DNA of 64,000 nucleotides, from NCBI RefSeq assembly GCF_009914755.1, contig NC_060926.1, one strand, 5' to 3'. The number at the start of each line of letters is the position of its first letter. Within the stretch, counting starts at the first letter, position 1. Below, piece after piece: positions 1 through 64,000 of this stretch. The DNA comes from the human T2T-CHM13v2.0 reference genome, Homo sapiens. A program made the position numbers and the translations under genes. The notes under the pieces are model-generated. The model saw only the letters and a list, made by a program, of their open reading frames with translations, made no database searches and was not told the DNA's origin.

Positions 1-124
1 TAATATATTTTCATACATCTTCGTATTTCCAGCCAACTGGAGGAAGATATACTGCACCTATAATTTTGGTGATGGAGTCTTTCTTTATGATAGCAATCAG
101 CACTAAGTATCCCAGAGCGCTTAC

Positions 125-285
125 CTTGAGGCCCCAGGTTTGACTCCCAGCATGTCCCAACTGTCTTTACTATTTCGAATTCTGCGAATGGCATCTGCTT
201 GTTCTTTGGTGAAACTAGCACTGCTATTGGTGGTAGGGCGTTTCCCGCCATTTTCACATAAATCAACTATGGATATATAAAAGGT
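125..285 (-). CDS. DNAJC27: DNAJC27 exon 6 (TFYISIVDLCENGGKRP...SKDSWDMLGVKPGAS), linker and start of J-domain; last exon lies outside the window
   Basis: ttcttgtag acceptor, AG|GTAAG donor, 161 nt; WDMLGVKPGAS resembles J-domain helix I. Confidence 0.96.
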
Positions 286-557
286 CTACAAGAAGAAAAC
301 ATAACCCAGGGTAGAAATGATTTTGTGAAAATAGGAATTCCTTTTAAGCATCAACTTAAAAGACTTTTAATATATTCCAGCAACTCTTAGAAGTCATGTA
401 TAAAGCAAATACACACTTTGGAAGATTTTTTTCTTTTATACTATTTAAATATATATATTCATATATTTTAATACACAAAAAGTATAAGGAATAAAATTAA
501 AGTGGCTAATAATCCTACTTTCAGATAACCACAATTGAAGTTAAAAAGTAACAGATG

Positions 558-872
558 GGCAGGGCATGGTGGCTCACACCTGTAATCCCAGCATTTTGGG
601 AGGCCGAGGCAGGCGGATTGCTTGAGCTCAGGAGTTTGAGACCAGCCTGGGCAACATGGCAAACCCACGTCTCCACACACACAAAAAATACAAAAATTAC
701 CCGAGTGTGGTGGTGCACGCCTGTAGTCTCAGATACTTGGGTGGCTGAGGTCGGAGGATGCTTGAGCCCAGGAAGTGAAGGCTGCAGTGAGCCCAGATCA
801 TGCCACTGTACTCCAGCCTGGGTGACAGAGCCAGACCCTGTCTCAAAAACAAACCAACCAACCAAAACAACA
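558..872 (+). mobile_element. Alu (J-like)
   Basis: Dimeric Alu with aaaagtaa flanking repeat. Confidence 0.9.
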
Positions 873-2559
873 AAAGTAATGATGAACATTGTTAGAAAAA
901 TTCAAATAGTAAAGAAAAGTGTAAAATGAAAACTGTGTCTCTCTACTCCTCAAGTTCCTCTCCTGGAGGTAACCATTGTTAATTTTTTTTGAGCATCCTT
1001 CCAGAAAAATTTACCATCAGTATGCCAGTATATACACAGATCCATACTCTTTCAACATGTACTAAAGGAGATCAGACTAAACACATCTTAGCACCTTGTA
1101 TTTTTTTCCACATAATGCATCCTGGAATCTTTCTATAGCTACATGTAGAGACTTTCTTTGTTCTTCTAAATGACTGTTCAGTATTGTATTGTGTAGCTGT
1201 ACCATAATTTGTGTAACCAACTCTCTATTCTTGGACAAGTCAGTTGTTTCTAGTTTTTTTGCTACTATAAACAGTGCTTCAGTAAATTTTTCTTTTGTGT
1301 ATACATCTCAGTACACTTGTGGGGATACTGCTTTAGGATAAATTCCTAAAAGCAGAACTGTTGAGAAAGAGTATATGCGCATTTTAATTTTTGAGTCTGA
1401 CAACCGTTGTTAAAAAAAAAAGCTGTACCAGTTTACATTCCCATCACCGTGTGTGTGAGACAGAGTGCCTACTTCTCCATACCCTCATTAACACTGACCA
1501 TTATCAAACATCTTAAGTGTTACTAATCTGATATATATCTAATATAGTTTGATTTGCATTTCTTTAATTAGAAGTGAAAGTGGGTATCTTTCCAAATGCT
1601 TATGGCCTTTTCTTTTTCTGCAAACTTCTTATTCTTTGCCCATTTTTACAATTTTTTTTCTTTTTTTTGAGACAGGGTCTCTCTATGTTGGCCAGGCTGG
1701 TCTCAAACTCCTTGGCTCAAGTGATCCTGTCTCAGCCTCCTGAGCAGCTGGGATTACAGGTATGTGCCACTGCACCTGGCTACACTTTTCTGATTTTTTT
1801 TTAGGTGAAAGCTTTTTTGACCCTGCTCATGTTTCATGTTCTGTGCACTGTAATTATTATTGAATAATACTCATTTACCACACTACAGCCACTTTTAAAT
1901 GGACATATCTCCTCCTAATTTCTTTAAAAATCTTTTCCTCTTCTTTTTTGGATTCTTTTATAGTTCCTGTTATCTTCTAAAATTCTTATCTTTCTTTTAG
2001 ACTCTCCTTTCTGATGTCTAGTATTAGCTAATCAACTTGGTAACCTAACAAGAAGCCTTGATGTCTGAAAAGGGGTGTCAAAGGAATACCACTAGAGACC
2101 AAGACACAAGACGTATTAGCTTGGCTTTAGTCTGTCTTTATATTGCTCTCTCTGTTAACAGTTATCAATCAGATAAAACCATGTTACTTCCTGACATAAA
2201 ATGTCTATTAAGTAGATGGGAAATAAAGAAAATATTTATTAAATTGAACCAGCAGGAAAGCACTACTTTTAAGTACTTACTTATAGAATACTGTAATTAT
2301 TCTCTTCTTGTTAGCTTTTTTTTTTTAAACAGACTAATTTATCCATTAGTTCTATCCAAGATGTATCTAAAAAGATAAAAGCCACATAAAAGGGATCACA
2401 GTTCACGGATGTTTGCTAGTTGTGTATCAGTAAGACTGTCTTCTAGCCTACGAGTTAACCTGAAATATGAATATTCATAGATTTCTGAGGGCACAAGGAT
2501 TCATTCATCACACACATGGTTATAGGAGACAAGTCATAGTGTAGGCTATAGAATACTAG

Positions 2560-4530
2560 GATTGAGACCAAAGCCTGTTTAAATTTCATGTCTGAGTTCC
2601 AGCCATGACAGAGTAATGAATACTGGACTAGACTTCCTGCCATCAACTACTATCGAACTGGAAAAAAACTGTTGGCAGTGGACAACAGCAAGTGCAAGAC
2701 GGCTCCCTGAGAGATAAGCCCCCCAATCACCTGGTTGTCTGCTTGGAGTCCATTTCCTGACCACATCACAGAGAGCTGGAGTCTGAGCAGACACAAGTCT
2801 CATTGAGCTAAGGAGGAGGTGGCTAGACTCTGCAGAGCAGGCCATTGGAGAGGAGAGAGCTGTGCAGAGCTGGGCACCAAGTCCATATGGGGGTCTCTCA
2901 TGAGTCTGTGGCCAAAGGCTGGGCTATATATGCATAGGGTGAGATCACTCAAGGCTTACCAGATAACAGCTGCTATGGGGTTGAGAACAAAACCAATATC
3001 CTGAGGTCTAGTGGTGCTAGAGAAGAGCTATCCTGGGAACAGTAGGGTTTAGCCTTGTCAGAGTGGAGATATTGCCTTAACCCCTCATTAATTGCCCCAC
3101 CATCTACTGAGGCACCACAGAAAGGCTGTGCCCTAAAAATTATAGACTCATCCTAACAAAACCTAAAACCAAGAGCTGACAAGATCTGCAAAAGAGACAG
3201 AATTTGGAAGCTGAGTCCTGCCAAATTAGAAGGGCTTGGGAAACACTTTGAACTTCCTTCAAATCCTTGCTATTAGGGCAAAAAAACAAGCCAACACAAG
3301 TTCACTGTAATTTGCCAATAATTAAACTGCCTCCTGAGGAATCAAAAATCAACACTAAACATTCTTCAATCAAGAATCAATAGTCAGGCTGGGTGCGGTG
3401 GCTCATGCCTGTAATCCCAGCACTTTGGGAGGCCGAGGCGGGCGGATCACGAGATCACGAGATCGAGACCATCCTGGCTAACTCGGTGAAACCCTGTCTC
3501 TACTAAAAATACAAAAAATTAGCCGGGCATGGTGGCGGGCACCTGTAATCCAGCTACTCAGGAGGCTGAGGCAGGAGAATGGCATGAACCCGGGAGGCGG
3601 AGCTTGCCATGAGCCGAGATTGCGCCACTGCACTCCAGCCTGGGCAACAGAGCCAGACTCCGTCTCAAAAAAAGAAAAAAAAACCAACGGTCTTCTGAGG
3701 AAGATAAAAGAATCTAGAGTCTCTACAATGTGTTATCCACAAGGTCTGGTGTTCAATCAAAAACCACTACTCATACAAAGAAACATGTAAATGTGATCCA
3801 TAGTCAGGAAAAAAGGTAGTAAATAGAAACTGAACCCAAGATGGTTCAAATGTTGGACTTAGCAGATGAAGACTGTAAAACAGCTATTATAAATATTTCA
3901 AAGAGGTAAAGAAAAATACATTCAAAGAATTAAAGGAAAATATACTCTTAATGAGTGAGCAGAGAATCTAATAGAGAACTGAGAACTATACTGGGAACCA
4001 AATGCAAATTCTAGAGCTGAAAACTTCCCTCAGGGAGTTTAACAGTAGATTGTCAGTGGTGAAGTCAAATCAACAGAGACTATGCAATCTGAAAAATGCA
4101 TAAAAAAATGGAAGAAAAATAAATATAGCCTCAGGGACTCTGGGACAAAATCAAATGGTCTAATATACATGTAATTGGAGGCCAAGAAGGTAAAGAGAGC
4201 CAGAATGTGGCCAAAAAAACTCTGAAGAAATAATAGTAAAACAAAAACAAAACAGAAAACTCCCCAAATTTGATGAAAAACACCCACCTACCAATCTTAG
4301 AAACTCAGTAAATCCTAAATAGAATAAAAATGAAGAGAATCACATCTTGGCACATCATATTCTAACTGCTGAAAACCAAAGAAAAGAGAAACTCTTGAAA
4401 GCAGCCAGGGGGTAAAAAGGGCACATTAGGTACAGAGATTAATAAGAGTCAGAATGAGTGCTAACATCTCATGACACACAATGGAGGCCAGAAGAGAATG
4501 GACCAGCATCTTTAAAGTGTTGAAAAAAAT
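2560..4530 (+). mobile_element. Old L1M 5' region / ORF1 fragment, split by an AluY
   Basis: ORF1-like blocks: aaccaaatgcaaattctagagctgaaaa, ccccaaatttgatgaaaaa, ctcttgaaagcagccag, atggaggccagaaga; left boundary approximate. Confidence 0.75.
3387..3683 (+). mobile_element. AluY
   Basis: gatcgagaccatcctggctaac and ggcggagcttgc diagnostic positions. Confidence 0.9.
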
Positions 4531-5404
4531 CTCATTTCTAACAAGTATGTCCCTTGGACAAATCACTTTACTACCCTTAGATGCTCTCATATATGAAATG
4601 ATAACAATACTTGCCACACATTGTTGCTGTAAGTCTCCATGAGATGAAATGTGTAAAATTCTCCAGAATGGTGAAGTACTATTCAAATGGTTAGGTATCA
4701 TTATTGTACACATACAGGCACAAAGTCACATAGCTCCAAGTACTCAAAAGAATAGAAAGCATGGCAAACCAGCATCAACTTTATTTGATCTTGAAATAGA
4801 AAATACTTTTGCTTAATTCAGCCTGTCAGCCAAGGAAGAAATCTGTCTTCTAGCAGGAGGAGTGACATCTTGTGAGAAGGAAATTCAGCATAAAAGATTA
4901 AGTACAATCCCACTCAATAATTAAGAACAACTCTTTATAGTGTAACTACTTTATTTGAAATGCTAAAAATTCCCAAAATATCAGATATATTCATAAGAAG
5001 AAAACTACATTATTCATGCTACCACTTACTTCCAAATGTATCTATAATTAAGGGCTGACTTTATAAGTTATTGTTTTAAATAGCCTATTTCCCTTAAAAT
5101 TACTCAAGATGAGTAGGTTTTTTTAAAGTGGCCATCTGTTCAGGTTGTGATGTGAGCGCCTCCCTCTATTTCCTGCTTGATTGGCGAGGCCTTATTTTTA
5201 TGTGTGACTGGATGGAGTCTATACTGACAGTCTCCTATTCTCTAACTGCACCCCTGTGGGCTACAATATAGGATTATACTAGCGGTGGCAAGGCAATTTT
5301 GCCACAGTAATGCTTCTATCTGATTATGCATATAAATGTAATACCATTAGCCAAAGGTAGCTTTGAAGAAAATCTCTGTCCTGCTTAAGCAGTGTATAAT
5401 AACT

Positions 5405-5560
5405 TTTGTTAAACTTGATGATCTTCAGAATCGCCTGGAGAGAGAGCTTTTTCAAAATATAGATTCCTGGGCTCCATCGCAACATAAGCTTCCAGTAGGT
5501 CTGAAGCCTAGAAGTATGTATTTTAAGAATTTCCTCAGGTAATTCTGGTGATCAGCTAAG
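5405..5560. mobile_element. MER5-type hAT MITE
   Basis: cagaatcgcctggag...agattcctgggctcc...cctcaggtaattctg. Confidence 0.6.
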
Positions 5561-5773
5561 TCTCATCTAAAATAGACAGCAGTCAGATCACTCATTCTCA
5601 TTCTCTCTTCCTTTCTCTCCCCCTTTCTCTATTTCTATCTCACTAGATTCTTTGAAAAGAAAGAGCTTATTCTAATGAGAAATTCCTATTACTTTTTTGC
5701 TTCCTATAATTTAAACTGAAAATTGGCACAGTGGCCTTGACACAAACCTTAAAACAACAAAATGCTAGCTTAC

Positions 5774-5896
5774 CTGGAACATCTCATTAATGCCTTCTCC
5801 AGTTTGTGCTGAAGTTTCAAAGTACAGGAACCCTTTGCTTTCAGCCCAAAGACGTCCTTCACTTTCATCTACACAGCGATGTTTGGTACAATCAAT
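5774..5896 (-). CDS. DNAJC27: DNAJC27 exon 5 (IDCTKHRCVDESEGRLWAESKGFLYFETSAQTGEGINEMFQ), G4 end and G5 ETSA
   Basis: tttcag acceptor, CAG|GTAAG donor, 123 nt. Confidence 0.97.
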
Positions 5897-6540
5897 CTGA
5901 AATAGAAGGGGCGGGGGACAGAGAGAAGATTACAATCTTGTCCTACTAGAATGGACCCAGTGAGGGTCTCTGTCAATCCTTTACTAAGGCAAAGCTATTC
6001 TTAGTAAATGCCTGCACTAGTGTGTAAAATTACCAGGACCAAAGGGACAGAAACAAAACTTAATATTGAATGTAGACTGATATTCTATGGCAACAGGACT
6101 AGTGCCTGCTGCTGCAATGTCCCACCTGATCCCTTGGGAAAACAGCTGTTACTCAGTTCTGTGAAAGTTGGCTTCATGACATCTGCCATACCCTTGGGGC
6201 CATAGTCTGCTTTTCACACCTTTCCATAGTCCACATCACCTAATTAATGCCCCTACTCCAGTCGGGTCAGAGTCTGATTATTAGGAACCATTGCTCCCAC
6301 TCAGTCACCAACATCCTTCCCCATGTATGGCACCAGAAAAAAAAAAATGTATACAAATTTTGATATAGCAGGTTTTAGGCTGCTGTGTTGTTTTGTTTTT
6401 GTCTTAGGGACATTATGTTTTGAAAGGTTATTGATTTCCATATTACACAATAAGGAATTTTTCTTTTCTTTTTGTTTCCCAACACTCAAAGCTCCACTCT
6501 TTCCCTAGAAATCTGAACACACCATTTCCAGAGGGGTTAC

Positions 6541-6705
6541 CTTGTTGGCACAAACTACAAATATAATATTTTCCATGTTTCCATGAGGTCCAAGCTCTTG
6601 CTTCATTTCTGCCAGCCACGCATCAAGGGCGTCAAAGGAGTCTTTCTGCCCAACATCATAGACCAGTATCACACCCTGTGTGTCCTTGTAAAACTCATTT
6701 CGAAC
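6541..6705 (-). CDS. DNAJC27: DNAJC27 exon 4 (VRNEFYKDTQGVILVYDV...VVCANK)
   Basis: Lies within ORF 6505..6774; acceptor tccttttatttgaag, donor AAG|GTAAC; 165 nt. Confidence 0.97.
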
Positions 6706-7210
6706 CTTCAAATAAAAGGACAGATACACAAAACGTAGTTTTTGTGATGTTATAAGAATGTATCTCACAGTCATTAACCTGGCAAAGTGTGTTCTTTTGT
6801 GTATTCTTAGTGTTTGCTATTGTATCTGTTTCTACTGGTCATTAGAGGGTTTTTTATAGAATCAAAGTAATGTCATTCTAAAAATGTATTAGCATAGAAG
6901 GACTTACAATGGAAAACAACAGCCTCCTGCCCCACCCCGTCCCACCTCCAGTTCCACTCCCTAGAGGCAATCAGTCTTTAATTATAGTAGACCTTAAAAG
7001 AACATCAATTATATAAAGTTCTTCTTAGGAAGAATTAGGAAGGTGAGTGAGCAATTCAAAAGAACTTAAGGCCAAAATGACATAAGTGTCAGCAATGGGT
7101 ACAGCCATTTATAAATCACATCCCAAAGCTGGCTTCCCCCAGGGTGCTAGGCAGAGCTTCCCTGACTCTCGGGTCTGCACACCAACTTTAGAACTCCAAA
7201 CTCAGAGCCT

Positions 7211-7425
7211 CAGTGTGATACAATGGAAAAGAGCACAGGCTCTGGAGTCAGACAGATCTGGGTTCACACTTACTTACTAGTTTTGTGATCTTGGGCAAGT
7301 CACTTAACCTCTCTGCGTCTCAGTTTCCTCATCTGTAAAATGGGGATAATACTACTTACTTCACAGGGTTATTATGATGGTTAAATGAGATAATGCAGGC
7401 AAAGTACTTAGCATGGTGCCTGAAA
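7211..7425 (+). mobile_element. MIR SINE
   Basis: Core ttgggcaagtcacttaacctctctg...cagtttcctcatctgtaaaatgggg. Confidence 0.9.
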
Positions 7426-8708
7426 AACAATGTCTATTTAACACCTTCCCCTTCCTTCCTTGCATTCATTCTCTGGGCTTCATTCCAAATGTGGGAAGAG
7501 GCAGCATGAAATATGGGCATACTCAAACATTAGGGCCAGAGAGAAGTTAAGGAGCAGCATTGACACATGGGGTTTCCGGGACAAAGTTCCAGAAAGAATC
7601 CTGACAGAGCCCATATATTATATGTTCTTTTCACAAAATTCCCAAATGTACTCAGACCCACACAAGCTATGTAGTAAGAAATGAAAACATGTTATACACA
7701 TCGGGTAGGGTTTCTGGGCATAGGCAGATATCTGGACCAAGGATATTAAGTGCTCCTATTTGTTTACAGAAACCTAAGAAGCTATCCCCTAAAGTTAAAA
7801 CCAACAAAATCAGAAAGAACTGAAGATGATGAAGCCCACCAGTCCTTTCCCTCAGTACTCATGGTCCTTGGCCCTTCTACAGCAGTTAACGACGGGCTCT
7901 CTCTTCTTTTCTAAAACTCTCACTGCCTTGGCTCCCATACATCACATTCCCTAGGCTCTTAAATTCTCTTTCACCAACTCCTCTTCTCTCTATTGCTCCC
8001 ACTCCAGCTTACCACCAAAATCCCCCAAATCCTGTCCTATGCCTTCTTCCTTTCTTTTTGAATCCTTCCTCCCAAATCAGCAACATCAACCACTTGTACA
8101 GTTTCAACTGTGAGAATCTCCAAGATGAGCCCTCTCCTCTGAGGTTCCAGACCTGCATTTCTAATTAGCACAACATTCTTCCAGCTGAATGTCCTGTTGG
8201 AATCTCAAATTCAATATGCACACAGGAAACCCCTCAACTTCTTCCTTCTTAAACTATTCTCCAAAGTTCCAACTTTCTCAAATGATGTTAAAAGTTTCTG
8301 ATCAGTCCTCCACCAACCTTCCCAGTCTTATCCTCCCACTAGCTCCTGACCTTCAAACTGGGGAATCTCTCATTCCCCAAACTTGCCCAAGCCTTCCTAA
8401 CTCCATCTGGAAACAGATACCTCTTTATCTTTAATTGTTCAAGCCCTGGCTATAATGCTGTATCTTTCATGCAGCTTTCTCTGTTCCATTCCTCACCATC
8501 CAGCCCCCTACTCCTGCAAAACAGAATGTAATCTCTATGTCCCCTGGAGTACCATACTGTTTTGTACTTTCATAGTGCCATCACTTCCTGCCCAGTTTTA
8601 CAGTTAGTAGCATATCCAGCTGTCTTCCCTCCTACACTAGAAGAAATGTGAAGACATGCATCATCTTCATGTATCCTCCCTTGTGTCACCCACAGGGCCT
8701 AGCAGATG

Positions 8709-10850
8709 CAGGCACACCTCACTTTATTGCACCTATGTAAGGCACATAGGCACACCTCACTTTATTGCACAGTATGTACATATCGTGTTTTTTTACAAAG
8801 TGAAGATCTGTGGCAACCCTAAGTCAAGCAAGTCTATTGATGCCATTTTTCCACAGTGTGTGTTCACTTTATGTGTGTGTCACATTTTGGTAACACTTAT
8901 AATACTTCAAACTTTTCATCATTATTATGTCTGTTATGATCATCTGTGATCAGTGATATCTGTTACTATTTTAAGTGTTTTGGGATACCATGAACATATA
9001 AGGTCATTTAAGACAGCAAACTTAATAAATGTTGTCTATATTCTGACTGTTCCACCAAATGGCTGTTGCCCCATCTCTCTCCCACTCCTGGAGCCTTCCT
9101 CTTCCCTGAGACAAAACAATATTGAAAGTAGGCCAATTAATAACAATACAACGGCCTCTAAGTGTTCAAGTAAAAGGAAGAGTCATGTATCTCTCATTTT
9201 AAATCAAAACCTTTAAATGATTAAGCTTAGTGAGGAAGGCATTTCAAAAACAGATAGGCCAAAAGCTGGGCCTTTTGTACCAAACAGCTAGCCAAGTTAT
9301 GAATGCAAAGGAAAACTTCTTGAATGAAATTAAAAATGCTACTCTAGTGAACACATGAATGATAAGAAAGTGAGACAGCATATTGCTGATATGGAGAAAG
9401 CGTTAGTGGTCTGGATAGAAGTCCAAACCAGCCACAACCTTCTCTTAAGCCAAAACCTAATGCACAGCAAGTCTCTAACTCTCTTCATTTCCATGAAGGC
9501 TGAGAGAGATGAGGAAGCTGCAGAGGAAAAGTCGGAAGCTAGCAGTTGTTGGTTCATGAGGTTTAGGGAAAGAAGCCATCTTCGTAACATAAAAGGGCAA
9601 CATGAAGCAGCACATGCTGATGTAGTGCTGCAAGTTATTCAAAATATCTAGCTAAGATCATTGATGAAGGTGGCTAATCAAAGCAACAGATTTTCAATGC
9701 AGATGAAACAGGCTTGGAATAGATAGATCTAATGGAAGAAGATGATATCTAGGACTTTCAAGGCTAGAGAGGAAAAGTCGATGCCTGGCTTCAAAAGCTT
9801 CAAAGGACAGGCTGACTCTCTTGTTACGGGCTGACAGAGCTGTTACGGGCTATATGAGCTGATGCTCATTTGCCATAATGAAAATCCTAGGGCCCTTAAG
9901 AATTATGCTAAATCTACTCTGCCTGTGCTCTATAAATGGAACAGCAAGGTCTGGATGACAGCAGATCTGTTTAAGCATAGTTTACTGAATATTTTAAGCC
10001 CACTACTGAGACCTACTACTCAGAAAAAAGGATTCCTTTCAAAATATTACTGCTCATTCACAATGCACCTAATTACCCAAGAGTTCTGATGGAGAAATAC
10101 GAAGAGATTAAAGCTGTTTTTATTATGCCTGCTAACACAACATCCATTCTGCAACCCATGGATCAAGGAATAATTTTGACTTTGAAGTCTTACTGTTTAA
10201 AAAATACATTTTGCAAGGCTACAGCTGCCATAGTGATTACTCTAGGCAAAGCAAATTGAAAACCTTGTAGAAAGCATTCGCCATTCTAGATGCCATTAAG
10301 AACATTCGTGATTCAGGGGAGAGGTCAAAGTATCAACCTTAACAAGAGTTTGGAAGTTGATTCCAACCCTTACAGATAACTCTGTGGGAGTTCAAGACAT
10401 CAGTGGAGGAAGTAACTGCAGATGTGGTGGAAATAGGAAGAGAACTAGAATTAGAAGTAGGGCCTGAAGATGTGACTGAATTACTGCAGTCTCACGATAA
10501 AAAATAAATAAGGAGTTGCTTCATATCAATGAGCAAAGAAAGTGGTTTCTTGAGATGGAATCTACTCCTAGTGAAGATGCTATGAACATTCTTGAAATGA
10601 CAAGCAAGAATTTAGAGTATTACATAAACTTAGTTGATAAGGCAGCAGCAGAGTTTAACTGAATTGACTCCAATTTTGAATGAAGTTCTAATGTGGGTGA
10701 AAATGCTGTCAAATAGCATTGCATGGTACAGAGAAATCTTTCATGAAAGGAAGAGTCAATCAATGTGCCAAACTTTATTGTTGTCTTATTTTAAGAAACT
10801 GCCACATCAACCACCACCCTCATCAGTCAGCAGCCATCATCACCGAGGCA
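8709..10850 (+). mobile_element. Tigger1 DNA transposon, nearly full length, 3' end lost, transposase degraded
   Basis: TIR-like CAGGCACACCTC; ORF pieces 9355..9651 ([13 protein letters not shown]...[16 protein letters not shown]-type HTH) and 9862..10089 (ENPRALKNYAKSTLPVLYKWN). Confidence 0.92.
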
Positions 10851-10852
10851 GC

Positions 10853-11566
10853 CTCTGATCACAATGGAATCAAACTAGAAATCAGTAACAGAAGGATTAA
10901 CAGGAAAATCTCCTAACACTTGGAAACTAAACAACATACTTTTTTTCTTTTTTTTTTTTTGTGTTTTTTGTTTGTTTGTTTGTTTTTGAATAACACACTC
11001 TCTTTTTTGAGATGGAGTTTCACTCTTTCACCCAGGCTGGAGTGAAGTGGCACGATTTTGGATCCCTGCAACCTCCGCCTGTTCAAGCGATTCTCCTACC
11101 TCAGCCTCCCAGGAAGCTGGGATTACAGGGATGTGCCACCACACCCGGCTGATTTTTGTGTTTTTAGTAGAGACAGGGTTTCCCCATGTTGGCCAGGCTG
11201 GTCTCGAATTCCTGACCTCAGGTGATCCACCCTTCTCGGCCTCCCAAAGTGCTGGGATTACAGACGTGAGCTACTGCTCCCGGCCTGAATAACACACTTC
11301 TAAATAACTCATACATCAAACAGAAAGTCTCAAGGGAAATTAAAGAAATACATTGAACTGAATGAAAATGAAAATACAACATCTCAGAATTTGTGGGACA
11401 CACAGTTGTGCTGAGAGGGAAATATGTAGCATTAAATGAATTTATTAAAAAAGGAAAAAGTCTCAAATCAATAATCTAAGATCCCACCTCAAGAATCTAA
11501 AACAAAAAGAGCAAAATAAGCTTAAAGCAAGCAGAGAGAAGGAAATGATAAAGATTAAGGCAGAAG
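10853..11566 (+). mobile_element. Old L1 ORF2 fragment (end of the endonuclease domain), split by an Alu
   Basis: SDHNGIKLEI motif; ENENTTSQNLWD-like sequence at ~11360-11400. Confidence 0.85.
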
Positions 11567-12134
11567 TGAAACGGCCAAACCAGAAAAGAGCAAAAAACCT
11601 CCTTAAGAAAAATGAAAAAGCCCAAGGAAGGAAAAACAAAAGAGAATGGTCATGAGATTCATTTGGTGATTACTTAGAGCTGGTAAGCAGATGAAAATAA
11701 ATCAAGTAGTTGCTTTAGCTTCTTCTCTGGAAAGAATGCAGATGACTAGGCATGAATAGGAACGATCACCCCAGTACCCTGCTGTGAAAGAAGTCGCATC
11801 ACTGAGTTCTTAAGCCCAAGCATAAATGTAATTATTTTTTTTTTCACATTTTAGGCTAAAGTATGAGGTAAAAAGCAAAAGTCCTCTGAAAGTCAAAATG
11901 TCTTATTGAAATGTTTGAAATATTGGCAATGAAATTTCCTACCACTATTTAACAGGATAACCTAAAAGATCAACAGTTGTCTATTAACTCAAGGCTCTGA
12001 AGGCAAGCCACGATCAAGCTAAAATTATGCAATTTTACACATGATATCAATATTGGTTGTTTCATATAATTCTGGATCTCTCCCCAAACCACCAACAATA
12101 CTGGATATAGGTTTTGTCAAAAAGGCTTTCTTAC

Positions 12135-12204
12135 CTCATAGAAGAAGGGATGTCCAGCCATATCAAAGATGTTAACTTTGATTTCTCTGTCTCTGACGTG
12201 TACC
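12135..12204 (-). CDS. DNAJC27: DNAJC27 exon 3 (VHVRDREIKVNIFDMAGHPFFYE), G3 motif DMAGH
   Basis: tttcag acceptor, GAG|GTAAG donor, 70 nt, restores phase 0. Confidence 0.97.
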
Positions 12205-12868
12205 CTGAAATGTTCAAATGGAAACAATCCGAAAGAAAGTCATGGTTTCTCCATTTACCTTAATATCATTTATAAATTTCAAAAGGATATGTGTATGCAA
12301 TTTAAGAAGCTTTCTTAGTGCCTCTTCCTCATTCCAGATCATCTTTACAATAGCAGTCAGCAACCTGACAGATGATCCTGCCTTCTTATCCCAAGAACAC
12401 TGAACCCACATGGAGTAGGCATTCTCAATTACTTCACTTTCACCTTCACTTCTAGAAACTTTGGTCCACAGCTCCCAACCAACAAAGGGTAGCTATTACT
12501 ATGGTATTAAGAAAAATTGATTTGGGATAAGTAGGAGCAAGATGAAGGAAAATGAAAAGTTTTATTTCACTTAGTAAGAGACATCTTAATTACCACTGGT
12601 TATATTTGGTTATCACACAGCAGAATAACAACGATGTATATTAATGACGTCTGTTTAATTTTCTTGTGATCTTTATTTGAGCAAGAGCAATAGTGAATTT
12701 GTTTTCAGATATTTGGAAATAAAGAATAAAACCAAAGGGGAAACAATAACCATTCATATTAGAATTAACTACTGTTAACATCATAGCATATTTGTTCCTA
12801 GTCTTTTTTTTCATGAAAAATCACCATTGGAAAATGATAAAGGAACATTAGAAATAATTCAAACACTA

Positions 12869-13273
<405 letters not shown>

Positions 13274-13655
13274 CTATATTCCCTATGATTCCAGCCATCT
13301 CTGAGGCCCAGCTGCATCCTTGTTGCTAGATTATGTGAACTGATTAATATCCATTTTCTTTTATTTTGCTTAAGTTGGTTTGAAATAGGTTTCTGTCAAT
13401 TATATCCTCCTGACTCATCATGGGACAAACATCTCTTCCAAAAAAATTTCTGCCAGAAATAAAATAGTCTGTTGACTATACCATGGTCCTTTGGCATAAT
13501 ATGGTAATTCTCACATCTTAGATAAATAAACTAGCTACTTATATGAATTCAGAACAAAACTATCTTAAATAGGATGTCCTACTATATCACTGATGAAATC
13601 CTATGCTTTGAAGCAGGAAAGAGGAAAAGAAAACTAGAAAGAAAGGTAAATTTCA

Positions 13656-14292
<637 letters not shown>

Positions 14293-15103
14293 TGAATTTC
14301 AAATGAAGAGCTTCATACATTTCACTGCCAAGAGCTACAATTTTCATTCTTTAAAGAAAATTTGCAGAAATACCCTCTGCTGCTGTCAGTTGAAAAATGG
14401 TGCTGTAAGAGCATTACACACAACTCTTGAGTTTTACTCTACCATTTACTGGGGCCACTTTAAAAAGCCATGAAGGATACATCTGAACTTGACTCCACTC
14501 TTCACCTAATCGACATTCTGCTAGCTATATGTCAAAACTTTAGTCTACCTTCTTAAATATTGCCCTCATAGTCTAATCTGGCAAACTTCCTCTTTAGATG
14601 TACCTATCTTACCTAACAATAAATATTTATTGAGTACCTATTAGGTATAAGCACTATGCCAGGCACTTGGAGAAAATTTATACTAATAAATTTTCAGGGA
14701 GTTTATAATCTAGCAGGAGACATTACACATATACAAATAATAACAATACAAGGCAATTTTTGGTAAGTACCATAAATACCATAGACAACTTTAGGATTTC
14801 TGTCATTTGCAACCAAAAAGAGTCCTGACCAATAAAGGGCATGTTTAGAAGACCTTACGGGAACAGGAGAATGTTTATATCTTGGAGAAATGGGCAGGGC
14901 TGTTCCAAGTGGACAGGCTGGATAATGGTGCTGAGGTAGAAAGTCTGAGGGTAGCAGTTCAGCATGGATGGAAAGTAAAGTGTGTAACAGAAAAGACAAA
15001 AGGGGAAAGGCCAGAGTGGGGCCAAGATAGTGAACACCTGAAATTTCATGTTTAAGGAGTATGCTATCTACCCCAATTCTACTGTATGGGTATTTCCTGC
15101 TAA

Positions 15104-15316
<213 letters not shown>

Positions 15317-15940
15317 TAGCTGGGACTACAGGTGTGTGCCACCACACCCGGCTAATTTTTGCATTTTTCTTAGAGACAGGGTTTCACTGTGTTGGTCAGG
15401 CTGGTCTTGAACTCCTGACCTCGTTATCCGCCCGTCTCGGCCTCCCAACGTGCTGGGATTACAGGTATAAGCCACTGCATCTGGCCCATTTTTGCTGGAT
15501 TCTAATAGCTATGAAGATCATAAACCAATAAAAAAACTTCTCTGGTAGAAAATGTTCCACACAATATTTATAGACTTTTTAGAGAGAATATTTCAAAATG
15601 CTCTAAAAACACACCTGCTGGAAGGACCTGCTAATATAAAAACATGTTTCCTGGAAAGTTACACCTGCCATTTAGGCTTTGTGTTGACATGTTCATTGCT
15701 GTAGCCTACACCTAACACGAGGCCTGGTGAATGGGATGTGCTCAATACCAATACACAGGCTGAATGAATGATATGATCACTAGATACCTGTAAAGGTCTA
15801 CTATTCCTATCTTTCCCAACTTATCTTCAAAGTCTCCATTTCAAGATTACCTACACAAGAGCACTGATGCAAATATGGATCATTTTGGAAAGTTCTGAAC
15901 TTCTATGTAACTTACAAACCCAGGGAAACAATATACTTAC

Positions 15941-16023
15941 TTTGTGACTCCATAGTCAATTCCAATTGTTGCCAGGTATTTAGACACGAATCTTTTCTCA
16001 CAGTATCGCTTTATAATACAGCT
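15941..16023 (-). CDS. DNAJC27: DNAJC27 exon 2 (SCIIKRYCEKRFVSKYLATIGIDYGVTK), switch I
   Basis: tttttag acceptor, GTAAGT donor, 83 nt, continues the frame from exon 1. Confidence 0.97.
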
Positions 16024-16266
16024 CTAAAAAGGTAAAAAATACAGGCATTTAGTAAATACATAGTGAGAACACATACAGAATAAGTATATTTCTTCATTAT
16101 GGTTCCTCCATTCATCACTATGAAAAAGCATTTTCAAAAGACAAAAGTGGCGGGGCGCGGTGGCTCACGCCTGTCATCTCAGCACTTTCAGAGGCCAAGG
16201 CGGGTGGATCACCTGAGGTCAGGAGTTCAAGATTAGCCTGGCCAACATGGCGAAACCCCGTCTCTA

Positions 16267-16428
<162 letters not shown>

Positions 16429-17605
16429 CTAAAAAAAAAAAAAAGACAAAACTATAAAATAACTGAAACAAGTGTTAAAAGATTTTAAGAAAAATTATTT
16501 TTAAATTCTTCCCTTATTACTAAATATGCATATGTTTTCAGTTGAGTTCTCAATCCTGTGCTCTTTTCTTCTGAAGATGTCTTCTATTCTTATGCTTTCA
16601 ACGATACCACCAAAATATCTGTCTAGCCTTGACCTCACTGCCAAGACCAGATCCACATCTCTAAATATCTATTAGATTAATTCCTTTTTTTTTTTTTTTT
16701 TGAGCCTAGGAGGAGAGGCTGCAGTGAGCCACGATGATGCCACTGCACTCCAGCCTGGGTGGCAGAGGGAGACCCTGTCTCAAAAAGAGAAAAAAAATTT
16801 CCTGTTAAATCAATTGAATTGGGTTTGTCCTACTTGCAGTAAAAAGTACTCACTTCACAGAGTATTGTACATACTTCTAGAGTTTGCTTTTCTCTCTTAA
16901 CAATAATAAATTATGGTTCCCAAGTTAACTTTAAAATAGCTCTACTCACTTTTTTATGGTTACACAATAGTCTGTGATATGCAAATATTCCCTCCATTTC
17001 ATTGCTTGCTAGTTACTTTGTCATTTGTTTTAATTTGCTGTTTGAGTCAATGATTATTTACTAAGGCATTCCTTAATTTTTAACTTTAAAATGCTTTACC
17101 TGTATATCATCCTATATTTTCCAAATCCTTTAAAATGAGTATGTGTTACTTTTACAACTAAGGCAAAATAATAAGTTTTTTTAAAAGTTACACTTAAATC
17201 TTTTATCCATCTAGAATTTATTTATTTATTTATTTATTTATTATTATTATTTTTTTTGTAGAGACGGGGTTTCACCATGTTGGCCAGGATGGTCTCGATC
17301 TGACCCCGTGAACCGCCCGCCTCGGTCTCCCAAAGTGCTGAGATTACAGGCGTGAGCCACTGTGTCCGGCCTAGAATTTATTTTTGAGAAAGGAATGTAA
17401 TAGGAATCCAACCTACTCTCAAATAGTAGACAGTTGTTACAACAATATTTACTAAATGGTCTCTATTTTCCCATAATTTTACTACATTTGTGTAAATTGA
17501 ATTTCCTTACGTATCTGGGTTTATTACTGGACTCTACTCTGTTCCACTGATGTCTCCATATTTCCTTCCCAATACCAATGGGAAAAGTTTGGTAGCTTAA
17601 AAAAA

Positions 17606-17974
<369 letters not shown>

Positions 17975-18116
17975 TCATGTTTTAACTTCCAATACCAAAC
18001 ACAAACTGGAGAACGTGATGATGTCAAGGCTCAGGTATCATGGCATAGTTTCCTATTTGTAAGATGGGGGTCTACTTTTATACATCACAGAAACCAACAT
18101 GGGAATGCATGCAAAG

Positions 18117-18207
18117 CTCTCATAGACATCCAAGGAAGGTTTACCGAACACTAAGGAAAATCTTTCTGGTGGAAACTGTGAACGTTGAAAAACCATCATC
18201 ACAGTGA
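18117..18207 (-). ncRNA. SNORD14: U14/SNORD14 box C/D snoRNA retrocopy with damaged box D
   Basis: TCACTGTGATGATGGTTTTTCAACGTTCACAGTTTCCACCAGAAAG...AAACCTTCCTTGGATGTCTATGAGA; box C GTGATGA 18196-18202; domain A-like and domain B 18S-antisense elements present; CTGA replaced by CTATGA. Confidence 0.93.
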
Positions 18208-18214
18208 AAAAAAA

Positions 18215-18508
18215 TTTTTTTTTTCTTTTTAGAGTCTCACTCTGTCGCCTAGGCTGGAGTGCAGTGGCACAATCTGGGCTTACTGCAACCTCCACCTCCC
18301 AGGTTCAAGGCAATTCTCCTGCCTCAGCTTCCTGAGTAGCTGGGACTACAAGCGTGCGCCACCATGCCTGGCTAATTTTTTGTATTTTAGTAGAGATGGG
18401 GTTTCACCATGTTGCCCAGGCTGGTCTCGAACTCCTGAGCTCAGGCAATCCACCTGCCTCTGCCTCCCAAAGTGCTAGAATTACAGGCGTGAGCCACTGC
18501 GCCCGGCC
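18215..18508 (-). mobile_element. AluS inserted directly against the 5' end of the U14 retrocopy
   Basis: Full Alu; tgaaaaa...atttt repeated on both sides. Confidence 0.9.
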
Positions 18509-19150
18509 TGAAAAATATTTTTAAATGGCTGATACAGTTGGTCTTCTTTCATTTCTTTTTTTTCCCCACAATTTTCTTTGTTGTTTTCACATTAATTTTT
18601 CATGAAGACTTTAGTAGTCTTGTATTATGTTCTGGGAAAAAAAAACCCTTATTGATGTTTTCACTGGAATTGAATTTCATTTGTAGGTTGAGTAATTCAC
18701 ATCTGTACAATATTGTGTAATCCCACGTAAGGAAAAAGTATATCTTTCCATTTGCCTAAGTAATTTATATCCCTTTGTAGAGTTTGAAACTTGTCTTCAT
18801 ATAGGTGCTGCCTATTTCATGTTAAGTTTAAACCTAGGAACTTTATTTTTGTTGTAACTGTAAATTAAAATTGTTTTTCAATTACACATTCCAACTGAAT
18901 ATAATTTGGACACAATAAAGTTATTAATTTGTGGGTAATAATTTTGCTTTATTGAATTTTTATAATGTTTCTAATAGTTTTTCAGTTATTTCTCTTTGGG
19001 TTTCCAGGTAAACAATCGTATTATTAGCAAATAATGTTAATTTTACCTTCTCTTTTCTAATATTTTTATATTCTCTTACTCTTGTCTAATTGCACTGGCT
19101 AATAAAACTAGAAAAATGTTAAGTAGATGTGGTGACACTGGGCATTCTGA

Positions 19151-19372
<222 letters not shown>

Positions 19373-20547
19373 TAGTAGAGACAGGATTTCACTATGCTGG
19401 TCTTGAACTCCTGACCTCAAGTGATCCGCCCGCCTCGTCCTCCCAAAGTGCTGATGTATTACAGGCCTGAGCTAGCGTGCCCAGTCCCTAGAAAAAAAAA
19501 AACACCTCGTACACAGCTGACGTTCAAAAAAATGTTGACTTTCAGTGAATACTATGCTAGCACATACACACAAAAGTAGTACGGGATCATGCTACACAGA
19601 AATAAAAAACACTAAGTAAACATTTACTGAGCATCTCCTGGGTGCCAGGCACTGGACTAGGCACTGCCTTAACAGCTCTTTCGGAGTTGATTTTGAACGC
19701 ATACAACGACGGAAAGAGCACCGCAGTGGGAATGTGAAGACTTAGGTTCTAATCTTTCCTCGGTCACTGATTTGATGACCTTGGGAAGTTCTTAACCAAC
19801 AGATTCCACTTGCCCAAAAGGAAAGAATTTGAGTGAAGAGGAGGCCGTCTTGGAATTCATAAGGGAAAAGGCCTCAGGTTACCTCTGGCCTTCCCTCCCC
19901 ACGTACTAAAGGAGAGTTTATAGCTGATGAACCACAGATGGGGCAGAGAGAAGGGCGGTGGAACTAACAGATATGGGGACACCACCAGAAATAAAACACA
20001 ACGCAAAACAAAACAGCGCGGACCCCGGCCATCCCTTGCACCTCCCCTGTGAAACACGTCAACGTCAGTTACGCTCTCTCGTGACGGGAATGCAGAATCT
20101 GGGCTGCCGGGCACCATTTCGCGAACCCCAAATTCTCACACGCACCCCATAACGTTCCGCCGGCTCCCAGGCCCGGCTGGGGGAACTAAACTTTCATCCT
20201 CCATCTCCCGGTCCCGGACGGCCCCCTAGAACGCGGGCAAGGTATCTAGGCCGACGGCCCCTCATGGGGACCCAGGCCTTCTTACTCTTTTGGGGGTACA
20301 TTCAAGGCTTAGAGGCCACCCCAGACACCATCTCCGGAAGAGTGACGTCGGAGGACGAGGGGGCAACGGAAAGGTCAAAAAGGTCGGGGAGTTTCGTTCG
20401 CGGAGCCGCACCCCTCGGCTGAGACCCGGGCCTGCTCGGGGGCGGAGAGGAGGCCGGGCCCCAGGCTGTTGAGTGGCCGCCCTTCCAGCCAATGGACACG
20501 TCGCCCCGCCACGCTGGGGCCCGCCCCTCCCGGCTCGCTGTACTCAC

Positions 20548-20634
20548 TTTCCCCACTTCGGCGTTGCCCATGGAGATGACTTTGATGCGGAGAGACCTGC
20601 CAGGCTCCTTCCGCTTCGGCATGTTGGCCTCCAT
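20548..20634 (-). CDS. DNAJC27: DNAJC27 coding exon 1 (MEANMPKRKEPGRSLRIKVISMGNAEVGK), G1/P-loop
   Basis: ATG at 20634 in GCCATGG context; 87 nt; donor AAA|GTGAGT at 20547; protein recognised as RBJ/DNAJC27. Confidence 0.97.
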
Positions 20635-20695
20635 GGCCCTGGCTCTCTCGGGGCCACCCGCCTCGGTCTCTTCTTGTGCACCGCTGGCCCGTCCC

Positions 20696-20761
20696 TCAGG
20701 CCTCCTCGTCCAATGGCGGAGCCGCTGCTCTCGTCACCGCCTCGCCTCCGCTGCTCGCCAT
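20696..20761 (-). other. Candidate upstream ORF in the DNAJC27 5' leader (MASSGGEAVTRAAAPPLDEEA*)
   Basis: GCGGGG ATG G strong Kozak; TGA ends 61 nt before the main ATG; requires a TSS above 20761. Confidence 0.5.
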
Positions 20762-20869
20762 CCCCGCCGCTGCCTGGCAGCAGGCGCGGGCGGTTGGGAG
20801 CGTGGGGAGCCGGGGGAGGGAGACGGGAGTCTCGCGATGCTAGCGCGGGGCTGCTGACGTCATCTGCAG

Positions 20870-20962
20870 GCCCTGGAGACGCGACTGCAGTTACCGAGTT
20901 TCTAAGGCCTCGTCCCCTGACGGGAAGGCGGCGTTGGGGGGCGGCTGGGTTTACCCTTCGAG
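20870..20962 (+). ncRNA. DNAJC27-AS1: Probable first exon of the divergent lncRNA (5' end approximate)
   Basis: Strong donor GAG|GTGAGC at 20962/20963 just beyond the CRE, head-to-head with DNAJC27; symbol from knowledge of the locus, exon structure inferred. Confidence 0.55.
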
Positions 20963-22210
20963 GTGAGCGCGTCCTTGTTTTCAGGGACGCCCGGACGGGA
21001 GGCGTTTGTTGCTTTCGCAGCCGAGTGGTGGAAATGTATTGGCTCTTCAGGGCGGGTCTGGTAGTGTCTCGTCCGTTTGGGAGTGTTTTTTTTTTTTTCT
21101 GGATTCTTTTTCGGTTCCATGGGCCGGGCTGCTGCTCCTCTTCCCCCTCCAATATTTTGTTCCCCTTGCTCGAGATCCCCGAGAGGCAGACCCCAAAGCC
21201 AGGAAAGTGGGGAGGTCGGAACCCTGGTTCTGGAAGAGGGCCTTGGGCAAGGCGTGAAGCGATTCTGAATCTGGTTCCTATTGTTTTTTATTTTAAATGG
21301 AGTTGTCTATTTGGAGTCAAGGCAAGAGTGTTTAGTCTTGGCCCTCCTATTACAGATCTCTGATGGATTTGTTGACTCCTCTGTGGGAGAAAGGCTTGGT
21401 CTACTGCAGGTGTTAACGCTAAGCCAGGCTGGAGCTGTGGACGTCAGTTTCCTCAGCTCCCCGCTGTTCGCTTCGAACGTGACCTCGACGTCTGCTCTCC
21501 CCTTCCCTTTAGCTGACAATGTGACAGTGCTTGAATAAAAGTCAGTCTGACAGGAACGGTAATTTTTTTTCAGTGAATATCTTCAGTTACAGAAGATAAA
21601 TAGAACTTGACAATGATTATTTATAGTGCCCTGAAAAAAAATGGCTGCCAATTTCCCTGTATATTACAAAGACAAAAGTAGCATTGCTTCTTTTCTCACC
21701 TAACTTTAAACATCTTAAGGGAAGTGCATTACAGGAAGGCAATGAGCAAAGGCTCAACATTTCACAGTAAAGTCAGATTTTCCACATTTTAATTTTAAAA
21801 TGTGTTTTTTAAACATTAAGTTTTTTTTAAGACAAGTTTATTCTGGATTGTTTTGATAATCAAATAATATAACTTAATTCACTGAAGCTTCTAAAATTAT
21901 TTACAAATATGAAATATAAGTCCTGGTTAGAATTTGGATAGTTTTAAAGCTTAAAAGAATCCACATGCTAACTTCTCAGTATGATTTAATAAATCAAATT
22001 ACTAAACATGTAATTTCTTCGACAGTTCACCTTTGGCCCTGTAATAGGGTAACTGGTATTGTGGAAGAATAATTATAAAATGTCAAATCTTCAGCTGTTA
22101 TGATTGATTAAGTATGGTGCTGTTGAGACTAAGCAGTAAAACATGCCACAGATTTAAATTGATTACTATTTTTTTCATATTGATGGGGTTTTTTTTGTTT
22201 TTGTTTTTGA

Positions 22211-22522
<312 letters not shown>

Positions 22523-23104
22523 TAGCTACATTTTCTACTGTGTGTATTAAATTAGTTTGGAATCGAAAGAGCAAGAAAGTTGTTTTTTTTCCCCCACTCT
22601 TTGAATATAAAAAAATAAAAATCAGCACGAGTTAGCTGCTTTTTCCATAGTATGGACCTGGGAGGTATAGTGTGAGCATGGATTCTGGAGCCAGCCCGAT
22701 ACACTTAATCTTGGCATATGTTGTAGGCATGAGGTGGTGATAAGGATTGTAGGAGATAATGCACAGGAAGTACGTAGTAGTCTCCCAGCAAACAGCAGCC
22801 ACATGCTCTCATTTGCTCATACTTTTTTATGTGTTAAGAAAAATCCTACATCTTTTTAATGTGTATTTTTAGAAAGTAAATTATGAAATATTTTGGACAT
22901 ACTTAAAGGTATAAAGTATAATGGAATGAATAGCCATGTATCCCCCACCCAATTTAAGAAATAAAATATCACCACTGGGCATGGTAGCCCACCCCATAAT
23001 CCCAGCACCTTGGGAGGCCAAGGCCAGTGGATCATTTGAGCCCAGGAGTTTGAGATCAGCCTGGGCAACATGGCAGAACCCTGTCTCTATGAAAAAAAAA
23101 GTTA

Positions 23105-23276
<172 letters not shown>

Positions 23277-23854
23277 TCACTGATACTGTGCGTAGCCTTT
23301 CCCAATACATCCCTCTTCCCTCTCTACAAACAGTTGCAACAATCTGAATGCTGCTTTAATTTCCAGGCATTTAAAATTGTTTTACTATATATGAATATAT
23401 ACCTTAAAATGTAGTATTGCATTTCATCTTTCAAAACTGTTTTGAAATAATTTTACACAGAAAATTTCAAGAATGAGACCAAAAAATCTTGTCTACCCTT
23501 TATCCAAATTCATCAGTTGTTAACATTTTGTCCCATTTTTTCTATCACTTGTGCTATCTATATGTACATGTATACTCAAATGTTTCTGAGTAGTTTGAGG
23601 TTTATTTGCAGACATTTTAATAGATAGATATACATAGATAGATATAAACACAGGCCCAGCTGGGTGGCTCACACCTATAATCCCAGCACTTTGGGATGCC
23701 AAGACGGGTAGATCACTTGAGGTTAGGAGTTCGAGACCAGCCTTGCCAACATGGTGAAACCCCATCTGTACTAAAAATACAAAAATTAGCCAGATGTGGT
23801 GGCAGGCACCTGTAATCCCAGTGACTTGGGAGGCTGAGGCAGGAGAATTGCTCA

Positions 23855-23950
23855 AAAATATATATAAAGACATATATAATATATACACATATATATATAG
23901 TGTGTATATATACATATATGAATATATGTCATACTTACCTATATATGTAT
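23855..23950. repeat. (TA)n-rich low-complexity tract between two opposed Alu fragments
   Basis: Read directly. Confidence 0.8.
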
Positions 23951-24510
23951 TTCTTTTTTTTTAGAGAAGGAGTCTCACTGTGTTGCCCAGGCTGGTTTTG
24001 AACTCCTGGGCTCAAGCAGTCCTCCTGCCTCAGCCTCCCAAAGTGCTGAGATTATAGGCATGAGCCAATGTGCCCAGCCAGCTTGTTTCTTTATCCATAA
24101 ATAATGTGTGTTTCCTCAGAAGGACTTTCTTCTACATGGCAACAGTGATTTATCAAAATCAGAAAATGCAGCATTTATACAGCACTATTATAAAATCCTG
24201 TGGTTTGAATCAAACTGTACACTGAGGTACCTCACATCCCCACAGTAAATCCACGGGGGGATATCTGTGGAATAGCTTGCATTCTAAATTTTCAAGGCAA
24301 ACAAAATGAAATCTAAATGACTGTACAAAACTACTAGCTTGAAGTTGTTTACAGTTTCAACAATAGATGGCGCCAAATTCCTTGGCTATGTCATGTCTTG
24401 GGGCATCTAGGCTTTCCAGTTGGTTGTGATGAAAAGTGAGTACACTGGGCCGGGCGCAGTGGCTCACGCCTGTAATCCCAGCACTCTGGGAGGCCGAGGC
24501 GGGCGGATCA

Positions 24511-24804
<294 letters not shown>

Positions 24805-25194
24805 CTAATTCACAGTTAACACTCAAATTTCACCATTTGTCCCAATAATATTCTTTATAGCTGTGTTTGACTTGGTCAACTGGTCTAGGATCTAATCTAG
24901 GATCATTTAGTTACATATCTTTAGTCTTTAAGCTGGAATGGTTCCTCAGCTTTTCTTTTTCTTTCAAAATGACGGTTATTTTTAGAATATTCCTCAATTT
25001 GTGTTTGTTTGTGTATTCTTGAAATTAGAGTCAGTTATGTTATATTTGGCTGGAATACCACAGAAAAGATGTTATGGGCCAGGTGCGGTGGCTCATACCT
25101 GTAATCCCAGCACTTTGGGAGGCCAAGGTGAGCAGATTACCTGAGGTCAGGAGTTCGAGAGCAGCCTGGCCGACATGGTGAAGCCGTGTCTCTA

Positions 25195-25374
<180 letters not shown>

Positions 25375-25892
25375 CTATGTCCTTTTTGGGCAGCATATCA
25401 GTTGGGATGCCAATTTTTTCCATTTATTAATGATGCTTACTTTAGTTCATTGGTTAAGGTGGGGTTCATGAAGCTGATCTACAGTAAAGTGACTTTTCCC
25501 TTTGTAATAAGTAGTTTTTAAAGGGATACTTGGAGATTATATGGCTATCCTTTCTTCACTGAACTTTCACCCACAAATTTTTAGAATCCAGTGATTACTT
25601 ATGGCTGAAGAGATTATTACTATGATGGACGCAAAATGCTGATTTTCCAACTCCATCATTCCATTTATATTTATTACTTGGTATTCTACCATAAGGGAAA
25701 GCTTTCCTTTCTCATTCATTCATTTGTATCAGTATGGCCTTGTATATGCTTATTTTACTCCATGAATATTATTATTTATTTTGATACTCAGGTTGGCTCG
25801 TATGTCCTTTTGATGTCTTCACCTTTGTTGTTGTTGTTGTTTCTGTGTTTGTTTAGCACTTTCTTACTTTTTTTTTTTTAAATTTTTTTTAG

Positions 25893-25997
<105 letters not shown>

Positions 25998-28122
25998 TGA
26001 GTAGCTGGGATTACAGGCGCATGCCGCCAGGCTTGGCTAATTTTTTGTATTTTAGTAGAGATGGGGTTTCCCAGGCTGGTCTCGAACTCCTGAGCTCAGG
26101 CAATCCACCCGCCTCAGCCTCCCAAAGTGCTAGGATTACAGGCTTGAGCCACCATGCCCAGTCACTTTCTTACTTTCTTAGCACAGCAACAAGCCCTGCT
26201 TCCAAGGATCCTTTTAATGGAGGATGGTATTTAGAAACCAAGATCTGGGTGCTAGGTGTTCTCAGTAGTACTAGAGTGTCTTTGCTTTTGGACCTTTCAG
26301 TTGATTGAGCCAAAAAAAGAGATATATGTACATATATACATGCATCTGAATCCATTTATTAAAGTATAGTTTATATGGATAATACCAATGCATTTTAGCA
26401 TAACAGGATTTGTTCTAGTCTTCCCCCTTTCCATAATTATGACTTCCTGCTTCAACAGTGAGAAACTTGGCTCCTTTTATCCTCAGTATATTTACTCATT
26501 TGCTCAATCCTACACTACATAGGAAGTAGTTTCAGAGTTGCTAACCCATACCATTTTAAAAAACAAAAGCCCTTTGAACTAGAGTTCAGTATTTGTTTAT
26601 GACTTTTTGTCCAAAACTGACAAATACAGTTTGTCATATAGTATAAGTATTGTGTTCAAACGTTAGTTGGGTTAATCCTTTTTTTTCCTTCTTCAGTGTG
26701 GTTATGGTTTGCATTCGAAATACAATTAAGCTCATTTGTTTCTTTAGTATTGTAGCTTCAGTTTTTTGCCCCTCATGATTAGTGACTTTATTAACGTTTT
26801 TGGGTATGTAAAACATTAACAGATTCAAAGTTAAAGCAATACAATCAGTATACCCACATGAGTGTCACTTTCACCCTTCATTCCAATCCTTTTCACCACT
26901 TCCCACCTACCTGCTGTGGGCAACCAATCACATAGACTGTGATTTACTCCTTCCTGTGTTTCTTTTTATAGAAAATAGACAGTTACATGTATATTTTCTC
27001 ATTTCTCTTTATGACACAAAAAAGTAACATTGTATGTGTGTGCACAATTTTGAAATTTGCTTTTACACTTAATATATTCTGGAAAGGACCACATGCTATT
27101 TCACTATTATGTAAAAAAAGATCATACTCCTTTTTTATAGCTACACAGCACAGTATCCCATTGTGTGTATATACATTTTTTTTCAGTTAATATATTTAGG
27201 GGCATTTATGTATTTTTGTACTATTATGGGTATGTCTTCAAGGTAAAATTCTTTAAAAAATGGAATTACTGGGTCAAAGGTAAATGTAAATTTACTTTTA
27301 TTATATATTGCCAAATTCTGTAAGGTAACTTTTTGAGAATTTTTGCATTAATATTCTTAAGTAATGTTGGAAGTAAGTAATATTATTAAGTAATACTAAA
27401 GTAATTTTATGCTACCTTTGCCTTGTTTAGATACTAATGTTATACTTGCATCATAGGCTAGGTGCTGTGGCTCATGTCTGTAATCCCAGCACTTTCATAA
27501 GTGGAAGTGGGAGGATCTGTTGAGGCCGGGAGATCAAGACCAGCCCTGGCAACATAGTGAGACCTTGTCTCTATAAAAATAAAGACTCAGGCAGGAGAAT
27601 CACTTGAGCCCAGGAGTTCAAGGTTACAGTGAACTATGATCTCACTGCTGCACTCCAGCCTGGGTGACAGACCAAGACCTTGTCCCTCAAAATCCCACCA
27701 ACACACACATAGTTGACAGTTTTAAAAAATGTTTCTATGCTCTGGAATAATTTATCTGACAAAATTTATTTTTTATTTTTTTTTCAGAGACGGGGCTTCG
27801 CCATCTTTCCCAGGCTGGTCTCAAACTCCTGAGCTCAAGTGACCCTCCTGCCTTGGCCTCCCAGAGTGCTGGGATTACAGGCATGAGCAATGGTGCCTGG
27901 CCCAAAATTCATACATTAGCAAAAGTAGGGAGAATAAAGTAATGAACACTCATTTTCCACCTTCAGCAATATCAACGTGGATCAATCTTGTTTCATCTAT
28001 ACCCCAGATTATTTTGGGGCAAACTATAAATATAGTTATACTATAACTATCCATATCTTATTATGTACTTTAGAAGGTGAAGCTCTTAAAATACAGACAT
28101 AAATGAAATCTAACTGGCATAC

Positions 28123-29320
<1,198 letters not shown>

Positions 29321-30090
29321 CATACTGAAAAGTTGGTAGTAATTCCTCTCAGTGACCAAGTTTTTGTGGGAAAGTTTTTAACTACAAATTCAATTTTTTA
29401 AGGAGTTCTGCTTCCAGTATGGTAGTGTAAACCCTTTCAGATAATTCTCCCACTGATTAAAAAACAATAACAGGGCTGGGCGTGGTAGCTCATGCCTGTA
29501 ATTCCAGCACTTTGGGAGGCCAAGGCAGGCAGATCACTTGAGGCCAGGAGTTCGAGACCAGCCTGCACAACATGACAAAACCCCATCTGTACTAAAAATA
29601 CAAAAATCAGCTGGGTTTGGTGGTACACACCTGTACTCCTAGCGACTTGGGAGGCTGAGGTGGGAGGATTGGTTGAATCCAAGAGCCAGAGATTGCAATG
29701 AGCCGAGATCATGCCATCACACTCCAATCTGGGTAACACAGTGAGACTCTTCCTCAAGAAAGAAAAAAAGAGAGAGAGAAGAAGGAGGGGGAGCGGGGAG
29801 AGGGAGGGAGGGAGGGAAGAGAGGAAAGGAAGGAAAAAACTACTGGGAGATTCTGAAGAGTAACAGAAACCAGGCAAATGGTAGAGGGGAGTGGAAATCT
29901 TGGAGAAGCACCTGGCATGGGGATGAGTCTCTCCTAAGCAATGTAAGAACCTTAGAACCCTGACTCTGCTGAGCCTTCCGACCTTCCTTATTAGGGGTAG
30001 AGGGTCTTAGTTTGGAGTCTGTGAGCATGGATATTGTGCTTCCATGTTCATATCCATGTATTCATCCTACTACAGACTATCCCAAAAAGT

Positions 30091-30780
30091 GTGTGGGAGT
30101 TCGTATTTTCCAAAAATGGCTGTGACAACATTTCCCATTCCATATGACCTTTTTTTATATAGTGGCAAAATACACATAACATAAAATGTATCATTTTAAC
30201 CATTTAAAAATGTACAGCTCAGTGGCATTAAGCACATTCACATTGTGCAACCATCACTGCCATCTTTCCCAGAACTTTTTCATCTTCCCAAACTGACATT
30301 CCATACCACTGAGCACTAACTCTCCATTCTCTCCTCCCCCCAGCCCATGGGACCCATCATTCTACTTTTGTCTCTATTAATCTGAGTACTTTAGGCACCT
30401 CATACGAGTAGAATGGCTGGCTTACTTCACTTAGCATAATGTCTTCAAGGTTCCCATATGAAATTCTTACAGTAGGATTGAGACTCCTCTCCATAGGTCT
30501 ATGTTCCTCTCCTTTGAATCTGGGTGGAATTGTAACTATGGTGTTAGTGACGTTATGCCACCTCCAAAACTAAGTCATAAAAGGCAATGCAATTTCCTTC
30601 TGGTTCTCTTGGAATGCTCACTTTTGGAATCTAGCCACCAAACTGTGAAGATTCCAGCTCTTCATGGAGAGGACCATGGAGAGAGAAACGAGCTCCCCAC
30701 TCACACCCACAACCACAGCTGAGCTCCCATATGACAATCAGCACCAACTTGCCAGCTATGGGATTGAGCCATCTTGAAAG
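30091..30780 (+). mobile_element. Old MLT1 LTR fragment interrupted by an L1 3' fragment (30150-30460)
   Basis: ccaaaaatggctgtgacaac; cctttgaatctgggtgg; gtcataaaaggcaatgca. Confidence 0.6.
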
Positions 30781-31454
30781 TGCCAAGACAATGAAGCAAA
30801 GATGCCAACAAGCAGTGGAATGTAGCAATAAGGAACACATAACAAGTGATATTCAGTAATATGGACAGGTAGAAAATTGTCATTAACCCCGCCAAGAAAT
30901 TTGAGCTCAGAGCAAGCTGCCAATTTCTTGGGAGATATCCTGGGGTACCTAGCAGATTACTAGTAGTGCTCAAATGCTATCTTCCTTCTGTTCTTTGAAT
31001 GCCAAGTTCACTTGCAGCTCATGGCCTTTGTATATAGACCTCTGCCTAAAACACCCTTCTCTAGATCTTGAGACTCTCCAGCCATACTGCTCTGGCTCCT
31101 CATAGAGAGGAGATTTTGGCACAAACCAGTGTTTCCACCTACGTATCTAATTGCAGTTAATGGCACCCAATTGCCTAATAAAAATGTAGGGAAAGGAAGG
31201 GAAAGGTAAGGAAGGGTAGCAGAGGGAAGGGGAGGAGAGGGAAGGAGAGGGAGAAGGGAAAGGAAAGAAAAGAAAGGAGGGAAATTTTTAGAGCTATGGC
31301 ACAGGGCTCTACTTTTTAACCCAGCTCTCTTTAATAATTTGGGTAAATATACAGGAGAGATATATTAAAAAGTTGTGGATTGGCTGGGTGCGATGGCTCA
31401 CACCTGTAATCCTAGCACTTTGGGAGGCTGAGGTTGGTGTATTGCTTGAGGTCA

Positions 31455-31843
<389 letters not shown>

Positions 31844-32013
31844 TAGGGCTACAGGCATATGCCACCACGCCAGGCTAATTTTGTTTTCTTTTTTGCAGAG
31901 ACGACTTGCTATGTTGACCAGGCTGGTCTTGAACTCTTGGCCTTGAGTTGTCCTCCTGCCTCAGCCTCCCAAAGTGATCTAGCCAACAATATTGCTTATA
32001 ATGGACAACTGAA

Positions 32014-32056
<43 letters not shown>

Positions 32057-32164
32057 AGACAGAGTCTCACTCTGTCACCCAGGCTGGAGTGTAGCGGCGT
32101 GATCTCAGCTCGCTGCAATCTCTGCCTCCCGGGTTCAAGTGATTCTCCTGCCTTAGCCTCCTGA

Positions 32165-32338
<174 letters not shown>

Positions 32339-32869
32339 TGAAAGAATATTTTAAATGATCATTCTGCTGCTGATTGATTATGCATACTAGCAGCTTGACT
32401 CAATTTTAACATTTTGCAGTTGAAGTCCATCAACATTACTTATACAGTACTCACATTTCTAAGAGGTATATACCTAGGAGTTGAATTGCTTTGTCATAGG
32501 GTACGTCTGTTCAGCTTTGGTTGGTACTGCCAAACAGTGTTCCAAAGTGGCTGTCAATTTACACTCCTACCAACAGTGAATGAGAGTTCCAGCTGTTCAA
32601 AATTCTCATTGGCCCCTCAATTTTGCTAGTCTTTTAATTTTAGCCTTCCTTAGACATTTGTAGTAGTATCTAAGTGTAGTTTTAATTTGCATTTTCCTGG
32701 TGACTAATGAGATTGAGTGCCTTTTCGTATTTTTAAAGGTCGTTTCTTCTTATGTTGATTACCTGTTGCACGGCACAATGGCTCAAACCTGTAATCCCAC
32801 CACTTTGGGAGGCCAAGGCGGGCAGGCTTACTTGAGCCCAGGAGTTCAAGACCAGCCTGGGCAACGTTA

Positions 32870-33100
<231 letters not shown>

Positions 33101-33174
33101 TTACTGATTTGTAAAAATCTTTATATATTCTACATATATTATTTATCTATATTCTTTATCAGATATATACACTT

Positions 33175-33630
33175 TGCACCAGCATATTTGTAGCACTACT
33201 ATTAGTAATAGTAAACAACTGGTAACAACTCATTTGTCTGGCAGTGGAGGAGTGGATAAATAGTGGTATATTCTTCCAATGGAATACTAAATCATTGCTA
33301 TACAATACTATGGTACTGCTATGAATCTCACAGATGTAATAATGAGTTAAAGAAGCTAGGCACAAAAGAATATTACTGTATGATTCCAATCATATAAAGT
33401 TCAAACCAGATCAAACTAATCAATGAACGAGGAGTCAGGATTCTGGTTATATTCAGGGATAGTGATGGAAGAGGGCTATAAGGAGGGTGTCTGGGTGCAG
33501 GTCATGTTCTAGATCTTGATCTGAGTGGGGGTTACATAGGTGTATTCACTTCATGAGAATTCAGAGGGCTGCACACTAATGATCTGTATAATGCTCCTCT
33601 ATAGTATGTCACACTTCAAAAAAGTTTACA
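33175..33630 (+). mobile_element. L1ME-type 3' end
   Basis: gtttagcactactatt-like start, aatagtggtata, atgaatctcaca, gatcttgatctgagtggg. Confidence 0.7.
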
Positions 33631-34379
33631 GAAACAGTTCCTTCCTAATTTTCACAGGGCCTAAGAGCTAAAAACGCAGCCCCAGCCTGATGTTTCTCTC
33701 TGCTCAGGGTTTCTCGTGCTGTGCCTGTGATAGCTCTTGGTGTCCATGGAAACCAGACAGAGACAGCGTGGTGGGGAAACAAGCCAGAGGGAAACTGTAG
33801 CCAAGAAGCTTTGCACATGCGACAGAGGAACAGACCCCCCTCCCCTGCTCACCACGAGTCTTCCCTCCCTGTACTCTCAGATCTGTCAGCTATAGCCAGT
33901 TCCCTGCCACCACGACTGTCCACCTAGGACAACTCTGGCTGTTGCTTGTCATAATTTACACCCATAACTGCTTCCAGCCCACCTTCTCCGTCACTGGCTT
34001 TCATCTTCCCCAACCCAGCAGGAAAGTTGGCCTGGCAGGGACTCAAAACAAAACAAAAAAAAGGCCTTACCTGGATCAGGGGACACTAATGCCTCATTAA
34101 CCTTACTAAGGGCATAAGCCCAAAAAAGGCCTTTGAGTAGCCATGGTGAATGTTACAGACTCTGTGCATAAGAGCATAAGCTCTTTACTCACAGTAGAGT
34201 TCTCCAGATCCTTGCTCAGAGCTTATGAATCCCTATTTTAAACAGAGTTGTATCACCTTGTTATCTGATTTTTTAGGTCTGCAAAAACACAGGGTAGAAG
34301 TGAGTGGGTGAAATTCTCCCGAGGGTGCCCACGTGCCTGGCTTTGTTAAGTTTGGGAATTATTCTGGATATATCTGGGT

Positions 34380-34590
34380 ACGAATGTGTGTATGCAAGCA
34401 TATGTGTGGGGCTTCTGGGTATACTCATGTGTTGGTTATAATGACTTTGTGTGCGAGAGTGTGTGCATTAGCATTTCCTGCATCTGTCGGCTTCGTGTGT
34501 GCATATTGAATGTATGCTATATGAGGACGTTTGTGAATGAATTTGTCGTTTTGTGGGTTTATATGTGTACATGTGATCAGATGTAAAATA
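34380..34590. repeat. Degenerate (TG)-rich low-complexity tract
   Basis: Read directly. Confidence 0.7.
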
Positions 34591-34735
34591 TGTAAATGAG
34601 AATTTACACTTTTTTGACTGTAGGAAATATGACAGAGCATTTGTAGGGCTGCTTATAAGTTTATGTCTTCAAGCTAAACTGTAAGTTTGTATGTGGATTT
34701 ATATAGGGATAGCTCTAGGGAAAGTTTCCAAGTCA

Positions 34736-34815
34736 TATGGTTGAACCATATGGAATTGCCATTTTGTGGGCTAAAAATGGTTAAGTATTCTATAATTTTT
34801 GTATGATTCTAATTA
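34736..34815. mobile_element. MADE2 mariner-derived MITE (degraded)
   Basis: ggttgaaccatatggaattgccattttgtggg...; ~80 bp. Confidence 0.65.
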
Positions 34816-35898
34816 ATGGGTGTGTATGTACATGCGTATAAACACATACATAAATTCAAGTTAGCATAGCCCCTACACCAATTAGTAATACCATCAGAGC
34901 TGAGAAGAAGACGATCACCATGAGTATGAGATCCGGGAAGAAACTTAACATGGACCTTGAGGGAAGGATAAGATATGGAAAGAATGATGAATAATGGAAC
35001 AGAAAGTTGCAAAAGGGAAATAGTGGGAAATGAGGTTGAAAGTTGTTTACCCGGGAAAGCCTTCTCTGACACTTGTTTTGTATTCACGCACCCCAAGTTT
35101 GGCTCTGCCTCGGGCTTCTACAAACCCCCATGAAGTGACTCTATGACAACACTTGTCACCCTGAACTGTAATTGTTAATCTAATTGGCTGTCTTCCCCAC
35201 CAGGCAACAAGTTCACTGAGGGCAATAACTGTCTCTCTGGTTCACTTATATTCCCAACACTTAGGACAAAGCTTGGTACAGAATGGAAACTTAGCTAGCA
35301 TTTGTTGAAGAAACAGATGGCTGAAAGCCAGGTCTTCTGATACAGCAGTGCATTGTCAGGCTAAGGAGTGCAACTCGTTCTGGCCAGCACATGTGACTGT
35401 CAGTTCTTTGGCAACTGACAGACATTTTGGAGAGTTGATTAACATGCACAAAACATCATTTAAAAATACTAATTTGGGAGTGGTATCAAGAATAGACAGA
35501 AGTAGGCTAGGTGAGGTGGCTCACATCTGTAATCCCAGCATTTTTAGAAGGCCAAGGCAGGATCGCTTGAGACTAGGAGTTCAGGACCAGCTTGGGCAAT
35601 ATAGAGAGACCGTGTCTCTTAAAAAAATAAAAATTAAAAAAAGGCCAGGTGTGGTGGCACACACCTGTAGTCCTGGAACTTTGGGAGTCTGAGGCAGGAG
35701 GATCACTTGAGCCCAGGAATTCAAGACCAGCTTGGGCAACACAGGGAGACCCCATCTCTACAAAAAATAAAAAAATTAGCCCAGGCATGATGGCTCACAC
35801 CTGTAATCCCAGCACTTTGGAATACTGAGGTGGGTGGATCACTTGAAGTCAGGAGTTTGAGACTGGCTTGGCCCAAATGGCAAAACCCTGTCTGTACC

Positions 35899-35929
<31 letters not shown>

Positions 35930-35998
35930 GCCAGGCATGGTGGTGCACAGAACAAGTCACCCTATCCACTTGTGCATGCCTGTAATCCCAGGCACTCA

Positions 35999-36229
<231 letters not shown>

Positions 36230-36615
36230 TCAACACTACTGCACTCCACCCTGGCTGCCAGAGTGAGACCTGGTCTTAAAAAAAAAAAAAAGAGAGAGAA
36301 AAGAAAAGAAGGTTATGTAGGTTATGGTTAGCCATCAGAAGCCCAGTAGTTCCTAGGCATCTGGCAATAAATACCTACATGACAATGGCAATGGGAATGG
36401 ACAGCAAGGAAGAGATGAAAAAACTACAATAGGAACAGCTTCTTGGTGACTGCTAGGTGTGGGGCAAACCGAGAAAGTGGAGTGAAGGCTGACCCCACGT
36501 TCTGGAGCCCGAGTGGCTGAGATGATGACAGTTACTCTGACAGAAATGAGACCCCAAAGGAGAGCTATTTAAACAGTGACAAGATCTGTTTTGAACACGC
36601 TGTAGTTTTGGATGT

Positions 36616-36774
36616 TGATATGGTTTGGCTGTGTCCCCATCCAAATCTTATCTTGAATTGTAAACCCCATAATCCTCATGTGTTGTGGGAGGGATTTGGT
36701 AGGAGGTAATTGAATCATGGGGGCGGTTTTCCCCATGTTGTTCTCGTGATAGTGAGTGAGTTTTCACAAGATCT
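36616..36774 (+). mobile_element. THE1C/D-type MaLR 5' LTR, truncated after ~160 bp
   Basis: TGATATGGTTTGGCTGTGTCCCC start; colinear with the 3' LTR at 40462 up to AGATCT. Confidence 0.9.
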
Positions 36775-39430
36775 TAATCATTTTCCCCTTCCACAAGATA
36801 TCACACTGGTCCATTACATTGATGACATTGTGCTGATTGGATCCAGTGAGCAAGAAGTAGCAAGCACGCTGGACTTACTGGTGAGACATTTGTGTGCCAG
36901 GGGATGGGAAATAAATCTAAAATCTAAAATCCCTGACTAAAAATCAGGGACCTTCCACCTCAGTAAAATTTCTAGGAGTCCAGTGCTGTGGGGCCTGTGG
37001 AGTATTAGATATTCCTTCTAAGGTGAGGGATAAGTTGCTGCATTTGGCCCCTCCTACAACCAAGAAAGAGGCACAGTGCCTAGTGGGCCTATTTGGATTT
37101 TGGAGGCAACACATTCCTCATTTAGGGGTGTTACTCCTGCCCATTTATTGAGTGACCTGAAAGGCTGCCAGTTTTGAGTGGGGTCCAGAAAGGAGAAGGC
37201 TCTGCAGTAGGTCCAGGCTGCTATGCAAGCTGCTCTGCCACTTGGGCCATATGACCCAGTGGATCCAATGGTGCTTGAGGTGTCAGTGGCAGATAAGGAT
37301 GCTGTTTGGAGTCTTTGGCAGGCCTGCATCGGTGAATTACAGTGGAGGCCTCTAGGATTTTGGAGCAAGGCTCTGCCATCTTCTGCAGATAAATACTCTC
37401 CTTTTGAGAGACGGCTCTTGGCCTGTTACTGGTCTTTGGTGGAAACTGAACATTTGACTATGGATCATCAAGTCACCATGCAACCTGAACTGCCTATCAT
37501 AAACTGGGTGCTTTCTGACCCATCTAGCCATAAAGTGGGTTATGCACAGCAGCATTCCATCATCAAATGGAAGTGGTATATATGGGATCAGGCTCAAGCA
37601 GGTCCTGAAGGTGCAAGTAAGTTACATGAGGAAGTGGTTCAAATGCCCATGGTCTCCACTCCTGCCACCCTGCCTTCTCTCCCCAAGCCTTCACTGATGG
37701 CCTCATAGAGAGTTACCTATGATCAGAGGAAGAGAAGACTAGGGCCTGGTTTCTAGATGATTCTTCATGATATGCAGGAACTACCCGAAAGTGGACAGCT
37801 GCAGCACTACAGCCTCTTTCTAGGACATCCCTGAAGGACAGTGGCAAAGGGAAATCTTCCAAGTGGGCAGAACTTCAAGCAGAGCACCTGGTTGTGCACT
37901 TTGCTTGGAAGGAGAAATGATCATGAGCTGTAGCCAATGGTTTGGCTGGATGGTCAGGGACTTGGAAGAAGCATGATTGGAAAATTGGTGACAAAGAAAT
38001 TTGGGGAAGAGGTATGTAGGTGGACCTCTCTTGAGTGGTCAAAAACTGTGAAGATATTTGTATCCCATGTGAGTGCTCATCAGAGTGTGAGGAGGATTTT
38101 AATAATCAAGTGGATAGGATGACTTGTTCTGTGGATACCACTCAGTCTCTTTCCCCACCCTCCCCTGTCATCACCCAATGGGCTCATGAACAAAGTGGCT
38201 ATGGTGGCAGAGACGGAGGTTTTGCATGCGTTCAGCAACATGGACTTCCACTCACCAAGGCTGCCCTTTCTATGGTCACTGCTGAGTGCCCAATTTGCCA
38301 GCAGCAAAGACCAATGCTGGGCCCTTGATATAGCATCATTCCTTGGGGTGATCAGCCACCTACTTGGTGGCAGGTTTATTATATTGGACCTTTCCATCAT
38401 GGAAATATGATTGTCCTCACTGGAATAGCCACTTACTCTGAATATGGTTTTGCCTATCCTGCCTGCAATGCTTCTGCCTAGAAGAATTGCATAGTAGACT
38501 GCATATGGAATTGCAGTCCATAGAAACATCTATGGACTCATGGAATGCCTTATCCACTGTCTTGGTATTCCACACAGCACTGCCTCTGATCAAGGCACTT
38601 TGTGACTAAAGAAGTGCAGCAGTGGGCTCATGCTAATGGAATTTGGTGGTCTTACCATGTTCACCATCATCCTGAAGCAACTGGATTAATAGAACAGTGG
38701 CGTAGCCTTTTGAAGTCACAATTACAATGGCAACTAGGTGACAGTACTTTGCAGGGCTGGGTCAAAGTTCTCCGGAAGGTTGTATATGCCCTGAATTAGC
38801 TTCCAAAATGTGGTACTATTTCTCCCATAGCCAGGATTCATGGGTCCAGGAATCAAGGGGTGGAAGTGGAAGTGGTACCACTCACCATCACCCCTAGTGA
38901 CCCACTAGCAAAATTTTTGCTTCCTGTTGCAGTTACATTACGTTCTGCTGGCCTAGAGGTCTTAGTTCCAGAGGGAGGAATGCTGCCACCAGGAGACACA
39001 CAATGGTTCCATTAAAGTGGAAGTTAAGACTGCCACTTGGCCACTTTGGGCTCCTCCTACTTCTAAGTCAACAGGCTAAGAAAGGAGTTACAGTGCTGGC
39101 TAAGATGATTTACCCAAACTATCAAGATGAAATCAGTCTGCTACTCCACAATGGAGGTAAGGAAGAGTATGCATGGAATACAGGACATTCCTTAGGGTGT
39201 CTCTTAGTATTACCATGCCCTATGATTAGGGTCAATCAGAAACTACAACAACCCAATCCAGGCAGGACTACGAATGGCCCAGACCCTTCAGGAATGAAAG
39301 TTTGAGTCACTACACCAGGTAAAAACCATGACCCCCTGAGGTGCTTGCTGAAGGCAAAGGTAATAGAGAAGGGGTAGTAGAAGAAGGTAGTCATCAATAC
39401 CAGCTATGCCCACATGACCAGTTGCAGTAA
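36769..39430 (+). mobile_element. HERV-L pol fragment: RT C-terminus, RNase H, integrase, dUTPase (degraded)
   Basis: LVHYIDD at 36815-36826; RPLGFWSKALPSSADKYSPFERRLLACYW; integrase zinc finger WAHEQSG...CPICQQ; dUTPase-like ORF 39003..39305 downstream of integrase, an ERV-L hallmark. Confidence 0.92.
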
Positions 39431-40461
39431 TGAGAAGCCAAATGTTAATCACCAAGATGGTGGAGAAAATGTCTCCAGGACATGTCAGAGGTCCTAATGG
39501 CCGCTCCTCCCATCACAGATCTGAAGGCTTAGGAGGGAAAAAATGGTTTTGTGGGCCAGGTCTGGGGCTTTGCTGCTTTGTGCAGTCTCCAGACTTGGTG
39601 CCCTGTGTCCTAGCCATGGACAAAAGGGGCCAATGTACAGCTCAGGCCATTGGTTTAGAGGGTGCAATCCCCAAGCCTTGGTGGCTTCCACATGGTGTTA
39701 GGCCTGCGGGTGCACAGAAGTCAAGAATTGAGGTTTGGGAATCTACACCTAGATTTCAGAGGATGTATGGAAATGCCTGGATATCCAGGTAGGAGTTTGC
39801 TGCAAGGATGGAGCCCTCATGGAGAACCTCTGCTAGGGCAGTGCAGAAGGGAAATCTGGGGTTGAAGACCCCACACCGAGTCCCCACCGGGGCATTGCCT
39901 AGTGGAGCTGTGAGAAGAGGGCCACTGTCCTCCAGACCCCAGAATGGTAGATCCACCGACGGCTTGCACCATGCACCTGGAAAAGCTGCAGACACTCAGT
40001 GCTAGCCTGTGAAAGCAGCTGGAAGGGGCGCTGCACCCTGCAAAGCCACAGTGGTGGAGCTTCCCAAGGCCATGAGAGCCCACCTCTTGCATCAGCTTGA
40101 CTTGGATGTGAGACATGGAGTCATAGGAGATCATTTTGGAACTTTAAGGTTTAATGACTGCTGTTATTGGTTTGTGGACTTGCATGGGGCCTGTAGCCCC
40201 TTTGTTTTGGCCAATTTCTCCCATTTGGAATGGGTGTATTTACCCAGTGCCTGTACCCCCATTGTATCTAGGAAGTAACTAGCTTGTTTTTGATTTTACA
40301 GGCTCATTGGCAAAAGGGACTTGCCTTGTCTCAAATGAGACTTTGGACTTGGACTTTTGGGTGTATGCTGGAATGAGTTAAGACTTTTGGGGACTGTTGG
40401 GAAGGCATGATTATGTTTTGAAATGTGAGGACATGAGATTTGGGAGGGGGCAGGAGTAGGA
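39428..40461 (+). mobile_element. THE1 internal region, 3' part, with polypurine tract
   Basis: THE1-int motifs (TCAAGAATTGAGGTTTGGGA, GGATGTATGGAAATGCCTGG, AGTGGAGCTGTGAGAAGAGGGCCA); PPT TTTGGGAGGGGGCAGGAGTAGGA immediately before the LTR. Confidence 0.9.
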
Positions 40462-40802
40462 TGGTATGGTTTGGCTGTGTCCCCACCCAAATCTCATCTT
40501 GAATTTTAATCTCCATAATCCCCACGTGTCATGAGAGGGACCTGGTGGGATATAATTGAATCATGGGGGTGGTTTCCCCCATGCTGTTCTCATGATAGTG
40601 AGTAAGTTCTCACAAGATCTGATAGTTTTATAAGTGTCTGGCATTTCCCCTGCTGGCACTCATTCTCTCTTCTGCCACCCTGTGAAGAGGTGCCTTCTAC
40701 CATGATTGTAAGCTTCCTGAGGCCTCCCCAGCCATGGGGAACTGTGAGTCAGTTAAACCTCTTTTCTTTCTAAATTACCCAGTCAAAATTATTTCTTCAT
40801 AG
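40462..40802 (+). mobile_element. THE1C/D-type 3' LTR lacking its last ~20 bp
   Basis: TGGTATGGTTTGGCTGTGTCC...CATGATTGTAAGCTTCCTGAGGCCTCCCCAGCC...TTCTTCATAG. Confidence 0.9.
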
Positions 40803-41186
40803 TGATAGTGACAGGAGGCAGACAAATGCCTAAGCAGATAGGGGTGGGTCCCTGGTGAAACCCAACCTTCAAGCTGAAGACAGTCCCAGGTAAATTCTCA
40901 GACCAGATCAAAAACCTGTCTTCCCATTTGGTGCACTTTCCTCTGATGGATCCCACCCTTCACCTATTTTACGTATACCTACCCTTCCCTAATTGTTTTT
41001 TTTACACTGTCGTGCCCATCTTTGAGTGGTACATTTTAGAGTAACCCTGCTTATTCCTGCGAACCAACCAGCAATCTCCAGCTGCAGTTCAGAAGAAACA
41101 AAAGGGCTGGGTAATGTAAAAATCTGGATCAATATTCTAGTTCTGGGCAATTATTCTGCAAATCCTGCCAGGTGATAGGAGTAAAT
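40803..41186 (+). mobile_element. MER4-group (ERV1) LTR fragment (LTR29/MER48-like) plus a short internal fragment
   Basis: TGATAGTGACAGGAGGCAGACAAATGCC...GGGTCCCTGGTGAAACCCAACCTTCAAG; then aaaaatctggatcaatattctagttctgggc; subfamily uncertain. Confidence 0.6.
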
Positions 41187-41654
41187 TTATTAGATATAAA
41201 ATCAATATTTCCAAATTGATTAGATTTCTAAAATAGCAGTAGACAGAAAATATAATTTGAAAATATCATTTACAGTAGCAACAAGCTACAACAAATATAT
41301 CATACAAAGATTAGTAAAACCTCTAAGAGAAAATAAACTTTATTTAGAGCTGTTAAAGAATACCTAAGCCGGCCTGACGCAGTGGCTCATGCCTGTAATC
41401 CCAGGACTTTAGGAGGCTGAGGCGGGCAGATCATTTGAGGTCAGGAGTTCGAGACTAGCCTGGCCAACATGGTGAAACCCTCTCTGTACTAAAAATACAA
41501 AAATTATCTGGGTGTGGTTGTGCAGGTCTGTAATCCTAGCTACTCAGGAAGCTGAGGCAGGAGAATTGCTTGAACCCAGGAGACAGATGTTGCAGTGAGT
41601 TGAGATTGTGCCACTGCACTCCAGCCTGGGTGACAGAGTGAGACTCTTGTCTCA

Positions 41655-42012
<358 letters not shown>

Positions 42013-43998
42013 TCATTGTTAGCTAAAAGTGTAAAGATGTCAGTTCCCCTTAAATTAATCTATAGAACCAATGCTATTACAGGTACAATCCCAAAGAGAA
42101 TTTGACAAGATGATTCTAAATTTTATGTGGAGGCACAAAGGATTGATAATAGTTAAGGCAGTCCTAAAAAAGAACAAGTTGGGAATACCGGATATCCAGA
42201 CTTATCTTAGACCCTCTAAGAGTAAATATAAGCTTGCCATCCATGTATTCAGATCCTCCAGAATCACACTCCACTTTATCTGTCCTATCTCATCTGCCTG
42301 TGCTCCTCAGCATGAAACGTTTGTTCCAGTCTGCTTGATCTCACGGTCTGCTGAATTTGAGCTGTGGCCACCTCCCTTTGCCTTTGCTCTTTCTGTTTTC
42401 CTTGCCTTTAATTTACTAACTCCTCCTTTCTATCAACCCCTGGCCTGGCCCTACTCAAATATTACCTCCAATATATTTATATATTTTTGGTTCTCCAGTT
42501 TACATAAGTCTCTTTCCTCCAAACTCTTATACCACTTTTTGGTTCTGCTATTTATTCTTCTATTTTTTTCATATATAGCATAGAAAGAGAGGAGAAAAGG
42601 GAGAAGGGAACACAGAGCTGGGCATTCAGAATTAGCCATATGTATGCCTGATACAGCTGATTAGGAGCTCTACAGTTTCCCTGAACATGGATCCAAGATC
42701 TGACAGAAAGCTTGCCAAGAGCCATTGAACACTCACCGGCTGACTTATATGGGAAGCGTCTTACAGCCTGATAAGATCTTACAGAATCGGTGGCAACCTG
42801 AAGTTGTTTTCAGGACATAAGAGCTATTTTTACCTCTCTTCATCTGGTTAACAGTTTGTCCATGAAAACAAAAAGACTAAAAACCCAGACACAACCTGAA
42901 TGTCCACCAATAGGGGTTCTGGCTACATTACAGAACAACCACAGGCAGCTAGTTAAAAAAAAAGGGAGACAACTCCATGTGACTGACAGGGAATTATCAC
43001 CAAGAGATAGATAAGAGAAAAAAAAATCAAGGTGCAAAACAACATCACCATGTGTGGCTTTTCTTGTTTGTTTGTTTGTTTAATACTCATGGTTTTGAAC
43101 CTGCAGAGAGACTTTGGTAATTGTGGGTGCCTAAGAAGAGGGACTGAGGGTTGGAAGTTAAGAGTAGGAGACTGGCTTTCCACTGAATATCCTTTTACAA
43201 CTTTTGTATTTTGTACCCTGTGTAACTATTGACTACTCAACAAATAAATGTTCAAGAGGAAATAAAAGGAAACAAAGATATTGAAAACAAACCAGCAAAT
43301 TAGATGGTGTCAAAGGACAGAATTCTGACTTTTGTACTGTATCTTAGAAGACCAAAAGCAATGCCTAGCCAGGACAGCACGGTCCTCATTAAAGCTAAGA
43401 TGACCTTCTATCCTGACTTTCAGCTAAAGTGTGAAGTGGAGGAAGCACAGAGCTAAGCTATAGCTGCAAAATTCAGTACCTTTAAAAAGATACTTGCATC
43501 AGAATTATAACTGGGAGAGAATGGGTTGCTTAGCACTGGTTATTCCAGAAAGAGAACCAAATTACAAACCATGCCTGTAATCCCAGCACTTTCGGAGGCT
43601 GAGGCAGATGTATCACAAGGTCAGGAGTTCGACACCAGCCTGGCCAATATGGCGAAACCCCATCTCTACTAAAAATACAAAAAAAATTAGCTGGGCATGG
43701 TGGCACATGCCTGTAATCCCAGCTACTCAGGAGGCCGAGGCAGGAGAATTGAACCCAGGAGGTGGAGGTTGCAGTGAGCCGAGATGGGGCCACTGCACTA
43801 CAGCCTGGGCGACAGAGAGAGACCCTATCTCAAAAAAAAAAAAAAAGAAAAAGCCAAAAAATAACCCTTTGTAGTTGCAAACCACAAGCTAGTTATTTTT
43901 TTTGTTTGTTTTTTTTTGTTGTTGTTGTTGTTGTTTGTTTTTTGTTAATGGCACAATGAAGTCAGGGACTCAGGTTCTTTTTTTTTTTTTTTTTTTGA

Positions 43999-44285
<287 letters not shown>

Positions 44286-46396
44286 TAGTTTTTAACCCAC
44301 TTCCTGCTGGAAGGAGAGAAGAGGTCTGTGACTTCTGCTCAGCTCCACCATGGAGACCAAATCAAGCAGGCTTTGGAACTGCTGCTTCAGGTGAATGGTA
44401 ACCAGAAACCCAGGGAATTTATAGAAAGGGCAAGGTCAAAGAGCTGAGAAAAAGACTTAAGTCATGGTCAACACCTGCCAATGCAATGGTGTAGGCATGA
44501 AAGGGCTTGAAGGCTGAGAAATGCCACTAAACTAAGTGACAATCCCCAGCATCTCCCTTGAAAAGGTATTAATGGGCTTCGAAATAGAAAAACTGTTAGT
44601 TTGCTGTGAGGCTTCTTGTTTATTTATTTATTTATTTATCTATTTATTTATTTATTTATTTTTGAGACAGAGTCTCGCTGTGTTGCCCCAGATGGAGTGC
44701 AGTGACGTGATCTTGGCTCATTGTAACCTCTGCCTCTGCAGGCGATTCTCCTGCCTCAGCCTCCCGAATAGCTGGGATTATAGGCGTGTGCCACCACACC
44801 CAGCTAATTTTTGTATTTTTAGTAGAGATGGGGTTTTGCCATGTTAGCCAGACTGGTCTCAAACTCCTGACCTCAAGTGATCCACCCCTCTCAGCCTCCC
44901 AAAGTGCTGAGATTACCGGCGTGAGCCACCGCGCCTGGCTGAAGCTTCTTTACTCTATAAGTAATTAAGTATGGCAGGATGGATGGATAATTTTTGGGAT
45001 TCAAATGTCAGATTCATAATCATATTGTTCAGCAAGGAAAGGAAAGCAGGTCCACTGATGTGTTCGTGCAAGAATAGCTATTAACAGGGGTCCATGGAAC
45101 AAGGTCTAGAGGATCTTGGCACTTAAATCAAGATAAGGTTTTTTTATATTAAAAATATTTAATAAAGACATTATCACAACCTCTACAGTCCCAATGAATT
45201 CTCAGAATTGGTGAATTTTACAGGGCTAAAGAAGAGAAAAAGAAACCAGAATATCCCTTAGAAAAAGTGAACACGTGGCAGAATTAAGGTCTGGAGTAAC
45301 AAAACAAATGGTATAGGTGGGCCTCTGCCACTTATCCAGATCTCTGGCCAGTGAGTTTCAGTGCATGGGGGCCAGTTGATCTCCAACCCCAATCGGAGTT
45401 CTGGTGAGCCAGCTGGGCTCAGATGAGAGACTTCACAGCCTGATTTGCTTTCAGCGTGAGAGAGTATGTCATAAGCAGTATCACTGTGAATATTTGGCCA
45501 CTTATTTTTTGGCATTTTTCACACCCCAATTTATTGACCACATTTGAAGCTTGGGGAGATGAGAGATGGCCCCATATTTTCTTTTGCTTTGGCAAAGAAG
45601 ACCATCTAATGGGAGCCTGCAGTCTTGAGGATTTTTGCCTAGTGAACATATCCCTTCTTGCCTGTGACTGTGCAATTTCTAGAGAATTTCCCCATTCTTC
45701 AACCTTAAGGATTTCAGGCACAAGGTATGAATCACTAAGAATCTAGCAGCAGCTCTAGAAGCCTCCAAAGATAATTGCACTTCCCCAACAGGGGGACGGG
45801 GGTGGAGTGTAAATATGAAAGAACAGTGGATGGCCTAAATCAGTATGTGTCACTCTTTGTAAAGAGCCACAAGTGTTTGACTAGGGAAAAAGGAAAAGAG
45901 GCGAGAGTAACGAGAAAGAGACACCAAGATCGAGAGGAATGGGGGAAAGGAGATCTCTATGAGGTGTTACTGTGAGTCATGGATAGGTTTTTATTAATAG
46001 ACTCTGAAGTATATAAATAGAATTGGAATTCCTTTTATTTTATTTTTTTTGATATGGAGTCTCTGCTGCCCAGGCTGCAGTGCAGTGGCACAATCTCGGC
46101 TCACTGCAACCTCTGCCTCCCGGGTCAAGTGATTCTCCTACCTCAGGATTACAGGCGTGGGCCACCAAGCCCGTCTATTTTTTTTATTTTTAGTAGAGCC
46201 GGGGTTTCACCATGTTGGCCAGGCCGGCCTTGAACTCCTGACCTCAGGTGATTCACCTGCCTCGGCCTCCCAAAGTGCTGGGATTACAGGCGTGAGCCAC
46301 TGTGCCCAGCCTGGAAATCTTTTTAAATACTTCTTGTTGGTGACCACTGTTTATTTGACTGTGACATCATGCAGATACATGGGACCATGGAGCTCA

Positions 46397-46693
<297 letters not shown>

Positions 46694-46696
46694 TCA

Positions 46697-46882
<186 letters not shown>

Positions 46883-47079
46883 TTATGCATAGGCCGGAGA
46901 GAATGTCACCAAGGTACTCTTTAAAGGCATAGCTCCATGTTGGATAACAAAGCATTTGATTCATTCACTCATACATTCATTTATTCAGCAAACCTACTTA
47001 CTTGACAGGTATTGTATTAGGTGCTGAAGATTAATTCTAAACAAGGCACACACCCTGACTGTATGAATCTTAAAGACTA

Positions 47080-47180
47080 GGACTGAGCACAGCAACTACG
47101 GCTTATGGGCCAAATCTAGCCTGTGTTTGTAAGTAGTTTTATTGAAACACAGCCATACACATTCATCTACATATTGTCTT
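47080..47180 (+). mobile_element. MER58-type hAT MITE fragment
   Basis: gcaactacggcttatgggccaaatctagcc...ttttattgaaacacagccat. Confidence 0.65.
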
Positions 47181-47591
47181 TTTCTTTTTCTTTCTTCTTC
47201 TTTTTTTCTTTTTTTTTTTTTTTGAGACAAGGTCTCACTCTTTCCCAGGCTGGAGTTCAGTAACACTCAAGCCATCCTCCCACCTCTGCCTCCCACGTAG
47301 CTGAACTATAGGGGCACGCCACCACACCCTGCTAATTTTTTTATTTATTATAGAGATGGGGTCTTGCTATGTTGCCCAGATTGGTCTCAAATTCCTATCC
47401 TCAAGTGATCCTCCCACCTCAGCCTCCCAAAGTGCTGGGATTACAGGTGCGAGCCACTGCACCCCACCTTAACCTTTATTTCTAAATGTTAAATACAAAG
47501 ATAAATGATGAGGCCAGGCATGGTGGCTTATGCCTGTAATCTCAGCAGTTTGGGAGGCTGAGGAAGGTGATGACTTGAGGCCAGGAGTTCA

Positions 47592-47841
<250 letters not shown>

Positions 47842-47918
47842 TCATTACAAGTAGGCACAAGCATCTGCCTGCTTATTATGTCTTCTAGTTTAGCTGGACC
47901 TTAGCCTTTATGTATTAA

Positions 47919-48110
<192 letters not shown>

Positions 48111-48426
48111 TGAGTGCCACCACGCCCGGCTAATTTTTGAATTTTTAGTAGAGATGGGGTTTCACCATGTTGACCAGGCTGGTCTCGAACTCCTGACCTC
48201 AGGTGATCCGCCCACCTCGGCCTCCCAAAGTGCTGGGATTACAGGTGTAAGTCACCATGCCCAGCCTTATTTCTCTTTTATATCACAGGTAAATAAGAAT
48301 TTTAAGAAATCGTGTGATTATAAAGGCTATATCACTTGTGAATTGCATTTCAGCAAATTAGAAATACTTTTTTAAAAAGCTAATGGTGGGTTTTATAGGA
48401 TTAGAACCCTTGTCTTGGAACATTAA

Positions 48427-48768
<342 letters not shown>

Positions 48769-51331
48769 TAGTCTGTACATACAAACCCCTATGTGTCCAT
48801 ATATACTGCACAAACAAAGCAAATCTCTTTTTATAATAGAGTTTGTTATTATAAACCGTCACATATAACATATGTCATAACTACCTCCCATGGACATAAC
48901 AACTTCCTGTGGAAAGAGTGAACCTCACTTGTCTTTAAATATCCTTCCTGGCCAGGCTCATTTTCTTGGAACAGGACCAAACTAAAACAGTTTTGGCATA
49001 TATTATTACCTCTCTAGCGTGAAAAGAGCCATGGTTCTTGTCCTTAAGAGTTCACTGTCTATATAAATCTGAATTTGGATATGCAGTATACATGATACTG
49101 TACTGCAAGTTTCAGTAGCTGCAAGTACGCTCACATCCTCGTCTAACTTTCATCCTCTCTTCCCTTGGAGTAATATCCAACAAGACTGCAGGACTGTTGT
49201 AGAAGATGTGTATCTCACCATTTTAATCACTGCAGAGGCCACAGTGGGGAGGGCAGCTTTGCAGATTTCAAGAATCTGAGGCCTTTCTTCCCTTGCTTTT
49301 TCTCTGCCTACTCCCCCTCTTCATCTTTGTTTTCCTCCGTGTTCCTCTCTTCTCCCTCCCACTCTCTTGCATTTGCTGAGCCTCCACAGTTTGAGTCACA
49401 GGCTGCATCCCGTCTTGAAGGCGTGATCATTAGTCAGGGATGCAGGATCAGCCTTCCCTGGGCTTTCTGTGGGCATCTGGGAGGCTGCAGGGAGACCAGG
49501 GCTGCTGGCACAGCCGATGCACCTCCAGAATTTTTGCTGAGACCAAGGGCAATGACAGCCCTAGAGACAGAAGGGATACAGGAGAATCAGTACTGGACAT
49601 TGACGGAGGCTGTGCAGGGGAGGTGGAGAAGGTGGAGAGGGAGTGTTGCCGTCTGGGGACTCAACAGGGGCACAGATGGAGTGGCAGATAGGGCTCAATG
49701 TGCCTGCCTGGTCTCTGAGGAGAAACCTCTGACTGAATGGGACCCAGAGTGCAGCTATTAAGCTGGTCATCTCCCTGGGGTGTCACTAGGGATAGGCATG
49801 ACACAGAGTGAGTCCCCCCACCTGCAGCTGCACCTGGGACCAGGCTTTAACCTCCCTTCTCTCTCCTCTACCTTGGTTCTCATCCCTCCTCCCACTCCCT
49901 CTAGGCAAACAGTATTCTGATGCTTCCTAGCATTTGCTATGAGGTAATGCTCTGGAATCCCTAGTTATTCAAATTATATAAACCAGGGGACTCAGAGAAA
50001 GAGAGGGTGCTCTCAGAATCCAGTCCTGCAGCCAAGGAGGAAGTCCTTCCTTCCTTCATTTTACCAGGCTGTTTCAAACCAAGGCACTGGGTTTTTTTGA
50101 AACTTATGGTAAGTCTCCTTTCTTATCTTTTCAACTTAGAGTCCGTGTGAGAACCGGGACACCTGTCCTGTTGAAAAGGGGGACGCAAAAGCTGAAAATG
50201 CCCGGAAGGATATGGCTTCCTTGAACTGCGGGACGTGTAGCTGCAGCTGTGGGGTGGACCATGGAAACAGGTTTGAAGAGAGAAGCTCTGTTCTTCTTCA
50301 TCTCCCGTCATTGTTCTGAGCCAGTGTTCTGCCTCCTCCCTAGGGATGAAGTTTGGTAGCAAGGGTCAGAAAAATTAAAGTTCAAGGTTGGCACAGATTC
50401 CCAGGGAATGAAGGTGGAAACCACTGTCTACCCTTCTCCAAACTCAAAAACGTGAAATAATGGATTCTTTTTGTGTGTGAGATGGAGTCTTGCTCTGACG
50501 TCACCCAGGCTGGAGTGCAGTGGCACGATTTTGGCTCACTATAACCTCCTCCTCCCAGGTTCAAACCATCCTGCCACCTCAGCCTCCTGTGTAGCTGGAA
50601 CTACAGGCGCCCACCACCATGCCCAGATAATTTTTGTAGTTTTAGTAGAGATGGTGTTTCACCATGTTGGCCAGGCTGGTCTCAAACTCCTGACCTCAAG
50701 TGATCTGCCCGCCTCGGCCTCCCAAAGTGTTGGGATTGCAGGCGTGAGCCACTGGGCCCAGCCAAGAGGGACTCAGTTTTCACCTTGGCATCTCTAGAAA
50801 GGGAAAACTTGGGGAAAACCCACACCTCTACCCTTGAGTGAAGATGCCAAGTAATTATATTATAGTTGATCTTGAGTGTCCTTTTTTTTTCTGTGCCTCT
50901 CTCTCATCCCTTCCTGTTGTTCTTCTCTTCTTCCAATTTATTTCTGTCTGGGGGATTATGTGCTCTATCCAGAAACGCCCCACCCAGGCCTCTGGGGCAG
51001 GAGTTCATGCTGTAAGATTACTTTCCTTTCTCCTTCTTCTGCACTTCATCACAACTCTGGTTCCCTGGAGGGTGCAGTTTATCTTAGCTAGTAGTTAGGA
51101 GAAAAGCATCTAGTTAAGCTAATTCAAATTAAAACCATGAAAATGCTCTTCTTAAAGAGCTTGGCTATTTCCCCTTACTCCTGAAAACAGCCACACAGGA
51201 TACCCAAGTGGGCTGACATGACGGAATCATCTTTAAACCAAGATGCTCCTCTCTCCCTTGCCTGTAGTCTATGAGCTCTGTAGGCTGCTTTAAAGAAGGC
51301 AGGGCTTGCTTTCTTCCTCTCATGCCTCTGA

Positions 51332-51533
<202 letters not shown>

Positions 51534-52337
51534 TAGCTGGGATTACAGGTGCGTGCCACCACACCCAGCTAATGTATTTGTATTTTTAGTAGAGACAGGG
51601 TTTCATCATGTTGGCTAGGCTGGTCTCGAACTCCTGACCTCAGGTGATCCACCCACCTCGACCTCCCAAAGTGCTGGGATTACAGGTGTGAGGCACCGTG
51701 CCCAATCCGTACTTGACATTTTTAACTCCTAGGGTCCTTGGGCAGATATCCACATCCTGTCTTGGGAGGCAGTCCTGGTCCTTAGCTCTCCACCCCAACC
51801 CCCTCATATCCCTGGAAATTGAGAGCTGCCAGGAGCAAAGCAGATTGTTGCTGACCTCAGAAGAACACAAGTTGGCCATTTGTGAGGAGGAGGGATTCAA
51901 TAACCTCCTGGAACAGAAATAATGAAGATGAGGCCAGTCTTTCACGTGTGGCATGTTTTCTTGGTGTGCTTTGCTCCTTTGGAAGAGACTTAGGGGACAG
52001 GAGCATGAGAATGGGGCCCCCAAATATACCTGTTCCTTCTGAGGCAGATGAGAGGCAGCCCAAATGAAAGCCCTCTTCCTGACTGGTGCTGAGACAGCTG
52101 TCTCTACATCATTTCTCAAAAAGCAGCAAAGGACTACATGGAGGTGAAATTCTTCCCCATCTCAATTTGCCTGCTTAGCCAAATGTGGAATGTTGTAGAA
52201 TGCATATCTTCAATATTAGTCAGGATTTTGTCAGCTTCCAAGGCAAGAAGGAAGGGATTCGTTGACTCCAGTACCGGGAAGTTTAAAACATGACTCTTCC
52301 GATGTGACTGGGTTTAGGGATTTAAATAATATCATTA

Positions 52338-52649
<312 letters not shown>

Positions 52650-53335
52650 TCATTAGTTCCATCTCCCTCGGTTGACTTGTTTGTCTTAACATTGGCTTTT
52701 TTCTCAGGTAGGATCTCTCTGCTGAGTGGCAGATGGCCTTGGGCAGCGATGAGTATTACATTGTTTTCCCTGCGTGTCTTTCCCGTCAGCTCCATCAGAA
52801 GTACCAGGGAGGACTCTGACAGGCCTGGCCTGGGTAAGGTGTCCTTGCCTGAACCAATCATTGCAGCCAGGAGGATGAAGTCCTCTAATTGGCTAGCTCA
52901 CATTATGACCCCAACATGTGTGGGGAAGACCAGGCAAGGAATTAGCCACCTTGTTAGGTAGAGGAGGAGAAATTCTCAAAAGGAAAATATATTAGGCAGA
53001 TAAAAAGTAATATAACTATACACTTTTATAAGTGTCAACTTACTCATTACTAATGCAAATTAACCAGCAATAGGGTGGGAGATATGAGCAATACCAAGAT
53101 TTATAAGACATGTTTTTTGTCCTTAAAGATCATATAATCTATTTGTTCCAGAAGCTAGTCACATTCTCTAATAATTTGAGGAAACATGAATGAATTCATT
53201 GGAAAATATTTGCTAAGTGCTTACTTAATGCCAGACATAGCTCTAGATTCCTGTTATACAAAGATAAAAGACAGCTTTCTTCCCATAAAAACCTTACAAT
53301 CAAGTGAGAGAGACAAGCAAACTAACAAACATTTA

Positions 53336-53595
<260 letters not shown>

Positions 53596-53897
53596 TCAGC
53601 CTGGGCGGCAGAGCAAGACCCTGTCTCAAAAATCAATTAATCAATCAATCAATCAATACAAATAAAGTTTAAGGCCACAGTTGCAATGACAGAAGTATGC
53701 ACAGTTATCATGAAAGCCCCCAAAAGGCACCACCTCAACCTTGGGCTCAGAGGAAGCGATTTGTAAGCCAGAGCTTGAAAAACAAGTGGGAGTCAGATGA
53801 GATTGGATGGTGGGGAAGGATCTTGCAGGCAGAGGGGCTAGTTTGTGCAGAGGTACAGGGTGTGGAGTAGGGTGGCGTATTTGGAGAACCGTAAATA

Positions 53898-54552
<655 letters not shown>

Positions 54553-55150
54553 TAGTTTGAATGGAGTACATGAGTGGGTACAGGGAGAGATGAACCCAAA
54601 GCGGTAGGCAGGAGACAGATCACAAAGGGCCCTGGGTCAAGCATAGATTTCAGCTTGCCCCTGATTTTGAACAGGGGCATGGATGTGTCCAGATTTGCAA
54701 TAGAGCATGCTCATTCTGGCAGCATGTGAGTGGAGTGAGCCAGACTGAAGGCAGGAAGGAGAGTCAGGGGACTGCCGTGGGAAGGCACTCGAGACGTGGT
54801 GGGGACTCCTTCTGTGCAGGCAATGTCAGCTGATAAAATAGATAATTAGAAAAGTCACCGTTCTGCAACCCCAATTCAGGCAAGGATCCAGATTATCAGC
54901 AGATGCTAAGATATTCACATGGTTTTAAAGAGTCACTCCACAGATTTTTTAAAATAATTTTTTATTTTTTTTGGCCAAGTACGGTGGCTTTACCCCTGTA
55001 ATCCTAGCACTTTGGGAGGCTGAGGTGGGTGGATCATTTGAGGTCAGGAGTTCAAGACCAGCCTGACCAACACGGCAAAACTGGGTCTCTACTAAAAATA
55101 CAAAAAAATTGGCCAGGTGTGGTGGCGCAAGCCTGTATCTCAGCTACTTA

Positions 55151-55270
<120 letters not shown>

Positions 55271-55335
55271 TTATTTTTAATTTTTGTGGGTACATAGTAG
55301 GTGTATATATTTATGGGGTATGGGAGATGTTTTGA

Positions 55336-55801
<466 letters not shown>

Positions 55802-56679
55802 TAAGCAAGAGATCAGGCTCCACATAGTGGGACAACCTGACGTTGTGGACCTTCCAAGGGATGTGATAAGCGATGGGTAACATCTCCTGTACAGTATTCT
55901 TTCCAAAGAGCTTCAACCTGAATCTAATAATGAGGAAACAACTAGGCAAATCCAGAATGTGGGAGGTTACGTAGGAAAACAGGCTGGAACTGTTCAAAAA
56001 CTCAGTGTCATAAAAAACAAAAATAAAAACAAAATGGGAGGAGAATGTTCTAAATCAAAAGAAGGAGAACCAACCACCACATAAAATATGTAACCCCTAA
56101 TGAGATCCTGACACTTAAAGCTGCCTGAAAGATGGCTGGGCACAGTGGCTGACGCCTGTAATCCCAGCACTGTCTCAAAACAAAAAACAAAAAACAATAA
56201 AAGCCACATGAAGGACACTAGGGAATAGTTGGGGACAGTTGAGTTTGAACTCAATATGGGGTACTGGTTTTCTTAGGTTTGATAATGATATCATGGTTAT
56301 GTAGGAGAATGACTTTATGCTTAGGTGATGCTGCAGCATTGAGGGGTGAAGTGTAATGATGTCGCCAACCTACGTCCAAATGACTCAGGAAAATATGCGT
56401 GTTCTTATGTACCTACATGACATAGGGATGCTTTTACATATATATGATATATGGAAACTATCATATATATGACAGCTAGGGGTGTTCTTACCAATGTGGC
56501 AAAATTTTAACAATGTTTCTGTTTGCATGAAGGATCATGGGAATTCTTATATGATTCTTTCAGGGTTTTTGTGTTTTTTTGGTAGTTTAAACACCATGAA
56601 AAAGAATAAAAATAAGAAGCGGAAGTAGGAGAAGGAGAGGAATTAATGGCAGTTTGACCCAAGACAGTGGCAGTGGTTT

Positions 56680-58120
<1,441 letters not shown>

Positions 58121-58763
58121 AGGGAAGAAGTTGGAATTAAGAGAAATACAGGAATATTGGGAATCTGTCCTGATGTGGAATAATATATGGGGATTCAGCT
58201 AGCGTGAAGTTAGGGAAACAAGCCCAGTCAGAGGGGTTCCAGTCCCAGACATAGATTATATGACATACTTTCCTAATGCAAACCGTGACAAAAATCACCA
58301 TAAATCAACCATAAATCACCAAAAATCACCATAAATACTTACCTTACCACACCAAGCAGAGAGCTGTGAACAGTGCTGAATCCGGAATCAGGATGCTGGA
58401 GTTCTGATCCCGGCTCTACCACTGAGCAGCTGTGAGTGAGGTGAGCTCTTCTGGGGCTCTTCCTCTGAAAAATGAGAAGATTGGAGCACACGTTCCCCGA
58501 GGCCCTGTTCTATCTTTCACAAGTACACAGTTGTAGTCACCCTTCCTTATTGACGTTACTGAGTCATCTGAGCTAAGTGTTAATGAGATGTTGTCGCGTC
58601 TGCCATTTCATTCTCGCTGTCTTGATTTATTTCTCCAACCATCTTGGCCACCCTCTCATGAGAGCCTGTCCTTGACTAAACAAGGTCTTCACTAAACGCT
58701 GCGCTTTACGGGGGAGCTGTAATAATTGCCACTTCCTCATGGTGTCTGCCCTAGATTTAGTGA

Positions 58764-59243
<480 letters not shown>

Positions 59244-59765
59244 TAGCCACTATTAAATTTTTTTCTGAATGGTGTGTGTGTGTGTTGCATAGTTCATCTC
59301 TTATCATATACATAATTTTGTATTCTTTTTTTTCATTTAATAATATACGTTGCACACTCTCTTGGGAGGGAATGGAACAGACTCCCATTCTATAATTTCT
59401 TTTTCAGAATTTTACAAGCTTGGAATACCATTATGGCATTTTAACAGCCCTCCATATATATTACATTATATACCCAAGAAATGTAATGCTAAGATGTGTT
59501 TCTTTATCATATCTTTTTCCATATAATTAAAATATTCAGTATTTTCATATAAGAAAATTTCCAGGCCAGGCCAGGCATGGTGGCTCACGCCTGTAATCCC
59601 AGCACTTCAGGAGGCTAGATGGGCAGATCACTTGAGGACAGGAGTTCAAGACCAGCCTAGCCAACATGGCAAAAACCCATATCTACTAAAAGTACAAAAA
59701 CTGGCCAGGCGTGGTTGCGAGTGCCTGTAATTCCAGCTACTCAGGTGGCTGAGCCATGAGAATCA

Positions 59766-60095
<330 letters not shown>

Positions 60096-62255
60096 TCAAG
60101 ACCCCGTCTCTACAATGTTAAAAATTAGCTGGGTGTGGTGGTGGTACCTGTGGTCCCAGCTAGTCAGGAGGCTGAGATGAGATGAGAGTAACACTTGTGC
60201 CCAGGAGGTTGAGGATCACAGTGAGCTGTGATCGTGTCACTGCACTCTAGCCTGGGTGACAAAGCGAGACTGCAATTAGAAAAAAAAAAAAACAAGAGAA
60301 TTTTCCAAATAACTGGGCAACTCTTTTCCCACCTTCTCTTGTTTTGATGTAAGGCTGGCCTGTTACATCATCAATACTATTGGGGAAATACCAGGACACA
60401 GAAAAAATGAGGGGAAGAAATATAGTACAATGTCTTAGTTTATGATACTACATTGTTAATGGTGGATCCATAGAAATACATCTGGGTGATAGTGGCATTT
60501 GTAGGGTGTGTATGCAGTGAGTGGGTGGTAGGGGAGAGGCAAGTGGGGAGAGTAAAAAAAATGAATTAAATCGGATGGGTGTTGAGTGAGGCATGGTAAC
60601 TACTTTGGGAATTTTTTCTCTTCCTTTGTTACTAATGCCAAATAGCAAAGGCTAATGTTAATGTAATGGGTATATGTGTGTCTAAGTGGAGGGACAGACA
60701 GACAGACATCATGGGGGGAATGCATCCTAGAGTCGTTTTAAAATCAAAACCAGCACTAATGAAGAGCATTTTCTAATGTCATTATATTAATTCAAAAACA
60801 TCCTAACACTTGACAGATGGATATTCTTAAATGTCTCCAAGGAAGAACCTAAACCATTTGCTCATTCTAGAGTCTCATATTTTGATCCGAAAATTTCAAA
60901 CCACTTAATTCATCCTCATGGCTCTCCCGGGAAGTAAGGAGAAAGAAGAAATTACTCTCCACCACCTCTTTTATATGATATATGTCTATATACACTTACA
61001 TTTTTATTACACACTTAACTTTACAGGAAAGGAAATCCCATAAACTAGGTGCATCTCTCTGAAATCACTTTTAACCCTCATTAGCTTGGAGACATTCAAT
61101 TGAAACCATTGCCTACATACTCTCTGTCTCTCTGCATTCTTTCCAAATATACACATTTCAGTGACCATCGCACTTATTATTATTATTATTTTTTTTTTTT
61201 TTTGAGACAGAGTCTCGCTCTGTAACCCAGGCTGGAGTGCAGGGGCGCAATCTCGGCTCACTGCAAGCTCCGCCTCCCGGGTTCACGCCATTCTCCTGCC
61301 TCAGCTTCCTGAGTAGCTGGGACTACAGGCACCCGCCACCACGCCTGGCTAATTTTTTTTTTTTTTTTTGTATTTTTTGTATTTTTAGTAGAGACGGGGT
61401 TTCACCATGTTAGCCAGGATGGTCTCGATCTCCTGACCCCATGATCTGCCCACCTCAGCCTCCCAAACTGCTGGGATTACAGGCGTGAGCCACCGCGCCC
61501 GGCCACAGTTATTGTTTTTAATGACTGCATAGCATCTCGTTGTATCAGTACTTCATTGTTTACACAATTATTTTATTGTGAGAGCTTTTGGGGTTGTCTT
61601 TGAATTATTTGAAACATCATAAGTAATATTATGAATGCATCATTGTGCAAAATATTCTTTTTCCTTTTGGATTCTTTGAGTCCCATCGATGCTGGCTTTT
61701 ATTGTTATACACTTTGCTCATGTATAATAATAAGAGGTAGATAACAGAACTGCTAAGCTGTTTGTTTGTCTAATTTCTATCAATGGTTTAGGTTATGGCT
61801 TCTATTTTCCTGTGTATAAAATTGTCTATTCTTATTTTTTTACACTCTGGCTGTTTGCCAAGTAGAAGCTAAGGATTAACCATATACATTTTTATTAAAT
61901 CTAGATTTTTTAGGAATCTCAGCTTTTTTTCTCTTTTTTTTTTTTTTTTTTTTGAGATGGAGTCTTGCTCTGTGGCCCAGGCTGGAGTGCAGTGGCGTGA
62001 TCTCAGCTCACTGCAACCTCCACCTCCCGGATTCAAGCAATTCTCTGCCTCAGCCTCTGGAGTAGCTGGGATTACATGTGCCCGCCACCATGCCCGGCTA
62101 ATTTTTTTTGTATTTTTTTGTAGAGATGGGGTTTCACCATCTTGACCAGGCTGGCCTTGAACTCCTGACCTCGTGATCCACCCGCCTCGGCCTCCCAAAG
62201 TGCTGGGATTACAGCCACAAGTCACCGCGCCTGACCGGAATCTAAGCTTTTATGA

Positions 62256-62525
<270 letters not shown>

Positions 62526-63625
62526 TGATCCGCCCGCCTTGGCCTCCTAAAGTGCTGGGATTACAGGCGTGAGCCACCACACCTAGCCTGTGCCCTTCTC
62601 TTTAAACTTTGTTCCATTGCATTATTTTTTATGATGTAGTTTTAGATGTTATAAAGGGAGTGTAACGGGACTCACTCATGGACTCTTTTCCAAGAATTTC
62701 TGCAGCCCTTGGAAACTCCCACATCACCAATGCAAAAAACCTAGTACCTGAATCCTGTGGTCTCAGCATAAGAAAATAGCCTTGGCTCATGGTTGAAATG
62801 GGGACTGGGATATCCTAGGAAATGACCTCCTCTGTGGGGAGTATGGCGAGAGCTGGGTTGTCAGTCTCCAGGGACACTGCTATCAGTATCCTCCTTTTCC
62901 AAAATAATTGATTATTCCAAATAATCCAAATTATTCCAAATAATTCCAAAATAATGATTATTCCAAAATAATCATTGTAATATCTCAGAATTAAATCTCT
63001 GGCTGTCCTTTCAACCATGTGGTTAGGGACCAGAACTGATTATTCCCAGAGCTGCCCATAGGTCACAGGGAAGGCAAGGACCGCGTGTTTCCTTGACTTA
63101 AACATGCTTGCTCTGGGCCACTGTGATCACACAGTTGTCTTTCTTCCATTATCCTGGGCCTGAACGCATCACACGCTTCCCTGGCTTGAGGCAAGAGGTG
63201 CAAGATAACTGAAGGTTATCTTCATGGTCATCTCGAGTATGACCATTTGGGGCGGGAGTTGCTTGTGCACGTGCATGTCTGTGCATGTGTGCATACTGCT
63301 TATCTCTCTGCGTATCTGTTGGGCTGCACTTGCTATGCTTGCGCTACAGCCCCTCTTCTACAGTCCTGGCTGGAAGATGGAGGTGAGATGGCTGGATGAT
63401 AGTGGCAGGGAAGGGTGTTCACATGGCTGCTGAGCCACATTTACAGGCTCAGGCCATTCTGCTCAGCTGTGCACAGTTGGAATACAGGGGGTTATTGTTA
63501 CTGGAAGTGAGCTCCCTGTTCTAAATTCCACCAAAGTGTAAGTAACATGACCCAGGATGAGAATTCATCATGATTCGGCCAGGCACGGTGGCTCACACCT
63601 GTAATCCTAGCACTTTGGGAGGCTA

Positions 63626-64000
<375 letters not shown>

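What the first reader, a model, noticed from the sequence alone, without database searches (positions are those of the whole stretch)
36616..40802. Chimeric THE1 (MaLR) / HERV-L provirus joined at microhomologies
Seen: order is 160 bp of THE1 LTR, 2.65 kb of ERV-L pol (YIDD RT, RNase H, integrase, dUTPase), THE1-int 3' part, PPT, THE1 LTR. All parts are co-oriented, with no MLT2 LTR and no TSD around the pol block. The left switch is at AGATCT (36769-36774), where the intact 3' LTR continues AGATCT-GATAG; the right switch is at GCAG-TAATGAGAAG (~39427-39437). From recalled consensus sequences, both parents share these short motifs. Known: MaLRs lack pol and are thought to use ERV-L enzymes. 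Inference: this is a reverse-transcription template-switch product of co-packaged THE1 and HERV-L RNAs, with a premature plus-strand jump explaining the short 5' LTR, and so is physical evidence of the helper/parasite relationship.
Basis: partly seen in the sequence, partly recalled or inferred. Interest (0 to 1): 0.7.

Follow-up and report, generated by a model that had tools for sequence, protein, structure and literature searches.

The report
Recurrent THE1/HERV-L hybrid retroelement fossils
This is an old, broken hybrid of two human retroviral repeats, an enzyme-less THE1 element and the enzyme-bearing HERV-L, and a second hybrid on chromosome X is joined at the very same base, which likely means the two RNAs were copied inside the same particles, as has long been assumed for this parasite and its helper.

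Summary
The anatomy is real: 159 bp of THE1 LTR (36616-36774), 2.65 kb of 5'-truncated HERV-L pol, THE1-int, PPT and a THE1 LTR that lacks its last ~23 bp. All parts are co-oriented, there is no MLT2 LTR, and both junctions lie in motifs shared by the parent families.

New here: a second, unlinked locus (chrX ~14.78 Mb) has the same left junction to the base, a different microhomology right junction and a 4/5 target-site duplication. Its LTRs fall in another THE1 clade, and the two pol pieces share no informative variants. The two loci therefore look like independent events at a hot spot, not one replicating lineage. THE1 and HERV-L share ~15 nt of primer-binding site, and a chr10 locus joins a HERV-L LTR to THE1-int at that site.

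Best reading (0.65): template switch plus premature plus-strand transfer in particles holding both RNAs. Rivals are break repair with captured HERV-L cDNA (0.15), a shared master (0.12) and nested insertion plus deletions (0.05). Homology alone does not explain the hot spot, and orthologues could not be checked. Non-coding fossils; nine literature searches found no description.

The parts
36611..36615 (+). 5 bases left of the element (expected left copy of the target-site duplication; right copy lost)
   Evidence: sequence; right end of the 3' LTR and its flank not found
36616..36774 (+). 5' 159 bp of a THE1 LTR, starting at the LTR's first base and ending about 8 bases before the TATA-like TTTATAA seen in full copies; likely U3 only
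   Evidence: 86% to 40462-40620; 86-89% to other LTR copies; continuation in full copies
36742..36771 (.). 8-bp inverted repeat (arms 36742-36749 and 36764-36771) ending 3 bases before the crossover; candidate pause or release site
   Evidence: 6 or more of 8 bases complementary in 35 of 42 LTR copies, but not the most stable hairpin in the LTR
36769..36774 (+). left junction, shared hexamer AGATCT; same base as in the chrX hybrid
36775..39427 (+). HERV-L pol, 5'-truncated inside RT, with many stops and frame changes: RT (YIDD 36815-36826), RNase H-like region, integrase, dUTPase, end of pol
39426..39436 (+). right junction, 11-base imperfect homology (10 of 11), THE1 letter kept at the mismatch
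39426..40461 (+). 3' part of THE1 internal region
   Evidence: 78-84% to other THE1 internal copies
40442..40461 (+). polypurine tract
   Evidence: sequence directly before the LTR
40462..40802 (+). 3' THE1 LTR lacking its last ~23 bases
40803..41170 (.). unrelated repeat that replaces the LTR end; not part of the hybrid, limits approximate
   Evidence: sequence; no similarity to the THE1 or HERV-L loci held; family not tested

Best explanation
The element is a THE1/HERV-L hybrid that was likely made by reverse transcriptase in a particle holding one THE1 RNA and one HERV-L RNA, and the same left jump likely happened independently at least twice. Shown: the order of parts, the shared motifs at the two window junctions and the chrX right junction, the second locus with its 4/5 target-site duplication, the different THE1 clades, and the shared primer-binding motif. 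Inferred steps: (1) minus-strand synthesis starts on THE1 RNA and copies the 3' LTR, PPT and about 1 kb of THE1-int; (2) it switches to HERV-L RNA at a short homology (different in the two loci) and runs up pol; (3) the plus strand primed at the THE1 PPT copies U3 and transfers early, at base 159, to the matching hexamer in the HERV-L minus strand; (4) the linear product has two normal LTR ends and is integrated by ERV-L integrase. The product has no primer-binding site and probably no transcription start, so it would be dead on arrival. Why base 159 recurs is not explained; a pause or release at the adjacent inverted repeat is a guess.
For: The second locus, chrX 14,780.7-14,782.7 kb, has the same left junction, no flank similarity, both LTR ends and a 4/5 TSD. 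Its two LTR parts share 2 rare variants and a subtype mark. The 3' LTRs sit in separate supported clades (95/89 and 100/98; together in 0% of 200 bootstrap trees), and the THE1-int parts do not group either (0%, unresolved tree). The pol pieces share no non-CpG minority state, and their distance fits a star expectation (0.067 vs 0.069). At both right junctions the imperfect homology lies 3' of the crossover; at the left junction it lies mainly 5'. THE1 letters are kept in each, as a THE1-derived nascent strand predicts. An exact pattern for HERV-L sequence with foreign DNA at this acceptor gave 3 matches: the two hybrids and one that looks like chance. THE1 and HERV-L share about 15 nt after the 5' LTR, and a chr10 locus joins a HERV-L LTR to a whole THE1-int and THE1 LTR there. 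Premature second-strand transfer is documented for HIV-1: 20 of 23 large deletions from 5' PCRs (PMC12657518). Both families amplified in simians and are active in early embryos (PMC11359688).
Against: Homology does not single out the site. It is beaten by 44-198 of 3,000-3,700 peaks in 3 kb of HERV-L, and ranks 1st, 3rd, 6th or below 6th of 172-192 acceptors for that LTR position, depending on scoring. No other LTR cut at base 159 and joined to an internal region was seen in 100 of 169 listed rows, which were swamped by a related LTR family. The window copy has no readable TSD and shares no rare variant between its two LTR parts (also true of 2 of 7 ordinary THE1 pairs). The two pol pieces are each other's best match (91.2%) and group weakly (92/73). 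No THE1 LTR followed by a HERV-L start was found (0 matches). Junction polarity is the same under break repair. n is only 2.
Confidence: 0.65

Rival explanations
1. Break repair with captured cDNA. A complete THE1 was already integrated, a double-strand break removed about 750-900 bp of it, and both ends primed on a HERV-L cDNA through microhomologies.
For: In mouse zygotes, induced breaks capture 5'- and 3'-truncated MuERV-L pol pieces with microhomologies and no LTR (PMC4516963 passages), and two embryos captured near-identical MERVL pieces (PMC6857330 passages). It predicts the same junction polarity, a TSD at the THE1 ends and matching LTR parts. The replaced THE1 stretch would be 742-792 bp for the window.
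Against: It needs two breaks in different THE1 copies to be resected to the same base and to use the same HERV-L base. Both clear captures at this acceptor are in THE1 U3 and co-oriented, and none is clearly in other DNA (the pattern matches only 9 of 26 fetched copies).
Confidence: 0.15
2. Shared master. One hybrid junction arose once, was transcribed from an outside promoter and recombined again with THE1 RNAs of another subtype; the U3 fragment served as the landing site for the plus strand.
For: It explains the identical left junction without a hot spot. The pol pieces are mutual best hits and group at 92/73, and the site is not outstanding in homology.
Against: No shared non-CpG minority states and a star-like distance. 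Each 5' fragment carries its own locus's subtype mark about 12 bases from the junction. The right junctions differ and each uses a microhomology, although two hybrids would share about 1 kb of long homology. The hybrid lacks the primer-binding site. Only two loci were found.
Confidence: 0.12
3. Nested insertion plus deletions. A full HERV-L landed co-oriented inside THE1-int, and two later microhomology-mediated deletions removed both MLT2 LTRs, gag, pro and the adjoining THE1 parts.
For: Nesting of the two families occurs (a THE1 LTR inside HERV-L pol, L052), and internal deletions are common in HERV-L copies.
Against: It needs two nested insertions and four deletions, two of them with the same breakpoints. 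No trace of MLT2 LTR, 3' UTR or upstream HERV-L remains near the window element, and the chrX element is continuous hybrid sequence from LTR to LTR.
Confidence: 0.05

Closest known systems
THE1 (ERVL-MaLR) non-autonomous LTR retroelements
   Same: LTR, 3' internal region, PPT and 5-bp TSD (chrX copy); LTR-pair divergence in the range of ordinary copies (K2P 0.16 and 0.14 vs 0.12-0.22)
   Different: carries pol, which MaLRs lack (PMC11359688); 5' LTR cut at base 159; no primer-binding site or 5' internal region
HERV-L (ERV3; MLT2 LTRs)
   Same: pol with YIDD RT, RNase H-like region, integrase and C-terminal dUTPase; falls inside the main star-like cluster of fetched HERV-L copies
   Different: no MLT2 LTR, gag, pro, 5' RT or 3' UTR; flanked by THE1 parts
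HARLEQUIN and other inter-family HERV recombinants
   Same: mosaic provirus ascribed to co-packaging and polymerase jumps (PMC4724089; PMC5753468)
   Different: those spread as families with two full LTRs; here single-copy products between an autonomous ERV3 and its non-autonomous MaLR, with a recurrent breakpoint
Premature second-strand transfer in defective HIV-1 proviruses
   Same: deletion starting upstream of the primer-binding site and leaving an incomplete 5' LTR (PMC12657518)
   Different: there within one virus; here the acceptor belongs to another family and a second, heterologous switch is needed
RT-product-mediated double-strand-break repair in mouse zygotes
   Same: truncated ERV-L pol piece, no LTR, microhomology at both ends (PMC4516963)
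   Different: there the target is any induced break; here both targets are the same base of THE1 U3 in the same orientation

Membership tests
THE1 (MaLR) | two LTRs of about 350 bp starting TG and ending CA | tested here: not met
   5' LTR is 159 bp in both hybrids; window 3' LTR lacks ~23 bases; chrX 3' LTR reaches the terminal CA, with a short deletion near its start
THE1 (MaLR) | no pol | tested here: not met
   RT, RNase H-like and dUTPase hits
THE1 (MaLR) | internal region ending in a PPT, similar to multi-copy THE1 internal sequence | tested here: met
   39426-40461 matches other copies at 78-84%
THE1 (MaLR) | assignment to a named Dfam/Repbase subfamily | not testable with these tools
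   no repeat library; clades inferred from 43 LTR copies only; names recalled
HERV-L | pol with dUTPase at its C-terminal end | tested here: met
   matches HERVL peptides in the PMC4724089 supplement
HERV-L | MLT2 LTRs, primer-binding site, gag and pro | tested here: not met
   none found near the element
Integrase-made provirus | 5-bp target-site duplication around the whole element | tested here: inconclusive
   chrX copy 4 of 5; window copy has lost its right end
Premature second-strand-transfer product | left end at the first LTR base, breakpoint upstream of the primer-binding site, short homology at the join | tested here: met
   both loci; the structure is necessary but not sufficient
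Replicating recombinant family (HARLEQUIN-like) | several copies sharing all junctions and descending from one source | tested here: not met
   right junctions each unique among 40 scored matches; LTR clades differ; no shared informative pol variants
L1-made processed copy | poly(A) tail, long TSD, loss of U3 at the 5' end and of U5 at the 3' end | tested here: not met
   elements start at the first LTR base, and the chrX copy ends at the last one with no tail
Break-repair capture of cDNA | an intact pre-capture THE1 allele in related species | not testable with these tools
   no primate genomes held

The most novel reading that the evidence does not exclude
THE1 and HERV-L RNAs were packaged together, used the same primer-binding site and recombined repeatedly. 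The human genome holds a small, undescribed class of MaLR/ERV-L hybrids (chr2, chrX, chr10, possibly chr1 and chr6) whose breakpoints map the strand-transfer steps of an extinct ERV-L reverse transcriptase, including a hot spot for premature plus-strand transfer at base 159 of THE1 U3. This would be direct fossil evidence for the assumed helper-parasite relation.
Probability: 0.6. Interest if true: 0.65.

Novelty: new variant of a known kind. Interest (0 to 1): 0.52.

Why it matters
MaLRs are the most abundant LTR repeats in the human genome (about 386,000 copies, PMC11319637). They encode no pol. Their use of ERV-L enzymes is stated as a suggestion in PMC4516963 and, citing earlier work, as fact in PMC11319637. 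Hybrids made during reverse transcription would show that the two RNAs shared particles, and the shared primer-binding motif suggests how one enzyme set served both. A base-exact recurrent breakpoint makes the idea testable by a genome-wide census in primates and by sequencing cDNA in mouse embryos, where both groups are still expressed. The elements themselves are non-coding fossils; no function is suggested for the window copy, which lies in an intron of DNAJC27-AS1.

Tried and rejected
(1) My idea that mismatched primer-binding sites force the premature jump was rejected: the two families share about 15 nt there.
(2) Segmental duplication of the two loci was rejected: no flank similarity.
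(3) An L1-made processed copy was rejected: LTR ends present, no tail.
(4) The idea that the junction is the best homology between LTR and pol was rejected.
(5) A strong hairpin at the HERV-L acceptor was not seen; the region is among the least folded.
(6) The search for other LTRs cut at base 159 was uninformative: 100 of 169 rows seen, mostly a related LTR family.
(7) More copies of the window, chrX and chr1 junctions: none among the 40 scored matches of each search.
(8) THE1 LTR followed by a HERV-L start: 0 matches. HERV-L LTR followed by a MaLR-type start with a stricter pattern: 1 match, not evidently MaLR.
(9) Four stretches fetched to read the HERV-L primer site missed it.
(10) L098 looked like a hybrid, but on reading it appears to be an older MaLR with its own LTR (family recalled).
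(11) Pfam did not detect integrase or the second RNase H region.
(12) Smit 1993 was not held.
(13) The catalogue of PMC4724089 gave no row at the estimated hg19 position (position estimated from a recalled gene coordinate) and no row described as HERVL with THE; only part of its 145 THE1 mentions was seen.
Full report
1. Observation. The window holds, all on the + strand, 159 bp of a THE1 LTR starting at its first base (36616-36774), HERV-L pol (36775-39427), the 3' part of the THE1 internal region with its polypurine tract (39426-40461) and a THE1 LTR (40462-40802). Pfam finds RT (E 5e-6, matching only profile positions 130-186 of 205, so RT is cut at its N end), an RNase H-like domain and dUTPase. 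Integrase shows only as weak PDB hits (E 0.05-0.6; no Pfam hit). The frames carry many stops. HERV-L identity is supported by HERVL pol-dUTPase peptides in a supplement of PMC4724089. The labels THE1 and MLT2 are recalled, since no repeat library was available. Blast with individual copies found no MLT2 LTR or HERV-L 3' UTR near the element, no upstream HERV-L part and no THE1-int 5' part. The 3' LTR lacks about 23 terminal bases, and neither they nor a matching flank were found downstream, so the window copy has no readable target-site duplication.

2. Junctions. Left: AGATCT lies at the homologous place in 17 of 28 THE1 LTR copies and 12 of 26 HERV-L copies (27 of 28 and 25 of 26 within one mismatch; two duplicate loci were dropped before the HERV-L count). 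Random joins between copies give 6 or more shared bases with P=0.0019 and 7 or more with P=0.0006. Right: an 11-base block with one mismatch between the parents, in 16 of 21 HERV-L and 14 of 17 THE1-int copies; the hybrid keeps the THE1 letter at the mismatch. A second shared 9-10-mer lies 13 bases upstream in THE1-int (8 of 17 copies), so a crossover there followed by a small deletion is an alternative reading of this junction. The fetched copies were the best matches to junction queries and are biased towards similarity.

3. A second locus. A search with 36616-36900 returned one other place matching across the junction, chrX 14,782,447-14,782,732 (85%; 40 of 6,410 candidates scored). A 100-base junction query (40 of 1,194 scored) and three patterns gave the same two loci. 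One search listed 11 matches, of which only these two were exact; one search listed 2; one search listed 3, one of which looks like chance. The exact patterns miss diverged copies: the halves match 19 of 43 LTRs and 18 of 26 pol copies, and that matches 9 of 26. More copies may therefore exist. The chrX element is 1,992 bp: LTR 1-160, pol equal to window 36775-37342, THE1-int from about window 39520, and a 3' LTR that reaches the terminal CA. It is flanked by a 5-base duplication with one mismatch and shares no flank with chr2. Its right junction is a different microhomology, ATCACAG (13 of 23 HERV-L, 7 of 17 THE1 copies), followed by further imperfect homology in which THE1 letters are kept. 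Each right junction was unique among 40 scored matches.

4. One origin or two. The 3' LTRs fall in different supported clades of 43 LTR copies (95/89 and 100/98; together in 0% of 200 bootstrap trees). A one-base subtype mark about 12 bases before the junction is short in both chrX LTR parts and long in both chr2 parts. The chrX parts also share 2 rare variants; the chr2 parts share none, as do 2 of 7 ordinary THE1 pairs. The THE1-int tree is unresolved but never groups the two. Against independence, the pol pieces are mutual best hits (91.2%) and group at 92/73 among 25 rows (three short fragments were left out). However, all four shared minority states are in CpG-type columns, and the non-CpG distance (0.067) fits a star expectation (0.069; 39% of residuals as low). 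Independent events are more likely. LTR-pair divergence (K2P 0.159 and 0.141) is within the range of ordinary THE1 pairs (0.119-0.217, n=7). With a recalled rate of about 0.2% per million years this is roughly 35-40 million years, in line with simian amplification of both families (PMC11359688).

5. Mechanism. Inferred: minus-strand synthesis on THE1 RNA, a switch to HERV-L RNA at a short homology, then early transfer of the PPT-primed plus strand at LTR base 159, giving a linear DNA with two normal ends. The side on which the imperfect homology lies and the retention of THE1 letters fit this at the left junction and at both right junctions, but they fit repair primed from broken THE1 ends equally well. 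Premature second-strand transfer is documented for HIV-1 (PMC12657518). The recurrence is not explained by homology: the site is beaten by 44-198 of about 3,000-3,700 peaks in 3 kb of HERV-L, and ranks 1st, 3rd, 6th or below 6th among 172-192 acceptors for that LTR position under four scoring and clade settings. An 8-bp inverted repeat ends 3 bases before the crossover (6 or more of 8 complementary in 35 of 42 copies) but is not the strongest hairpin in the LTR, and the HERV-L acceptor is weakly folded. No general cluster of LTRs cut at this base was seen (100 of 169 rows).

6. Primer-binding site and further hybrids. I expected mismatched primer-binding sites to force the early jump. Instead, most of the 100 listed (of 145) HERV-L LTR ends are followed by a motif that THE1 copies share over about 15 bases. 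One row led to chr10:134.445-134.448 Mb. There, the end of HERV-L pol is followed by part of an MLT2 LTR, the HERV-L spacer and the shared site, a whole THE1-int and a THE1 LTR. Its left end was not read, so its origin is open. Weaker candidates are chr6:40.636 Mb (MLT2 LTR, primer site, about 20 MaLR-like bases) and chr1:238.451 Mb (160 bp THE1-int, HERV-L integrase to MLT2 LTR). The reverse type, a THE1 LTR followed by a HERV-L start, gave 0 matches.

7. Rivals. Break repair with captured ERV-L cDNA is real in mouse zygotes and leaves truncated pol pieces with microhomologies and no LTR (PMC4516963; PMC6857330), but it gives no reason for two base-identical captures in THE1 U3 (0.15). A shared master avoids the hot spot but conflicts with section 4 (0.12). 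Nesting plus deletions needs two insertions and four deletions (0.05). Orthologues could not be checked.

8. Literature. Nine full-text searches (listings and abstract starts only) showed no paper describing THE1/HERV-L recombinants; most subscription papers are outside this library. Seen: PMC5753468 passages; PMC4724089 passages and parts of two supplements, which note MaLR pieces in 92 class I/II chains and suspect artefacts; PMC11319637 parts 1-2 of 3; PMC12657518, PMC11359688, PMC4516963 and PMC6857330 passages. Smit 1993 was not available. Unseen rows of the PMC4724089 table, and hybrid-repeat lists behind PMC11319637, may include these loci.

9. Verdict. Recombinant ERVs and premature strand transfer are known kinds; a recurrent, base-exact hybrid between a MaLR and its presumed helper is a new variant. 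It has no apparent function, but it makes a long-standing assumption testable. Interest 0.52.

Noticed in passing
L091:6742-8733 minus (G000:C23:14,780,741-14,782,732): Second THE1/HERV-L hybrid with the same left junction, another right junction and a 4/5 target-site duplication.
   Followed up: yes
L099, L100, L101 (G000:C10:134,445,000-134,447,820, minus): End of HERV-L pol, part of an MLT2 LTR, the shared primer-binding site, a whole THE1-int and a THE1 LTR; about 350 bp shorter than expected between pol and LTR; right end lies in an older MaLR LTR; left end not read.
   Followed up: partly
L085:662-2428 (G000:C1:238.451 Mb): 160 bp of THE1-int joined directly to HERV-L integrase, which runs on to an MLT2 LTR; the join falls at a splice-acceptor-like AG; unique among 40 scored matches.
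   Followed up: partly
L097:1-445 (G000:C6:40.636 Mb): MLT2 LTR, HERV-L spacer and primer site followed by about 20 MaLR-internal-like bases, then unrelated DNA; possible truncated hybrid.
   Followed up: partly
genome-wide: THE1 and HERV-L share about 15 bases of primer-binding site, and both LTR families end in the same 9 bases.
   Followed up: partly
L052:940-1282 minus (G000:C18:51.43 Mb): A solo THE1 LTR inserted co-oriented inside HERV-L pol, so some THE1 insertions are younger than some HERV-L copies.
   Followed up: partly
G000:C8:115,277,457-115,277,504: HERV-L primer site interrupted by what looks like an antisense THE1-type LTR end (one row).
   Followed up: no
L033, L046, L049, L056, L058: HERV-L copies with internal deletions of about 0.15-1.9 kb, some with short shared bases at the joins.
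   Followed up: partly
L018, just after its THE1 LTR (G000:C14:54.817 Mb): A much more diverged ERV-L-like pol stretch follows the LTR co-oriented; probably the older target of the THE1 insertion.
   Followed up: no
window 40803-41170: An LTR-like repeat abuts the truncated THE1 LTR, with a 6-base tandem duplication at the join; family not identified.
   Followed up: no
window 35506-36300: Cluster of nested, co-oriented Alu elements about 300 bp upstream of the hybrid.
   Followed up: no
window 36710-36940: A stop-free frame of 76 codons runs across the left junction from LTR into RT; it has no ATG and probably no promoter, so likely chance.
   Followed up: no
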